A DNA stretch of 59,127 nucleotides, counting the filler, from Basidioascus undulatus (Eukaryota), in the NCBI GenBank assembly GCA_000826855.1. It is 6 parts of 6 records of this genome, joined end to end, with 100 filler letters (N's around TTAATTAATTAA, not from the genome) between each part and the next. Parts side by side here need not be neighbours in the genome. Positions count along the whole stretch, not along the records: positions 1 to 26,926 come from JTLS01000176.1; 5 more parts are not named here. One strand, given 5' to 3'. Position numbers and translations under genes: made by a program. The notes under the pieces were generated by a model, which saw nothing but the letters and a program-made list of their open reading frames with translations, was not told where the DNA came from and did no database searches. Positions 1 to 59,127 of this stretch are shown here, in pieces (within the stretch, counting starts at the first letter, position 1; the number at the start of each line of letters is the position of its first letter).

Positions 1-172
1 CGGTGGATGGGGAGCAGGCCCACGGATGCGGGAGGTGAAGGGGAGGATGGCGAGGTTCCCGATCTGCCGCACCGAGGGGTCGTCGTTGAACGCGGAGTGA
101 TACGCCTGGAGGAGCAGGGGCGCGTGAGCAGGGCAGGCTGGGCGGGAGAGGGCGGATGACGCATACAGGCAT
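1..172 (-). CDS. ARC18: ARP2/3 complex subunit 3 (p21-Arc), 5' part; runs off window start
   Basis: ATG-CCT at 172-167, intron 166-106 (GTATGC...CCAG), then exon 105-1. Spliced product MPAYHSAFNDDPSVRQIGNLAILPFTSRIRGPAP matches the ARPC3 N-terminus (MPAYHS...IGN.A.LP....GPAP). Not in the ORF track. Confidence 0.9.
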   Translation of the reverse strand, partial: MPVCVIRPLPPSLPCSRAPAPPGVSLRVQRRPLGAADREPRHPPLHLPHPWACSPST

Positions 173-418
173 GCCGGTTTCTACGTGGTTTGGACCAGAT
201 AATTCAGGTGGAAAGAAAAGTAGAGTGTGTTTCTGTGTGAGTGCGTGTGCGTAGCAGTTGACTGTGAAGGCCAGCGGGGGTGCTGGCTGCGCCCACGCCG
301 TCATAGGAAGCCGGGTGCTTGTCGTGAATTCAAGCCAGGCCGCACCTCCGTAACGCCGAAGTCTTCTCTCCTCGAGACTCTCGTCTTCCTTGTCGTCGTG
401 CACACCATCTCGCTTACC

Positions 419-1300
419 ATGCCGCCCGCGCTCCCCTCCGCCGCCACGGTGTCCCTGGCTGCCGCCGCCGCGCGCCGGCCACTGACGCGGTCAGCGTCGT
501 CGCACTCGAAAGCGGTCGCGCGAGCGTCGCAGCCGACGTTCTACCTCGGGCCGACGCACACGCCGCGCCTGCTCACGCACTACAACACCACCCTCGCGCC
601 CGCGCTCCTCTACCTCAACCACGTCCACCGCGCGCCGCCCAAGGCCCGCTCCGCGCCCTCATGGGACCCCACCGACCCCTACACCCGCCACCGCCCGCCG
701 CCGCGCCCGCGCGGGAACCGCGACCTGCTCCCGCTCCCGACGCCCACCACGGCGGGGACGAACGTGCGCCTGGAGCGCATCGTCATCCACACCATGGTCA
801 AGGAGGCGATCGGGAACAAGGGCGCCCTCCTCTCCGCTATCATGGCCCTGCGCTCCATCACGGGCGCGTCCGAGCGCGCGGGCGGCGACGTGAGCCTCCG
901 CGGCGTGGAGGTCATCAAGGCCAAGCATGGTGTCGCGCAGTTCAAGATACGCGCGGGCATGCCCGTGTCCGTCCAGATCGAGCTCACCGGCGAGCGCATG
1001 TACGACTTCATCGACACCCTCGTCGAGTTCGTCCTCCCCCGCATGCGCGAGTTCGGCGGCATCCCCCTCCCCTCGCAGAGCGAGAACCCCAAGGCCCCCG
1101 CGGCTAGCGGCGGGGTCGTCCAGTTTGGCCTGCCCCCCAGCGCGCTCCAGCTCTTCCCACAGGTCGAAGTCGCCTACGACTCGTACCCCCGCGGACACGG
1201 AATCGACATCAAGTTCGTCACGAACGTGAAGGGCCGCGGGGCCCAGGCAAAGGCCCGCGCGCTCCTGAGCGGGTTCAGAGTGCCGTTCGTGCCGCGATGA
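419..1300 (+). CDS. MRPL7: Mitochondrial ribosomal protein uL5m (MRPL7-like), single exon
   Basis: ATG at 419 gives an Ala/Arg/Ser-rich presequence. L5-family motifs: LERIVIHTMVKEA, ALRSITG, AQFKIRAGMPV, MYDFIDTLVEFVLPRMREFGG, LFPQVE. Confidence 0.9.
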   Translation: MPPALPSAATVSLAAAAARRPLTRSASSHSKAVARASQPTFYLGPTHTPRLLTHYNTTLAPALLYLNHVHRAPPKARSAPSWDPTDPYTRHRPPPRPRGNRDLLPLPTPTTAGTNVRLERIVIHTMVKEAIGNKGALLSAIMALRSITGASERAGGDVSLRGVEVIKAKHGVAQFKIRAGMPVSVQIELTGERMYDFIDTLVEFVLPRMREFGGIPLPSQSENPKAPAASGGVVQFGLPPSALQLFPQVEVAYDSYPRGHGIDIKFVTNVKGRGAQAKARALLSGFRVPFVPR

Positions 1301-2677
1301 GGTGGATGGGGTTTGTGCTGGGATGGGTGGGTTGGGTACGGTCGGGGCTGGGCGGATGGTGTGGGGGCATGGGCGGATTCGGACGGAGTGCGGAGGGCGG
1401 AGGAGAGGGTTGGGCGTGGACGGGGAGCGCGAGGTCGGACGTCGGGTGTTGTTGCGTAGGGAGGGTGGATAGGACGATGGGGCGGGACGGGACGGACAAA
1501 GAGACATACGGTACCGCGTCGCATCGCATTGCACCAACACAACCCTCCCTCGCGTCGCCTGACGTAGCGCGTCCGACAGTGTGCGGTACCGTGCGCGAGT
1601 CTCGACGGAAAGATTGGGTACCGCATTCGAAGCTGATGCACAGTGGCTTTGGGTGTGCCTGCCAAATGAACGAGTTCAGACACAGCGCAGTATCGTTTTA
1701 CTTGCCTCGTGAAAGATCTTCTCTAAGCCTGGCTGTCTTCCTTCGCACAGCCGCAAGCATATGACTGACAGTCTCCTCCTTTGTGTTTCCCGCGCCCGTC
1801 TGTCTCCATTAAAGCTACAGCCGGGCACGAGGTACTTCGAGCCGCTCACCTACGAGACTCTTTTCCCCTGCCCCTCGATGCTTGCTTTCGAGCTGGGATA
1901 CGGTATAGGACTTTGCGACAGAAATCGTCGACGCTCCGGCTCCGCCCTGACAGCTTGTTCCTCGAATCCAGCTGCAGGGACACACGGTGATACAGGGTTG
2001 CTAACAGGAATCCCATTGCATGTGAGTCCGAAAGGAGTGCGAGAGTGACCTGCCCGGGCATGCAGTTGCCCCGCACAATTTGCCGTCGAAATCGGTCAGT
2101 ATTAGGCATGCAGACGGTAATCAAGTATGCATCGAATCACCTAGTTACCAGTCACTTCGAGAGTTGAAGTCCGATTGCGGAAGAAGGCCCCCCCCCTTCT
2201 CCCTTGCATCTCTCCAATCTCTTTCAGGGAAAGCTCTGAGTGTATAAATTTGCCTTCAGTGGTTTAAATATCCCGTGATGGTAGAAGGATCTTGGTTGTA
2301 GCGGGACTGCGTCACAGGCAGTATCAGCGCGGTACACGGTCGGCATGGGACGCTGTCCTTGAAGGAGTACGAGCGCCGGCTGGAGGCCAGCAGATGGTAC
2401 ACTCCTGATTTACTGCGTCCCAGGCACAATGCCGTGCTTTGGGTAAGCACCAGGTGAGACGGCCATCCCTGCGGCGGGAAGCTAACGGGAAGGCGCCGCC
2501 AGCCTTTCACCGGCTGGAACTCTCTTGCTGATTTGTCATTGCGGCAAAGACATCGAATAAATTCAATATCAACTAGTGGTTAGTGCCAACCCCCTGTAGT
2601 CCTTCACGCAGGACGAGGCCCCATGCTGTAGCTTGCTGCGCAGCGAGCCGGCCCTTCCAGTTAAAAGGAGACGCCGA

Positions 2678-3604
2678 ATGACTGGCACTCCTTACTCAGC
2701 CTCCTCTCCACAACAACTCTCCTTATAGCTCTCATTCAAACATGTGAAACTTTGGAGATGTGTTGGGGAGATCATGCTAATTTGGGCTTGAGGGAACAGA
2801 AGCTCCTGAAGAAGGTCCACTACAAGAAGCCAGAGGGGCACAAGAAGAAGGTTCATGTCAGGATTTTCAATGGAGCATGATGATAGTGTCTGATGGTACA
2901 ACAGCCTGATTTAGGAGGTGAAGAAGAAGGAGTACAAGAAGAAGGTGAGCACTGCGGTGGCGGCAGTCAATGCTGTTAGCAGCCTGACTGAGTCTGGGTT
3001 GTGACCAGGAGGAGAAGAAGCCTGAGGAAAAGAAAGAGGAGAAGAAGGACAACGTGAAGAAGGACAATGACAACAATAAAGATGATGATAAGAAGAAGGA
3101 TGATGAGAAAAAGGTGCAGTTGCTGCAGCATTCAACCTGGAGTTTGGGCCGTCACTGACCCAAGGCATTTTCACAGAATGTGGACAAGAAGAAGGACAAC
3201 AAGAAGGATGGTAACAACAAGAAGAAGGACAATGACAAAAAGAAGGATGATGATGAGGAAGACATGAGAAGAAGAAGGCTGATAAGAAGGCTGACAAGAA
3301 GGAGGATGAGAAGAAGAAAGAGGTTCACAAGAAGAAGGACAACAATAAGACGGTACAGTTGATGCTGTGTCCAACCTGAGGTTTGGCCTGGTGCTGACCC
3401 AGCTGGACCATAGGACGAGGACAAAAAGAAGGATGAGAAGAAGAACAAGAAGAAGGATGAGAAAAAGGATGAGAAAAAGAAGGAGGTTGACAAGAAGGAT
3501 GAGAAGAAGAATGATGGCAACAGCGGTCGTAACGGCAACCAGCTATGTGAGTAGCCACCAGTCTCAGTGCTTACAGCCAGCATGAGTGCTCACACTCAGC
3601 CTGA
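2678..3604 (+). pseudogene. Multi-exon Lys/Asp/Glu-rich low-complexity gene, CpG-eroded, with one frameshift; start uncertain
   Basis: Canonical introns at 2851-2914, 2945-3008, 3114-3176, 3353-3413 and 3547-3599 (GT...CTGAY/CTCAC...AG) join K/D/E/N-rich exons in frame (e.g. EEKKPEEKKEEKKDNVKKDNDNNKDDDKKKDDEKK). Exon 3177-3352 is 1 nt short of a multiple of 3. Confidence 0.65.
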
Positions 3605-4784
3605 AGGCTCTTATCGCAGAACAGCAACCACAACTAAAAGTGAAGAGGACATTCTGACTGGTTGCCTTTTCTCAACCAAGTCGCAGTGTAGTCCTGTTCT
3701 TTCACATGTACACAGGTCAAAATAGCTGATTTTTCTTTCATGAATTGATGCATGCTTGTATGATTTCAGTTTGCCAGCTTCATGCAAATTGAATCATCTG
3801 GCCCTGCTGTGTAGGGAGACAAGAGGGTCTGATAGGCCTAAAGTGACATTCAGAGAAATTGGAGTGATGAGAGGGGAACAATGAACAGTCCTGGAACACA
3901 TGGTCCAGGACCAGTGGTGTAAGAGCTCAAAGCAGGGTCCTCAGTTGGGATAGAGAAAAGAAACTGCTCTGATTGGACAGAGGATGGTATATCTGCTGAC
4001 AGAGGAGGCTGGTTCACTTGACCGGCAGCATGGATGCCACCAGCAATCCAGGAGAATCAACAGTCAGCAGTTCCTGCTGAGTGTGAAACAGGTCAGCTGG
4101 CTGCCTTTCATGGGACTAATAAGACTGAAGATACCATAAGCTTAACATATAAGTAGACTCACAAGGACTATCAACATGCAGAAGCGGTCACGCTGACGAC
4201 TGGGAAGTAGCACCTGCATAGCTGTTGCAATGGACAGGGTTCCATGGCCCCAAATGAACATAGGGAATTGGGTTTCACCTGGAATAATGTGGGTTTTACA
4301 TTTACTTGGAATCCTGCAAGTCTTTGAAGAAAGAGCAGGACAGCCCAGCCCAGCCCAACTGCAAATGTGCGGATGAAGGCCTTGGGGGCGGGGCGGGACA
4401 CTTGCGAGCTTTCTCCAAGTACAGGCATTAAGCCAGCAAAGAGATTAATTGTGCCCTTGAGTGACTCTCAACGGCCTCGACACACGCCTAGCCAGGTTTC
4501 TGGCGTTGGCGCGAAGAAAGACAGCCTTTCGGCGGCAGCAATCTAAGACTGCAACTGCCACACTTCCTCGCACCAGGGCAAGTCCTCGGCCAGATAATTT
4601 GCTTGCATTCATCAAGGATAATTATAGAGCGTCAAGTTTGGCCAGAAGGGTGGGGGGATGGGAAAGAAAAATTGTTTGGCACTCACGGGCTGTTCATCAA
4701 ACTTCGATGCCGTCCGTTTCCTGAGGTCACCGTCTTCCCTCTTTCTGCCGTATACAACTTCACCATCAATCTGAACCAGAATCC

Positions 4785-5618
4785 ATGCTGGCCTCCTTGG
4801 AATCGCTTCCGGACGAGGTATGTGAGTTCCCCCCGCTCTCACCCTTCTAGCCAGTCTGATCGCGCCCGCCACAGCTGCTCTGGGAGATCCACCTGCTCTC
4901 CATTTCTCCATCGCTCCCCCTCACGTCGCTCCGCCTCCATCACGCATTCTACAATGCCCCACCATCGCACAAAGCGTCCTATCTCATTCAGCGGCACCCC
5001 CGAAAGCCGCAGGTGCGACTCCTCGCGCACGCCGTGCGCTACGGGATCTTCACGCTTCCCGTCCTTCGCGCGCTCGAACGACGACTGGAAGCGTCAGACG
5101 CTCCTTCCTCTTCATCACAACCGCCTCCGCCACTCATGTGCTCCTCACTATCTCAACGACTCTTCCGGCACCTCCCGTCTCCCCCTCCTCTGCACACCGC
5201 CTTCCCGCGCTTATACCGTCATCCACCCGCGGACCCGACGGAGCTCATCACCATCCTGCTCACCCGACACGGTGCACCCGCCACATCAGCGGACGGCTAT
5301 CCGCTAGCAAAAACCGTACACGCTCGACATGAGCCGCTTATCGACCTGCTCCTCTCCCTCGGGGCGGACCCGTCCCAGGAGGAGGGTGCAGCGGTCAAGT
5401 TTGCTGTCCACCATCGCGACCTCGATCTCGTGCGCCGGCTTGTCGAGCGGAGGAGCACGAGGTCGGGCAAGAAGAAGAAGAGGGACAGGTGTGCGCTCAC
5501 GCCGGAGATGCTGCATTGGGCGGTCAAGGTTGGCGCGGGGGATATCGTGGACTGGATGATGGACGAGAAGGGGGTTCCACCCACTTTGAAGACCATACAG
5601 CTGCTTCAGCAGCGGTGA
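4785..5618 (+). CDS. Hypothetical protein with F-box-like N-terminus and ankyrin-like C-terminal repeats
   Basis: Exon 4785-4817 (MLASLESLPDE), intron 4818-4874, then an exon in frame with ORF 5013-5618 (LLWEIHLL...). Ankyrin-like motifs: LIDLLLSLGADPS, AVKFAVHHRDLDLVRRLVE, LHWAVKVGAGDIVDWMM. Confidence 0.7.
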
Positions 5619-6287
5619 ACGGATTATTATGCCGAAACTAGCGTCCCGTGCTCGTCCGGACGAAGGGGACTAGGACGAGGCCTGCTCACGGTCTTCACAG
5701 CCTCTTGTTCACTCGCATTCGAGCTTCCCCTGCGTCTTCGTTTTCCATTACTGAATCCGGACCTCGACCCGGACCTCAATTGCACTATTCTATCCACGAA
5801 CACCTTCGAATCTATGTATCGCAGAGTCCGAAATGCGCACGATTCAGTCGTGGGTCAGCTAAGGGCACATGTGCCGCTTGCAACCTGGAGCTTCCCCTGG
5901 TTCGCCTCGTCTAATTCGATCAGCTAGTATGCTCAGTGGGACACAATCAATCAGAAGCTTTTTTCGCTGGGAGAGATGCCTCTGCGCTACTCATTCACAT
6001 TAAGCTCTCGATGTTCGCGTTTTACGGCGCTTCACTACACCCGAGCCTTTTCTGTTGGTCCACCTTCCAATCATTGCTTTACGTTGAGCTGCACTCGCCA
6101 ACCCTCTGGCGTGTCTGCAGTAAATTTCAGTTCAGACCCGTCTGCACACATGAGAGCCGCCAAAGGAAGCCAAACAACAGCATGTGAATGTTGCACTCCA
6201 ACAGAATGTCCGTTGAGACCAGAAACGGCACCCCCGACCCGACCCGCCACCCCGCGCAAGCCAACAAACAAAGAGAAGAACTACGCC

Positions 6288-9200
6288 TTAAGAGCCTGCG
6301 TCTGCGCCTGACACCGCGCGGGCCGTCGACTGCGCGGTGGACGCCGCTTCCTCGACCCTATCCGCGCTCTCGTTCACCCGTGCCGCGGTCTTCTGGAAGT
6401 TTTGAAGCTCGTCGCGTCTGTTGCGGTCCACCGCAGAGACGGTCAGATAAGCATTACGACTATCGAAGCGAACAACCTATGGGCACGACGCACAGTTTTC
6501 GAATTTCGCGAATGATCGCGTGCTCGACCGACTGCCCGACCCACGGCATGCGCGTGTTAGCGCCAGACACGCGTAAGAAGAGGAGAAGACGATATAAAAC
6601 GCACGGTGCTGGTATCCGGTAAACGTTGGACGAGGTCCTCGAAGCTCACGCGGCATATTTTGGGTTCCTCGCCGTTCTCGTCGCCATCCAAGCTCACGTA
6701 CGGCTCCTCTGACGGGTTCTCGTCCTGCGCGCCGACTTCGTTCATGCTCGTGTCCACCAGACTACCACCACCGACATCACGCACTTCAGCCGTTCGACCT
6801 GTGGGAGAGAAAGGCAGTAAAGGAGAGGCGAAGCAGATGCGAACCTTTTGTACAACCGCGTTTGGCGGACGTCACCCAGCGTCTCGATGAGCGCGATGAC
6901 CGTGAGGGGCACGAAGAAGACGATCGTCATGACAATACGGTTGAGCCTAGCCGCGAATGGCTGATTGTGAGCTATGGCATGCCTTCCCGCTGACTCGACT
7001 CAAATCAATATTAGCGTACCGCCAGTAGAACTTGCGTGAAACGAACGGCTCCAGCGGAGCAATCAAGAAGGTCTCGATGAGGTTCTGGGACCCTGATAGC
7101 GAGGTCAGAGAATGGCAAGCCACGAAGATTGAGCCCAATCCAACGCCAAAGCGACTCACGCAAGGTGCCGGGTATACAAACGCGTCGGGTGTCCGACTGA
7201 AGCACAAGGGAACCCGAAGTCAGGGCCGCACGTGGAGTCACAAGGAAGGTATAAACGTACATCATGGCGATAGTCTTGCCCTATAGCAGTCCAAATTGTC
7301 AGTGGAACCCTAAAGTTAGGCTTGGATTGATGATACGAACAGCAAAGAAGGCCTGTGTAGCATTGGAAGGGCATCAGAAGCTGAGATTGATAGGGATGCA
7401 TCCAAGGCCAACATACCATGTATTCGGCGATTGCATCATCCGTAACGCCTGCCGATGTTAACCAAAGATCAGCGTTCTCCATCGAGCACATGGGCAGGGG
7501 CACTTCTTACCGTCGTACGAGCTCGCGTAGAGAGCGACGAGCACGTTGAGCAGAATCAGGATGGCAATCACGTTCCACGCTGGCAGTCGAAAGGCCTGGT
7601 CAGTATACTTGCATCGGAGCACAACATGCACCTCGGTGGTATCAAATAAGGAGCTTGACGCACAGTAGAAGATGATGGCCCCAAACGGCTGGCCATAGCG
7701 CCGCTCATGAAGCATCGTCTCAAAGTCAGGCGATCTAAGCCAATGTGAACGGCAGCTCAGCGATCTGTCGGTAGAGAAAAACCAGATAGAGAACGCACCC
7801 AAACAGTGCCATGAGCAACTGGTTTGTCACGTCCCAGAATGGACCTTTGTAACCGTCCGCGGCGTCAAGAGCCCACAGTGCCTGCGCGAATCCTGTAAGA
7901 AGACGGATTAGCCATCGCAGTTCAAGAACATGCTAACATCCCCGGATCATACCTGCAAAGACAACGGCCAACAGGAAAAAGAAGAGGAGGCTTTCACGCA
8001 TCATGCGAAAGACGACGATTTGCATCGTGCCCTGTGCGCATGCGAAGCGCATGAGAAATTGGGTAAGCTCATGGCTTCGCGAGGAGCAGTGATGATCGAA
8101 TCTGTACGCACGATCCACGTAAAGCCATCAAAGACCTGCAAGAAGACATTAGCGACCAAGTCGAGAAGGATGTAGCATGGGTCAGGCCGGATGTTTATAC
8201 CGTGATGAGCTCTGCATGCACGTGTCAGCGTATGTCATCTCCAAGCTGAAAGCCAGAGTTCAGGACGCACTCATCCAGATCAGTGGAGCGACGCAAGAAA
8301 GCTAAACGAGGCGGTGGCAATCTGAGCACGAGGACCGTGTCGACAGGTCGACCAAGGGTTACGCACAAACTCGAACGAAAGTAGGTGCCACCGCTCAGCC
8401 CTCGGCTCATTAGACTCGAACACGCCGACGACGCGGAACGAGAAGCTGTATCGTAAGGAAATCAGTGAACAGGCCGGTCAGTCGCATTGCACGCCGAAAG
8501 GGCCACCGGGCTGCTCTCACGCGGTGACCAGGAGGGAATCTGACAACAGGCGCGGGCCGTTTCAGCGCGGCTGCTAAATGCAATGCGAGACGAAAGAAGC
8601 ATATACTGCGTACATGTGAGCATGTTGATGATCGGCCAAAACGAAATAGCGGTGTAGATCGTCTGGTAGTGTATGGTCTTGAAGAGCTGTTTGACCCTCG
8701 TAAGCAGTAAGCATGGTGGCACCGGGGGCGAAGATTGTGGCGCATACCCGCGAGAACTCCTCGATAAAGAACGCTATGGAGAAGCCATAGAGCACGATCT
8801 CCCAAGCATCGAATTGCTGCCGGTCACCAGACGCAGATGAGCGCGCGAGTGTCGCTGCGGGCAACGCTGAAGCGTTTCAAGGCCGCATACCTTCTCCGGA
8901 TCCCACTGCTCTGTGGGAGACTGGACGGAGCGCGAGTAGATGAAGAGGAAGATGAGCCAGACGATGATGCGGAAGTCTGTTGTCACACGCGCAGCTAATT
9001 TCAGCAAGAATGCAACAATGGCAAGTCAGAGACGCACTGTTCTGGTATCTGATTAAGGAGAGCGTCGTCAGCGGCGAGCGCATAGTCGGGTACAGAGAAG
9101 AAGAGGACGGAGGCAACGACTCACTGCGGAACCGACAGCCGAGTGGGGTCAAAGTGATCGATGAACGAGCGCCGCCCTTTCATGTCGTACGGCATGTACT

Positions 9201-10272
9201 GGATCTGACCGTCCCTTCCGTACACCTGGATCCACGTCCCGTCCCAGAGAGCGGCGATGCACTGCTGCGACTCGTCAGACGAAAGGAAGATGGTGCTGTG
9301 CGATGACCACATCTCGCGCGTCAGCCCAACGGGGATGTGAGGCAATGGCAATGAGGTTCGATATACCAGTGCAGGTCCAGTGCTGTTTCAATGACGGTGG
9401 CGGGCGGAGATGGATCACCGGAGGCTTCGAGGTGCGAGTAGCGCTTCGATAGGACGAGTGCGAGGCGGTCATCCGGGATCCGACGCATGCTGCATTAGTT
9501 CATGAGGAGCGTTGAGAGGCATTTTCCATCAGCGGGAATATTCCTGTACGCACATGTACCGAGCCAGAACCTCGCATGCGACGCCTGTCGAGACAGTGAA
9601 GAGTCAGCCTCCGAGCCCGCCAACATCCCGGTAGCCAGAACGTACTGCGGCAGAGGTTCTCGTCGTAGTCGGACTGGTCCAGCATCGCCTGGCTCTTGAA
9701 GAGCGCATGCGCACGAAGGAGGCAGTACGGGACGACCCTGCGCATCCATCCCCGATCAGCCTTAGTCGGCGATGCTGGGAAGCAGCTCATCGGCGTACTC
9801 ATCATAGCTGGAGCAGGCAACGCACTCTCATCAGCCCACCCATACCCACCATCCTGAAACCATCAAGCAGATGCAGACACGCACTCTCCACCAGCCTCCG
9901 CGAATACTGCAACTGTCTGAGGCGTGATAACCCGGCTAGAAGACTCGGGCGCCTTGAGCTCGTCGGTGTCGATTTGGACTTGGATGAGCTTGATTGTGAG
10001 CGCTTGCAAGCGCCTGATGATCTTGGTGATGATCTTGAGAGGTACATATCGCATTCACGCAGACTCAGTCCCATTCATTCTATAATGATATGTCCATCTG
10101 AACGCAAGCGCACCTGCGGACTCGGGCTGAGGACGCTGTGGTCGAGCAGCGGCTCCACGCCGTGCTCCTGGTGTCGCACCGTCCGCCGAGGGCGGCGCGC
10201 GGTGCCAGCCTTCTTCTTCCGGATAGGCAGCCAGATATTGCCTTGAATTCTGGGTTCGGAGCCTACTGGCAT
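6288..10272 (-). CDS. YVC1: Fungal TRP-type vacuolar cation/calcium channel, many introns
   Basis: Spliced segments VPYCLLRA, ETALDLHC|TIFLSSDESQQCIAALWDG, HFDPTRLSVP, FDAWEIVLY, GTMQIVVFRMMRESLLFFFLL, ILLNVLVALYASSYD, GKTIAMIRTPDAFVYPAP.NLIE match Yvc1-family motifs. Last exon ends ...SGADAGS-TAA at 6288. Confidence 0.85.
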
Positions 10273-10830
10273 TCTCGAGACGGGTAGATTGGGGATGGGA
10301 TGGGATGGGATTGGGATGGGAGTCAGGATGGAAGGCGCCCGAGGTCCGGGTTTGGCTCCGGTCCGGCTCCACACGCCTTCGAGTTGGCGTTCGCGAAAGC
10401 AAGAGAAGTCTGTCTCTTCTCTTCCATCTCGTCGTCTTGCGCCTCATACAAACCGTCGTAAGCAGCCGTACGGGTAAGAGTAACGACCGACACATTCTAA
10501 AGTAGGTTGATCATTGGTAAATAACAGTTGGAGAGCAGCTTGTAAGGCCGCGAAGCCGGATGAGGATAGAATCGAGTCCGCCTGTCTCAGATCGGCCTGC
10601 GAAGACTCTGCCCTCATGCACTCGACGCGATCTTGACGCGTTCGCTTTGCCGATCAAGGCCGCTTCGACCGTTGTTGCTCACTGCTACATGAGCGAAGCT
10701 AATTGACGTCGACCCAGTCTCGAAGCCCATCGTGGGCCTCACCCACTTCAACCCGGCCTTCTTCCTCTCCTTCTTCGCTGCTGACCTCGTCGTCCTCGAG
10801 CTCGCTCATCGCGCGCTCTCGCTCCCCTCA

Positions 10831-12844
10831 ATGAGCGTGGAGGTTACTTCAGCGCCACAGCGCTTCACCATCCGACGCAAGAGCGTCCCGCCGAAGCTCT
10901 ACGTCGAACACGCCCGCGACCGCGATCGCGAGCGCGCGCGTGCAGTCTCCCTCTCCTCCTCGCCCGACTCGACCTTCTTCTCCGCGACGAACGAAGACCT
11001 CTTCTTCCAACTGCCCACCAAGTCGCACGCCCAACCGACGCTGAGCAGCAGCCCAGCGAGCTCCGTCCCCAGCTCGCCGAGCGTCATGACGCCGACCAGC
11101 TCTTGCTCGTCGTCGCCGTTCGTCAACTACTCGCGTCCCACGCGCCAGACGTACCACGTCCGCGCCGCGTCCCTGCAGAACGACTACAAGTTCCCCGGAA
11201 AGCAGGATTTCATTCGCGTTCCGTTGACGGAGGACGAGGATGGCGACTTTGGAGCGTGGGCAGTACCGGCCAAGCACATCGACCCGCTGCCGATAGCCCT
11301 GCCGCTCGCGTTCCCGAAGGGTGGGGATATTTCTCGAAGGGAGCCAAGGCGGCTGAGAAAGCTGTCCAATAAACCGCTGCAGAGCGCTGCAAAGCAAGGT
11401 TCGTACTTTTCCGGTTGGTATCAGAACGAGTCTCTGACGATGCTGCATGTCTAGCCGAGCTCCAGGTCTACTCTCATCGCCCGCTGCACTCTTCCGAGCT
11501 CGTCAATGTGAGCCGCCTCTGGGTCGTCGATCAGCGAGGGCAAGGAGTCCCGTTCCTCGACTTCTACAAAGACCGGCGGACCATCGTCATCCTCCTGCGT
11601 CACAGCTACAACTCTGCCTGTCAGGCCTTTTGTCGCAGCGTGCGTCTCTCCTCTTCCTTAAATCGTGGCTTGGCGTGACCTTCAGTCTCCGCACAGCTCT
11701 CCAATCTCGATCCCTCAACCCCCATCATCCTCATCACGCCGACATCGCACCGCGTGATTCCGTCGTATCGCAAGGCGCTCAAGCTGCCGTTCCCGATGTA
11801 TAGCGATCCGTCTCGATCTGTGGGTGCATGTTCATCAAAACCGTTCTGCGACGCTCTCTTACGTAAAAGGTTCCTCGCGGTAAAACAGCTGTACACGGCT
11901 CTTGGTATCCACCGGCGCTCCACGACTGTCAGTCATAGCCATTCTGGTCGCCCTAAGGCATCCTCATGGCACAGCCTTCTGGTAAATGTGCCTATTTTAA
12001 CTACCTAGGCGTACCGCAGCTCACACGGGTTCCTCTCCTCGCAGACTGCGCTCAGATTGATACCCACGCCGCCGGGAGATACCAAGCAGCTCGGTGCTGA
12101 GGTGCCTTCCCGAGTGGCATGCTTGGCAACCTGAAAGGATAGTCGACTGAAGTATTCTGTCCTCGGCAGTTTGTTCTCGGTCCAGGCGTAACGGACTGCC
12201 ACTTCGTACATCGGATGGTGAGTTTATCTGACTTGCTCGACATCCACTGGGTCTTCTAACCTGTTTCTCCGACAGACCGAGGCTCGCACCCACGCTCCCG
12301 TACGCCTTGACCTGCTCGGACACCTCCACATCCACCCACTAACTCAGAAACAACCGTTCTCGCTAGATCTCCGCCATCCTCTCTGCCGCGTCCGGCGCAT
12401 CAGACACCGCAACGCTAGCCTCGTTCGATACCACTCTCACCTCGTCCGGCGAGCGCGACCGCATGCGCCTCCCCCCAATCGCGGGCGACTTCCCCGTTCG
12501 GGACGCTGACCGGATCAAACCGCTCCAATGTCGCCCCGTCATCCCTTCTCGACCGCTTCCCTCTTCCTCCCATGTCATTGGCGCACGAGCGCGTGCGCGC
12601 GAAGTCGCTGCCGAGCAGCAGCGGACGACGACCGGTGCTGCCGGCGTTCGACTTTGAGCTGTCGAATGGCGGCGGGCCGATGCTCGGGCGATACCCGTCC
12701 GCGCGCCCGAGGAAGCTCAGGGACGGGCTGGTCGACAGCACCTGTACCGCTGCGCGAAGAAGCAGGGGCAGAGCCTCCATCTTCGCACGACGAGCGGCCT
12801 TGTGGTGGGGGCCGAGCCGCAAGCTACTGCTGCTTAGGTCGTAG
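10831..12844 (+). CDS. AhpC/TSA-like (peroxiredoxin-like 2) thioredoxin-fold protein with long Ser-rich N-terminal extension; 3' end uncertain
   Basis: Spliced motifs LWVVDQRGQGVPF...TIVILLRHSYNSACQAF, FPMYSDPSR..LYTALG, KQLGAE|FVLGPGVTDCHFVHRM|TEARTHAP. A probable +1 C at ~12559-12561 links to ORF 12572-12844. Confidence 0.7.
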
Positions 12845-13057
12845 TTGGCATTCTGAATGTAGCATTCCCGGACTTTTGTTGTATAGCCATCTGTATTTAC
12901 TTATTTAAATCGAGGCGCGAGATTCAGACAAACAGGAAGTGCACGTCTGCAGAGCGAAGTAGAGCGCGAATGTCTGATAGATACCAAGAAGTACAACAGC
13001 AGAGCTAGGAATACAGCGAAAAGAACGTCCCACTCGTCCAAACACGGTGACGATCCC

Positions 13058-16000
13058 TCAGACACTAAGCCACTTCTTCGCAAGGTCCCTGGCTAACCGC
13101 TGCGCGCCCGTCGCCATGTAGATGAGCGAGAGGTTGTACGCAGCCTCCTTCGAGAAGTCGCCGGTCGCGGGAGTCGTCGCCTCGACGTCCATGTCTGTCG
13201 CACGTGACTGCTCGGCGAGCGTGAGGACGCGCTGATAGTGCTTGACGGCGAAGTGAAGCAGGCCTGCATTTGAGGCAACCAGTCAGTTTCGCGCCCAGCA
13301 CGCCCAATGGACAGATCCAGACAGACGCACCAGTCTGATGGAAAGCGCGCCCAAAGTTGTACTCGACCTCCTGCCCGGGCCCGCGCAACTTGCGGTACCG
13401 CGTGAAGAACGCCATAGCCTGTTCCCCTTGCTTCGTCAGACCCCCCCAATCAGCTGGACACTGCCGCGAGCGCTTACCTGGGCGACTTGGTGGTGCCGGT
13501 TGTCCGCCTGACGCTGGAACGCGCGGTATAGGTAGGCGACACCGAGAGTCATGCAGAGGAGCGAGTCGTTCGGCTCGAGGTCATAGGCGCGTAGCAGATA
13601 GACTGTCGACAATGGGAAATGAGCGATTGTTACGACTCGTCGCTGAATGAAGAGGTTCGTACAGATGGCGCCCTGCGCGCTCCGCGCAGCGAGCATGATC
13701 TGCCCGTACAGGGTGAGCCAGATAGGGTTCGCGTTCGTCGGCTTCCACCGAGGCTTGCCAGCCGCGCGCTCGGCCTCGGGGCTGGCGGATCGCGTGCCGC
13801 TGCCAGCTGCCGGCTCGTCCTCCCCCTCGTTGTCGGCGGCGCCAATGCCCGAGACCGTCCAGCGGCCGGTACGCTTCGCGAAGACGATCTCCTTGCCGAG
13901 TCCAGCGTTGTCGAGGACCTTGAGCTCACGGAGGATGAACTTCTGGAGGTTGAGGTCGGTAAAGCCGGTGAGGGCGTGGATGCCGCCGCCGAGGAAGGCC
14001 GAGAGCATGCGCGCGGCGTCGCAGCTGAACTGCTCGCTGTACATGAATGCGCGGACGGCCTCGATGACGGTGGTAGGGTGCCCGGCTTTCATGGCGCAAG
14101 CTGGCGGAGGTGGGTACGTCAGACAACGAACGGACGCGGTCATGCATCGGCGGGGACGAACCGAGTAAAGTCAGGCGAAGCGGATGGAGACGCTCGGCGC
14201 GACGCATCACGTTACTGTACGTAATGTGGCGGAGCACCTCCTCGGCGAGCTCGACGTCGTGGTGCTTCGTAAGGAGGAGCGCATACTAAGGAGAATAGCT
14301 GGAATAAGCCTGCGTTCTGAGATGTAAGAGCCGCCTGTGCACACCTGCATGAAGATCGTGACCCAGTCGTCGAACGCGATGCCGCGGAATGAGTCCACCT
14401 CGCCGTCGTCGTTGATCGGCTCGGCGCTGCTGCTATCGTCAACTGCATACCGTGTCTGTAAGTACGCAGTTGGACATCCGAAAGAGCATCAGCGCACGCA
14501 CCTATTGCCCGCTGAATGCGAGTTGCCATGTCCTCGGCCCTCGAGTCCAGGTCAACGGGTCCACGCTTCTTCTTGCTCATGCGGATAACGCCCTTGAAGC
14601 GTTGCGTCTGCACAGGGCGCGCTCCCACACATCAGTGTCTGACCCATTCACTCAAGCGCATCCAGAACACGCACCCGATCGCGGGGGAACAGCGCGGGTG
14701 TTTCCCGGAACCATTCCACGAGCGTGCCGGCGACGTCGATCCACTCGGCCTCCTTCTCCCAGTCACCGCGATCGACGTCCTCCTGCAAGGCCTGCAGCTT
14801 TCGGAAGCCCTCGACCATCTCCTCCTCGCGCTTCTTCTCGAGCTGCACGGCTCTCTGCCGCGCCGCGCTGCGCTCGGCGCGCTTCGACTCGCGCGCTGAC
14901 GACGAGGGCTGATTCTCGTCGAAGAACGAGAAGGAGTCCTCCGGCGCGGGCGCGCTGGATGGTCCGGTCGTGGAGGCTGAATCGGCCGCGCCGCCGCGGA
15001 GCTTCCGGCGGCCGGCGATGACTGTTGAGAGGCAGCGTGTCGGCGCGAGTCTTTCTGCAATCAAGAATTGTGATGGGAAACGCACCTTGGTTCACGAGCG
15101 AAAGCGCCTTGACCTTGTCGCCCGTCTCCTCGTAGACCTCCGCGAGCTTCATCTTGACGTCCAGGTTGTCCGGCTGCATCTGAACGACTGCAGAGGCAGA
15201 CATGCTCCATCAGCTTCAGTGTGTCGTGGCTGAACCTCAAAGCTAGACCAACCGTTGTTGTAGCACGTCTCCGCATTTTGTAGCTCGCCGAGCGCCTTGA
15301 AGCAGTCGCCCATGTTCTGGAAGACGATCGCAGAGCTCGTCTGCCGGGGCAAGCCGAGCAAGTCAGCATCTGTGAGAGTCGATATTAAAGGTAGGGGCAA
15401 GTACTAAATCGTTCTCGGCCATCTCCTGCAGAATGTCAAGTGCCTCGTCGTGCATGTTGGCGGCGACGTAGGCGTCGGCAATATCTCCGTAGAGCGAGAC
15501 GTAGTCGATCAGGTCTTGCTCCAGGACGATCTCGAAGTGCCTCTGCAGGAGCGCGCCCGTAAACAGAGCTGTACGCTTGCGGAAAGACGTAGATGAACGC
15601 ACCTTGGCCTCCTCAACCTCGCCCTTTGCGAGCCTTGCGCGGCCCAACGCCGTCCTCAGCTCGTAATCAAGCTCATTTACGCCCAGCCCCTGCTCCACCC
15701 GCTGATTATCGCCCCTCTCCCCGCGTTCGCGGTCCCACTCGCGATCGTCCCCAACGAGGTCCCAGAATTCCTCGCCCGCGCGGCCCTGCAGCCAGCGCAC
15801 GCCCTCGTTCACGACGCGAATGACGTCTGCCCAGCGGCGCTCGACGAGGAGGAGGTCGACGAGCATCCGGATCTCCGTGAGCCCGATCAAATGGTCGAGC
15901 TCCGCAGGCGTCGGGACGGGGTAGGTCGTGCGGAAGTAGAGGAGCGCCGCGGAGAGATGGTCGCGCGCTGCTTCGGGTTGGTGGAGGGCGATGAGGAGGG

Positions 16001-17227
16001 GGCATAGCTCGCGAAGGATGTTCGGATCGTGCGGGTGGTGCTTCAAAAGAGAGCTAAAGCCATCGGCGGCCTGTGCAGAAAGGAGCGCTAGATGAGCTCA
16101 GAGCGAATCGGGGATGCGGCCGAACACGCGAACCTGACGTGTACGACCAATCTCCTTGAGCAAGAACGCACGGTCCCAGATCGCGTCGACGTCGTTCTTG
16201 TCGGCCTTGATCGCCTGCTGGTAGCAGTACACGGCCTGCTGCATCGACCCCGCCTCGCTGCGTGGCACTTCCATCTCAACACCGGTGCACCCACAGCTCG
16301 CCTTACCACACCCACTCACCGACTCTGCCGTCCCAAATCCTTCCAGATGTCGCTCGCCCCCGGCGTGAGATGCGCAGCCATGACGCGCACTTGCAGCGCG
16401 CGCTTGGTGTCGCCCATCTCGGAATAGATGGTGCCGAGGAGGTACCACGCGTTGCGCACGGTCGGCTCGAGGCGGATGACCTCCTCTAGCGAGGAGATCG
16501 CCTGGTCGTACGAGCGCAGGACGTAGTGCATATTTGCTTGGCCGAGCAGCGTCTTGAGCTCCGGCGTAAGCGCGGGCTCCGAGCGAGGACGACGGACCTG
16601 CGCACATAGAAATTGGTCAGAGGGGAGACCGCCTAGAACGGTTGAGCAGTGCGCACCCTGCTCTTCCCGACGCCTGAGGCGCCACGGAGCTCGTTCCGGA
16701 ATTCGCTCAACTCGTCTTCGATGGAGCGGTCCCACTCGTCGCCGAGCGAGAGCCCTTCGCCGCCACCGCCGTCCTTCATCGCGTGAACCAGACGACTGGA
16801 AGACAGGGCACGTCTTCAGCTTCATATGGATGATGCTGGATCGAGCTTACCCGAAATCCCCCTCCTCGATCATCAGCTCCCCCTCCTCCTCTTCATCCAG
16901 CTGCGCCTCTCCATGTCCACGGTCCTCATCGTCCAGCTCCTCCTCGTCGTCCTCGTACTCGGAGCCTTCGCTGGACAAGCCGGGGTCGTAGCGCCCCTCG
17001 AAGTCGAATCTGTAAATGAAAGCAAATCAGTTCCGAGCCTATCTCAAATCAGTCCTGCGGACATACGCCTGCTCATCCTCCTCGTCCTCCTCCTCGTCTC
17101 CTGGGAAGTTACGGGGCTGGACCCGGCGTGAGAAGCGGCGCGAGGTGCTTGGACTGGAGCTTGGGGCGACCTGGGATGTGGAGTGTTCGGGGTCCAGCAG
17201 GGCTGGGTCGATGGGCGGCTGTGCCAT
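13058..17227 (-). CDS. TFC4: TFIIIC TPR subunit (tau131/Tfc4/Sfc4)
   Basis: Acidic N-terminus, TPR arrays (LLGQANMHYV...LEEVIRLEP...AWYLLGTIYSEMGD...MAAHLTP), and the C-terminal signature RAFQRQADNRHHQVAQ...QEVEYNFGRAFHQ.GLLHFAVKHYQRVL...EAAYNLSLIY...KWLSV*. Confidence 0.92.
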
Positions 17228-17533
17228 TGTGCGAGTGCGAGAAAGTCGTGATGGTAAGGCGACAAAGAAAGACGCGCCCGCAGCGCGCGATCTCATCTCA
17301 GATTTCATGTGAAGGCCGCGTCTTCCGCTCTTGCCCTTTGACCGCTTCCATCTCGACCACTCGTTCATAGCGCAGAATACGATCCAGCTAGGGGAGGGAC
17401 CTCTTATCGATTATTCATATCGGTGCGCCAGTCTTACGGCGCTTTGAGCCTGCCTGGCATTCTCAGCCGTCCCACTCCCACAGCTGCCACCGAATCCCGC
17501 CGTGTTCCTGCTTCGCTTCGGGCCTTTCACTCG

Positions 17534-18499
17534 ATGTCGCTCGACCTCGACTGGTCCGTGCTCGACGCACCACTCTCCGCATCTCTTCTCAACCTCCTCA
17601 ACACCCACCTTGCCTCCGCACCCCGCCCCTCCTTCATCGGCCCCATCTCCTTCACCTCCCTCTCGTTCGGCACGCGCGCGCCCGAAGTCGAGCTCGTCGA
17701 TGTGCGGGACGTCTACCGCGAGTTCCTCGATGACGACCAGGATTACGACGAGGACGAGTTCGAGTGGGTCAAGCGCGGCGAGGCAGGCGATGGCCCGTAC
17801 GACGAGAAGCCGGGCGGGTGGGAGAGCCAGGCACCGGGCTTGGGGATGCGGTACGCTGCCCCGGGTAGGATGAGCGGTATGGGCAGCCCGGTGATGAGCC
17901 ATACGCCGCTCAGCCTGGCGAGCCCCCTCCCGTCCGTCCTGCACATGCCCTCCATCCTCCGCCCGAGCGGCACGTCCACACCCCTCCCCATACCGACTCC
18001 GCACCGCTCGCCATCTCCCCCCCGGCCGGACATCACCCCGCCCTCCTCCCCTCCTCAACAATCGTCCACCTTTTCCGCCCTCCCAAGCCTCCAACTACAT
18101 CTCCGCATTACCCACGCCTCCGACCTCCGCCTCTCCCTCTGCACCAATCTCCTCATCAACTATCCGTCCCCCGAGTTCATGTCCCTTCCCGTCAAGCTCT
18201 CCGTCACGGGCCTCGTCTTCCGGGGGACGCTCGTTTTCGCGCTCGAAGGCGAGAAGAAGCGCGTGCACGTCTGCATACTGGACGACGAGGAGGACGAGGC
18301 TCCCGCTCCGCTGGGCGGGAGAGTCTCGCCTGGCGTGCGTGTCCTCCCGAGCATCGCTATCGAGAGCGAGATCGGGCAGGCGGACAAGCACGTTCTCAAG
18401 AACGTGCGGAAGGTGGAGACGTTCATCTTGGACGTCATGCGGACTACGCTGGAGAACGAGATTGTCTATCCCAATTTTCATACCATCATGCTGCCCTGA
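17534..18499 (+). CDS. MDM12: ERMES complex SMP-domain subunit Mdm12
   Basis: MSLDLDWSVLD...RPSFIGPI...FGTRAPEVELVDVRDVYREF; LLINYPSPEFMSLPVKLSVTG; IESEIGQADKHVLKNVRKVETF; IVYPNFHT. Confidence 0.95.
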   Translation: MSLDLDWSVLDAPLSASLLNLLNTHLASAPRPSFIGPISFTSLSFGTRAPEVELVDVRDVYREFLDDDQDYDEDEFEWVKRGEAGDGPYDEKPGGWESQAPGLGMRYAAPGRMSGMGSPVMSHTPLSLASPLPSVLHMPSILRPSGTSTPLPIPTPHRSPSPPRPDITPPSSPPQQSSTFSALPSLQLHLRITHASDLRLSLCTNLLINYPSPEFMSLPVKLSVTGLVFRGTLVFALEGEKKRVHVCILDDEEDEAPAPLGGRVSPGVRVLPSIAIESEIGQADKHVLKNVRKVETFILDVMRTTLENEIVYPNFHTIMLP

Positions 18500-18645
18500 C
18501 GGTCTAGGCGAGTGACGTGTTGAATGAGGCTGTAACTAGAGTTTCACTGTCAATGACTGACACCACGCTCAGTCGAAGTCCTCCGACGGAGGGTTATTGG
18601 ACAGACATCCGTATGTATGATCGGGCACAACCGCGCAAGGTCACT

Positions 18646-19555
18646 TCAGCGCCCGCCGACCCTTCTCAGTTCGCTTTTCAGCGTCCCAAGCCAGTCTGCC
18701 GGCCACTTATCCATCCCCGCCATCTGCGCCACCGTCGGGACCATCAACTACACGGCGCCCAGGACACGGGCGCACTCGAGCAAAAGCAGGGCGATCCCCG
18801 GCGTGCCCTTCCTCTTCATCGTCCCATCCGCGTTCTCGAACCTCTCCCTCAGCCCGCGGGCAGAATGGCCTTCGGACAGCGGGAGTAACTCGCCCTCGAG
18901 CACCTTGTGCGTCCCCGGCGCGACGGCAAGCCGGGCGCAGTGCGTGTCGATCCGCCCCGGCTGAGTCGGCAGCGAGAGCGCGTGGATGACGGCGACGTTG
19001 AGGAGGGGCCGGTGGAGGGCGTACCATTCCTTCAGGCCGCGAACCATTGCCGCGGCGTCGGTAGGGAGCGACTTGGCCGCAGCTGCGTTACTGTTGCAGA
19101 TGGGCTTGTGGAGAGGCCACGAAGCGACTTGACAGTCGCTGCTCTGTGGGAGGAAGAAGATGCGCTTCAGTCAGCCAGCCCGCGAGGATCCCTCCCACGC
19201 AAAATACTCTCTTACTAGACGTGATAAATTACAAGCAGAGAACACTCACACAATACACGACTACTCTTCCCCGCCATCGGCGCCGTCGCACATCCGTGCC
19301 CTGTCAGCCAACCCACCAAACCGAAGCCACGCAGCCCTTCCACAAGTAAACAATCGGCTCAACTCCTTTGCACTTCCCACAAGCACGATGCTTATCGCCA
19401 TCAGCCGTCTCCGGCTTCGCGCACCAGCTACAGACAACCCGATCAGCCGGAGATCGAAGCGGCATGCAAGGAAGCCAGAAGACGCACTGACAGACGCCCG
19501 TCATGCGGGACTCTGTCGCCTTCATGGGATTCTTCTACGGGGTCAGGGCAGACAT
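18646..19555 (-). pseudogene. MYND-type zinc-finger protein with in-frame TAG; pseudogene or readthrough candidate
   Basis: Spliced C(H)WC...RACGKCK..VYC|SSDCQVASWPLHKPIC MYND motif. After GAV-TAG (18748-18750) the frame continues as LMVPTVAQMAGMDKWPADWLGTLKSELRRVGGR-TGA (18646). Confidence 0.65.
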
Positions 19556-19992
19556 GGTCGTATGGGACGTCCGGATTGCGAATAGGACGGGGTGCGAATG
19601 AGACCCGGAGAGTAAGGGTCGGCTGTAAGGGTCAGCTGGGTCGAAGTGCCCGTGAGAAACAACTACCTAATCTACGTCGCCGTATAGCCGATCATTGCTC
19701 TTCAACTTTCACCACTTCTTCCACCGGATGTGTTGGAGGTCTGCCCTCATCTGTCTGTCTTGTAAGGTACTGTACTCTGGGCTCGAAAGATCGCTGGGAA
19801 AATCAAAGAGAGGAGATAGGGTGAAAGTGGTTCCAGTTGACGCTCGGCTGCGCGTTTCGGTCTTACAGAGTTCATCCACTGGCTGTTTGTACGCGCGCCC
19901 ACGCGCTCCCCTCCCTCCCCCTCAACTCTCATCGCCCTCGCGCCTTCTTTCGGCTCTTTGCACCCCCTTTCCCCTTCAAACGACTACCCAAT

Positions 19993-21339
19993 ATGGTCTG
20001 TCTCCTCGTAGATGGACTGCCATTCAATTTTATGGCTGACATCGATACCCCCGGTCCAAACAGGCGCGTAACGAGGAGAAGGCGCAGTCGATGCTCTTCC
20101 GCTTCCGCGAAGCGCAAGCGGCCGAGCTCGGTCTATCGACGCGGCAGACGCGCCGGCCGCGCATGGCGAGCTCGTGCAACAACCTGCGTGACGCTGAGAA
20201 GTGGCGCGGCGAGATCCTACGCGATATCAGCAGGAAGGTGTCGAAGATCCAGGACGGTCCGTATTCGCACTTGAGCCCGGGTTAGGCGAGGGAGAGAGGG
20301 CGAAGATGCTGACGCGGGACTGAGGGCGGTGATGCAGCTGGCTTGACCGACTATGAGGTCCGAGACCTGAACGACGAGATCAACAAGCTGCTGCGCGAGA
20401 AAGGCCACTGGGAGCGCCAGATCGTCGCCCTGGGTGGGGCGAACTATCGAAGGAGCGTGGCAATGACGGATGAGGACGGGAAGGAAGTGCCGGGCACGCG
20501 GGGATACAAGTGCGTATCTGCGTCCCACTTTCATATTCTGGAACTTTAGTGCTCATGGGAGACCCGGAGTGATGCAGGTACTTTGGGCGGGCGAAGGATC
20601 TGCCAGGCGTGAAGGAGCTGTTCCAGCGGAGCAGTACGTCATGCCGGTTTTGCGGTGTTAGTTTCGTCCACTTACATTTGACGGTGGTACGCAGAGGACG
20701 AGAAGGACGAGGCGTCGAAGCCGGAAAAGTACCGCCCCTTCATGCACCAGGGCCCGGCGTACTACGGCGACCTGGACGAGGACGATGGGCAGCTGTTGGA
20801 TTATGAGGCAGCGGAGGAGGAAGAGGGTGAGTTGGAGGCCGTCTCATCTTAGTATGACTGTTTGCGATAGCTTCTGACGTGGAGGTTGCCCAGGCTGGAA
20901 CGCTGCGTTCGAGCGTATTCGTACAGTCCTCTCTCTCCCCAAAGATGCCACGCCGCCCGCCATCCCCCGCACCCGCCCCGAGCCGCTCTCCAAAGCGCTC
21001 GCAGCGCTCCAACAAGTCGCCGTCGCGCAGACAGAGCCATCCGCGTCGGCAGCGACCAAGCGACCTGCGCCGAAGGATGAGGCGGAGCCCGATGCGGAGG
21101 GCGGTGCGGCGGAAGACGGCGCGGAGGAGGACGGTGCAGGGAAGCGCGCGAAGGCGGACGAGGTCGCGCCTGAGGCGCTCAAGGCGCGCGAGGCGGCGGC
21201 GCGCAAGGCCGCGACGGCGAGCTTGAGCTTCTTGGATGCGGCGGATCTGGAGGCGCCCAAGATGCCGAGCAAGGAGGAGATGGAGAAGGTGCTGTTGGAC
21301 ATTCGGAAGAAGGCGTTGCTGGCGGAGTACGGCGCATGA
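19993..21339 (+). CDS. ISY1: Pre-mRNA splicing factor Isy1
   Basis: ATG-only first coding exon, then ARNEEKAQSMLFRFREAQAAELG...AEKWRGEILRDISRKVSKIQD|AGLTDYEVRDLNDEINKLLREKGHWE...GYK|YFGRAKDLPGVKELF. Ends LLAEYGA*. Confidence 0.95.
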
Positions 21340-21630
21340 GGGGAGTGGGAATGTTGTTGTACAAGTAGTATGCGGTACAAGGATACCTGCTACGCTCTTG
21401 GCCTGGTGTATGCCGATGCTATGGTACCGGAGACTTTGGCAATACCCCGAGAACCTCATACTAGCGCTTCGTCCTCTGTAGGTAAGTAGACACACGAGTG
21501 ACTCCCGAGGGCAAACATGTGAATCTCGGCCAAATTTCCCACGCATTTCTCGTCAACCTCAACCACCTCAACGTCTCGATCTTCTCCGTCCATCTTCTTA
21601 TCCGTCCATCTTCCTTCTCCCCACTCCACC

Positions 21631-22669
21631 ATGCCGCTTCCATCAGAACCCCCTCGCACGTTAACGCCCACCGCAAGCGCGTACCGGCCTCACACGACGC
21701 TCTTCGACGCGCACGGGCGGCCCCCGCAGCCCTCGCGCTCGACGATCGAGCGCGCGCGCAAGCGGCAGCGCCGCGCCGCCGACCGGCCCGCACTCGACAA
21801 CGACGGAGACGCTAATGATGATGATAGGCCGCTGAGGGAACGATTTGGGGTGAGGAAGAGGACGAGGTGGAGGGAGCTTGAGGAGGGGTTGTGCGGGAAA
21901 GAAAGAGGTGAGTCTCGTTCTGGCTGGACCTGAAAGCGTCTATGGGAGGGTAGTGCTCACGCACCTTGTGCTTATGTAGGGCCGGAAGGCGTCGAACAGA
22001 AACTCCCATCGTCTGTGAGTCCATCTCGAGGCGGCGCTGGTTCAAAAGCACGTTGATCCAAGCCATCGGGGGCGATCCGCGCAGGACCTCCTCCGCGCAA
22101 TCCAGCACCACGCGTCGACGTTCTACGCGTCCCACGGGCTGCTCACGGATGCGCAGCTCGCCTACCAGGCTGCCAGGAGTGAGCGTAGTAGGCGGCAGAG
22201 GGCAGACGAGCTGGGCGGGGACGGGAAGGGGAAGGGGAAGGAAAAGGGAAAACGAAAGGGAAAAGAGAAGGGGAAGGGGAAGAAGAGGGAGAAGGTGGAG
22301 AACGGGGAGGGGAAGGAGGGGAAGGAGGGGGAGAAAGAGAAGGAAACGGCGAGGAGGGACATGTTCAGGGCCCTGAACCCGAGCGCGCTCATCGCTCTAG
22401 GTGCGTCTGGGTCTTCCACGGCCCCTTCCTCCCAACCTGACAGAGACCTCTGGGGTGGCGGCCGGGTAGGCGTGTTGATGGAGGAGTACGTGAAGGACCT
22501 GGTGCTGAAGAGCGAGGACGCGCAGCGGGCTGTGAGGACGTTCCTGAAGGAGCGGGAGGAGAGGTGGTGTAGCGAGGATGAAGTGGGGGGTGGCGAGGGG
22601 GAGGGGGAGAGGAAGGAGAGCGATAAGGAGGAGGGGGGGAGTAGTGGAACCGATGATGATTCTGATTGA
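21631..22669 (+). CDS. Rrn10-like (RNA pol I upstream activation factor subunit-like) protein
   Basis: Spliced LPSS|DLLRAIQHHASTFY and DMFRALNPSALIAL|GVLMEEYV resemble the two conserved blocks of UAF Rrn10-like proteins, separated by a K/G/E-rich linker. Confidence 0.6.
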
Positions 22670-23626
22670 GAGTGGATCAGAAGCTGTGCTGAATTGTGAG
22701 GAATGCGAGTTGGGGGATACTTGGGCTCGGGCGTGAAAGCGTTATCTGGACGTCTGACAGAAGGCTCTCGGCTTATGAAAGCTCGTGTTCCTTCTGCAAA
22801 CTTCAGTGGCTCGTCGCTGTCTGAGGTTGATGCAGTGTGGACGTGCGTGGCCAATATGGAACCATGCATGACTCGCGCGGCGGCGCAGGTATATCTTCGG
22901 GGTTGGTCCACGTGTGTGCACAGCCATCACATTACGCAGATCATAAACCGCAAGCAGAGTCGATTGAGATGGCCCCATGATGCAATGTGAAACGGAAACA
23001 TCTCGAGAGTGTAGATGCCCTGCTCTCTCGCTCGTACGCAGCATTGCATTGAAATGACTCTCGTAAGGTCGGATTTGGTGAGTTCGGTGTGTGACAGACA
23101 CGAATACTTATATCTGCTGCGGTATGTGGTAATTACGAATAGTTGTATCTGCTGCCGGTGTTGCGAGGAAAGAAGGGAGGGGAGATGTCCTAAGCCTCGG
23201 CGGCGTGCGGCAGGTCGTGGGGTGGGGAAAGATCTGGATGTCTAGTAGTGAAACTTCCACTGTGTTTGAAGAAATTGCCGAGAAGATGGGTTTGAGGCGA
23301 AATCTGAAGGTGGCATAGTGCGAGAACTGGCGGCTTGCGAGGGAGGAGTGCGAGGAAGAAGAGACATTGATGCTCGGGGCATCGTTCGATTGAATCACAT
23401 GTACTTTCGACGAAAGCTCAAGATAAACCGGGAGGGTATAATAATGGGGATCCCACTGAGAGGGCGCCTGAGGGTGATCCACCGGCCTTTGATCGATCGA
23501 TGGATCCAAAGTTGGATCTAGCGTGGCGAATGTCAGTGGCGGTGCAGGAACACCTGATCAGTGCGACGGCGACCAAAAAGGTCGAAAGCGTGTCTTGAAA
23601 AGTGATCAATGCGAGTGCGGCATCCC

Positions 23627-24041
23627 TCATGCCTGCCTGCCCATGAACCGGTCCCACCAGCTCCTGCTATCGGGCTTGCCGTCGATGGCGTCCATGACGC
23701 GGACATAGTGCATCGGCGCGGACTTGGGCTTGAGCGTCTTGTCCGTGACGGGGTACTGTTCACCCACCCACCCCATCAGCGCCGATCTCCACCTCCCGTC
23801 ACCCCTCCCCTCACGGACTCACCGTCTCCATCGCATCGTTCTGCACCAAGCGCTTGAGCGCGTTCGCGCTCGCCTCGGCGCGCTCGAGCTCGGCGCGCCT
23901 AAGCTGCCCCGATGCGACGCGCTCGTTGATGGTCTCGATGAGGGCGCCGAATTGGAGCTTGGGCCGGAGGCGGTCGACGGGCCAGGTGGAGGAGAGAGTG
24001 GAGAGCGTCTCAGTGAGCGCGGCGGAGACGCGGGGGGGCAT
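23627..24041 (-). CDS. CBP6: Cbp6/UQCC2-like cytochrome b (complex III) assembly factor, 2 exons
   Basis: WPVDRLRP...ANALKRLVQNDAMET|YPVTDKTLKPKSAPMHY...SWWDRFMGRQA* resembles fungal Cbp6 motifs (WP.D.LRP; NAL..L; YP.....L.P.S.P.YY). Confidence 0.75.
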
Positions 24042-24337
24042 GCTGGGCTGTTGCGCGGGGCGGTGAAGGGGGGAAAGGGGAATGTGTGGGTTGAGGGTGC
24101 TGGGACAGTGCTACGTGCGCTGATGGTCTGCGAGCAAAGGCAAGGGAGGAGGCGGCTTCGCGATCGTCGAGCGAGGAAGATATCGCGGGAATTTAATCGG
24201 CCCGTAAACCTCGAGTCAGCGTCTTCTCGCTTGCTTGCCTTTCACCGCCAACATTCCCATCAACTTCATTCCTCAGCCTCTCATAGACTAGCAGGGCTTC
24301 TTCAAGCTCATTCAATCCTTTTTGCCATAGCCCGTCT

Positions 24338-25657
24338 ATGCTCCATCGTCCGACACTTCGAGCAGTCCTCCCCCTCGCCCGGCGCACAATGTCCTCCTCA
24401 TCCTCGCCCTCCAAACCCACGCTGGCCTCCCCCCAGCTCATCCCCATCCCCGCTTCGTCCGTCTCCTTCCCGCCCTCGGCGGGCACCCCCCAAATTTACG
24501 ACCCCACAATCTCCCACGCGCTCGACACCGCCTCTCGCCTCCTCGCCTCCGACGAGCTCGTCGCGTTCCCCACAGAGACAGTCTACGGCCTCGGCGCGTC
24601 CGCACTCTCACCCTCGGCGGTCAAGAGGATCTTCGACGCCAAGGGCCGGCCGCAGGACAACCCGCTCATCGTGCACGTCTCCTCGCGCGCGATGCTCGAC
24701 TGGCTCCTCCCCGAGGGCTGGGTCGTGCCGGAGATCTACGAGCGTCTCATGGCCCGCTTCTGGCCCGGCCCGCTCACGCTCCTCTTCCCCACGTCCTCCA
24801 AGATCCCGCCCGAGACAACCGCCGGCCAGCCGACCGTCGCGGTCCGACTGCCCGCGCACCCCGTCGCGCGCGCGCTCATCGCCCACTCCGGCATCCCCCT
24901 CGCTGCGCCCAGTGCGAATTCCAGCGGGCGCCCGAGCCCCACTGCTGCACGGCATGTATGGGACGACCTGGCGGCCAAGGGGCGCGTGCCGCTCGTGCTG
25001 GACGGCGGGGAGTGCGGGGTCGGCGTGGAGAGCACTGTGGTTGACGGGCTCGGCGCGGACGGGAAGCTGCGCGTCCTCCGCCCGGGGGGGGTGACGGTTG
25101 AGATGCTGCAGGAGTGCTTGGGCGGGGGGGGGGAGGACGTCTTGGTCTGGCAGAGGGACTACCAGGACGAGAAGCAGCGGGAGGCGCCGAGCACACCGGG
25201 GATGAAGTACAAGCATTATTCGCCCGACACGCGCGTCCTCCTCCTCCTCCCCGCTCACGCCCGCCGCTACTCCTATTCCTCCTCCTCCGACCTACCCACC
25301 CCCCTCTCCGCGATCCTCTCCTCGCTACCCGCCGCCCCGGCCCCGCACCGCATCGGCCTAATGACGCTCCCCTCCTCCCCCCTCACACTCTCGCTCTTCC
25401 CCACGTCCTACCCAACCGCCCCGCACACGCTCCACACACCGTCGGGGCACACGCTCACGCTCGTCCCCTTCCCGCTCGGCGAGGTCGACCGTCCGGACGT
25501 CACCGCCCAGCGAATCTTTGCCGGGCTGCACCAGCTCGACAAAGCGCGTGTGGAGCTCATCGTCGTTGAGGGCGTCAGGGAGGAGAGGGAGGGGCTCGCG
25601 GTTATGAACCGGCTGAGGAAGGCTGCGGGCGTTGGGGGGGTGTGGGAGGTGCAGTAG
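24338..25657 (+). CDS. SUA5: Threonylcarbamoyl-AMP synthase (YrdC domain plus SUA5 domain)
   Basis: VAFPTETVYGLGA, AKGRPQDNPLIVHV, FWPGPLTLL, PLAAPSANSSGRPSPTAARHV, GVESTVVDG, PGMKYKHYSP, AVMNRLRKAA. Confidence 0.97.
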   Translation: MLHRPTLRAVLPLARRTMSSSSSPSKPTLASPQLIPIPASSVSFPPSAGTPQIYDPTISHALDTASRLLASDELVAFPTETVYGLGASALSPSAVKRIFDAKGRPQDNPLIVHVSSRAMLDWLLPEGWVVPEIYERLMARFWPGPLTLLFPTSSKIPPETTAGQPTVAVRLPAHPVARALIAHSGIPLAAPSANSSGRPSPTAARHVWDDLAAKGRVPLVLDGGECGVGVESTVVDGLGADGKLRVLRPGGVTVEMLQECLGGGGEDVLVWQRDYQDEKQREAPSTPGMKYKHYSPDTRVLLLLPAHARRYSYSSSSDLPTPLSAILSSLPAAPAPHRIGLMTLPSSPLTLSLFPTSYPTAPHTLHTPSGHTLTLVPFPLGEVDRPDVTAQRIFAGLHQLDKARVELIVVEGVREEREGLAVMNRLRKAAGVGGVWEVQ

Positions 25658-26152
25658 TCTGAGGATGGCGAGTCGAAGGTGCGATGCGCTATGCCGAAGT
25701 GGTGAGGTCGGGCAATGCTGACATGCGTCGGGGCGGGTCCAGATAACTTATACACCGCCGCCGGCGTACTCGCATTATACCATTTCTTGCTTCTCTTTTT
25801 GATTGTTTACGCCTGCGCAATTCTCGAGTGACCGCACCCCCGAGTTCGCACCTTCTTCCTCGCTCGTTCCAGACCCGGGTCATCCCAGCTCCAGCAATGT
25901 CTCGCCCGTTCCCTGCCCCTTCGCCCCTTTTCCTCCGCTCGCTTCGACTCGAACGTTGTCGTAGTGCGTTCCGTGTGCGCTCCTGACTGAACCATCGTCT
26001 CGATCAACATCGTTGATCCTTCCTCTTCTTCTTCGAGCTCGTCTCTCTGTCGCTCTCGTCTAGACCTCTTCTCCGCTCACCCTCGAACCTCGCCTGTGCT
26101 TGTACACTCACCCACTCGAATCGAATCGAACTCACTCACGACTACAGTAGCA

Positions 26153-26901
26153 ATGCGCTTCTCTGCCCGACACGCTCTTCCTGCCCTCTCACTCTCCCTC
26201 TCCCTCGCCACCCTCACTCTCGCCGCACCAATACCAATACCAGTGCCTGTCCGAGTGCCGGCCGAGTCTGTCTAGCTCTCTCCTCTCAATCATAATTCTA
26301 CAACTAACACCCGCCCCACCTCCCCATCCCTTCCCTCCGCACAGCTTCGCTCCGTACCCTCCGTACCCCGCACCTCTCTTCTTCTCCACCGCCTCCTCTT
26401 CGGGCGTAAACTCCTACGGCCGCGGGAGTGCGCGGCAGGCAGTCATCTCGTGCGTGCCTCTCAGGTGCGGTTGCCCGCGTGGTGGGTGCAAGGCTGATTG
26501 AATGGGGAGGTGGGCGGTAGTGAAGCTGGGATCGATTTAGAGATTGTTGGGAGGCTGTTTGAGGGTCACTTTGGTGAAGGGCCCGAGGGGGATTTTGAGG
26601 ATGCCGAGTGCGTTTGACGTCATTGACTCGCTGGATACGAAAGGTCCTCATCTGGAACGGAACGGAAGCAGAGTCGGAATCGACCTCGACCTGCTCCAGC
26701 ACCTCGTCGTGCGGCACTTTACGCTCTGCTTCGACCTGATGCTCTGCAACGCGTTCCCTTTCTTCCCTTTCTCCCTGTCGTCAGTCTCAGTCTGACGCCC
26801 GCTTCCAACGACAGCGTCGGGCTCGTCTTCGACGCGCACCTTTTCTATCACGTCGTGAACGGGCGGTTCTTCCCGGACGGGGGCGGGGCGTTTGTGGATG
26901 C
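26153..26901 (+). CDS. Small secreted protein with exon-encoded ~28-aa repeats; truncated by contig end
   Basis: Signal-peptide-like MRFSARHALPALSLSLSLATLTLA. Exons 26153-26265, 26345-26449, 26521-26607, 26672-26752 and 26815-26901 are all joined in phase 2, with branch points CTAAC/CTGAT/CTGAC in three of the four introns. The spliced frame has no stop. Confidence 0.7.
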
Positions 26902-26926
26902 GCAAGTCCCTCCCCCCCCCCCCCCC

Positions 26927-27026
26927 NNNNNNNNNNNNNNNNNNNNNNNNNNNNNNNNNNNNNNNNNNNNTTAATTAATTAANNNNNNNNNNNNNNNNNN
27001 NNNNNNNNNNNNNNNNNNNNNNNNNN
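26927..27026. other. Artificial contig linker
   Basis: N44 + TTAATTAATTAA (stops in six frames) + N44. Confidence 0.98.
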
Positions 27027-27223
27027 TTGGGGCCCTCCGGGTGTCGCTCGTGCGGAGCGTGCACACGCGCGTAGGCGTATGGGAGGCAGATGGAGCGAAG
27101 AGTTCGACAGGTGCGCTATAATGCGAGAACAGAAGTGCACAGGTCTCCTATACTAAGAGGCTGGTGCTCTTGTTGCTTCAGCCTTCAGGCGATATGATGT
27201 GGCTTGTGAAAAGCGCAACCACC

Positions 27224-27319
27224 GGCCTGATGGTCTAGTCGTATGATTTTCCCTTCGGGTGCTAGCCCATGTAGTTGCATATTTGGGAGAGGTCCCGGGT
27301 TCAATTCCCGGTCAGGCCC
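27224..27319 (+). tRNA. tRNA-Pro(CGG), intron-containing
   Basis: Acceptor stem GGCCTGA/TCAGGCC, A-box TGGTCTAGT, anticodon arm TTCCC-TT-CGG-G[~24-nt intron]T-GGGAG, T-arm CCGGGTTCAATTCCCGG, downstream oligo-T Pol III terminator. Confidence 0.92.
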
Positions 27320-28361
27320 TTCTTTTTTGCCAAATCCCTACAAGCTCGACAGCGAGCGGTCGAGGATGCCGAAGAGGCCCCCCGAGCCAGTGTGTCTTTT
27401 TGGCAACCACCCTTCATCACCTGTGTTTGCCAGAGTTTATACCGCTTCCTGGCCGATTCCATATAAATATGATATTCTATCGACTGGACGGGGACAATCT
27501 TCTCAGTTATAGTGGACCGCCGGTAGACAACCTGCTGTGCCTGCTGCGCTGCAGACGCACGCACATCCAATCAGAGCTTGCAACTTCATCGTTACTGCGC
27601 TGATCAACTCGCTCGGAGTCCTTTCAGATATGTCTTATTCGAAGATGACTGATCAATCTAGTAAGACGTGAAGGCTGACAACATCCGCACTCTCGGGAAC
27701 GCCGGAACTACGTCACAGTTGAAAGCTGGTCGCTGCATCACAGAACAAGGCAGAGGGTGCAGCGTACTCAGCATTCATCCATCAGCAGTACCAAGCACTA
27801 TGTTTTAGGTAGGATGATGTTATTTGTGTTGTGGTCAGCTCAGACACTCGTCGGTCTCTGGCCGTCCCACAGGCGACGGCCGGAAGGCGCCCGTGTATAA
27901 TGACTTCATTAGTTGAATCAACGCCATGCAAAAAAAAAGACGATTTCAGAGTACAACGTTTCATAAGGTGTTTGAGGCTCTGAGACAGCATAGGCTGCTA
28001 CAGCTTAGAAATGCACCGGGGCAAGAGGGAACGAAGCACCTTGGGTTCAAGCGTGCACGAACAGTGTCGTTGTTCGCACCTGGGCTCGACCCAAGTAGAC
28101 CACAACTTACACGGTTTCAACGTTAATCATACTTTTCGGAATGTTCTTTCTTCTCAGGTTCACGAACGATAAGTCATTTAGCGAGTTGCATGCAATCGTT
28201 CCTTCTGCACTGACGACACCGTTTTCGAGCAGCCAGCCGATCGAGCAGTCTTGAACTAGAGCGGAACGTGAACATGAGGGTATACGCAATATGCAGCTCA
28301 AATTACAGATGGAAGGCAGATTGGAAAGCCAAGATAATCCATGCAATCGGAAAGACGTCCA

Positions 28362-30461
28362 TCAAGCGACCTCTGCAAAGCCCAAACGAACGTCAGTACG
28401 AGCCTGCGAAAGCTGTCGAGCAGCGGCACACGACGCACCTTCACCCGCATCATCGCCGATCTGCATCTCGTCCATCTCCTCCGCGAGCAGCTCGTCGTCC
28501 GCGATGTCGGGGAAGTCGCCCTCGGACTCAGCGTCCGCCTCGCTCACGTTGTCCATGTCCTCGTCACTGACGTCCTCCTCCATTGCGTTCGGGTCCCGCA
28601 TCTGGTACTGCTTCGCGACGGCGTTGTGCGCGCCGGGCTCGTCGGACCGGTACAGGTTGATGCCTTGCCGCATCTCGGGGTCCTCCTGCAGAAGCGAAAG
28701 ACTCGGCGGTCAGCAGTCGGGTCTTACTAGAACCCCCAGATCCGAAAAGACAGACGCACCTCCAAATCGCGAAGGAAGAGCTCGTAGTCCCGCTCCACCT
28801 TCTGCTGGTCGACACCGCCGCGGCGACCGAGTGCGCCGCGGCCGTACGTGCCCTCGGCGCTCGCGTCCTCGGCCTCCTTCGCGATCGACTTGAGGCGCCA
28901 CTTGCGGGGCTTGCTCTTCTTGCGGCGGTTCGGGTAGCTCTTCTTGACGAGGACGACGTCGGGGAGGGCGCTCTCGTCGAGCGCCTCGAACGCGTCGTTG
29001 TTGAAGTTGGCGTGCGTGAGGTGGTAGCCCATGACGGTGTCGCCCGGCTGCAAGATCGCGCCGAGGTGCGTGCGCGTGTGATAGATCGCGTCCGCGCCCT
29101 CGCCCGTGGAGCGCGTCACCTGCGCGTCCGCGAGCACCCACCGCCCCTTCGTCGGGCCCGAGGGCTCGATGTCGAGCACGACGAACTCGACGAGGTCCGT
29201 CACGCTCGCGAGCGACTCGAACGGCTGCCGCCAGTAGACGGGCGAGGTGACGTCGGCGGTGTGGAGTGTCATCGGGTCGAGCAGGTGAATAGAGTTGCCG
29301 ATGCGCGTGCAGACGGTGAGAGGACTGCGCGGCGGGGTTTGAGGTCAGCCACGGAAGGAGGCAGCAGAGCGGTCGTGGTCCTTACGGAATGTTGGACAGC
29401 GATTGGGCCATCTTTTTCGGCAAGCAGACGAGGTCGTCCTTGCAGACGGGGACGAGCTCGACGGAGTAAGAGAACTTGTACGAAGACGTGCCCGAGTGCG
29501 TGTCGGTGGACAGCAGCTGCTCGGACGTCTTCGTCCTGTCGCGTCACGACGCGTCAGCCCAAATGTACGCCTTCAAGACAAATCCCCAGTACGCACCTGA
29601 CGGGCGTGACGCTAGACAAGAATTCGACCATCTTGACTGCGTGGCTGCGCTGAGTGTAGAAGAAGTCGAGGCCGTCCTTCTTCTCGGAGATGTTGATCGT
29701 CTCCTTGTGCGCGTTGTGCTTGAGGATGAGCTGCTCAAGGAAGAAGAACGTCCGCTTGTGCGGGACCTTCTGCCGGACCTGCACTGTCGCCTTCCACGTG
29801 TTCTTCGCCGCAAGGCGTGCGCAGTCGGGGCACTGCGCGCCGAGAACGACGTAGGTGACTTCGAAGATCTGCTGCAGGATCGTGTTCGCGAGCACCTGTT
29901 GCAGACCCAACATCAGCTCCTGCTTCGCGCGAACGAGAGAAGGCGGAAAGGCGAACCTCCTTCTGCACCGTAAGCTTGACCTTGACACGCTTCGAGTGGG
30001 GCTCCGTCCAGATGAAGCTGGCGTCAATCAGCCGGACCTGCAGAACGCTCTTTAAGTATGCACCCTTCCCGAATCTTAAGACGAGCGGGACGCACCTTCG
30101 ACAGGCCCTTTAGCTTCTTCAAGCAGATCGCAAGCAGCTCGCGCGATTCCCACTCCGCAATAGCCCATCCCGCCGGCGGGTTCGAGTAGCGCTCGCACCC
30201 GCGGCAGAACGTGAGGGTGCTCTGCTTCGGGATCTCGGCAGTGATGTCGACGCTGGCCCCACGCAACATCGGTCAGCGCACTTGATTCCGGCGAGGCCGG
30301 CAGAGGGAGAAGGGGACACACGTGTTGCGGAGACAGCCGATACAGAGGTTGGCCGAGTTAGGCTGGATGGGGATGCCACAGTCCGCGCAGAGGACGACGT
30401 GCACGGGTGCGGAGGGGGTGTAGGCGACGGAGTTGATGTGGTCGGCGTGGAAGTGCGACAT
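28362..30461 (-). CDS. NMD3: 60S ribosomal export adaptor Nmd3
   Basis: CADCGIPIQPNSANLCIGCLR, FCRGCERY, WESRELLAICLKKLKGL, DASFIWTEPHSKRVKVK, QCPDCA..WKATVQVRQKVPHKRTFFFLEQLILKH, RTHLGAILQPGD, DYELFLRDLE|EDPEMRQ. Confidence 0.97.
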
Positions 30462-31448
30462 GGTGGAGGCCGTCGGGGGAGGGCAAAAGGGATGTAAAGG
30501 TGCAGATGGGGGGTTGGGGGCGGATGTGGCTGTAGGTCTAACTGAGAGCGTCAGTGTACCGCCACTTGGTGAATCCTCTGCGGTCTGTAGCGGCGGGCAG
30601 GACGGCGATGGGAAAAGTATTGTGATTGTGGGAAGGCAACTCGGCCGCCCTCCGCTTGCTCTTCCGCTCCATGGATCCATCGGGACAGCCTGATCCTAGC
30701 TCCAGCGTACCACCACCTGCACGTCCCATGCCCAAGCCCGCCGCCAGTACAGCACCGCGAGAAAGATGGGACCTCGACACTCACAGCGACTGTGTGGGTC
30801 TGGTGCCACCGATCCGCAATCAACAGCGGGAGCTCGAGTCCGATCGAAAAGTCCCGTTTAAGCTCTGCAGCTAGAATAAAAAGCTGCAGCGATCCCTCCG
30901 AGAAATAGAGAGAATAAAGCGGGTAGGGGTGAAGCGAGAGGACGCAGGAGTGGCGGTGGTGGGAAACAAGCGGCCGGTCTTCGCAGGCGACGAAATTCGT
31001 GCGCCCTTGCCGCTTGGTCAGCTCGCTGACGAGGGAAATTCACGTGCATCGAAATCACGGCTGTCTTTCACAGATGAAGACATAAAACTGCAGCAATCTT
31101 TTAGTCAAGTGGGTAAACAAGGGGAACAGTAATCCATTGTAAAGTCTTCCACCTGAAGCAGGCGCAGCAACGCACATCAATCGGCGGACGACCGCTCGCG
31201 GCATGCATGCGCATTGACTAGTCGCATGGAGGCCACGTCCTCAGTAGCACTGCTACGTTGAGCCTGCCATTCAAACTAAAAGCATGATAAAGGGACATTG
31301 CGCGGCGCAGACAGCTTAGGAGCAGGGCTGCATGCCGTGCACGGTCAAGCAGTGCCAACCTCGTGTTCAGCACCCTGACAACGAACTCCAAGCGTATTAT
31401 GCGAAATAGATATCATAGCGTAACGGGTATCGAAAACGATCGTAAAAA

Positions 31449-33302
31449 CTACAATGCCACAGGCGGCTGTTCGGCGGCGTGCCTCGGTGCAAGGTGTACG
31501 CGGGGCGGAACCGCGATCCCCTTCGCGCCCATCTCACTGCCGCTGCCACTCGCGCTCTCGCTCCCAGCCTCCGCCTCCGCGTGTCTATTCCCTTCGATCC
31601 GGTCCTCCCGATCCAGGAGCGTGAGGTCCCTCGCGCGCACGACGTCCCTGCGTAGGCGGCTCCTCTCCTGCTCCTCCTCCGCGGCCCAGAAGCCCTCGTC
31701 GGCGGGGAGCATGAGCGCCTGGCGGAGCTTCTGCGTCACCTCCTCCGTCTTCTTGCTCTTCACACTGCCGTACCATATCAGGCATCCCGCGGCTGAACGT
31801 AAAGAAAGGGGGAGCCCGGGTCATCGTAGGGGAGGTGGGGAGAAGGGGGAAGGGGAAACGGACCGATGCCGCAGAGGAAGGCGAGGACGATGCCCAGCGC
31901 GTCGAGCGCGGCCGGGCGGTCGTAGAACTTGGGGTGCGGGGGAGGGGACTTGTAGTATGGATCGTAGCCCCACCTGTCCCATACACGACACTCTAAGCCT
32001 CCTCCCCATAAGTAGCTAATACCCTGCAACGCGACTCACCAACCCCACAAAGCCCCAGCGAGCATTATCTGGAAGCCCGAGTTACCGTCGTTCATCTGTT
32101 TGTGCGCGGGGGAGGTGAGCGTCCCGTCAGAACTGAGGGGGTTGAAGAGCAGAGCGGGATGGAAACGCACGACCATGATCCAGACTGCGAGGTATATAGG
32201 GAACGCCTGCACCATCCCATTCCATCATCAGCCTTATCCTTTCCATCTGTGCACGAACCCCCAACCCACTTACTCTATGCGTCTCCGTCGCATGCGGCCT
32301 ATAAAACGTCTGGCTGGCATGGAACTTCTCTGTCGTCCCCCACACCATGTCGTGTCGGCCACGTGCTCGAGCATTTCTGTTTCGAAGCAGCCGACTCGAC
32401 CCACCCTGCTGGTACTCCAGATCCCGCTCCTCCTCATCGCTAAGCACATGAACATAGTCCGGGTCGTCGGCCGGCTTGGGCAGGTCGTCCTCGTTCTCCA
32501 GCGGGGGGAGCCCTCGCTCGGCGCGCCGCTTGCGCGTCAGGCGCGCGTAGTGCCATATTCTGCCGCTCGGGGTATCAGCCGTGCAGTGAAGGGGAAGGAG
32601 GGGATTGGTACCGGAGGATGCGGTACGTGTCCCGCGCGCGCCAGGGGATGAAGATGATTGCTGTGCAGAAGAGACTGTCGAGGGGAGGGAAGGGGAAGTC
32701 AGGTGCCTGCGCGTGGACAGACCGAGGGAAGAGGGCACAAGTTGATAATCTGCATGCTGATTTCTATGGCCCTCCTCGAGGGTTAGAATGGCAAGGCGGG
32801 GGTGTGAGGGTGAGGAGGATCGCACGCACCGACCCATAGCTTTTGGCGGTAGTCATCGTAGAAATTGATCCACTTTGCGAGGAAGATGACGATCGCGCAG
32901 CCCCAGAAGACGATGGCCTGCCACCGCGAGCCTAATGATCAGTTCCTGTGGTTCGGTTTGAGGGAGTTCGGAGTGAGGGCTTACGAAGAAGTAAATGAAA
33001 GCGAGTACTCCCACCGCTGCCCGATCCATCGCCTTATCCCATCAGCACTCGCCTCAAACGGAGCAAGACGAGGAGCCGCCCCACTCACGCGTCTTCAAGA
33101 ACGCCCACACGCCCTTCATCGTCCTTCGGAACTGCTCCTTCTTCGTGAGGAGGTGCTGCACGTGCGCGTCCAGCCCGTCCTCGTCCTCGTCCGCGCCGCC
33201 GCCTTTTTCGACATCGCGCGGCGGCTTGGGCGGCGTGGAGGGTAGGTTGACGGAGAGCATCCGGTCGTAGACCCCGGTTAGGGGCGGGAGGAAGATGGAG
33301 TT
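31449..33302 (-). CDS. DUF2985-like fungal integral membrane protein; 5' end lost at contig edge
   Basis: KGVWAFLKT|PVG, VFWGCAIVIFLAKWINF, IWHYARLTRKRR..GLPPLENEDDLP, VHVLSDEE...YQQ|EKFHASQTFYRPHATETHR, DGNSGFQ, RPAAL...AFLCGI...KSKKTEEV. Confidence 0.8.
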
Positions 33303-33381
33303 CTGGGAAGGGGGGGGGGGGTCTTGTTAAAGCAACGGATGAGGTCAGCCGGTGCAGCGTGCACAAGACAGTGTGCATATA

Positions 33382-33481
33382 NNNNNNNNNNNNNNNNNNN
33401 NNNNNNNNNNNNNNNNNNNNNNNNNTTAATTAATTAANNNNNNNNNNNNNNNNNNNNNNNNNNNNNNNNNNNNNNNNNNNN
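33382..33481. other. Artificial contig linker
   Basis: N44-TTAATTAATTAA-N44. Confidence 0.98.
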
Positions 33482-34159
33482 CCTCAAGCGCGTCCTTGAG
33501 CTGCTCGAACTGCGCGCCAGCCACCCCACCGTCCTCGTCGCGCTTCGTGAACGCCGCGCCGAGCCCCGTGGGCTTCTCGAAGTCCAGCCCGAGCGCGGAG
33601 CGCGAGTCCCAACGGCATACGGGGCACGAGAGGTAGTACGGCGGCTCGCCCTGGGAAGCCTGCGGGGCGGTAAGGGACGGGAGGGGGAGGTTCGCGAGCG
33701 ACGAGGGCGGGTCGGTTGGGTGCACGAGGAGCGTATTGGTGCAGCAGGGACATAAGAAGCAGTTGCGGGCGCATCTGATCAATGGGACACTTTCAACATT
33801 ACATCGGAAGGTGGTGAGACGGAAAGAAGGACGAGGACGCACCGGTTCCTCTGTGCCCGCACAGACGCGCCCGGCACCTCGAACAAGCAGTTCGGGCAGT
33901 AGTAGCACGAGACCTCGCATGTCACCGTGCGCGCGCAGCGGATCGCATCACACTCCTCGCAGAAGTAGAGCGCAGAGATCGGGTGGAACTCCTTGGGCGA
34001 GGTGACGCGCAGGCGGAACGAGGGCAGGGAGGAGGCGGCGGCGGGATTCGGCGCGGGAGGGTAGACGGGGGAGTGGAAGAGGACTGTCGGGGCGCGGCGG
34101 GCGTCGTGCGCGTGTATTGAGGAGGATATTGAGGACATTGGGTCTGGATGGAGGAGCAT
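33482..34159 (-). CDS. DCTN4: Dynactin p62 subunit (DCTN4), 5' part
   Basis: LYFCEECDAIRC...CYYCPNCLFEVPGASVRAQRNR|CARNCFLCPCC...PPYYLSCPVCRWDS...FEKPTGL. Truncated at the linker. Confidence 0.92.
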
Positions 34160-34481
34160 GGGATCAGTGGATCGTCAGTAACTAGGAGGCAGCCCGCGAC
34201 CGCAAGCAAGGAAGGAGGTGTACGGAGGAGATTCACACTGTTATTCCAGTTCCCCTCGCAGATGTTCCAGAGTCCCACCGTACGAAATGCAGCAGAATAT
34301 GTGCCCCGGCGCGAAACTTGACTGGAGGATTATGAAAGTTGAAACAAAGAAGCAGCCTGGTCGTCCAGACGCGAAGTCCCGAGCGATCAAGCACGTGTCG
34401 CGCTGCTCTCGCTGTCTTCTCTCCTCCGCACCATCATCATCCTCGCCCCCATTCTTGTTCCTTTATTTTTCAGTGGGCAGG

Positions 34482-35323
34482 ATGATCAGGATACAGGGCT
34501 GGGATCCAGTCCTGATTATATCACAAGTGCGCCATTCCTCCTCATCTCCCCATCCCGCCGCTTGACCCCCTCACCCTCCCTCTCCCAGATCATCTCCCTC
34601 CAAACCCTGCACTACCTCACACTCTCCATCCTCTCTCCGCCGTTCCTCTCCTTCTTCGTGGACCCCGCGCCCCTCGCGTACGAGGGCGGCGCGTCCTCGG
34701 TCGGCATGCTCCTCGACTGGCGCGAGATGGCCGGCCGCAGCACCGTCCGCCTCGGCGACGGTGGCTGGGGTGGCGCCTGGCTCGGCGCGGGCAAGATCAG
34801 CGAGGAGGGGGCCGGGGGCGCATGGACGGGCGGCGTGGATCCTAGGAGAGGGTGGGTCATCGCTGTTGCTTGGGTAGCGGCGTGCGCGATCGAGTGCGTC
34901 CATCTCTTTCCCCCGCTCATCCCCCATCTGCCCTCTCGCCTTCCCTTACCCTCCTCCTCTCTTACTGAACTGACTCTGAATCCTCTCACCCTGACCTCCT
35001 CCCGCAGCGTCATCCCCCTCTACTACCTCATCCGCCGCCCCACGCACATTCTCGACTTTTCCCTCACCCTCACCTTCATCCACCTCCTCCTCACAACCTA
35101 CTACACCGCCGCTCTCCCCTCCTCCCTCTTCTACTACGCCGTCCTTGCCCTCGGCGTGGTAGTCAAGGTCGTATGGGCCGAGCAGCTCTGCGTGCGCCGC
35201 GAGATGCGCGAGGGCCTCGGGTGGGGGATGGGCCCGGGCGGGGCAGGAGCGGACGCGGAGAGGGGGCTGGGGGAGACGCTCGAGATGAGCGAGCGGAGAG
35301 GGGAGAGGAGGAGTGAAGGATAG
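34482..35323 (+). CDS. SYS1: Golgi integral membrane protein Sys1
   Basis: MIRIQGWDPVLIISQ|IISLQTLHYLTL, LYYLIRRPTHILDFSLTLTFIHLLLTTYY, WAEQLCVRREMREGL. Confidence 0.93.
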
Positions 35324-35995
35324 TAGAGGTAGAGAGGGGGTTTGGGGGATCCATGTTCGTTGCATACACTGGGCACGCGCCGGCTACTGTCGGGCTTCTC
35401 GCCCTCACCAGGCAGTAACTGGCCACTAGGTGCAATCTAATAACGCATCACCTTGAATTTCTTAGTCAACCTGCTGCACTTCACACGCCAGTCGCCTTCA
35501 TATCGCGCATCATCTCGTCATCGTCACCCCTCTCTAATCGCAGCTACTCCCTCCCTCGCACCGCCCTCGGCCCCGGCTCCCTCGCTCCCCAATCTCTGCC
35601 CCTCCCTGCGCAAAGAACCGCTCGCATCTCACAGCCGGAAGCTCACAGCTCACAGCTCACATCACACAGCTCACATCTCGCAGAAAGATATTGTCATCGC
35701 CAGCCCCGCACTCCACTCCGGACCTACAACGCCAATCAGCAAGAAACGAACGTCGGCCTGACGGATCTCCAGCGGCCGTATCACTTTCCTTTGGGCCATT
35801 CCCTGGCTTTTCTTGTGTTTCGGCAATCACCACTTCGCTGGCGATTGAGACGTTGCGGAAGGTGAAGCGGCGCGAGGAGCGCCAGGAAGACGCGGGAGGG
35901 GCGACGGCGCGTCCCGCTGCTGGGAGGGTGGAGGTAGTGGCTTGACTTGCGGGGGTATGATGATGAGGTTTAGTGAACAATGAAGTGGGAGGGCA

Positions 35996-38172
35996 TCACT
36001 GCGTCCGAAGCATCCGGGTTAAGTTGCACAGATTCCAGGCGCATGCGTCAATGCGTTCGCAGCCAGCGTCGATGTACAAGCCCGCCCTCTGAAGTTGCTG
36101 AGCATGGATGCTGCGGGAATTGAGCAGGCACACAGCACGCAGGTCCGCGAGCGCTTGAAGGTAGTGCGGCAATCCATAGTGATCAGTCGACGGCGGCGGT
36201 GGGGGACGCTGCTCCTGCTCCTTCTGCAGACTCTTACACAACGTCCGATGCGCTTTCCAGTCCCTTCAGATGCCCGCGTTCATCGCTTCAGCACGCACTC
36301 CCGCAACGAGGGCAAGTGAGCAGCGATTCGGGTACGCACCGTTTCTGATGCACTACCGAGCAGTACTGCGCGGCCTTGCACCCACCGCACAGCTTTCCCG
36401 CGACCACCGTACAGCCGGGCAAGCTGCACATCGGCGCCTTTGACTCCTCCTCGCTCGTCGTCGGCGTAGGCGCAGGCCAGGGCGCAGGCGCGGGCCAGAG
36501 CGCAGGCGCGGGCGAGGTGGACGTGGACGTGGACGTGGACGTGGGATGTGGATGTGGGCGACTCCTTGCGCGCTGCCCTATCCCGCAGCGCCCCAAACGA
36601 GATGTACAGTTTTGCCCCAGTCGGCCAGAGATCGTCTTTGGCGGGGTGGTCCGGGGTCTTGAACGCTGTGCTCGCTCGGCGTACGCGCTCCGCGACGGAG
36701 TCGTCGTCGTTGAGGAGCTGGAGGATCGAGTATCGGCGAAGCGGGACGTACTCGCGGAGCTCGTCGTTGAGCGTCCAAGCGACCTCAGTCAGATCGTCTG
36801 TGTGGGGGAAGGGGCAGACGAGGAGGTTTAGTTTGGGAGGACTCGGAAGATGGGTGCAGCGAAAGGACGCTACCGAAGATTTCAGGGTCGATGGTCCTCG
36901 CGTTGGACGAGATCAAAATAAATAGGTCCCAGAGTCCGGCGTCCATGCAACGTTGAAAGAGCGGGCTGTGCGGATAGTGCTTAGATCCGTCATGCGATGA
37001 TCTATACGAAGAACCCAAAGACTTGCCGTGCAAGGTTTTCTGAGACGCCAAGCAGAAGCTGACTTCGGCGCGCCTCGCCTTCGGCCGGGCCATCGCTCTG
37101 CTCCGCGTCTTCGATGAAGGCGCATAGAGGTCTAATCTCTATCGCGGTCGCCGGGCTCGGCGGCTCGGCAAGCACGCGCGAGAACTTCGCGATGAACTCG
37201 GGCGCGGGCGCGATCCACGTGAGGAGCGAGAGCGGGCAAGGACATCGCAGTACGTGAAGGAGAGCTCGTTCCCAAGGGGGAAACGAAGCCAGACTAGCGT
37301 GAGATAGGGGATGATGGAAGGGCGGGAAGCCATGATCCTGTGTTGAGGAAGCGGCGTGGACAGATTCGTCAGTTGAGGAGCGGCGATGCCGCGCCGAAGT
37401 GCGCAAGGGATAATGAGCGTAGTAGCTATGACTTGGGCCGTACCTTCTTAAGTCATCGTCCGCCCTTCCTCGAAGCGGTAGAGCACAGTTCCTATCACTG
37501 AACGGATGTTGTCGCCTAGGTCGCCTTCGGCTTCAAGAAGACGTCGCTCTCGCCAGATCTGTTTAGCTCGCACAATCTCGTGTAAGTTACGCCACGGGAA
37601 CCTGGTTAGGTCACTTGAACGCACGCTGTCCATGAGTTTGGGGAATGCCTTGAAAAGATTGTCCAAAGCCGACCGATCGGCTTCCTCGGTGCCGACAGTC
37701 AGCCCATGATGGGGGAGAGAATGGTGAGGAGGGAGCCGTTGGCCTAGCAATGAGGGAGGCTCTGAGCAGCTGGATTGATTCATTGTAGAGTTGAATATGC
37801 GCACCATACTGAAGCTCCCTACTCGTTCCATATTGGAAAAATGCTGGAGAGCGACTCGGTGAGTCCTGCCCGGCGCAGGCCTATCTGCAGAGCGTGAACG
37901 ATTGTAAAGCGACTTCGACACTAGCCAGCCGATTTTCCACTCGGTGATTGAGGGCCGCCGGATGATCTTACCCAGATTCGGCGATCCCCACAGCCTATCG
38001 AGATGGCATTCAGCCGAGGGACTTCGTGCTTTGCCATGCGCCTCAAGCGGGCGACGTCGTTGCGCGGGTTGGCCTTGATCGCGCGCAACTCAGCCTTGAT
38101 GGCCCGATTGTTTTCCCAAACCATGGCAGAATCGCCCATCGCAAACTGAAAGGGGACAGGGAATTCGGACAT
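35996..38172 (-). CDS. MYND-type zinc-finger protein with several single-base homopolymer frameshifts
   Basis: C-terminal MYND CSLPGC...LCGGCKAAQYCSVVHQKR|DWKAHRTLC. Upstream exons appear to join once 1-nt indels in T/G/C runs are corrected. Confidence 0.7.
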
Positions 38173-39571
38173 GCCGAGGAGATGGATGCGTGAAGTCGTC
38201 GCAGGTCTAACTGCGCGAAAAGGAAGAGGAGCTTGCTGTGTCTCAGGTTCGCGGGAGTTCAACGGACGCTGGCAGATCGCCAAATCATGACTCTAATTTA
38301 CCCGCGGTGGAACGTGGTTGCCATGCACTCTTATTATGCAAAGTGAAACGGAAGTGAAGACAGACTTACATCTGTGTAACATTTAGAAGTCCTAGCAAGA
38401 CACCCTCTGTCAGGTGCAGCTACAGCCCTCAGCAGTAAACGATTCAACCATGTGTACAAACGAGATGCAGGTTCTTAAAGTGTTCTGTAAGGTCCAAAGT
38501 CACTCAAACGGTTTGGTTCTCCCCAATCCCATGCAAACAGGATAAGCGTTCAAGCTTCATGTGCGAGCGTGGACCCTACACCCACTTGCAGATCCCGCAC
38601 AGGCCCGACAAAAATTCAGGAGTACTTGAGCTCTGTTTCAGCTAGTTTAACTTGGGTATGCACATAACTGGGTATCCGACCCTGCTCGGCTGCACACTAC
38701 ATGTCCGCCGGCAACTGGCTCGCAACGGATGTGACCTGTAGGAGGACTGCCAACGCCATGTGCATGAGGACGCCCACAGACCCACCAAAGTGAAGGGGTG
38801 AGCAGTATTAAGGAACAGATATTGGGATGTGTCATAGGCCAAGATATTCAATTGGGATACATCCAGGTGCACGGCAAGAGGATTGAAAGCAAGAACGGGA
38901 GCGGTCAGCCGCGAGCTGAGGCGCAATTGTTGACTTCCACGGCTGACTCTCATACTTACGAGTTGTGGGAACCGCTTTGTGGTTCAAGAGTGAAGTAGGG
39001 TACCTCTATTTCTCTGCAGATAGTTGGTGAGTTGCTGTGTTCTGACGCGCTTTTCTCTCAGCGGCCATTCAAGCTGCCGCTCCGTGTTCACTTGATCCCA
39101 CTTGGCGTAGGGTCAGGATATCCTGGCAAGAACATTCTCGTAGCCATGCTTTCGCAACCATGAGACATGCGCGAATCATGTTCCATTGTTTGTTCTTTAT
39201 GGCCTAAAGGCGGAATTGCCTCCGAGTCCGAGTCCGGCCCCGCATGACCAGTGAGCCTCGCGTACATTCGTCCTCCTCTCTCCATCTCTCATCATGTTCG
39301 GCTGTGTTCACATTCAAAGTCTCCTCGGATGTTTGACATAAACACCGGTTCTCCCACTTCCTAGGATCATGGGGCACCGTTTCAGGGATACTGATCGAGC
39401 AACAACCAGCGGGATGCGGAAGGCTGACGTTCGGTTGACCCCCTGCAGCGCAGCCATCCTTTCGAGACCCCCATTTGAGCGGGCGTTCCAGTCCTCTTGC
39501 TCTCTTAGACTCAAATAGGTCACTTCTCCTCTGTTACACCTTCTACCATTCTCACTACTGGAGCATATACG

Positions 39572-39834
39572 ATGAAAGGTAGACACGCTGGCGTTTGGTG
39601 TAGGGCCTGTGGCGCTGACGACACGTCCTTCTGGCGGAGACATCCCATCACAAAGGTGCGCCACACTACTACGTTTTCAGTTATTCACCGATTGTGGCAA
39701 CAGACTGACCCAGTCTTCCCTGTACAGGAATACCTCTGCAACCGCTGTACCCTTTTTCCACGTCCTACCCCTGCTTCCCTCATGCAGTGCTGACATGTTG
39801 CCACTGCTTTTAGGCGGTCTCGCAGCGTACGAAT
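39572..39834 (+). CDS. GATA-type zinc finger (C-X2-C-X18-C-X2-C), partial gene
   Basis: Splicing introns 39656-39727 and 39747-39813 gives CRACGADDTSFWRRHPITK|EYLCNRC|GLAAYE. Cut off by the linker; upstream exons unresolved. Confidence 0.75.
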
Positions 39835-39934
39835 NNNNNNNNNNNNNNNNNNNNNNNNNNNNNNNNNNNNNNNNNNNNTTAATTAATTAANNNNNNNNNN
39901 NNNNNNNNNNNNNNNNNNNNNNNNNNNNNNNNNN
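39835..39934. other. Artificial contig linker
   Basis: N44-TTAATTAATTAA-N44. Confidence 0.98.
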
Positions 39935-40960
39935 TCCTCCCTCGTCGAGCGGTGCTTCGCCTCGTGCGCAACCGACTTTACCTCCCAAGCCTGTCTGCTC
40001 GCCCAGGTCCTCCTCCTCGCTTCTCTTCGCTCTCTTCTCTTCACCCAATCAGCCGTGCTCCCCATTGCCCATAGCGTCCCCTGTCCCGCCTTCCGCCCTC
40101 CCCCTGCACCCCTCCCGCAAGCCCCGTCCGACGCGGGAACGACGACCCAGGAAGGCGCAGCTGTCTCGTCCCTCCGCTCCCCTGCGCCTGCCTATCGCCA
40201 GTGTCTGAGGTGAGAGCAATTTGCTTCCTAGCACAACAACATCCCTTCACACCCTTTCTTCTTCTCTGCGGATTATCACGCTCACGCTCTTTGTTCTCTC
40301 TTAAACAGTCACGGACGACGACGAGAACCGGCTGAAACTGACATCCATCGCTACACCGCTCCACTACTCCACGGATACCGCAGCCCATCTTCTTCCTCTC
40401 GTCAGTTGTTCTCTCGAGGCATAGCCCCTCAAACGCTCGCTCATATCAGCTTAGCCACCCGCCATCATCTCCAGACGCTCCCAGCTGCATCACCCATCAC
40501 CGCCGTGACCGCCCCGCCCCGAGGCACAGCTAGACTCCCCGTTACGCAACAACTAGACCGCTGCACCTCCGTGAGTCGTCCATTCGGCTCGTTGGTTGCG
40601 ATGGAACGGACGTGTGTCGATGCAAAGCCAACGGGCTGTTCGTGCTGGGATCGGCGGTGGGACTCAGCCTGGGATGCTGGGTGGGGTGGCCGTCCCTCGA
40701 GCCTGCTCCTCTCAGCTGGCCAGGCGTCCAGGCGTAGCTGCATCTTTTTGTCTGTCTTCGACGCTGACCCCCACATTTCATTCCTTGTCCTCTCAGAAAG
40801 CTACTCGTCCACCTGGACGTTCTGATAGACACCCGATACCTTGATCTCCCACCCAATTCGTGAGCCCCCCTCCCACTCTTTGATCCCTCCTACACGCATC
40901 TCACGCCCCCGCCCCTCAGTCCCCATCCCAACTCCCACTTCCACTCCCCCTTCATCCACC

Positions 40961-41839
40961 ATGTCTCTTCCCCTGCCCTCCAACCGCTCCCGCTACCCAA
41001 TCACCTTCCGCCGCCCCACCTCCTCTCACCCCTCGGCGCCATCAACCACCTCGTCCACCTCCAGCTCCGTCCCACACGTCCCCTCCACGCGCACCAAACG
41101 CAAGCGCACCTCCTCCGCGCGCGCGCATCTCCCCCCCGGGGCGGCCTCCGCGTTCGGGACGATAGCGCTGGCGATCTTTCTACGGCCGCACCGCCCGGGG
41201 CGGCTGGGGTTGGAGCTCGTTAATGATCGGTGGGCGCCGCCGCCATCGCCCTGCCCCGCGCACAACTCATCCTCTTCATCCGCGCACCCGCGGAGGAAGG
41301 CGCACACGCACTGGGCGCGCGAGAAGGTCCCCGCGCAGCAGGGGCCCGTGAGCGCCGGTACGCGCGGGGTTCGCAAACCGCACGTGCGTCCCCCACAGTC
41401 CTCTGAGGAGCGCGACTTTACGCCCCCAGCGCCGAAGCGGCGGCGTGTGGCCGCTCCGACCTCACCGCTCCGCCCCGCGCAGCCTGTGCGCCGCGCGAGT
41501 GGGTCATCCCTCGACGTGCCCCTCCCCTCCCCTCGTATGTCTACACGACGGACCCCCACGCGCGCAAGCATCCCCGCGACGCTGCCCAAAAGGGAGGTGC
41601 CCTCCGTCCTCCTCTCCCTGCCCATTCCTGAGGGGTCGACGTCCGCCCCGCCCAGTCCCGCGCTCCCCCAGCCCGCGCGCAGGCGCAGCCCCAACCCCCT
41701 CCCTCGCGACGACGTCGGGAGCGACGGCGGGGAGACGTCGGAGGGCGGAAGCGGGCGCTCGACCCGCCCGCGCCGCGCGGGCGCGGGGACGACCAGCGCG
41801 CGCTTTAAGGACTTTGTGGAGCTTACCGGGAACGCTTGA
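40961..41839 (+). CDS. Hypothetical Pro/Ser/Arg-rich disordered protein
   Basis: 292-aa ORF from CACCATG after a pyrimidine-rich leader, with basic NLS-like patches (TKRKR, PKRRR). No recognisable domain. Confidence 0.45.
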   Translation: MSLPLPSNRSRYPITFRRPTSSHPSAPSTTSSTSSSVPHVPSTRTKRKRTSSARAHLPPGAASAFGTIALAIFLRPHRPGRLGLELVNDRWAPPPSPCPAHNSSSSSAHPRRKAHTHWAREKVPAQQGPVSAGTRGVRKPHVRPPQSSEERDFTPPAPKRRRVAAPTSPLRPAQPVRRASGSSLDVPLPSPRMSTRRTPTRASIPATLPKREVPSVLLSLPIPEGSTSAPPSPALPQPARRRSPNPLPRDDVGSDGGETSEGGSGRSTRPRRAGAGTTSARFKDFVELTGNA

Positions 41840-42779
41840 TCCCACCTCTCTGTCCTCCTCTCCCCTGCTCTGCTTCCTTCCATCCCCCTTGCCTGGAGTC
41901 CTGCCCGCTCACTTGAGCGGCTCTCATCTTCCAGCCTCCCAGGTCTCGCTTCGCCTCGCATGTTTTACTAGCATTTTCGCACGTCCGTCTCGCTCTGTTT
42001 TACGTCTTGTTATCGCACACCCATCCACCATATCCCCATCGTCCCCCACGCCATCTCCGGCATTTTCGATCTCACTGCATCTATACATACCATCCCATCC
42101 CCCCTCCCTCTACACCCCGCCGACCTCAATAGACCTCCCTCTCTTCCTCTCTCCACACCCCAGCCTCTCCCACTCCTCCCGGCCATTTCCTTTTCTCTCT
42201 GCGTCAGCCCACTAATCTCCCATCGCACTTTTCCCGTCCCACGCACACACAACACCACCCCCCACTACCTCGCATCGCCATCGTCCTCACTCTCGCTCTG
42301 TCTACGCCCCGCTGTTGTACACCACGACGCCCGCCGCCGCTGTCTCCTTGCTTGCTCTGTACGTCGTCCTGCCCTTGTCTTGTGCTGTTACATAATTGTC
42401 CTCGTTATTTGCTGTGCTTTCGTGTGCGACTGTTGAGGCGCCGTGCTACTGTACAAACTTCGGTAGTGTGAACTTCTTGAAGACACCCCCGTCCCCGAAC
42501 TACGCAGTTGCCAGCATTTCAACAATTGCTTGATAATAGTAGCAACTTTGGCGGGGTCGGAATGCTTCTGATTTCTGCAACGTACCAGCTGTTGCATGCT
42601 GCCTAGTCGTGCCCAAGCCCGCTGCCTCTGCTCCACCAGAACGCGTCATTATTGAATGCAGCTGATCAAAATATCGCCGTTCAGGATCGACGTTCTTGTC
42701 TGCTCTCGAACGAGCACATACGGCGCTCTCACCTTCGTACGCTATCTTCAACTGCAACTGGAGGGAATCCAACAAGCCT

Positions 42780-44950
42780 CAGCCCGTTTGTCATGAGCGG
42801 TGCACCTCTGGCTATGATAGAGGATCTTCGCGCTTTTTTCTAATTCTCTTCGGCATCACTTCCCACTTCTTGCGGGATCGGTGCGCAACCTTTCGCCCGC
42901 TGCCGAGGTTACCAAAACACTCACCACAGCTCGATGTGTAGTGTCATTTCGAGTTTGTGCGCTCACACGAAAGTCGTCTCTACTCTCTAGGAGTGCTCTG
43001 GGGTCAAAGGTTGCTGGTGTCATCACTTTCGGCTCTAGCTGGGAAGACGGCACAGAGGGACGCGGTCAACGGGAACTGTTACTCTGGGTGCGCCCTCCAT
43101 GACCATGACTGGGGCAAAAGCTTTGACTTATTCGTGAGGACTTCACAGTTTACGAGGATCAGCGTCGGGTATGCATCAACATTTTCTCTTCGTCTACGCC
43201 CGCTGACGTGATGCATCATACGATCCAAGTCTTCTCAGCTGGGGCGTTCCTTCCAGCCAAGTACCTGTTCCAGCGCAGAAACGCCCGGACGATATTCGTT
43301 CTTCTCTGCCCGGTTCTACTAGGGACATGGGCAGTAACGACGTTACTCGTCTGGGCCTCGGTGGACGCGAAAGCATGCTCATTGGGGCGGTCCCGCCGTT
43401 AGTCTTTACCTTATGATGGGGTATTGAGATTAGTTTTCAAACTGATGCGGATGACGCGAGGAAGACCAATTGACCCCATCCTGGCCGGAGCTGTCGTGAA
43501 AGGAGGTGAGATATCACGTGGACACAAGGGGCCCGATAGGACTAGCCAGACGCTCACCTATGTTGACAATATATGCGGACCACCACGTTCCGCCGCACAT
43601 CCGCAACATTATCCTCGCCGAAAGTTCCATGAACGAAGGACTGGATGCGTGTCCGATGCTTCTCACACCCTGCAGTTGCTGATACGGTCGTCTTGTCGAA
43701 ACAGGGGCACCCGTCGTCTTCCTCTCTCTCTTCTCGATTCTCTACAGGCCCGGCGAAATGACGAAGGGCTGCTTCGCGGACATCGTCTTGTACTACGTCG
43801 TCCTCTCTACAGCGGTCGGCGCTGCGTGGGGCTACTTTATCGGTCGGTTCTTGCGCCTCAGCCGGCGCCACGGATGGATAGACAAGTAGTCCATGCTCGT
43901 GTTCAATGTGGCTGTTGCTTTCAGCTTGGTTGGCGGAGTACGCATTCCATCGGCTTCCTAGATGGTGTCTCGAGCTGACGACGCTTGCAGCTGTCGTTCA
44001 GCAACAGAACGAGTTATCAGCTTGCATTGCGGCCGGTATGACGCTAAATTGGGGAAGTTACTCGGATCATCTAGGGAGACTTCATGCTGAAGAATGGCAC
44101 AGGATAACAGCGTTCGTTCGGAGGACCTGTATTCTTGTTTCTCGTGCGTGACAGGTACTCGCGCCGTAGTGTCTGATCCGTGTTTCGCAGCGAGGCAATC
44201 GATAGCATACTGGAGGTATTGGTATTTACATCTCTCGGTATGCCACCCTAGTTCACTAAACCTCGGTCGGTCAACCCGATCAAGCTATCGTCGGTTCACA
44301 GGCGCCATCTTCCCATGGGACGCATGGTTCCACTCGACACCGCCGCTCAAAGCCTGGCGTCTTCTCGTCCTTGGATTGGCCTGTCTCACTCTGCGTCGAC
44401 TTCCGCTCATGCTTGTCTTCCGGAGATAGGCACCCCAACTTAAAAGGGTCCGAGAAGCTTCGTTTGTCGGGTACGCGCCTTTCCTGCCTCTTCTACTCAC
44501 GCAGCCAGCTGACGCATGGTCCTCATGGAGATACTTCGGTCCTGTTGGGATCGGCTCTCTGTTTTGTATCCCCTTGTAACATTATGGTGTACGAAACAGC
44601 GGTCGCTGACACTTTGGGATTCCAGACGCTCTGCAAGCGCAAGCGGCACAAGACCTCCTGCAAGACTCGCAGTTCATCGAGACGCTCTTCAACGTAGTCG
44701 CATGGGTGATCTTTGCTTCCCTGATCCTCACGGCACCACTCTCCGTACGCAACCTCTAACCCCTTCACTCCTCACCCACCCCACGCGTCCGCTGGTAAAA
44801 CACTCCAGCTTCTTCCTCCTAGCCAGCACCGTCAACCCGACGCTCGCGCCGCAGAACGTCTGCAGCGCGGCGGACGAGCCTACCCAGCCGGACGTCGCGC
44901 GGGAGCAAGACGAGGAGCGGCGCAGTATTGAGGAGTATGAGGCGGTTTGA
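42780..44950 (+). pseudogene. Na+/H+ antiporter (fungal CPA1, Nha1/Sod2-like) pseudogene
   Basis: Ordered motifs FFLILFGITSHFLRDR, FTRISVG.IQVFSAG.FLPAKY, PIDPILAGAVVKG, HVPPHIRNIILAESSMNEGLG, WIDK*SMLVF, AIFPW...AWRLLVLG...LRRLP...RR*APQL..REASFVG.YFGPVGIG, ASLI.HGTT. In-frame TAGs, broken splice sites and frameshifts. Confidence 0.85.
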
Positions 44951-45450
44951 AGAGGGGCGGCGAGGGGAGTCGGAAAGGGACTCGTTGCTGGGGGATGATG
45001 AGACGGGCGTAAAAAGGGGCAGCGAAGCCGGTCCAGAGGCATTTGGCGCACATTGTTCGGTTGAATAAGATGAACGAGTAGCTTACGGTGAACTTTTTTT
45101 TATCCCCAATTGTTCGAGTGCTTTATCCGGCGTTGTAGCGATGCGCGGGACGCTGCGGAGGCTGTTCTGAGTCTTCGTTCTCGACAACCCTCGTTCCCTC
45201 AATCCAATCAATACCCTTTCCAGGCAGGACCAGACGACTCGCACATCTCGACACACCTCGCGCTGCAAAAGTGCTATCCCATTCCAGGCCATTGACACAT
45301 GGCAGTGTATCTGCATCCTGTCCATCCGCTCCCAGCTGCCAACCAGAAAGGGCGTACGAGCCGCAATTTGCGGCGTTCGCCCTCCTCAATCCCATACGTG
45401 TCCGATTGCAATCAGACGCTTCGAACGTCCAAATAACGCATAGCCCGTTC

Positions 45451-46286
45451 ATGATCAATCAGAGTCCCCCAACTCAATCGGCCCCTTCCCCACTCCTGTT
45501 CCCTCCCCCCTCCTTCTCCTCCCAACCGCAACCGCAGCCCCGCCACCTCCACCCCCGCCCACACCATCCTTCATCCTCCGTACGCACTCCCATCCGCCAA
45601 CCTCGCTCTCCATCACGCCGCGCAACACATACCTCCTCACCGCCGACGATCACGGCGTCGTCTCCGTCGTGCGCACCTCGACGCTCCGACCCGTGCGGAC
45701 GTGGGCGGCGCATTCGGACGGGGTGCTCAGGGTTGAGGAGTGGCAGGGGGGAATTCTCTCGTCCGTCTTCGTCTCATGCGTTGCCGCTTGTGCCTTCTCG
45801 AATGAGTCTGATTGGCGCTGGTGTGAAGGAAGACACGGCAGGGATAATAAGCTCCGGTATTGGGCGTCCGAGGCGTTTGCTGAGCCGCTTGGGGATGGGG
45901 GTGGGAAGGGGCAGGGGGGTGAGGATCAAAGCCCGGGGATGGAGTGGGAGATGGATGTGAATGCGCTCAACTTTTGCGCGTTCTCCCTCCTCTCTGAGGA
46001 CGGGCTTGTGGCGCTCCCGAACTTAGTGGACTCTGCCCTGGTGTGCTCCTTTTTCTCTTCACATTATTCCTTACGCTTACTTGACTAATGCGCTGGGACT
46101 GTCATGTAAGGTGGATGTGTGGCGCATACCCTCCAAAGAGCGCGTGCACCGCGCGATCGGCCGCCCGCCAGACGGGTCGATCCCAGCCGTGCCAGACGGG
46201 CGGGACAAGAGTAACCCGACTGGTACGTATTCTTCCTCCCCTCTCCTTCTCCCCTACCCCCGCTCACCCCCCCCCCCCAAAAAAAA
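45451..46286 (+). CDS. ASA1: ASTRA-associated WD40 protein Asa1, 5' part (start uncertain, 3' truncated)
   Basis: PTPSFILRTHS, STLRPVRTWAAHSDGVLRVEEW, S|HGRDNKL, MDVNALNFCAFSL, LVALPNLVDS, VDVWRIPSKERVHRAIG. Confidence 0.85.
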
Positions 46287-46386
46287 NNNNNNNNNNNNNN
46301 NNNNNNNNNNNNNNNNNNNNNNNNNNNNNNTTAATTAATTAANNNNNNNNNNNNNNNNNNNNNNNNNNNNNNNNNNNNNNNNNNNN
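46287..46386. other. Artificial contig linker
   Basis: N44-TTAATTAATTAA-N44. Confidence 0.98.
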
Positions 46387-48759
46387 GGAAGGACGGATAT
46401 ACCCTTACAACCCTCTCCGGGTTCTTTTTTTTTCTCTTCTTTTTCTACTTTTTGGGAATTTTTGACGTATCACATATAGCACGCTCCCCGATATCCCTTT
46501 CTCCACCCGCACGCACGCAGCACCACGCACGACGCACGCAACCACAGACATTTACTGCATGATCATGATCTCCCCTTACTTCACGTAGCTCGCTCCTTCA
46601 GTAGGTATATCTAATCCTGCGCGAAGATCGAGCTTATTAAGCCTTGCAATTCATAAACGTATGGAACGCGACTTGGGGATGCGTGAGGCACACGCACTCG
46701 CAAGTCGCGCTCAGGCTGTCGGAGTTGGTTTCGTGCTCTCTGGGTGATAGTAATGCGGTGGTTAACGGTGACCGGGTTACAGGTAAGCACTCTCGTGGTG
46801 CGCAATGATTGTGTGAGACCAACGTGAGGTCCGGGTCGTTTAAACGTCGTTTTTGCGAGAGAAGGTGAAGTTGGAGCAACGCAGAGCCTGCTGGCTTCCA
46901 TCATGCTAGCTCGCCCGTCGCATGCTGAGGGTAGATAAAAGTAGTGAACTTTCACAATGTATCCAAAACAGAGAGCAATGCTTCAAGTTCGAACTTCTTG
47001 TGACGGATAGACCATCTGAGTGAGTGTGACATCCACACAGTCGCTTCACTCGGGATGGGCTCTGACTTCACCTTTCGAGCACCTCTTCCTGGACCCAGGA
47101 TACGGGACACTCGTAATTTTTTAGATCTGGAAAATTTAATACAACTCAGAGAGGTAAGAGAAGCGTCGGTCAAGTTGTTCTCGAAATTATCAGCTCTCCA
47201 GGCCGCCGACAGGTTCGCCATCATCGGCGGCCCTTTCTGTCCTCATTACATGAGAGCATTATCCTCACGAATTCACATTACATACCGGTGTCAGGTCTTG
47301 TCCTATCCACTGCCCTTTATCTCACGTCAGCTAAGGCCTTCATCAGCCAAGACCGTCCGCCACATGGACCCAGCTGCAAGTGGGTCGGCCCCCGCTCAGC
47401 AAGCCCGAGGAAGCTTGGACGACTTGGGACGACCTTGGACCAAGATTGAAGTTCAGCTTTTATATCTTCAGTTGTTCCTGACGCTCCGTGGTCCATGTCG
47501 AACAAATCTGAAGGCCTTGAGCAGTTGAGCTGCAGATCGACGCGGTGTACAGGCGCCGGCACAGTGACTTGATGAAGACGACCTGATTCCCCCATGTTTA
47601 AGCAGGGTTTTGGAGACTGTAAAGATCCGGGGACTCTCCGTTTCTGCCCATGCGTCTTTGCTGAGGTGACTGCCCATCTCGACGACAGACAGCATATGCA
47701 CCGACGTTGGCATTTCTGGCGTTGACAATTCAGTTTTCGGTGATCGTTTGTCTGAATCGTTCAGATAACCTTCCCTGACATCTTTCACCAATTATGAGTG
47801 TTTATTGAACATGAATAAATTCGATCCCATTGTCTTCTTCCCAGTTATTTTCATCGCACCCGTCTTCCACCCAGATATTGGACCGCGACATGCATATGAA
47901 AAGCTTTGAGCCCCCAATTAACTGAATTCTCAGGCCAAACACCCTCTTTTCAGGCATGGGGCAGGTGCGCATACCCAAGTACCCCTTCAGGAAGCACTGT
48001 GCCGGTCGGCAGTGCTGGACGGCAAAGGACGCCCCAGGTTGCTGGGCACTTTGAGGATGAACCAACATCCTTATAAGCTCGCTACACTTGCCACATTTCC
48101 TGCTAATTCCAGAGATTCGGACATGCCAGGATACTTTCGCGCATACACATTATCGAGAACCGAGGCATAGCCAGCCGGCTGCCACGGCTGCCGCTGCATC
48201 TGTGGCAACTGTACGAGCGACTGACCTGGGACGTTCCGGGATCCTCCTGCAGATAACGGTGGCAGAACCTCCTGAAATCGTCACGGAGCTTTTCTATTTC
48301 TAAACACACAGCCTTTCACCGTTCATCTTGGCCAAAGTGGAGGAGGCGAGGGTGAGGACTGCAAGAACACGTGAACACGTGAGGGTGGCGCCATGATGCA
48401 CTGTCGTGACTGTCGTTTCGCCAGGCCTGATCGATGTCCCTTGGCCGTTCACGCGCCAGCTATACATGCCGCAGTCATAATTTAAGGCGATCATGATGAT
48501 GAGTTCGCTGGCCGCTCCAACGTAGGGCATGCGTTGGACCTTCCATAGCCGGTCTCGTGAGCCATCTTAGAGCGTCTTCACCTCCGGGCCATTGATACCG
48601 GACACTCTGACCTGACGAGGCGGCCTGCTTGGGAGTTCATAAACCAAGCGGAAGGTCTTTCTGCACGTATAGTTCACCACCTGCATTTCTTCCTCAAGTC
48701 TTTGTACCAACTCCTGTACTTCATTCCAACGACCCCGCCCCTCTACGTACACGACAACA

Positions 48760-50009
48760 ATGGCGCAGAACGAGAAGAAGCCCGGCGGTGAGCTTCCTGG
48801 CCAGCCCAACCACGCAGGCTTTGCGAATGGCGACGTACGCTCTGTTTAACACTGGCTACTCGAGGGCCAGAGGAAGGCTGATGGCAGTTACGAGGCTCAC
48901 AGAATGCAGCCAACGCCCCAGTCGCGCGCTTCATCACCCCCGGCGGTCACCCCATCGACAACTCGCAGCCCGCCTTCCCGGTTTGTAAGTGAAGGACGTG
49001 GTACAATTCTAAGCCGGGACGGGCTGACAGGATCCCCCTCTCATGACAGTCCACCGCAAGATTGCGAACCCTGCCCCGCTGGGCCTGTCCGCTTTCGCCG
49101 CGACCACTTTCACCTTGAGCATGTACAATGTTCAAGCTCGGGGGATCATGGTTCCGAATGTGGTTGTGGGGCTTGCTCTTGGGGTGAATCTTCATCTGCT
49201 CCTCACTCTGGAGACGGTCGGTTCTGCAGATCACTCATCGCTTGGTTCTTGGGACAGTACGGTGGTCTGGTCCAACTCCTCGCTGGCATGTGGGAGTTCG
49301 CATGTGGAAAGTAAGTGGCTTTACTCTGGTTTTAATATAATAGATAGTGTAAACTGATGTATGGTGCCTTTCCGCGTTCAGCACCTTCGGCGCGACTGCC
49401 TTCTCGTCCTACGGCGGCTTCTGGCTCTCCTATGCCGCCCTTCTCATCCCCTGGACCGGTATCGGCGCCGCCTACGAGGAGGATTCCAAAATGATGGCAA
49501 ATGCAATCGGCGTGTACTTAACTGCCTGGGTTTGTGTTGCGTTTTGTGGGTGATCCTCGAGAAGTTACTGACGAGCTCGAGGTGCTGGCACGACCGTGCA
49601 GTTCATCTTCTCCCTCCTCATGCTCGTTGCCTCACTCCGCTCCTCGGGCGGGCTTGTGGCTGTATTCTTCTTCCTCGTCATCACGTTTATTCTGCTCCTC
49701 AGTGGCGAGTTTACGGGCAAGGTTGTCGTGACGAAGGCCGGCGGAGTCTTTGGGTACGTTCTTGACGTCTTGCGATTTGACGCGAGATGCTCTTACTGAC
49801 CAACGATGCATTCATACAGCCTTATCACGGCCTTCCTCGTGCGTTATTTTAGATAAGCTGTAGGAGGTAAGGCTTGAAACGGCCAGCTGACATTTGGCTG
49901 GGATGTCGCACAATCTTCGCAGGCTTGGTACGTGGCCCTCGCCGGCCTCCTCACACCAGACACTTCGTTCTTCACTCTCCCCACGCTGGACTTGAGCAAG
50001 AAGAACTAG
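48760..50009 (+). CDS. ADY2: GPR1/FUN34/YaaH (Ady2-like) acetate/ammonia transporter
   Basis: RFITPGGHP...QPAFP, HRKIANPAPLGLSAFAATTF, YGGLVQLLAGMWEFACGN|TFGATAFSSYGGFWLSY, KAGGVFG|LITAFL|AWYVALAGLL...LDLSKKN*. Confidence 0.93.
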
Positions 50010-51258
50010 ACTGGACGTCCCGCACCGACCGTATAGACGAGGACGAGCCCGAGGGAAGAGGTGGAACGACTGAAAGTGAAACAATAATACGCGTAGAGCA
50101 CACTGCGCCCGTCCGATGTAATACCAATCAATACATATTACTTATGCGAAGCTTGAGTGAAGCATGCATATTTCAAGGAAACGCGACGAGGTTTACCGAT
50201 ATGAATCTTTGACTAGGTTCACCCGCTGCACGTCGTTAAGAACGGCGGCAACATTTGATTAAGACTTTCATACGTCTTCGCGGAACACCCGCTCCCTTTT
50301 GTAAACCTTACTCAAAACAATGGCGTATTTACAATGGACCACAGTCACAATTCGTTCTCTTCCTCTCGCTGTACCGTGTGTTGGAAGTACATCGGCTAGC
50401 AACACTGGCAGCTGCCAACAGGGCTCAAGGCACCTTGGTGATTCGGTGTAGGCAGTTCTCATGAGCTCATGAGTGTTTGTAATAGCATATCTCGCTTCTT
50501 TCGAAGTAACACGTAGATGTGAAGTGTGGAAGTGAAACGATTGTGCAGCCTGTTGCCATCTAGCGAACCGGTGAAATCCCCTCCTCCGGCATCGTGCCAG
50601 CTATACATCCAACTGGTCTTGTGCTCAAAAAATTTTGGTTCAATATCAACATCAGCTCAAAACAGGGCGAGTTTGTTCTTACGCTGGACGCCCATAGAGT
50701 GTAATGCTCTTTTTGCAGGCGGTTCTTGACTACGCCGGCCAGGCTGCTTCACACCCACCTGGCTCTGCGTCAGCTGACTTCGGGCTTCACACAACAGCGC
50801 TGGTGGCTGCGAGCCCGAGGCTTGGGTACTGCTCCGGCTGAGCAAGTGATCCTCTTGCGACAGCAATTACTTCGTCCGAGCTGGTCTTGGAGTGGCTTTG
50901 AAATTTGCTTACTTCGATTATTTCCGCTCGCACATGAATAGCGCCAATTCTTGCGCAAGGCTAGCATGACGGGAAATACTCGAGCAATCGTGGCTACCAA
51001 CGTACTGAGAGGGTATGCTTGAGATGAATACAGCTGGTCAGCCGAAGATCATACGCACGAAATGCCCTACTAAGCTCCTTCTTGCCGAGCTGCGGCTGCT
51101 CAAAGATGAGAAGCAAGGTACATTCAATCGCGAAGTTCGCTTGCACTCAGATGCCGTACTTTTCAAAGCTCACTTTGCTTCGCATACTAACAAGCGATGA
51201 ACCATACATCTCAACCAAAGCAGATTACAACAACCATGTTCGTTCTGCTCCATCCAAC

Positions 51259-52155
51259 TCATCCGCGCCCGCAAAGATGTAGTTCAGGGCTCTGCGTGTC
51301 GAACAAATTGCCGTCCGACATCTTGCGCCGCAGCCACTGCATTGCTTCAATTGATAATCCCGTACCGTGAAGACCTTCGGATCGTCCTAGAAAGACCTCA
51401 GCGCCGCTTGGCGTGCTATCCACGCGATTTTTCAGGATGTTAGCCTGCGCATCGTCGTGGGAGTCTGCCCCCATGAAAACGATGGCCCGCTGCAAGGCCG
51501 GCAGCTCGAATAGAACGGTAGCCTGATCCGGTAGGGCTTGACCAAGACAATATCAGTTAGGTATGTGAACTTCCTGAGAGAAGCGTAAGCTGCTGTCTCC
51601 CATTCCTCCGCTACAATGCAGAGTTGCCTAATCTTGGTTGTAATGGGCTCCAGAGAGATCCCCTCGAGCAACCTGAGGGACGTCGCCCCTACTGACACCA
51701 GCACAGCTCGTGGAGGTTGCGTCTGCCCAAAATCGAAACGAGGCGTTTGGGGATTTCGGGCTCCCCTCTATAGCGCCGCTTCCTCAGCGGCTCCAGAAGA
51801 AACCCGCATTGAAGAGTCAAAGGACGCAGAGTCGACTGTGCTGCCATCAAGATGTCGGCCAGAGCTTTTTCGGCAGCCGTAAGTCCCCCGGTCATAACAT
51901 GGAACATCGCGAGTGATTCGAGATGGCGCATGTGGAAAGTGGATGTCTGGAGAGAGAGCCCGAAGTTGTGGATTGGTCCGGATGAAGCGCGTGCGATAGA
52001 GGTGGGGAGCGACTAGCTCATAGACAACGCGCGAGACGAGCGAGAGGTGTCGTTCATTTCGCCCTCCACATGGTCCCATATCCGAGCGGGTTGGAAGTCA
52101 CTACGACGATGTCGGTAATGCGGGCGACAAGACCGAGAGGAACTGGAACGGGCAT
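51259..52155 (-). pseudogene. Frameshifted F-box-like/LRR-like hypothetical gene
   Basis: Consecutive overlapping minus-strand ORF pieces: MPVPVPLGLVARI..., LSLVSRVVYELVAPHLYRT (resembling basidiomycete F-box-like N-termini), LRPLTL, IRQLCI, LTDIVL. Several frame changes. Confidence 0.5.
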
Positions 52156-52725
52156 CTCCGTGAGCACCGAGAGCCTGTGGTGTCGACCTCGAGAGTGGTG
52201 GAGCTTGTGGTGGATATAATATGGACAAGTGCAGCCTCGTGGGCGGGCGAGATGGGTGTTGTTGAAGCGCAAGCCGCAGGAATGTCTCGACTGAAAGGGA
52301 GTTCGACGCAGGACGATGCAGACGGAAAGCGGACATGTCAAGGTGCGGATATACGTGGTGACGTCCCACGGCACAGCATGGGCGAATGTGGAGAATCTAG
52401 CATATCTATGCTGCACATAAGGGGGGAGCGGATGAGATAACAGAATGTAGAGCTCACACACTGTCACCACATGGACACCGGTCGACGTTGGCGGATCACC
52501 GCACGCTACAGAGAAGCCTTTCCGCGGACATTTACGCCCCCTTCTTCTACCTTAGTCATTCAGAGACCGTGGAAAGAGAGGAATAGGTCCAAATGTTAGG
52601 GCTCAGAGCAGAGTAGAAGGAATCAAGGGTTTCGATCCTCCCACATGTGCGTGTGAAGGGTGCACCTCAAGCGATTTCGACGGCGGAGGGGGAGGGGGAG
52701 GGGGATGGGAGGGGGATAGAAATGG

Positions 52726-52825
52726 NNNNNNNNNNNNNNNNNNNNNNNNNNNNNNNNNNNNNNNNNNNNTTAATTAATTAANNNNNNNNNNNNNNNNNNN
52801 NNNNNNNNNNNNNNNNNNNNNNNNN
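52726..52825. other. Artificial contig linker
   Basis: N44-TTAATTAATTAA-N44. Confidence 0.98.
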
Positions 52826-53334
52826 CCACTCTCCTCCTGCGCCTCCTGCGCCTCCTTCGCCTCCACCCGCGCCTGACCCCAAAGCCACATCGCCCCCTTC
52901 CTCCTCGACCCCAATTACCATCCGCCGCGCCCGCTCCGTCACCGCCCTACACGGGCGGATGCATACGCGCAATGGAAGCGGGAATGAGAGTGGGAGTGGG
53001 AGCGGGGCGGAGGAGGCGCCGGGCCCGAGGTCCGCTGTGCTCAGCCCAAGCGGGTCGACGTCGAGGAGGAAGAGGTTCTTCAGGATATTCGATTTTGGAG
53101 GAGGAGCGAAAAAGGACGGTGCTTGAGGCTGGAGAAGGCGGAAAAGAGAGGGGGAAACTGGATGCGAGGAATGTCGGAAGGGAGGGAGTTGAAGTGTATG
53201 CAGCTCTCAAGCGGGGATAGTCTTGTATCTGCTTAAACATATAATTTTTTCCAGGAAGATGGTGTTTGAGTCTTCGGAATCGCTTCGAGGGAAGTGTGGA
53301 CGACATCGACTAGCCTCTCATATCTGCTGAAGGC

Positions 53335-53380
53335 CCTGCGCGTCCAGGCACCTGCGCGTCCAGGCACCTGCGGACGCGCA
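53335..53380. repeat. 16-bp tandem duplication overlapping a 9-bp inverted repeat
   Basis: CCTGCGCGTCCAGGCA x2 (53335-53366) plus a partial copy; TGCGCGTCC (53353-53361) pairs with GGACGCGCA (53372-53380). Confidence 0.8.
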
Positions 53381-54487
53381 ATGGGACTGAGAGTGCACAC
53401 GAAGAGGACCCGGGGTAGAGGTCGCTGAGAGGTCGCTGATCCCCAGAAGTCGACGTCGAAGCAGAAGAGGTTCTCAAGAACCTTTGAGTCTGGGTGCGGG
53501 CGGCGGTGGGAAAAAAAGAAGGGGGTGAGGAGCGAGGGAAGGTAAGGATGAAGGTAATTAGAATGTTACGGGAGGCGGAAAGCAGTGGAAATTTTTTATA
53601 GGGCTCACCGGTAGCATTGTATCGCATTTGCGCTCATTTGTTCCCGAGTTGCTGTGTCTTCTAGGGCATGCAGGCGTGGACGTCAATGTAGACATCCACC
53701 GGCTCGAGCTCTCCGTTTCCCTGCCCTGATGAAGAACCTCTTGAACTAGGCGTTTCAATTACTGATCAGTTGTAAGACCAGATTCAAGTTTATCGTGTGT
53801 ACTTTCCAAAAGCTTGGCAATAAGAAATCAGGCTCAACCTGTCTGCGCTCAAATCTAGGGCGCAGTGCGGTACGTGACACGCCTGGATCGCATTGCCTGT
53901 TAAAGCTCTGAATTTCAGCTTTACCAAGTTAACGGACGTGTGGGACGGGCTCAGACTGGGTTACTTGGGAATGAACCTGCATCCGGTGGCAAACGTGCCT
54001 CGACGGTCCTTCACCCGTCCCTAATTTGTCTCCCCAAACCGTTACTGGAACTGACTTAGTAAGAGTTCATATACTCCAGTAAGAGCTCAGACATGCCATA
54101 TAAACGAGCGGGACCAGCTTGTGGAAGTCAATTATGAAGAGCCAATGAGTTCGCTGAAGTTCGTGAAAGGAGCAGCTTGTAGTGCCTATCGACACAGCCC
54201 AGGAGACAGCATCAATGTTGTTGTGCAGCACTGGGCGGTCCGAAAGAGAATGGGCTGCACTCGTCAGAAAATGCGAGTGCAGACAGCACATCGTCGCCGT
54301 GCATTTCAGAGCGCGGCCCAACCAATCCACCTGGCAGACTAGACTCTCTCAGACAACGACACTCGGATGCAAGACTTATTCAAAGTGGTAGTTAAATCAT
54401 GCGCTGCACCTCTCCTATTCGAGATATATACTATTCTGTATAGCTATTCGCCCTCCCACCTGGATCCGAACGCGTCAACCCTCACGG

Positions 54488-56175
54488 TCAGGCCACGGGG
54501 ATGCTGACCTCGAACTGCTTGAGGAACGGTTCGACCTCGGCGTACTCCCTCCGGATGGTTGCCGCGATCGCCTCGCTGCGGGGGGTGATGGTGCACTTGA
54601 AGGGGAGGGGCGCGGTGAGGTGGCCGGCTGCAGGCGGGCGAAGGGAAATTCAGGTCAGATGGGTGGTGTCGGCGGGGATAGCGGAGGTAGAGGAGGTAGA
54701 AGAACTAGAGGGGGTAAAGAAGGCAGTGGAGGAAAACGCACGCTCAAAGGCATCGCGCGAGACGGGGATGGGCTGCTTGGTACCGGGGTCGATCGCCTGC
54801 GCGTAGTTGAACGCCCAGAGGAGCTTAGGGAACTGGATCTTCAAGCTGTTCTCGGCGAGATGCATTCCGAGGCCTGCGCCATACGTTTTTATCAGCGATG
54901 CTGGGGAGACGGAGGAAAAGGGATGGAGAAGAGGGGCACGAACAAATGCGGCGCCCAGCCCCGTACGGGAACGTTTGCCGGCGGTCCTCGTCGTCCGTCG
55001 CGCCGGGCTTGGTGCCAAACTTGGTCTTCATAAACCGGTCAGGGTTGAACTCGTCCGGATTCTCGTACTGCTCCGGGTCGTGCAGGACCGCCCAGGTGTT
55101 GCCTTCATGGGGCAGGCGCTCAGGTCAGCGAGGGATGCAAATGGTTTGGCTGCCTAGGAAGAGGCGACCCACCGACGACCGTCGAGCCCTTCGGAATAAG
55201 CATGCCCTGGTAGACTTCGTCCTTGGTAGTGACATGCGGGACACTGAGAAAGAAGCTTGTCAGAGTGAGCTTTTGACCATCAAGCAAGGCACTCACCCGG
55301 CAGGAGCGACGGGACGCCACCGCATGACCTTTTCGTTGCCACCAGTAAGCCTAATGTAGGAATTGTGCATACATATTTAACACTTACCTCGTAGATGAAA
55401 GCAGCGCAATAGGGCAGGTTGTCAAAGTCCTCGATGGTAGGACTCCTGCTCGCGGACGGGCAGGGTTCAGTACGCTGAAAAGAACTGCCACAATCAGGCG
55501 CCAAACGTACCGTTCAGAACCGACAACTTCATCCAGCTCCTTCTGGGCCGTTTCGAGAGTGCGCGGGTGGAGGACGGCGGCGAGAACGAAGGTGAGGAGG
55601 GCGCCAGAGGTCGTGTCCCTACTCGTTCCTCCAGAGTGAGCGGGTACGCAGCTTGCAGCACTGTTTTTTGGGAGCTTACGATCCTCCTTCCAGCATTACC
55701 CCACCGTTCCACGCCAAACTGATTCAAAAGTACAAATAAAAACACTGTCAGTGCAAGTGCTCAATGCCTCCTGGTACCCAAAGAAACGGCTCGCACGCCT
55801 CGTCGTCCAAGCCGTCGCTGCGCTCAATGACTAGACAACACACTCTGTTAGCTGAGACATCCAATTTAGAATAAGCCTCCGAAAGACGGCAACGCACTCT
55901 TCTCCATCCAGCAGCCGGTCCGCATACCCCGCTCCATCTTCATCTTGACCTCCTTGAAGAGGTTGTTGAGGTAGAGGTCCTTCATCGTCTTCCGGACCTT
56001 CTTGACGTGGGCCTTCCAGGGCGCGAGCGGACCTGGGAGGTACTTGAGGGCGGGAATAATGTCGATCGGAGGGGTGGCGCCGACCTTAAGGAAGAAGTTG
56101 AAGTCGTGCTCCGCCTGGTAGAACTCCTTGACGGTGAAGCCGGACGCGTCCGGGGTACTGAACGTCGGGGCGCGC
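54488..56175 (-). pseudogene. Cytochrome P450 lacking its N-terminal part
   Basis: PIDIIPALKYLP, I-helix MLEGGS|DTTS, AQKELDEVVG, K-helix YE|VMRWRP, FNPDRF, heme motif FPYGAGRRIC|LGMHLAENSL, stop at 54488. No upstream P450 exons found beyond 56175. Confidence 0.85.
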
Positions 56176-58429
56176 TGTACATCCGCAAATATTTAACTAA
56201 TTCCCCCTAAAGTAAACAACTCCTTAAAGGGGAAGCTTGAGACGTCGGTGCCACTGAAAGTTGGGGTGCGTTTGCGCGGTCAAGATGTTAAAGCAGCTCT
56301 CCCTCGAAATCTCGCCGCCGCAGTCGAAGCTTCCATTTTGCCGTAGGCGACAAACAGAGTCAAGGAGTCAACTCCCACTTTTTCAACTAGAGGCCTAACC
56401 ATGGTACAATGAACATACCACGGCTTCTTCCGATGCCGACCGTACAGGATGGCCAGTCTGCGCCCGCTCAAGTCTATGCGTCTTTCCAGCAAGTAAAATT
56501 GCGGCCGCGGCTGAAGCCGAATGTACCGCCCCATACGCCAGACAGACTTCTCTGTCCCGTCTTGGGACTGTGATGCTTGCAAGTTAAACCCAGAGTATGG
56601 ACTCCCGTTCTTAGGCTTGAAACTCCCACCAGACTAGGCGCTGCTGCAAATTTTGCCATGATTTCTCGTTGGGAGCAGAGCAATGCACTTGATTTGCACC
56701 TTGTGGTCAGCTCTTAGGGCCAAAATTCGCTTCTCCCTATTTCTATTGCCGTTATCTATGCGGGCGCCGTAAACGCTGTCAACTTGGTTTGGTTCTCCGA
56801 GCACCGCTGCGTCCGCCCGAACGGCCACACGTCCACTATGCACGAGGGTAACCATCGGTGACTGTCTGGAAATCTCCTTCTCAGAATCTGTCTTAACTAT
56901 TCACCTTGTCCCGCAACTACAACGTGAAGGCACGCGCAGCATCGGTAATGGTCTCTCCGACAAGCCCGCACCATCCGCTTCGGCCACGGTTGCCCTGGGG
57001 GGCAACAGCTGTGCGTCTTCCAGATTCTACTGGTTTAGCTAAAGTTAGCGTCGGTCAGTCAAATCCACAGACCCAAGCAGCCATGCTGATGCACATGTAC
57101 TTCTCAGGGCGCCTGCCTGGTACATGGCGGGATCACGACCGAGCCCGATACTGCCGCGTCTCTTTACCTACTCTCTCTGAATAAGACAGCCTCTCATTTT
57201 ACTTCCACTTCCTAGCCCATACAGGAGCCTTCCGGCCTTCTCGCCGCATTCTCTTCCGCAAGTTTCAACAGCACACGAGCCTTTTGACCTCTGTATCCTC
57301 GACGTTCTGCTGTACCCCGACCAAAAGTCCACGATCGCCATGATTAGGACGGGAAAGTCCCCAGCCAGTTGAATAAACTGTATCCATATCGAATGCGTGC
57401 CTTATCTGTTGATACAGGGTGGGTTCGACGGCATTGCGCAATGTAACCGCACCACCGGAGGCGGAATATCTGTATAGTGCTGGCTCAGCGAACCTTCCGT
57501 TCACTGGCAGACAATTCTATGTTAATATTGTGCCAGGATTTTGCTGAGGCCTTGTTCATGAACTATTGGCGTGTTGGCAGGGAACCTCTCCAGACGTATG
57601 ATCTTCATGAACACGTGAACATGGACAGTCTGAACATGTTCATTAAATCGTTATGCGACTTGTATTTTCTGCCCTATCTTGAATAACACCGTGCAGAAAG
57701 GACCCATGGACGACGACGAGTCCCGCGAGGGCTCTTCGCCGCCGGAGATGGTGACCGCAGCTGACTAGGAGAACGCAGCGCTCGCAGAAAGGTCTTTTGC
57801 GTCCGCGCGATTGAAAACAAAACCTAGGCAGTTGCGAGGTACAGATATTGGTGTATCTTTCATATACATGCACATGACCAGTTGAGGTGTGAAGCGGCCG
57901 AACGACAGCGGTAGACTGGAATATTACCTCCAGCTTCAGGGGCAGCGGCTGTCAGGCATCCAGGCGCCTACGCTGGAACATGACTGGCTGTCGTCAGACC
58001 CGATGCTTCCAAGTACAGCTGTATTTTTCTGTGAATATTAAAAGGTTGTGATGAATGCTCGATGTAGATCTAGTCTCGGAGGCCGACCGTGCGCCTGCAA
58101 CTCGGTGCAACGGCAGGTTTCTGAAACGCAGCGCAGTGCGTCTTCCCGCCATCGGGCCGTCCTCCTCCGCCCCTCTTTCTCCTTCTCGCCCTCATCTTCG
58201 GCACTCTGGCAGGCAACTGTCGCGGCCAGTACCGCGCCTTGCACGCCCAACAATATATTTCGTAGGCGGTTCCTTTGCCTCAGAATGCGAAATCAAACCC
58301 CCACCGTTCCGCTTCTTTGGTCGTTTTCTCCCCTTGTCCCCCGTCGAACCGAACACAACCCTCCTCCTCATCCTCGTCCTCTCCATTTTCCCCAGACGAC
58401 CTCCTACCCATGCCCACAATCAACCCCCG

Positions 58430-59127
58430 ATGACCGTCCCCGCACCTTCAAAGCAGAAGCAAAAGCCGGCCCATACAGGCCACACCCGCGCCCTTTCCTC
58501 GCCTTCGCGCTCTCCGCCTCTCCGCCTCGCACAACCCATCCTCTCCCCAGAGCAGCTCGCACAGATTACCGCCGACGCTCCCGCCGTCCCCGCTCCAAGC
58601 CGACCCAGCAGTCCGTCCCCAGCAGCCTCCCTCTTCCGTCTACCCACTCCCCGCTCTCCTCCTCCGCCCCCTCCTCAACCCTTACGCCCAGCTTTGCGGC
58701 CACCCGAGTCTTCGGTTGAGGCGGGAGGTGAGAGGGGGAAGGAGAGGAAGGCGCTCTGGTCCCTCAGCTGGAAGATCGACGAGCCGCCCCCGCGCGACTT
58801 CTACCGCCTCCGCCGGTCGACGAGCCGCCCACAGATGCGGGACACTCCGGCGCCCGGGCCGGGCCCGGGAACGGGGCGAAGCTCGTCGGTTGGGAGCACT
58901 GCGAGGGAGGCGGGGGAGACAGAAGCGGAGGAGAGGAAGGCTCTGGCGCTCTCGGCGAGCCAGCAGCCGCGACCGAAGAAGGAGCTCAGCCCGTGGCTGC
59001 TCGCTGCGCCGGTGCGGGCGGACGAGCGGCCGCATGGACGCATTTCTACCACTCAGCCTCTCTCGAGGCAGCAATCCACCCGACGCGCACATCCTCCTTT
59101 TCCGCCCCCTCCGCCTCCGCCTCACAC
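58430..59127 (+). CDS. Hypothetical Pro/Ser/Arg-rich protein, runs off window end
   Basis: ATG at 58430 opens a stop-free GC-rich frame to the window end (MTVPAPSKQKQKPAH...ALWSLSWKIDEPPPRDFYRLRR...). Missed by the ORF track because there is no stop. Confidence 0.45.
   Translation, partial: MTVPAPSKQKQKPAHTGHTRALSSPSRSPPLRLAQPILSPEQLAQITADAPAVPAPSRPSSPSPAASLFRLPTPRSPPPPPPQPLRPALRPPESSVEAGGERGKERKALWSLSWKIDEPPPRDFYRLRRSTSRPQMRDTPAPGPGPGTGRSSSVGSTAREAGETEAEERKALALSASQQPRPKKELSPWLLAAPVRADERPHGRISTTQPLSRQQSTRRAHPPFPPPPPPPH

Follow-up and report, generated by a model that had tools for sequence, protein, structure and literature searches.

The gene that runs off the 3′ end of the first contig in our window (the whole stretch of 59,127 nucleotides from Basidioascus undulatus that was analysed) probably encodes a folded, single-chain secreted repeat protein of an orphan basidiomycete family, a reading to which we assign a probability of about 0.6. 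A folded domain is favoured over a surface coat or a peptide precursor because the number and order of the repeats are fixed, conservation is position-specific and structural caps are present. By orphan we mean the lack of an equally diverged relative in any distant annotated fungus, and nothing wider, since the lineage is unsampled and intron-rich genes are poorly represented in the collections.

The contig concerned (C845 of assembly G000; 32.1 Mb in 2992 contigs) ends in poly-C at window position 26926. An earlier note on this DNA had described a gene at 26153..26901, cut by the contig end, with a signal peptide, an X-Pro string and exons bounded by phase-2 introns. Exon limits and phases are as it gave them, the modules translate as quoted, the X-Pro string is present and four dipeptides long, and the remainder of the gene was found on contig C102 of the same assembly. 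Three public runs were compared with the locus. X1 and X2 are genome-sized and identical to the window there, a 50.7-kb contig of X2 extending about 15 kb beyond the poly-C. X3, from the same sample as X2 and filed as 'DNA?', holds 15.7 Mb in 36,764 records; from its spliced joints, exon-only cover and size, we infer that it is a transcriptome. The features are as follows.

24338..25657, plus strand: SUA5 (threonylcarbamoyl-AMP synthase), intronless, Pfam PF01300 and PF03481; an unrelated upstream housekeeping gene
26153..26265, plus strand: exon 1, 113 nt, with the start codon, predicted signal peptide, X-Pro run and first part of a Pro-rich linker; covered by X3 record 5
26153-26224, plus strand: predicted signal peptide, residues 1-24, from hydropathy
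26225-26248, plus strand: four X-Pro dipeptides in exon 1, from translation
26266..26344, plus strand: intron 1, 79 nt, phase 2, GTCTGT...CAG; X3 joint; absent from the paralogs read
26345..26449, plus strand: exon 2, 105 nt, a non-repeat linker or pro-region rich in Pro, Tyr, Ser and Gly; X3 joints
26450..26520, plus strand: intron 2, 71 nt, phase 2, GTGCGT...TAG; X3 joint
26521..26607, plus strand: exon 3, 87 nt, repeat R1, from translation and X3
26608..26671, plus strand: intron 3, 64 nt, phase 2, GTGCGT...CAG; in X3 record 6, 15 letters of the end of exon 3 stand before 26672
26672..26752, plus strand: exon 4, 81 nt, repeat R2, with a Cys pair either side of the predicted turn
26753..26814, plus strand: intron 4, 62 nt, phase 2, weak donor GTTCCC; retained in the sole transcript-like contig over it
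26815..26901, plus strand: exon 5, 87 nt, repeat R3, from translation and X3
26902..26926, plus strand: 5′ part of intron 5, GC donor GCAAGT, then poly-C to the contig end
C102 30523-30434, minus strand: exon 6, 90 nt, repeat R4; exon 5-exon 6 junction supported by transcript
C102 30361-30281, minus strand: exon 7, 81 nt, repeat R5, from consensus splice signals and paralog conservation
C102 30206-30117, minus strand: exon 8, 90 nt (75 nt with an alternative in-phase donor), repeat R6, from consensus signals and paralogs
C102 30054-29968, minus strand: exon 9, 87 nt, repeat R7, from consensus splice signals and paralog conservation
C102 29898-29838, minus strand: exon 10, half repeat R8 and stop, from consensus splice signals and paralog conservation

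The complete gene thus has 10 exons, 9 phase-2 introns and 882 coding nucleotides for 293 residues, with 7.5 repeats of about 29 residues, one per exon. All ten exons are open and in phase, the donors after exons 6-9 on C102 are GTACGC, GTGCGT, GTATGT and GTACGT, and the GC content at the three codon positions of the repeats is 0.69, 0.37 and 0.76. Simple arithmetic puts the chance of eight consecutive symmetric internal exons at about 1 in 6,500 at equal phase use, a figure to be qualified by the fact that the splice sites of exons 6-10 were chosen partly by frame. The predicted signal peptide, already listed in the earlier note, reaches a hydropathy of at least 1.5 in 11 of the 12 eleven-residue segments starting at residues 8-19, and the leaders of six paralogs resemble it. 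A GPI signal at the C-terminus was rejected, the tail being a half repeat that is charged in the window copy, and no RNA family was found at the locus. In exon 8 (L002 1124-1213) and in the R6 exons of paralogs, a second candidate in-phase donor lies 12-15 bases upstream of the main one.

In X3, 26265 is joined to 26345 and 26449 to 26521, both joints being GT..AG; a gene on the minus strand was rejected because these joints fall on the plus strand. The limits of record 5 coincide with the ATG on one side and with the exon 3 border on the other. Record 6 leaves the window after 26901, and its loose end has a single match in the assembly, which lies on the minus strand of C102, at the contig end, and follows immediately on a branch site and a CAG acceptor. 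From this departure into sequence behind an acceptor we conclude that the GC donor of intron 5, read as such in the earlier note, is used. Junction mapping therefore confirms the splicing of introns 1, 2, 3 and 5. Between 26672 and 26901 record 6 runs gapless at depth 11, so that intron 4 is retained in this contig.

The similarity of the repeats is well above that of shuffled controls. For the three repeat exons in the window (exons 3-5) the summed pairwise BLOSUM62 score is 82, against 50.3 ± 6.2 for shuffled sequences, and none of 5000 shuffles reaches it; for all seven full repeats it is 532 against 336 ± 16, again with 0 of 5000. The modules singled out in the earlier note thus pass the comparison that it proposed. 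Taken singly, the pair of exons 3 and 4 is significant (0 of 1000 shuffles), with p values of 0.12 for exons 3 and 5 and 0.105 for exons 4 and 5. The window repeats are 21-28% identical to the first row of the alignment, and no column is invariant over the seven repeats. At the DNA level the repeat exons are 42-62% identical (21 pairs), which indicates that the unit duplications are old. Exon 2 was considered as an eighth repeat and rejected, its spliced frame having no significant score and no frame matching the profile.

We found no relative of the repeat in the collections searched. The window exons match 0 Pfam families in either reading direction, a PPR_1 hit (E 0.07; 1 among 36 repeats) being taken as chance, and 0 PDB sequences at E ≤ 10; the search of PDB structures used only a 30-residue single-repeat model. 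With the repeat profile, HMMER returned 8 hits at E ≤ 0.001 from 1.84 billion representatives: the five inspected are unrelated simple tandem repeats, and the other three are proteins of 1459-3733 residues matched over 10-17 positions. As a control, the same profile scores L016, the intact copy described below, at 74 bits (E 4e-16). Word-indexed searches gave no relative among 8000 candidates and none among 31, and the ESM Atlas gave no usable match to two read-through queries with low recognition scores. In the JGI metagenomes one of 138 candidates passed (L043 1334-5104), a lone match in an intronless ORF of at least 1257 residues with 37% GC and no other repeat, which we attribute to chance. 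A keyword search of the literature, which as such is unable to show absence from print, did not bring up this family; the catalogues of KEPs (Kex2-processed repeat proteins) that accompany PMC7329392 and PMC6339444 might be relevant to this negative.

The SUA5 protein encoded upstream allows these blanks to be put in proportion. The 120 best relatives in the database share 48-55% identity with it, those with a name being Agaricomycetes, which indicates a basidiomycete without a close relative in the protein collection and limits what a blank homology search can mean. The profile search for relatives proposed in the earlier note gave no match to a well-characterised family in Pfam, PDB or the 1.84 billion proteins, in a lineage that is barely sampled. 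Elsewhere in the window we observed an NMD3 family gene on the next contig (28727-30027, minus strand; PF04981), a weak Isy1-like match at 20878-21339, and a Lys/Asp-rich low-complexity coding stretch at about 2800-3550 on the plus strand, with two similar intron-like units between charged runs. At 27218-27320, also on the next contig, a stretch resembles, by eye, an intron-containing tRNA-Pro gene, for which ARAGORN and Rfam (at the gathering score) report nothing.

Searches with single exons located 13 further loci on 11 contigs of the same genome, giving a family of at least 14, a lower bound in which some fragments at contig ends may be halves of one gene. In all readable paralogs the set and order of the repeats and the intron positions are unchanged, and the copies that reach that far also have the terminal half repeat. 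Introns 1 and 2 are particular to the window gene; in the paralogs read, exon 1 holds leader, pro-region and R1. The window gene is the divergent member, 44% identical over 192 codons to L016, an intact copy on contig C2673, and yet all eight of its repeat-bearing exons score best against the repeat at the same position of L016, exon 3 tying between R1 and R7. The array was thus fixed before the family expanded, and growth was by whole-gene duplication. Ongoing diversification by exon duplication, which the earlier note had proposed, is therefore not supported: no copy has an added or reordered repeat. The note is supported in so far as it described a real repeat protein, confined to its lineage and probably secreted, with repeats derived from duplicated exon-intron units.

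Most of the family is broken. Among the nine loci that lie well enough inside contigs to be judged, only L016 (272 residues, no stop) is intact, and eight carry lesions: in-frame stops in the paralogs on C61, C1682, C2438 and C2483, an inversion of R7-R8 in the C2812 copy, and lost start codons or splice sites. Some indels in homopolymers may be assembly errors, and some frameshift assignments are alignment artefacts (R3 of C2673a, for example, is clean on direct reading), but stops, inversion, lost starts and lost splice sites are not of that kind. The ratio dN/dS is about 0.45 between the window gene and L016, a rough value with dS (1.18) near saturation, and lies between 0.12 and 0.57 in all 10 pairs tested. 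These data suggest a mostly decayed, orphan family of secreted repeat proteins, with a putative function, that has evolved by birth and death.

Three arrangements were seen among the copies. The last two repeat exons of L018 (C2812, 3695-3911, plus strand) are inverted and lie on the opposite strand to the remainder of the gene. L041 (C1682, 2923-3126) and L017 (C61, 4000-4203) are 97.5% identical over 204 bases and have a common in-frame stop in the pro-region, so that either an already broken copy underwent a further duplication or one copy is represented twice in the assembly. On each of two contigs, C2673 (L015 and L016) and C593 (L039), family members lie in pairs on one strand, 5-7 kb from each other, which suggests local tandem duplication.

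Over 36 repeats of the family, conservation is concentrated at positions of structural meaning. Gly is found in the first turn in 28 of 36, followed by a hydrophobic pair; an Asp, Ser or Asn N-cap in 30 of 36; the Gly of an Asn-Gly C-cap in 24 of 36; and the Gly of a hairpin Asp-Gly turn, which is preceded by an aromatic strand, in 26 of 31, with the second strand ending in Asp or Asn in 31 of 36. The helix is hydrophobic at positions 7, 9, 10, 11, 13 and 14 (six of eight) and has one narrow polar stripe; the mean Eisenberg hydrophobicity of the helix segments is 0.46 and their mean moment 0.30. AlphaFold2, run on the 36-row alignment, predicts a helix at 7-17 and strands at 18-20 and 26-28 (mean pLDDT 82; pTM 0.33), a model of a single repeat that is silent on packing between repeats. 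R2 and R5 retain a Cys pair either side of the turn, and both intact copies have an odd number of Cys residues (5 in the window gene, 7 in L016), which suggests that disulfide pairing is not cleanly conserved. The window protein is net acidic (35 Asp and Glu against 16 Lys and Arg).

We therefore propose a fold in which, once the signal peptide is removed and a poorly conserved pro-region of 20-47 residues possibly trimmed, the chain would form one domain. Each repeat would contribute a short strand, an N-capped helix of 10 residues closed by Asn-Gly, and a β-hairpin. This hairpin would be joined by the opening strand of the following exon in a three-stranded meander, the intron falling in a turn, so that the structural unit would cross the exon border; a second hairpin would arise there from the last strand of the repeat, the turn that bears the intron and the residues with which the following exon starts. 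Eight largely hydrophobic helices would pack on one another and on seven meanders, with the half repeat supplying the last helix. The same-position orthology of repeat exons between copies only 44% identical is evidence for such a fold. To judge from secretion and family turnover, the most likely role would be that of an acidic extracellular protein that binds or coats, whether at the spore surface, at the cell wall or where the fungus meets other microbes. The layout of one repeat per exon would be a relic of the ancient duplication of one exon-intron unit, and the family would now be renewed by whole-gene birth and death, the window copy perhaps being partly mis-spliced at its weak intron 4 donor.

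The case for a full-length product of the window copy is weakened by the retention of intron 4 in the only transcript contig over it, which brings in a stop after 142 residues. The donor, GTTCCC, has neither the purine at +3 nor the G at +5 nor the T at +6, whereas the same intron has G at +5 in 9 of 9 paralog donors. Together with eight broken paralogs of the nine judgeable and the loss from the window copy of Cys residues that most others retain in R5-R7, this could mean that the window copy is an early-stage pseudogene, its intron mostly retained and its transcript degraded or yielding a two-repeat stub. Ten open, in-phase exons with good splice signals and dN/dS values below 1 speak against it, and assembled contigs lose minor variants, so that a spliced form could exist in this single sample. 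We hold this possibility to be tentative and on balance doubtful; it is compatible with the proposed fold for the family, whose function would then rest with the intact C2673 copy. Regulated splicing would offer another account, in which skipping of symmetric exons or retention of intron 4 varies the number of repeats. Every internal exon is symmetric, record 5 stops at the exon 3 border like a fork in an assembly graph, and exon 8 has two in-phase donors, as has R6 in paralogs. No exon-skipping joint is, however, among the 2 X3 joints listed, the fixed identity of each repeat suggests that each has its own place, and symmetry follows automatically from unit duplication; we consider this account very improbable.

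The alternatives to a folded domain concern the chain itself. The earlier note favoured a precursor of repeat peptides, which would be cut by a protease other than Kex2, with a Ste13-type enzyme trimming the X-Pro run. A signal peptide followed by four X-Pro dipeptides, similar modules ending in Asp/Asn-x, and a Lys/Glu-Arg site before R1 in two paralogs would suit it. The note was right that no KR or RR site separates the repeats: the 293-residue window protein has 0 dibasic sites and the 272-residue L016 has 1, ahead of R1, so that neither intact copy has one between repeats. In the six paralog N-termini read, the X-Pro run is missing or at most 1-2 dipeptides long, which argues against Ste13 processing as a design feature. 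In PMC6339444 the Ste13 signature (XA or XP) is described as coming after a Kex2 site, whereas the window protein has a single X-Pro run after its signal peptide. A signal peptide, tandem repeats and X-Pro dipeptides are shared with KEPs (PMC7329392 and PMC6339444), but the window protein differs in having no KR, RR or KK between its repeats and no near-identical cores. Its locus neighbours are SUA5 and ORFs without Pfam match. For the DUF3328/UstYa gene that would lie near a ustiloxin-type RiPP precursor, PF11807 has no match in the assembly, but the control gave no match anywhere either. With low repeat identity, conserved helix caps, turns and core hydrophobic residues, a half-repeat end and a repeat number constant across copies, we find it hard to credit a peptide precursor.

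The repellent-like role also raised in the note stands somewhat better, as an unprocessed, surface-active or self-assembling coat whose hydrophobic helices would either cover air-water, lipid or spore surfaces or stack from molecule to molecule, so that it works in the manner of repellents or hydrophobins without belonging to them. For helices so hydrophobic, a place at a membrane or air-water interface would be just as conceivable, and the signal peptide and acidic charge suit a coat, as does a repeat length near that of Hum3 (31-36 residues) and Rep1 (34-55 residues) of Ustilago maydis (PMC4617103). They too are secreted by a basidiomycete and built from imperfect repeats, theirs being amphipathic and of about 30-55 residues. 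Repellents of the Rep1 type are cut by Kex2 into peptides and assemble on hyphae into surface-active, amyloid-like fibrils; the window protein is set apart from them by its lack of Kex2 sites. Its helices are hydrophobic on most faces, with a narrow polar stripe. Rep1 did not come up in the profile search or the word-indexed searches. On the other side, a closed fold would account for the position-specific conservation and for the capped half repeat, and so strong a decay would be unexpected for an essential coat. Moreover, the genome has 12 class I hydrophobin matches above the Pfam cut-off (contigs C2333, C1579, C543, C2786, C1163, C1509, C720, C1107 and C625), which weakens the repellent part of the idea; the intact protein may still have a surface-active role. 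As a whole we regard a coat as quite unlikely.

Class I hydrophobins carry an eight-Cys pattern. The window family resembles them in being secreted, hydrophobic, Cys-bearing and basidiomycete, but has no such pattern (5 Cys in 293 residues), and no PF01185 match was found in 36 repeat exons scanned singly. Descent from hydrophobins was rejected, since six hydrophobin loci of this genome score no higher than 3.0 bits with the repeat profile.

Some solenoid genes, for example intron-rich LRR genes, likewise devote one symmetric exon to each repeat. The window gene shares with them a structural repeat of 25-30 residues per same-phase exon, introns at the homologous position of each repeat, and an origin by duplication of an exon-intron unit. 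It differs in that its repeat is neither an LRR nor any Pfam repeat, is predicted to be a helix and hairpin, is fixed at 7.5 copies and belongs to a decaying multigene family. Genes of the one-repeat-per-exon type and secreted repeat proteins specific to a lineage are both already known, so that the layout alone is no surprise. The repeat itself is new, in that no library that was searched gave a match to it, and it could represent a small repeat fold of a new kind; this possibility is the main interest of the finding, which opens no long-standing question and in which function is proposed on indirect grounds. An ampler picture, which we think unlikely in full, would join a new fold (a 29-residue unit of helix and three-stranded meander, with an eight-helix core wrapped by seven small sheets) to a rapidly discarded arsenal of secreted binding proteins in an unsampled basidiomycete lineage and to an intron 4 donor that acts as a switch, giving either the 7.5-repeat protein or a form that has two repeats and a novel hydrophobic tail. 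For the family, the copies would record two time scales, an ancient one in which an exon-intron unit was duplicated until the array stood fixed at 7.5 repeats, and a later one of birth and death of whole genes, with one copy possibly caught in the act of losing a splice site.
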